Assembly (NCBI GenBank): GCA_043754515.1
Contig: JAYUUO010000122.1
Coordinates: 1-12,688 of the forward strand
Reading direction: 5' to 3'
Length of the DNA: 12,688 bases
Source: Armatimonadota bacterium
GTDB taxonomy: Bacteria > Armatimonadota > Armatimonadia > Armatimonadales > Armatimonadaceae
Below the pieces are notes generated by a model. It did not search any database, had not been told where the DNA came from, and saw nothing but the letters and a program-made list of their open reading frames with translations. Shown piece by piece: positions 1 through 12,688 of the stretch (within the stretch, counting starts at the first letter, position 1; every line of letters begins with the position of its first letter). Both the position numbers and the translations under genes were made by a program.

Positions 1-258
1 CGGCTCCTGACCACGCCGGGGGCGGAAGCGGCACTGCAAGCGGCGAACCAATCGCTTCTTGAATTGCTCGCCCGCCACCTGGGGGGCGACTGGGGCGACC
101 TCGACAGGGACGACAGGAGGATGAACGACGCGGCACTGCGGAGCGGGGAAGATCGCATCTTCTCCGCATACACGTTGCCCGCGACCTCACAAACCGTTTG
201 GATCATCACCGAGGCGGACCGGTCGGTCACGACCGCCCTGCTTCCCGACGAGTATTAG
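1..258 (+). CDS. Conserved plasmid/ICE-associated hypothetical protein (5'-partial)
   Basis: Frame 1 is open from base 1: RLLTTPGAEAAL...RHLGGDWGDL...RIFSAY...WIITEADRSVTTALLPDEY. This is a motif pattern I recognise from small mobile-element proteins of unknown function. Confidence 0.8.
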   Translation, partial: RLLTTPGAEAALQAANQSLLELLARHLGGDWGDLDRDDRRMNDAALRSGEDRIFSAYTLPATSQTVWIITEADRSVTTALLPDEY

Positions 259-276
259 GAAAGGAACGAGACGACC

Positions 277-876
277 ATGAACGATGACAAGAACCGGGAC
301 GGCGCGGCGAATATGCCGCCCGCCCCGAATTGGGAGAAGGCACTGGCCTACTCGCAGCTGGAGGAGCATCTGCGAACGCCGGAGGACAGGGCGCGGTTCA
401 TCGAGTCGCTCGAAGGCTCGCTGATGACGTCGCTCGGCATAGACCGGGGGGCCGCGGACAGGGCCGACCTGGCCGGTGTCCTCGCGCTATTCTTCACCGG
501 CGAGACGTTCGCGTTCACGGACGGGGACGGGACACAGTACGTCTGGGACGTGACGCGGGCGAAGGAGGTCATCGCGGCGAACGGGGTCGCGGCTCAGGAC
601 CTCGACCTCGCCGCTCAGGGCGTCACGGCGGAGCGTATCCTCGCCCAGTACCCGGGTTTGGACACGAAGCGGGCGGCGGGGGCGGACCTTAGCGAGCCGG
701 TGATCTTCATCGGTTTCCAGGGCGAGCATCTACTACTAGACGGCTGGCATAGGGCGTACAAGGCGGCGACGCGGGGCATACCCACGATCCCCTGCCACGT
801 GCTGAGCGAGGACGAGGCGGAGTCCCTACTCGTCTCGAAGACGCCGCCGGTTATGGAAGGAGGAACGGCGGCATGA
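277..876 (+). CDS. ParB/Sulfiredoxin-like domain protein
   Basis: 199 aa with an AGGA-rich RBS upstream. The C-terminal half has PVIF...LLLDGWHRAYKA...IPCHVL, matching the ParB-N/Srx DGxHR signature. Confidence 0.7.
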   Translation: MNDDKNRDGAANMPPAPNWEKALAYSQLEEHLRTPEDRARFIESLEGSLMTSLGIDRGAADRADLAGVLALFFTGETFAFTDGDGTQYVWDVTRAKEVIAANGVAAQDLDLAAQGVTAERILAQYPGLDTKRAAGADLSEPVIFIGFQGEHLLLDGWHRAYKAATRGIPTIPCHVLSEDEAESLLVSKTPPVMEGGTAA

Positions 877-1349
877 GCCAGTACCCGCATACAAGACGCG
901 GGGGCGGCTCCCCGAATCCGCTCCCGCTCTACAAGAAGACGTGTGACCACGGCTTCGACCTGCCCCGCGGCGTGTCGCTCCGGGTGCGGGTGTACCGCCC
1001 GCTACGGGACCGCTCCCTCGCGCCGCTACTCCTGCTGTGCTGGACACTGCGCGAGCAGGGTCACGGCCAGAGCATATCGCCGGAGGAGACGGCGGGGCCG
1101 CTGCGCCGGGAGGTGATGCGCCTGCCGTGCCGCGTGTCGCTCGTCGAGCGGTTCGCTCACTACGGGTATCAGGGCCAGTACACAGAGCGCATCCACAAGG
1201 TGCTGGAGGTGCTACCGGAGAGCGCGGGTGGCGGGGCGGTGCTGTTCGCCATCGGGCGCACGGTGATCGAGTCGCTCGTCGGCGAATCGCTGGATACCCC
1301 GGACGGGAGGAACGCCGCGTGGGTGGCGGCGACTGACGGCGCGGAGTAG
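873..1349 (+). CDS. Hypothetical protein (family with RVRVY...PL hydrophobic strand...VE...RxxxExxxGxSL)
   Basis: 158 aa with an ATGA overlap with the upstream gene and a GGAGG RBS. It resembles the degraded ORF at 2005-2345. Confidence 0.75.
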   Translation: MSQYPHTRRGGGSPNPLPLYKKTCDHGFDLPRGVSLRVRVYRPLRDRSLAPLLLLCWTLREQGHGQSISPEETAGPLRREVMRLPCRVSLVERFAHYGYQGQYTERIHKVLEVLPESAGGGAVLFAIGRTVIESLVGESLDTPDGRNAAWVAATDGAE

Positions 1350-1514
1350 TCGCCGGAGTCGATTGCCGCGAACCTGGCGGCTCGGTAGCCGTCTGGAGAG
1401 GCGTTAGCGTTCGTCGGGTTCCGGCGCAACGAAGTGTGTCCGTTTCAGTCCCCGGACTGTTAATATACGATCCGACGGAGTGTTGAACCGGTCGCAGGAC
1501 GATCGTGCGAATAG
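1350..1514 (+). pseudogene. Degenerate C-terminal fragment paralogous to 2005-2345
   Basis: Reads EALAFVGFRRNEVCPFQSPDC*YTIRRSVEPVAGRS versus EGFAFVGFHRNAAGAFQSPNWQYTTRLTVEVVAGQS. There is an exact 16-bp repeat GCGTTCGTCGGGTTCC at 1407-1422 and 2241-2256, and in-frame stops at 1386 and 1461. Confidence 0.85.
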
Positions 1515-1523
1515 TGTGTCTCT

Positions 1524-1554
1524 GACCCGCAGTATATTTCTGTGGGTCTTTTTT
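1524..1554 (+). terminator. Rho-independent terminator
   Basis: GACCCGCAG-tatattt-CTGTGGGTC stem (one G-U pair) followed by T6. Confidence 0.8.
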
Positions 1555-1573
1555 ATCCGACTATCTGAGCGCG

Positions 1574-1884
1574 TTACTTTACGGACGGATCATCAATCAG
1601 CCCCTTAATTTCGGTAGGATAGCTGTAGAGGGGAGGCCGACCGGAGGGATCACCTTCCCGTTTGTTGCGGTAGGCTTGGTCGTAGTTCGACGAATCGGCG
1701 AGCAGTCTGTGAGGTCGAGTGTACCCTCCGCCGCATTGCTTGGCAGGTTGTGCATGGCGTCGGCGAGGCGTTCCGCCTGCTCTGTGTACCCATGACGGAT
1801 GAGAAAGCGTATCTCCAGAAGCACCTTGCTCAGAATTTGCAGGACGTCACCGTGAGAGTCAGGTGTTGTTTTTCCTATATGCAT
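1574..1884 (-). pseudogene. Small hypothetical protein, probably frameshifted near 1710
   Basis: MHIGK...LLEIRFLIRHGYTEQAERLADAMHNLP is protein-like. After DL an alternative frame gives a more plausible tail, RLLADSSNYDQAY...EIKGLIDDPSVK*, ending at 1574. The unshifted ORF ends at 1597. Confidence 0.45.
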
Positions 1885-2004
1885 GCAAGATAGCACCATC
1901 CACTCTGAAATGATAGATGACTCCAGACGGATTGTGCCAGAGCCGCAGAGCCGCCTCGCTCACGGGCCGGATAGATCCGGTGCCTGCCGTCAATGGTTCG
2001 GTAG

Positions 2005-2345
2005 GGAACACCTTCACAGTCGGTCCGACGGGTACGGGTCTACGACCCGAATCCACAAGGAAAGATGGCAAAGCGACCGCTGATTGTCGTGTTCGCCGAA
2101 CTCGACGACAACCCCGGCTGGCTAACCGGATGTTCGAGCGGCTTGACAAGCCGGAGCCCGCTCCCGTGTTCGTCGAACACTATCCGGATCACGGAGTACA
2201 TAACGTGCGAATGAACCGATGGCAGTTCGTCGAAGGGTTCGCGTTCGTCGGGTTCCACCGAAATGCGGCAGGAGCGTTTCAGTCTCCGAACTGGCAATAC
2301 ACTACTCGCTTAACCGTTGAAGTCGTCGCCGGGCAATCGCTCTGA
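2005..2345 (+). pseudogene. Frameshifted paralog of 873-1349
   Basis: One frame gives RVRVYDP...RPLIVVFAELDDNPGWLT (compare RVRVYRP...APLLLLCWTL). It shifts near 2128 into MFERL...VFVEHYP...RLTVEVVAGQSL (compare VSLVERF...RTVIESLVGESL). An in-frame TAG lies at 2002. Confidence 0.7.
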
Positions 2346-2376
2346 GAAACGGCATGAGTTCACTGATCCAATTCCT

Positions 2377-2409
2377 ATCCGCAGACAACATTGCTCTGCG
2401 GATTTTTTT
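2377..2409 (+). terminator. Rho-independent terminator
   Basis: ATCCGCAGA/TCTGCGGAT 9-bp stem followed by a T run. The stem resembles the one at 1524-1554. Confidence 0.8.
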
Positions 2410-2461
2410 GAAGAAAGATGGTTGGCTTGAGGATTGATGCTTGCGTCACGAAGACGACAAT

Positions 2462-3697
2462 CTACCTTAACTTAACCATGTGGTACGTAGTATTCTGTGC
2501 ATACTGATCCCAGAGGGTATGATACCTATCTTCGGTATGTGCATCGTAATAACAGTTACCGTTACTATCTAACAATACCACTATCGAGACATGGCTTAAT
2601 GTTGGATAGAAACCGATGACATCACCAACAGTCATAAACCTTCGCTGATACTCGTCAGCCTGAGACCTGTTCATTTTCTTCTTGCTCATGGAGCTACTAT
2701 AGCTGACCATGTAATCAAAAAACTCTCCCGCTCTAATCCAAGTTGTCGAATATGGTCTCCACTTATCCGTCGGAGTAATAGTTCCACCTGTATTGTCACA
2801 AACGCACTGACTGATAAAATTAGCGCAGTCCTTACCACTTCCTCCATAGCTACTGTACCGTGGATTATAGGCTTTGCAGTACATATCTGCATACTGAGCC
2901 GCCGCCTTTCTGTTATACGACCAAGGACGCTGTACTAACGACGCGTAAAGGAGATTTGCACTTTGAACGCCAGCCTGTTTTGAAAACTGTATTGTTTTCA
3001 AAAAAGTGACCGAGGACCCCCGGTCACTTTCCGTATATGAGTTGGCTTGATTCGCAACCGGGTCCATGTATGGATTGATGAATATATCGTTATCAACCTT
3101 CCAGCCAGTCTTAGAATTAAAAACAAGTCTGATGTCGTGATCAGTGGCTGAGGAGGAGTGCACAACTTCACCATCTTCTACTAGAGTTCCATCCCTTCGG
3201 GCTTCCTCAATCTGGTCTGCTTTCTCAGGAGAAATGGTCACGTTTGGGTTGCTTTTAACAGTTAGATCAACGTGTACATACTCGACACCAACAACTCTGG
3301 CAGTGTTTCCCCTAACTACCACTGATGTAACGCTGAAGTCGGAATAAGTGTGTACTACTGAAAACTCTTGATTGTGTGAAAGTACAAAATCTTTGTGAGC
3401 ATTAGCAACTTTGAGATTGTTATTTCTTGTTTTAGCGGCATTCAAAGATGAGGTCAGAGCCTGAGCATCAGTTTCCTGAGAGCGAATTGCAGAAGGTACT
3501 GAGTTATTCCCCAGATTTTCGCGGAACTGCGCGTAAAACTGGATGTAGTTTGTTGCAACACTGGCGACCGCATTGGTGTCAGCAACCTGTGTGGTCGGCT
3601 TAGGCGGCTTGGCGGTCTGTGGAATCTTTGCAAATGCAACCCCACTAAGTGCCAAAACGCTAAAAACGACTAAAAGTGTTGATTCTTTGGTATTCAT
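2462..3697 (-). CDS. Secreted protein with C-terminal putative amidase domain (Amidase_6, NlpC/P60-like)
   Basis: The likely start MNTKESTLLVVFSVLALSGVAFA is a signal peptide. The C-terminal motifs are YNRKAAAQYA, DCANFISQC, GDVI, HVSIV and YDAHTEDR. GC is visibly lower than in the neighbouring genes. Confidence 0.8.
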   Translation of the reverse strand: MNTKESTLLVVFSVLALSGVAFAKIPQTAKPPKPTTQVADTNAVASVATNYIQFYAQFRENLGNNSVPSAIRSQETDAQALTSSLNAAKTRNNNLKVANAHKDFVLSHNQEFSVVHTYSDFSVTSVVVRGNTARVVGVEYVHVDLTVKSNPNVTISPEKADQIEEARRDGTLVEDGEVVHSSSATDHDIRLVFNSKTGWKVDNDIFINPYMDPVANQANSYTESDRGSSVTFLKTIQFSKQAGVQSANLLYASLVQRPWSYNRKAAAQYADMYCKAYNPRYSSYGGSGKDCANFISQCVCDNTGGTITPTDKWRPYSTTWIRAGEFFDYMVSYSSSMSKKKMNRSQADEYQRRFMTVGDVIGFYPTLSHVSIVVLLDSNGNCYYDAHTEDRYHTLWDQYAQNTTYHMVKLR

Positions 3698-3761
3698 GAT
3701 AAGTACTTTCTTCTTACACTTCGGATGTACTTTCGTCAACTACACCCTACCTTGCTCACTC

Positions 3762-3791
3762 ATTTTACCACACACACCTTGGTTCGATGAA
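3762..3791 (-). promoter_or_regulatory. Possible sigma70 promoter for the amidase-domain gene
   Basis: Extended -10 TGgTAAAAT at 3770-3762 and a weak -35 TTCATC at 18-nt spacing. Confidence 0.35.
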
Positions 3792-3923
3792 CTTTTAATC
3801 CGCTCCCCAAAACAATACCACTGAAAGTATAAGTCAGCATCTATGAAGGAGTTGGAAATAAAAATGAACAGTTGGTTCAAAAAAGTTATTTGCAAAGTGC
3901 CTTGGATGTGGATGCGACCGAAA

Positions 3924-4029
3924 AAGGAAGTTTCTGCGACCACTCGTTAATTGTGTCGAACTAAAATTACCAAAGCACATTATCACTGTCCGAACAATTC
4001 GGTAACAACTTTTCCCCATTAAATCCACC
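3924..4029 (-). repeat. Diverged direct copy of the LSR 3' end (4209-4306)
   Basis: Block 1 has 22/29 identities (4001-4029 vs 4278-4306) and block 2 has 27/37 (3924-3960 vs 4209-4245). It encodes VDLMGKSCY...*FDTINEWSQKLP versus VDLTGKSYH...WFDTIIEWGHQIP. Confidence 0.8.
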
Positions 4030-4206
4030 CTCTATCATCACAATAAGGGGAGACGCCTGTACTCGAACGGCATCAAACCAACTTTCGATCAACTCACTAA
4101 GATCATATACCGACCGATTTCGTGTGTCGTGAGCCGAATTAAGTGTTTGTGAAAATAGTTTGAACATGGTTTCATCTGGGCTTGCAAACGAGATGCTCGA
4201 CTCTCT

Positions 4207-5823
4207 CTAAGGAATCTGATGCCCCCACTCAATAATCGTATCGAACCATGATTGATCTTTCGCTCCGTCAATATTTAGGTGATAACTTTTTCCCGTCAGG
4301 TCCACCACCTTTTCTTTGGTGTGCCTAAAGTCCTGTGAAACCCGGTATGGGAGCGTTAAATCGTAGGTGATAAGTCCCTTTTCCCGGTCGAACACCGGCG
4401 GGGTCTTGAATACCATGCGGTGTATGATGCGTTTATCCTTAGCAGAGCCGTTTTTCCATGCTTTCGCAGGCTCGGAAAAATAGGTGATAACTCTCCGCCA
4501 AGCCGCCCCGTAATCCGGGGCTTTTTCGAGGTATTTTGCCGCCTCCAACTTTGTCTTTTTTATGATTTCTTCCAGCGATTCAATCTCTGCCTCGACGTAG
4601 GGGACGACGGTATCGCTCACGCTGACGAGCCGATGCACGAGGAGCCGGAGTTGTTCCTCGTATCGCTGGATCTTGCGGGTCGCCATCACCGCTTGTGTTT
4701 CCCACTCTCCGATGTACCGCGCCCATTCGTCCTGTGAACTAATACTAATCGCCTCTATGAACGATGGGGACGGCGTGAGATGCTCGAGCAATTTGTGAAA
4801 CGCCGGTTCCACCTTAACCGCCGAGTAACTCCGCCCGTAGATCGCGCACTGCTGCCAGTAACACTGGTAACGCGGGTACTGCCCTTTGGCGAGCGAGCCG
4901 GTGAGCGGTCTGCCGCACCCGGCGCACCGCACGAAGTTTCGCAGGATGAACTGGTCATCACTGTCCGCGCGGGCGACGGCGAGGGGGCGTTCCTTCTGTC
5001 CCAGTCGCTCCAGAATCAAGCCGAATACCGCCGGGGTGATGACGCTCTCGTGCTTCGCGGGGACGCGCCCGATATCCCACGGCTTATATTCAAGGTAGCC
5101 CGCGTACAGAGGAAGCGTTTCAAAGATGCGGGCGACCCGCTTCTCCAGCACGGTGATGTGGGCGGCGTGTCGTCCGAAACCCTCGCCTCTATAAAAGCCC
5201 TGTGCCTGTAGGTAGCGGGCGACTTCGCGCTGTGTCAGGAGCCTACCCCTCGCGAACGCTTCCAGAGCCGGGGCAAGCACTGTCTTTGCCTCGCGGGACG
5301 GGACAATGACCTTCTTGTGAAAGGGATGTTTCTCATAGTGATAGCCGGGCGGTGCGGGGAACGTCCAGTAGCCCTGTTCGAGCCGCGCCCGCATCCGGTT
5401 CAGGACCTGCTCCCGGTTGCCTTTGCGACCGTATTGCGCCGCCGCGGCCATGATGTATTCGACGAACTCGCCGGAGGCGGTTTCCTCGAACCGTAGCGAA
5501 GGGGATTCGAGCCTGCCACCCGCCACCCGGATCGCGGCCCGTAGTTCGCCGTGCGCCCGCACGTCACGGGCGATGCGGGAGATGTCATCAATGATGACCA
5601 CGACCGTCTGCGCTTGGGCGGAAAGGTAGCCGAGCATGGCGAGAATGGCAGGGCGGTCGGTGATCGCGCCGGAGACGCCGTCGTCGGCGAAGACCCGTGT
5701 CACCCGGTATTCGTGGGTGTCGGCGTAAGAGCGACACCGTTGTTCCTGACTGCGAATGCCGTCTCCTTCTTTCGCCTGCCGCTCGGAGGAGACGCGGCAG
5801 TAGATAACAGCTTCCTGAGCCAT
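4207..5823 (-). CDS. Large serine recombinase (resolvase + recombinase + zinc ribbon + coiled coil)
   Basis: 538 aa. Motifs include the catalytic AVIYCRVSS, DDISRIARD, GYWTFPAPPGY, HESVIT, the zinc ribbon RCAGCG...YQC...C, and a coiled coil. Confidence 0.95.
   Translation of the reverse strand: MAQEAVIYCRVSSERQAKEGDGIRSQEQRCRSYADTHEYRVTRVFADDGVSGAITDRPAILAMLGYLSAQAQTVVVIIDDISRIARDVRAHGELRAAIRVAGGRLESPSLRFEETASGEFVEYIMAAAAQYGRKGNREQVLNRMRARLEQGYWTFPAPPGYHYEKHPFHKKVIVPSREAKTVLAPALEAFARGRLLTQREVARYLQAQGFYRGEGFGRHAAHITVLEKRVARIFETLPLYAGYLEYKPWDIGRVPAKHESVITPAVFGLILERLGQKERPLAVARADSDDQFILRNFVRCAGCGRPLTGSLAKGQYPRYQCYWQQCAIYGRSYSAVKVEPAFHKLLEHLTPSPSFIEAISISSQDEWARYIGEWETQAVMATRKIQRYEEQLRLLVHRLVSVSDTVVPYVEAEIESLEEIIKKTKLEAAKYLEKAPDYGAAWRRVITYFSEPAKAWKNGSAKDKRIIHRMVFKTPPVFDREKGLITYDLTLPYRVSQDFRHTKEKVVDLTGKSYHLNIDGAKDQSWFDTIIEWGHQIP
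4291..4307 (+). other. att-like core resembling a tRNA-Ala/tmRNA 3' end, inside the LSR gene
   Basis: TCCCGT-CAGGTCC-ACCA has the layout of a T-stem 3' strand, an acceptor strand with U70, and ACCA. No 5' half of a tRNA is present. Confidence 0.6.
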
Positions 5824-5861
5824 GATTGTTCGGTTAGCGGTAATCGGATACAGAGTAGCAG

Positions 5862-6134
5862 TTAAGTGCCCGCGAGGGGAGGCCCGTCGCTGTCACTCGC
5901 GTTGATAATGTCACCCGGCGTCGTTCCGGCACGCAGGTCGGCGAAGTAGCTATCGAATACGGTGCCGATGATTCCCAGAAGGTCGGACAGGTAGCGGTCT
6001 TGCTCCTCCGGGGTCATATGAAACCCGGCGAAGATCTCCCGGAGACGCGCTTGCGCCATCGGTGATAACCGGGAGATGGCGTCATTACCCCTTTGTGCCT
6101 TCGTCGTTTCAGGAGTCTGGGTAGGAGTTCGCAT
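5862..6134 (-). CDS. Small hypothetical protein co-oriented upstream of the LSR
   Basis: 90 aa ending 38 nt before the LSR start. The segment FHMTPEEQDRYLSDLLGIIGTVFDSYF resembles, from recall, small ORFs that precede this LSR type. Confidence 0.65.
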   Translation of the reverse strand: MRTPTQTPETTKAQRGNDAISRLSPMAQARLREIFAGFHMTPEEQDRYLSDLLGIIGTVFDSYFADLRAGTTPGDIINASDSDGPPLAGT

Positions 6135-6220
6135 AAAGCGAACCTACCGGAGGGGGTAAGGAAACGCACTGAGCGGTGCATTCGTGGATGCCGCCCCCGA
6201 TGTACCCCCACGATGAACAG

Positions 6221-6434
6221 CTATATCAATTTTTTGCGCCTCTCCTTTTTGCCCATCACGATCCCTTTGACGATTCCGACTTCGGCGTGCATGTCGCGTA
6301 TGAAGTCGGCGTCGAGTTTCGTATACATGGGTATTGTCTTCGTTTCGCGGTGGCCTGCGATCTGTTGTGCCGCAAGAAGGCTGTGCTTGGCAAGCCCGGT
6401 TCAGGCTGAATCGGCGCAAGCCGTGGAGTGTAAT
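6221..6434 (-). pseudogene. Orphan C-terminal fragment of a paralogous tyrosine integrase
   Basis: ITLHGLRRFSLNR(+1 at ~6395)LAKHSLLAAQQIAGHRETKTIPMYTKLDADFIRDMHAEVGIVKGIVMGKKERRKKLI*. It matches the last 70 aa of 6703-7704 at 38/70 positions with no gaps. Confidence 0.92.
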
Positions 6435-6540
6435 CGAGACAGCTGCTCTACCTCCTGATCCATTCCTCACATTACTCATGTTTGGTGCCAGCGTATTGAC
6501 GAACCAATTATCTAGCCGCATCCAACGCTGTACGCATCAC

Positions 6541-6571
6541 ACAAAAACGCCTCGGGATCATCTCCCGAGGC
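6541..6571 (-). terminator. Rho-independent terminator downstream of the integrase
   Basis: Minus strand GCCTCGGGA-gatga-TCCCGAGGC followed by GTTTTTGT. Confidence 0.85.
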
Positions 6572-6702
6572 ACAACAATCCAGTAGCATATTCAACGTAG
6601 TTCCACGCTCATCCACATACGCGTATGCGAAGCCTAGTATCCCTACTCACATAATGACCCAACGGCCTGAATCAGAGACTGGTCAGTTCACGTTTCTAAA
6701 AC

Positions 6703-7704
6703 CTACACGAGCCGACGACGTTTATCCCGCTTGCTTTCAATTACCTTATCCAGCACTCCTACCTCACTGTGCACATCACGCAGGAAGTCCGGATCGAGAC
6801 GGGTATACAAAAGAGTTGTCTTCGCATCCTTATGCCCAGCTATGGTTTGTGCCGCCAGTAAATTATTTTTAGCCAGTTTGTTGATGCTGTAACGGCGAAG
6901 CGAGTGGAGTGTAATTCCTTCCGAAAGACCAGCATACTTTGTGATCCGGTGAAGCGTATGGATGAATTTATGCGTGTCGATAGGACCGCCCAGTTCCGAG
7001 ACAAATAGCAATCCATCATCGGGTTTTCCAGACATGATCCGTCGCCGCATCCGCAGCCAGGTCGCGAGAGCGGACGCCCAGGCCGGAGAGACTGGGAGTG
7101 TCCGCGGTTGCCTTCCCTTCGATTCTCGTATCAAGATACGACGCTCGTCCTCTTTATAGTCTTCTACCTTCAGCGCGAGCATTTCCCCGATACGGCATGC
7201 ACTGTCGAGGAGACCGTAGAAGATAGCAGTGTTTCGGTCCCGGTGAAAAACGCGCCGGTCTACGGGCAAGAACTTCGCACCGGGGTTCTTGCGGATGTCC
7301 CAGAACTCACCCAGTGCCGTGATCAGATTTCGTACGTCGGCATCGGTCGGCATCGGACGAGCGGGACTCGGTGCGTTGCGAACCCGGTACTCGGCGAGCG
7401 GATCGCGCTGTAGCAGATCATTGGCAACGCACCAGCGAAAAAAGGATTTCGCGGTGCCTGCGCCATGAGTGACTGTTGTTGGTCGCTTCCCTTCGTTCGT
7501 CCGAAATATCAGGTAACGATTCAGGTGGCTCTTACGGAAATCGTTGAAGGCGATTCCTTCACCCTCTGCCCAGGCACGCAGGGAGCGGAGTTGGACAGAG
7601 TAAAAGATATGGGTGTTCTTGGCACGAGTCGCTTCCATATCGAGGAGGAACTCTTCTATTGCGGCGTTCCAATCGCAGGTTTGTCCGGGTAAAGCTAAGG
7701 TCAT
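6703..7704 (-). CDS. Tyrosine recombinase/integrase (XerC/D-like fold)
   Basis: 333 aa with an N-terminal core-binding region. The catalytic set is R (SACRIGE), K (SKG), HxxR (HSLRR), H (AGH) and Y (TLLY). Confidence 0.95.
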   Translation of the reverse strand: MTLALPGQTCDWNAAIEEFLLDMEATRAKNTHIFYSVQLRSLRAWAEGEGIAFNDFRKSHLNRYLIFRTNEGKRPTTVTHGAGTAKSFFRWCVANDLLQRDPLAEYRVRNAPSPARPMPTDADVRNLITALGEFWDIRKNPGAKFLPVDRRVFHRDRNTAIFYGLLDSACRIGEMLALKVEDYKEDERRILIRESKGRQPRTLPVSPAWASALATWLRMRRRIMSGKPDDGLLFVSELGGPIDTHKFIHTLHRITKYAGLSEGITLHSLRRYSINKLAKNNLLAAQTIAGHKDAKTTLLYTRLDPDFLRDVHSEVGVLDKVIESKRDKRRRLV

Positions 7705-7734
7705 ATGAGTCCGTTACAACTTTCTTCTAAAACA

Positions 7735-7763
7735 GGTTTAGCATGAGAAGCAACGGATGTCAA
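7735..7763 (-). promoter_or_regulatory. Putative sigma70 promoter of the integrase
   Basis: Perfect TTGACA (7763-7758), a 17-nt spacer ending in TGc, and -10 TAAACC (7740-7735), about 30 nt before the ATG. Confidence 0.55.
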
Positions 7764-7769
7764 CTATGG

Positions 7770-9227
7770 TCAACGGCTGTTTAAAAATCCAGATACATCC
7801 TCCTTGAGTTTTTGCAGGGAGGGACTATGGATATACATCATGTGCCCCGCCTCGTAGTAGCGCGTCGTGATCTGGGCGCGCAGGTCGGGCGGGATGTTCA
7901 TGTGCGACAGCGTGTACTCAGTGGCGAAGTAGGGCGTCGCGAGATCGTAGTAGCCGGACGCGACGAAGATGCGCAGGTGGGGATTTTTGGCCAGCGCGTC
8001 GCGCAAACCGGATGCCGTTTCGACGTATTTGTTCTGTGACTGCCAGTCCCACGGCGTGGTAATCCCGGTGCCGAGGATATGGTAGATGTCGTCGGTTTTG
8101 TAGCCGAGGCCCGTCCGAACGTAGTCGTTAAACGCCGACGTGTACGGCGGCAGAATCGCGGACATCGAAGGGTCGTAGTCGGGGGTCTCGGACGCGTTCA
8201 GCGCGTCGCGCCCGGTCAGGCGCGAGTCGAGCCGTCCCACCGTTTTGCGCTCGCGGCGGAGCAACTCTTTGCAGAAGCGGAAGATCTCCGGGCGCAGGTC
8301 GGAGTCGTCCAGGTACGTTTCGGAGAGTCCGGTCAGCCGCGCGAGTTTGGTTAGCACGCCCGCGCGCTCCGTGTCGGAAAGCCGGTCGCCTTTTTGCAGA
8401 GCGGCGGCGTACTCGCCCGCCGCGAACGATTCGGACTCGGTCAGTGTCGCAGCGAGGTCGGTTGACAGTTCCGGCGCGAGTTTGCCATGGTAAAATGCCG
8501 TCGCGGTATAAGTGGGCAGGAAGAGAGTGTACGGTAGATCGTTGCCTCGGTCGAAGTCGAGGGTCTGGAACTGCATCACGGACGACACCAGCACGATCCC
8601 GCTGAATGCGATGCCCCGGTCGGCCAGGTAGCCCGCGATGCCCGCCCCGCGCGTGGTGCCGTAGCTCTCGCCGACCAGGTAGAGCGGCGACGACCACCGC
8701 TCGTAGCGCGATAGGTACAGCCGGATGAACTCGCCGATGCTCTCGATGTCGCCGGAAACGCCCCAGAACTTCTTGCCGAGTTCGGGCTTCGTCGGGCGCG
8801 AGTAGCCGGTGCCTACGGGGTCAATAAACACGATGTCTGTGTCGGCGAGCCAGGTGTGTGGGTTGTCCTCGACCCGATACGGCGGCGCGGGGAAGTCGCC
8901 TTTTTCCCCGGCCATCGCGACGCGTTTCGGTCCCAGCGCGCCCAGATGGAGCCACACCGACGCTGACCCGGGGCCGCCGTTGAACGAGAACATGAGCGGG
9001 CGATGCTCGCCGTCCCCCGCCCCGCCCGCGATCACGGTATAGGCCATGAAGAACATGTCGGCCTCGGTCTCGCCGGACTCCGCGTTACGGATCGGGAGCG
9101 TGCCGGTGGTAACGCGGTAGTGGAGCGGTGACCCGTCCACCGTGGTCTGCTGCTCGGTGACCACGGGCGTGGGACGCGGTTCGGCGGGCTTCGGGTCGAG
9201 TGGTTTTTCGGCGGGTGTTTCGGGCAT
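7770..9227 (-). CDS. Serine carboxypeptidase, peptidase family S10
   Basis: 485 aa with FNGGPGSAS, FIDPVGTGYS, nucleophile GESYG, YYDLATP and GHMMY motifs. Confidence 0.95.
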   Translation of the reverse strand: MPETPAEKPLDPKPAEPRPTPVVTEQQTTVDGSPLHYRVTTGTLPIRNAESGETEADMFFMAYTVIAGGAGDGEHRPLMFSFNGGPGSASVWLHLGALGPKRVAMAGEKGDFPAPPYRVEDNPHTWLADTDIVFIDPVGTGYSRPTKPELGKKFWGVSGDIESIGEFIRLYLSRYERWSSPLYLVGESYGTTRGAGIAGYLADRGIAFSGIVLVSSVMQFQTLDFDRGNDLPYTLFLPTYTATAFYHGKLAPELSTDLAATLTESESFAAGEYAAALQKGDRLSDTERAGVLTKLARLTGLSETYLDDSDLRPEIFRFCKELLRRERKTVGRLDSRLTGRDALNASETPDYDPSMSAILPPYTSAFNDYVRTGLGYKTDDIYHILGTGITTPWDWQSQNKYVETASGLRDALAKNPHLRIFVASGYYDLATPYFATEYTLSHMNIPPDLRAQITTRYYEAGHMMYIHSPSLQKLKEDVSGFLNSR

Positions 9228-9274
9228 GGTTGTCTTCTATTTCAGCGCGTCGGGCGATGGCGGCGCGTATGGCG

Positions 9275-10279
9275 TTAGTTTTTTGTCTCGGGCGGGGCGA
9301 ATACCGGCGCGGCGGTGCCGCCCGGATCGCCCGACGGGAGCGGGATCACGGCGTCGAGCGGTAGCGGCTTGCCGAAGTCGGGGGTGCCGTCGGGTCGCCA
9401 GGTAAAGCGTTGCGCCCGTGCCGTCCGCGTGCGGTACGTGTAGATCGGCGTCGTTTTCGCGTGGTACACGATCCAGTCTTCGGTGCCGTCCGGCGACTTG
9501 AAGAAGCCGTTGTGGCCCGGCCCGTACACGCCGTTCTCGTCGGCGCGGACGAAGACTGGCTCCGGATGCTGCTTCCAGCTGGCGGGGTCGAGCAGATCCG
9601 CCGTTTCGCTCGCGATCAGCATACCCAGTTTGTAGTTCGGCTTCGCGGTGTCGCAGATCGAGTAGATGAGGAACACCTGGCCCTGACGCACCAACGTGAC
9701 GGGACCTTCGCGCACCTCGGAACAGCCGAAACCGTCCGCTTCGAGCAACACGCGCGAGCCGCGCGTCGTCCAAGGGTTCTCCATATCCGCGATAAAAATC
9801 CGGTGGTCCGGGTGCCCCGCCCACAGGAAGTGCATCCGCCCGTCCGGGAGGCGCAGTACGCTGGCGTCAATCGCGTACAGCGCGTTGCAGTGGTCAGTAG
9901 CGAGTCGCCCCTTGTAGACATACGGCCCCATCGGCGTGTCGCTTGTGCTTTCGAGGACGTGACAGCGGTGATTTATATGCCAGCCGTCCGACGCGCAGTA
10001 GTAAAGGTACCAGCGTTCACGCCCGTCCGGCCCGGCGAGCCGGTACATCTCCGGTGCCCACATCTCGCCCCATCGCGTCGCCGCATCATCCTGCCAGACG
10101 GTTATCGCCTCGGCGTCGTACAGGTCAACGAGGCTAGCGGCGCGGCGGATCGCGATCCGGGGACCACCGGTGCAGGTGAAGTAGTAGTAGCCGTCGTGGT
10201 ACGAAATCCATGGGTCCGCGCTGTCGGGGGCGAGCGGGTTGTGGAACACGTCGTGTCGTGGTTGCGAGCTGTCGGTCAT
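9275..10279 (-). CDS. Glycoside hydrolase family 43 (arabinofuranosidase/xylosidase-like)
   Basis: 334 aa with ADPWI, WAPE, AIDAS, EGP and GPGHNGFFKSPDGTEDWIVYHA motifs. No signal peptide is evident. Confidence 0.93.
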   Translation of the reverse strand: MTDSSQPRHDVFHNPLAPDSADPWISYHDGYYYFTCTGGPRIAIRRAASLVDLYDAEAITVWQDDAATRWGEMWAPEMYRLAGPDGRERWYLYYCASDGWHINHRCHVLESTSDTPMGPYVYKGRLATDHCNALYAIDASVLRLPDGRMHFLWAGHPDHRIFIADMENPWTTRGSRVLLEADGFGCSEVREGPVTLVRQGQVFLIYSICDTAKPNYKLGMLIASETADLLDPASWKQHPEPVFVRADENGVYGPGHNGFFKSPDGTEDWIVYHAKTTPIYTYRTRTARAQRFTWRPDGTPDFGKPLPLDAVIPLPSGDPGGTAAPVFAPPETKN

Positions 10280-10457
10280 GGGTATTGGGCGTTTTCCGGT
10301 CGGGCGGGTGCGGATGAGTTCGGCGCGAAAGGTTACGCGGGCGATTCGAGCGTCGCGCGGTCGCGGTTAACTATTCGCCGCGCCACGCCGGGGTTCCTGC
10401 CGCCGTGACCGCGCGACGCTCAGATCGCCCGCGTAACCTTTCGCGCCGGAACACGTC

Positions 10458-10760
10458 ATTATCGGTAATAACGTTAAGCATCACAAACTCGCCAAATATA
10501 TACCCTTCGCTGGGATCTGCCTGGCCCTAACCGGGACTCTGTTCGCCCACGCGCGGTATGCGGACGATACCAGCCCGGCGCAGACGCTAGCCGCCGACGG
10601 TTTGATTACGGTAGGCGCCCGTGCTATCGTCAGCGGCGACACGGCGTATGTCCTCGGTCGCGCCGAGACCGTCGCCGACTTCACGCGGCTGGATCAAATC
10701 GTCCCATCGCCCGACAGCGGCGGGGGGGGCTGTGCGGATAGATTGGAGGTCGCGCCCTAG
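10458..10760 (+). CDS. Possible secreted protein or gene remnant without a canonical start
   Basis: The open frame reads IIGNNVKHHKLAKYIPFAGICLALTGTLFAHA-RYADD..., which is signal-peptide-like. There is no upstream ATG/GTG/TTG, but an ATT at 10458 follows GGA. Confidence 0.4.
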   Translation: MIGNNVKHHKLAKYIPFAGICLALTGTLFAHARYADDTSPAQTLAADGLITVGARAIVSGDTAYVLGRAETVADFTRLDQIVPSPDSGGGGCADRLEVAP

Positions 10761-10934
10761 CCCCCCTCTCCTGTTGCGCTGGGAGAGGGGGGGGAACTCT
10801 GCTCGCTTGCTGAGGAGGGGCGGTGCTGTTTGTCGTTGCGCGGTGGAGGGGGAGCAGGCAATGAATTGTTCCGCTCCCCCTCCACCGCAAGCGTATCGCC
10901 CGCACCCTACCGCGCGTGGATTCCCCCTCTCCCC
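10761..10934. repeat. Cluster of GC-rich REP-like palindromes
   Basis: CCCCCCTCTCC...GGAGAGGGGGG (10761-10792), a perfect 16-bp inverted repeat GCGGTGGAGGGGGAGC/GCTCCCCCTCCACCGC (10840-10855/10873-10888), and a lone half-site CCCCTCTCCCC (10924-10934). Confidence 0.75.
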
Positions 10935-11558
10935 ATGGCATATGGCGCACTTGCACTGCTGGATCACCTGAAACCGGACGCGGTATTGTTTATTGACGGC
11001 GGCGTAGACAGCCTGATGCGCGGCGACGAATCCGAAGTTGGGACGCTGTTCGAGGATGTGGTTTCGCTCGCCGCCGTGTCGCAACTGCCCGCTTCCCTCC
11101 CCCGCTACCTCGCGTACCTCGGGATGGGCGTGGAAGATGACATCGCCTACGCGAGCGTCTGGGAGAATATCGCCGCGCTCGCCGGGACGGGCGGCTTCCT
11201 CGGCGGATGCGCACTCACCGCCGAAATGGCGGCGTACGGTGCGTACGAGAACGCCGTGAATTATGTCCATGCGCAGAAGCATCAGCAACCGAGCGTCATC
11301 AACTCGTCCATCGTCTCGGCGGTGCGCGGGCATTATGGCGACTACCACGCGCCGGAACGGACGAAAAACAGTCGCCTCCATATCTCGCCGCTGATGTCGC
11401 TCTACTGGTTTTTTGATCTGCCCGCCGTCGCGCAACGCTCTCTGATCGTCCCGCGACTCATCTCCACCGGGACGCGACGCGAGGCACTGGAACGGCTCGC
11501 GCTAACCCGCGCCCTCGCACAGTCGCGGCGCGGCGGCGTAACACCTCGGCCCACCTAA
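10935..11558 (+). pseudogene. DUF1152-like protein lacking its N-terminal part
   Basis: DAVLFIDGGVDSLMRGDE.EVGT..ED..SLAAV, ENIAAL...GGFLG, SVINSSIVSAVRGHYGDYH and ISPLMSLYWFFDL are present. The expected N-terminal GxGGGxD motif is absent, and the upstream sequence is the repeat cluster. Confidence 0.65.
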
Positions 11559-12340
11559 CGAAGCGAAAACGCGAACGGGAGCAGTTCGGCGATGTCGCTC
11601 TCGCGAACCACCGCGCCCGCCCTATCCACCAGCACCACCCGGAGCAGCGACCCGTCGCGCGGCGCGAACTCGGACAGCACCTGCCGGCACGCCCCGCACG
11701 GCGAGCCGCCGTCATCTGTCGCCACCGCGACTCCGGTTATGACGCGCTCCCCCGCCGCGACCGCAGTGAAAACCGCCGTTCGCTCGGCGCAGTTACACAA
11801 ACCGTACGACGCGTTCTCGACGTTGCATCCGCCGTACATAGTGCCTGACCCCGCGCGAACCGCCGCGCCGACCGCATACTTCGAGTAGGGCGCGTAGGCG
11901 GCATCGCGCATCTGGACGGCGAGCGCGATCAGTTCGGCATCACCTGCGGCGGCTTCGGTCATTGATGTGGGTTCGGCGGTCGTTTCCGCCCCGTGCGTCG
12001 GTTTCCCCTCGGACCCGGCCTGCAACTCGTCGCGCAATTTCATTAGCAGTTTTCCCAATTCGTTCCGACCGCGCCACCCGCCCATCCCCGCGTCGCGCAC
12101 CATGCCCCACGTCGTGTCGCGCCACGAGTTCCCCTCGATCAGCGGGCGGTCACCGGTCGCCAGCAGTTTACCCCGTAGCACGGGATCCGCGAACTTCGCC
12201 CGGAGTACCTGCTCCATCACGGCGAACCGCTTCGTCTCCCAGTCGTCGCGCAGGGCTACCCGCTTGCCCTTCTGCTTCGCGGACGCGAGAGTGGGCGCGT
12301 CGCGCACGGCGTATCGCTCCGTCGTTTCCCGCGTCTTCAT
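11555..12340 (-). CDS. cdd: NADAR (YbiA-like) C-terminal part fused to cytidine deaminase
   Basis: NADAR motifs are DWE, KF, LLATGDRPLIEGN, DTTWG and GRNELGKLLMKLR. Cytidine deaminase motifs are AYAPYS, NVENASYGL, CAERTA and PCGACRQVL. A ~25-aa linker joins them in one frame. Confidence 0.88.
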   Translation of the reverse strand: MKTRETTERYAVRDAPTLASAKQKGKRVALRDDWETKRFAVMEQVLRAKFADPVLRGKLLATGDRPLIEGNSWRDTTWGMVRDAGMGGWRGRNELGKLLMKLRDELQAGSEGKPTHGAETTAEPTSMTEAAAGDAELIALAVQMRDAAYAPYSKYAVGAAVRAGSGTMYGGCNVENASYGLCNCAERTAVFTAVAAGERVITGVAVATDDGGSPCGACRQVLSEFAPRDGSLLRVVLVDRAGAVVRESDIAELLPFAFSLR

Positions 12341-12473
12341 CGCCTAGAACGCGTGTTCGGTGGTCGGGTTAGGTGATCCCCTCCAGCGCGACGGGCGCGG
12401 GGAAGAAGTTAGACAGGAAGTCCCACTCGCCCCGGAAAGCGTCAATCGCCGCCCCAGGCTTTGTCGAACTCAT
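12341..12473 (-). pseudogene. Disrupted NADAR N-terminus belonging to 11555-12340
   Basis: MSSTK...FRGEWDFLSNFFPAPVALEGIT-Y-PTTEHAF-*-AMK. Restoring it needs removal of one extra base (12369/12370) and reading TAG (12346-12344) as CAG, which gives EHAFQAMK. Confidence 0.85.
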
Positions 12474-12688
12474 GCGCGGGAGCGCCAGCGGCGTCGGCCA
12501 CGGGGCGGCTATCACCCGGCGTCGCGGTGGTGTAAACGGGTTTCTTTTTTGCCCATAAAGCAAATACTGACGCGGCGATGCCCGACGCGGATAGGAGTTA
12601 CGCGGTTGGCGGTTTCGGATGCCCGGATCTGTCCGTCCCACCCGCAAGCGGGTACCCGACGTCCGGCTACGAAGTAGTCTGGACAGGC

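Follow-up and report, generated by a model that had tools for sequence, protein, structure and literature searches.

In Myxococcus phage Mx8, attP lies inside the integrase gene and insertion changes the C-terminus of the enzyme, a tyrosine integrase with a single site. Among large serine recombinases (LSRs), a comparable arrangement is described for the Dehalococcoides ssrA islands, in which the 3′ end of the gene for the serine recombinase DsiB (~540 aa) overlaps att and islands stand in tandem, 15 of them without the integration module (McMurdie et al. 2011, PMC3146451, as far as the accessible text extends). In the same part of that article, the authors suggest that a full-length dsiB exists only in the circle or where a neighboring island supplies the 3′ fragment (PMC3146451). 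Decayed elements termed CIMEs keep their att sites and pile up as new elements insert at the same site; most of the examples in the accessible sections of one review use tyrosine integrases, and both of their att ends are recognizable (PMC5704250). For serine integrases such as LI/A118 and Bxb1, an attP/attB outer-motif spacing rule predicts a 5-nt shift between the two sites, and the sections of that source consulted do not present the att sites as encoding part of the enzyme (PMC3783163). No report of LSRs with attP in the gene at tRNA or tmRNA was found beyond Dehalococcoides in the main text of openly accessible papers, and the TIGER/Islander announcement is silent on them.

The locus described here lies in a stretch of 12,688 nt (the window) from an Armatimonadota bacterium and contains an LSR gene that, like the Mx8 integrase gene, holds attP. 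It resembles the Dehalococcoides ssrA islands in a recombinase of ~540 aa, a 3′ end overlapping att and tandem stacking. The array of DsiB islands is attached to ssrA, has 20-bp repeats and carries a module of six genes, whereas the window has a 5- to 7-nt core, no RNA gene as anchor (neither the window nor the neighboring contig C81 has the tRNA or tmRNA gene that ends a DsiB-like island or array), gene-less stubs and arms from two LSR families, the whole being cargo of a tyrosine-recombinase island. None of the DsiA, RecF, ParB or Mom families of the integration module was found beside the LSR when the 14 window open reading frames (ORFs) were compared with Pfam, and no orphan arm scoring above 13 marks a far end upstream of the LSR in 60 kb. 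Unlike the CIMEs in the review sections cited (PMC5704250), the window keeps only right arms, each of which is also a protein tail. The LSR shares with LI/A118 and Bxb1 integrases its fold, catalytic and zinc-ribbon domains, short core and a 5-bp attP/attB outer-motif shift; it differs from their description in the consulted part of PMC3783163 in that attP encodes a linker-plus-helix tail. Stacked att arms are already published for the Dehalococcoides ssrA islands, and by analogy the window is a variant in a different setting. On the best reading the feature is mostly a relic, a stacked scar of known kind in an unusual setting, and such a stack has little consequence by itself.

The LSR gene (4207..5823, minus strand) is intact and encodes 538 aa, with attP within its 3′ end. 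Residues 5 to 152 match the catalytic domain PF00239 (E = 6e-24), the match to PF13408 (E = 4e-5) falls just below the cutoff (24.4 versus 25.3), and PF07508 has no match in the protein. S12 and R10, which mark an N-terminal resolvase catalytic domain with a serine nucleophile, and C300, C303, C321 and C326 are unchanged across 112 aligned proteins. The AlphaFold model (pLDDT 90) has long helices at 353 to 432, and its top Foldseek match is Bxb1 (E = 1e-15); together with the invariant cysteines, these features show the recombinase, zinc-ribbon and coiled-coil domains that define the LSR class. Upstream lies a small conserved ORF of 90 aa (5862..6134, minus strand), helical and without a Pfam family. 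With an iterated profile, 110 of the 149 related loci having candidate ORFs showed a relative at the same upstream position, the partner in locus L023 matched with E = 6e-6, and the best match in the ESM Atlas (0.79) was among hypothetical proteins only. Its position makes it a candidate directionality factor. A promoter scan gave 2 promoters against 1.6 expected, and the same scan found no terminator.

The intact attP (4278..4340, minus strand) has its left arm in the LSR body, its core, TGGTGGA, at 4307-4301 and its right-arm outer motif at 4286-4279. Under a matrix built from 13 arms that adjoin LSRs at other loci, one of them from the genus of the host, it is the best site in the whole 5.1-Mb genome (34.5), and it is 87% identical to an orphan copy on contig C149. 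The right side of attP encodes tail 1, the last 32 codons (4207..4305, minus strand), which is predicted to consist of a flexible linker (pLDDT below 50 at residues 504-519) and a C-terminal helix (526-536). The same tail type ends 48 of the 50 proteins of this branch and also occurs at orphan island ends. Because the far island ends of relatives carry this tail, 4307 is an unrecombined attP and tail 1 is its right side; we infer the crossover position from paired ends of those relatives. A preliminary description had proposed that the last 32 LSR codons start at a tRNA-like motif, that the att site lies inside the gene and that the tail forms a conserved module on the attP side; the starting point is as described, and homologous loci support the rest. 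The likeness of the 16-nt motif to a tRNA 3′ end holds near related LSRs, where it reaches 15/16 with tRNA-Ala (L063) and tRNA-Arg (L026), and fails in the host itself, where no tRNA or tmRNA called in the genome ends in the proposed 17-nt core and the best agreement is 12/16; the host tmRNA, on contig C234, has a free 3′ end. When positions 3780-4340 were compared with 401 genomes of the phylum, a convincing match was obtained only for the tail-1 region, in G002 and G012, with four weak matches besides. Among 71 genomes of the order the arm pattern occurred only in the host (G000) and G002, and viral contigs gave no exact match to either arm pattern.

The homologue search returned 149 proteins, of which 120 were listed; among the matches listed, distant homologues mostly end in tRNA or tmRNA antisense words and close ones in a tail like that of the window. 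Of 170 related loci, some of which represent the same organism twice, 13 had no matched 3′ end. In 80 of the remaining 157 an RNA gene lies at the core on the opposite strand (47 tRNA and 33 tmRNA); another 31 offer too little flanking sequence, and in the other 46 no RNA gene was called at the core. The core shared by paired ends is only (TG)GTGGA in L124, L046, L096, L071 and L023 and is longer in L066 and L074; the core of 16 to 17 nt given in the preliminary description thus shrinks to a true core of 5 to 7 nt. The outer motif of tail arms stands 5 nt further out than that of tRNA arms (score 0.485 at offset 5 versus 0.429 at offset 4; 20 tail and 75 tRNA arms), the shift that the spacing rule predicts in the portion of PMC3783163 available. 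Given this attP/attB spacing and the short core, the target need not match the 17-nt string. Applied to the 170 loci, the matrix turned up 43 additional arms, spread over 37 loci; 41 lie on the LSR strand and 39 upstream at 3.0 to 9.3 kb; among 35 distinct orphan arms, 34 keep an open frame of at least 20 codons and 30 keep the aromatic pair. These upstream orphan arms are the far ends of small islands. Rfam searches of the window, L192, L007, L101 and L006 gave one chance match only; most of the calls that ARAGORN made with relaxed settings in six long stretches were doubtful, the sole credible one being a tRNA-Asn in G061 beside a different LSR. A scan of genome contigs with the single LSR protein returned 17 stretches, none of which was confirmed. 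Together, the matrix and the 5- to 7-nt core supply paired attP/attB candidates for a large LSR family targeting tRNA and tmRNA 3′ ends. The annotated proteins of integrated copies lack the native tail, which is relevant to anyone mining LSRs as tools.

The second copy begins 277 nt downstream, as had been described, and the reported identities of 22/29 and 27/37 nt are exact. It comprises core 2 with an orphan attP right arm (4001..4030, minus strand), sharing GGTGGA with core 1, followed by tail 2 (3925..4028, minus strand). The two cores have these six bases in common in direct orientation and nothing to the left of the core, where core 2 lacks LSR sequence. The arm at 4030 scores 20.8, third in the genome after 4307 and the C149 copy (31.4) and ahead of the next match at 19.5. 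Strict blastn for extra tails missed this copy, and Smith-Waterman alignment and the matrix were used instead. Local alignment of the tail-1 region with the second copy scored 98, which none of 2,000 dinucleotide shuffles reached (mean, 37.1; standard deviation, 6.1; maximum, 66). The two tails are 62% alike, and tails of separate elements are 55 to 65% alike; because its identity falls within that range, tail 2 is not a recent copy of tail 1. Alignment with the three other tails (window, C149 and G002) shows that 8 extra nt near 3982-3975 put tail 2 out of frame, and on the preferred reading it is dead sequence. The interpretation of the second copy as a stacked att-plus-tail relic, with a frameshifted tail, was sound in the preliminary description. 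The wobble-position differences reported there amount to a weak bias: third positions hold 8 of the 17 mismatches, and of the changed codons 5 are synonymous and 8 nonsynonymous. Conservation as protein holds for the tail family-wide. Similarity past the tails is marginal, its score of 38.5 being reached by 43 of 1,000 shuffles, so the two whole tandem units of ~280 bp proposed earlier are not established; the AT-rich spacer (3750..3924, minus strand) carries at most a faint echo of 4200-4030.

Between the two copies lies a third arm, absent from the preliminary description: the orphaned attP right arm of an LSR from a second family (4158..4186, minus strand), with a decayed core and an open tail frame running on to 3967. 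Positions 4182-4158 are identical in 25/25 nt to the att junction of an LSR of a different family on contig C259, and the alignment of this arm with that junction (score, 58.5) was matched by 0 of 1,000 shuffles. LSRs related to the one on C259 terminate either in tRNA antisense sequence or with a similar tail. Three right arms are therefore stacked at 4307, 4186 and 4030, and two enzyme families contributed them. All three are in direct orientation, a left arm is unrecognizable at 4030 or 4186, and the units are gene-less; between 4307 and 4030 there are tail frames only and no gene with a family, unlike the gene cassettes of integrons. In the C259 region (G000:C259:4125-7339), a tRNA-Thr-like fragment and a tyrosine recombinase accompany the second-family LSR, which has an intact attP-type tail.

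Extra tails, which the preliminary description had suggested counting downstream of the LSR in homologous loci, do occur in such loci, for example in L023, L122, L130 and L238. In L023 (the same as L102), the LSR is followed by cores at steps of 711, 691, 216 and 1,299 bp, with at most one gene in each, ending at tmRNA. L122 (172-3883) has four tail arms 1,063, 656 and 1,992 bp apart with one or two genes between them, at the far end of a tmRNA island, and L130 has two arms. L238, from the phylum of the window, carries a second intact tail 10.4 kb downstream (2188-12636), with caspase-helicase, TIR-NACHT and other cargo between the tails; no tRNA was called on the 20 kb fetched, and the contig stops 2.2 kb past the second arm. 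In 637 kb around attP-form LSRs and two sister contigs, an extra downstream arm occurred in 3 of 24 stretches (the window, L238 and L023). At L192, a non-tRNA arm has attB-like spacing, with debris of another LSR directly behind the core; as a conserved attB, this downstream arm was found only in its own genome among 32. The segment between LSR and tmRNA in L023 (9488-12800) is integron-like in appearance, with four small cassettes and the same terminator-like hairpin before two junctions, and a terminator-like hairpin also stands ahead of the second core in L238. An Armatimonadota element module of YdjM, an Mrr-like nuclease, an HTH protein, a RepO-like protein and DUF932 recurs near these LSRs (L191, L194, L022, L041 and L238).

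The window probably holds a decayed scar of tandem accretion, produced by repeated insertion at a tRNA/tmRNA-type site, later deletion and subsequent movement as cargo. The LSR would have come from one of a family of small islands that use tRNA or tmRNA 3′ ends as insertion sites and carry attP in the last recombinase codons. Insertion would split the gene at the 5- to 7-nt core, the body then reading into the RNA gene antisense and the enzyme's own tail being left at the far end of the island. A later element at the same place would join the older LSR to the newcomer's tail, and tails would pile up downstream, an architecture seen in relatives, with the order of events deduced. The window would be such a pile in worn form: a complete attP giving the LSR its full tail, plus two orphan right arms whose cargo and left arms were deleted. 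This pile would have lost its RNA gene anchor and now be cargo in a 44-kb island; the LSR may still insert its circle at a tRNA/tmRNA-type attB. We infer the anchor rather than see it, because the 60-kb stretch of C81 and the window contig (C122) has no tRNA, tmRNA or tRNA-type arm (best score, 12.6, versus 17 to 30 at real sites). The lack of an orphan arm upstream of the LSR within the island and the rarity of extra downstream arms in the branch (3 of 24 stretches) also weigh against accretion. Alternatively, the 277-bp unit (tail A plus arm B) might have been duplicated locally in tandem long ago, with no recombinase involved in making the second copy, and have decayed since. Such a duplication would fit the end-to-end alignment over ~240 nt, the faint echo of arm B after tail 2 (43 of 1,000 shuffles) and the membership of both tails in one subtype. 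It is nevertheless unlikely: the two tails resemble each other no more than do those of separate elements, and similarity starts exactly at the core, as at the recombination junctions of relatives. The model of the preliminary description, in which the cores recombine, 277 bp is excised and the tail is swapped to tune activity or directionality, draws on the 6-nt core in direct orientation at both sites, on conservation of the tail as protein across the family and on excision by attP × attP recombination in cis, reported for some enzymes in the consulted part of PMC3783163. However, both right arms are attP type, a pairing that most serine integrases do not recombine according to the same part of that source, core 2 has no LSR-like left arm, and excision would leave a frameshifted gene without the conserved helix. 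Sister loci have no alternative intact tails at short spacing, and the predicted 4306-4029 joint, marking the 277-bp excision, is absent from the contigs of four DNA runs of one study, two of them possibly the source of the window assembly; this is weak evidence, as assembled contigs drop rare variants. With two attP-type arms, a frameshifted product and no joint, a regulated tail swap between cores 1 and 2 is unlikely, and the model as a whole is highly improbable.

The distribution of tails across the family bears on a further reading. A FastTree phylogeny was built from 112 of the 120 listed proteins, 8 truncated or C-terminally aberrant ones being omitted; tails were kept out of the alignment and labeled by regular expression (two by hand), and the tree was midpoint rooted. 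Its two groups (SH-like support, 98) comprise 50 rows, 48 of which have attP tails, and 62 rows, of which 54 have tRNA tails and 2 attP tails; the named members of the attP-keeping group are largely Armatimonadota. In two complete genomes, sister LSRs lie 0.7 and 1.6 Mb from tmRNA with element genes on both flanks, and for five tmRNA loci the 1.5 kb fetched contained no LSR. By itself, accretion at an RNA gene accounts neither for these distances nor for the attP form of 48 of 50 proteins. The branch might instead have left tRNA targeting and stopped inserting itself, a resident LSR using its in-gene attP to capture circles that each carry an attP arm and a tail, so that the gene stays whole and older tails are pushed downstream as in an integron; the window would then contain a collapsed array of such an "integron" run by a serine recombinase, in which the C-terminal helix would act as a switch confining the enzyme's activity to the attP form. 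Incoming circles would bring a fresh arm and tail, keeping the enzyme complete while cargo, such as the defence-like genes of L238, and old tails stack behind it. Besides the attP tail in 48 of 50 branch proteins versus 2 of 62 on the other side, such capture would agree with the 10.4 kb of cargo between two intact tails in L238 and no tRNA called on its 20 kb, the bare attP without an LSR body on C149, the LSR debris behind the core in L192 and the intramolecular attP × attP recombination that the accessible text of PMC3783163 gives for LI/A118 and Ccr enzymes. Yet extra arms occur in only 3 of 24 stretches, one of which (L023) is anchored at tmRNA; the window units hold no gene; an RNA anchor may lie beyond the second arm of L238, 2.2 kb past which the contig ends; and integration between molecules by attP × attP is only at background level in that same text (PMC3783163). 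Capture by a resident enzyme thus appears quite doubtful, and accretion followed by decay is preferred for the window. The unrecombined attP of this branch, distant from RNA genes, raises a question that can be tested: whether the LSR is a passenger, a second integrase or a cassette-capturing enzyme.

The island that carries the stack is bounded by 13-bp direct repeats, one at 7831..7843 (plus strand), inside the 3′-terminal part of an S10 peptidase gene, and the other, its twin, at C81:10769-10781; together they enclose 44,430 bp of lower GC, and the window overlaps the C81 end by 98 nt. Beyond the C81 copy lies the displaced original end of the peptidase gene, and comparison of window positions 7770-7843 with G000:C81:10700-10781 indicates that the island gives the peptidase a near-identical replacement C-terminus. 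A tyrosine recombinase gene (6703..7704, minus strand; PF00589, E = 5e-22) lies 66 nt from the peptidase stop and, by its position and the 13-bp repeat, is likely the integrase of the island, in which the LSR is a passenger. Of a second tyrosine recombinase gene the broken 3′ end is present (6137..6434, minus strand), 91% identical to the end of the C149 tyrosine recombinase, and the first cargo gene past the stack encodes an Amidase_6 protein (2462..3739, minus strand; PF12671, E = 9e-28; GC, 0.43). G001 has the same island edge with the start of the recombinase broken. The assembly branches at 7831-7860, and read depth in run X1 is 16.6 on island contigs and 26.5 on the flank, with similar ratios in runs X2 to X4, a weak hint that part of the population may be without the island. 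A sister island at tRNA-Lys (C149:7750-9162) has a tyrosine recombinase followed by a bare attP and tail with ~41 nt of LSR left arm, and lacks both the LSR body and the partner ORF; the 4329-6137 joint in the run contigs is the C149 form. Several other features of the genome were noted. A 46-bp inverted repeat (93%) and an element of ~100 bp, present on more than 25 contigs and REP- or MITE-like, occur at window positions 10321-10448 and 12590-12688. Contig C219 of the host (3,158 bp) is an array of 14 tRNA genes, several of them atypical, and window positions 11555-12340 encode a NADAR domain fused to cytidine deaminase.
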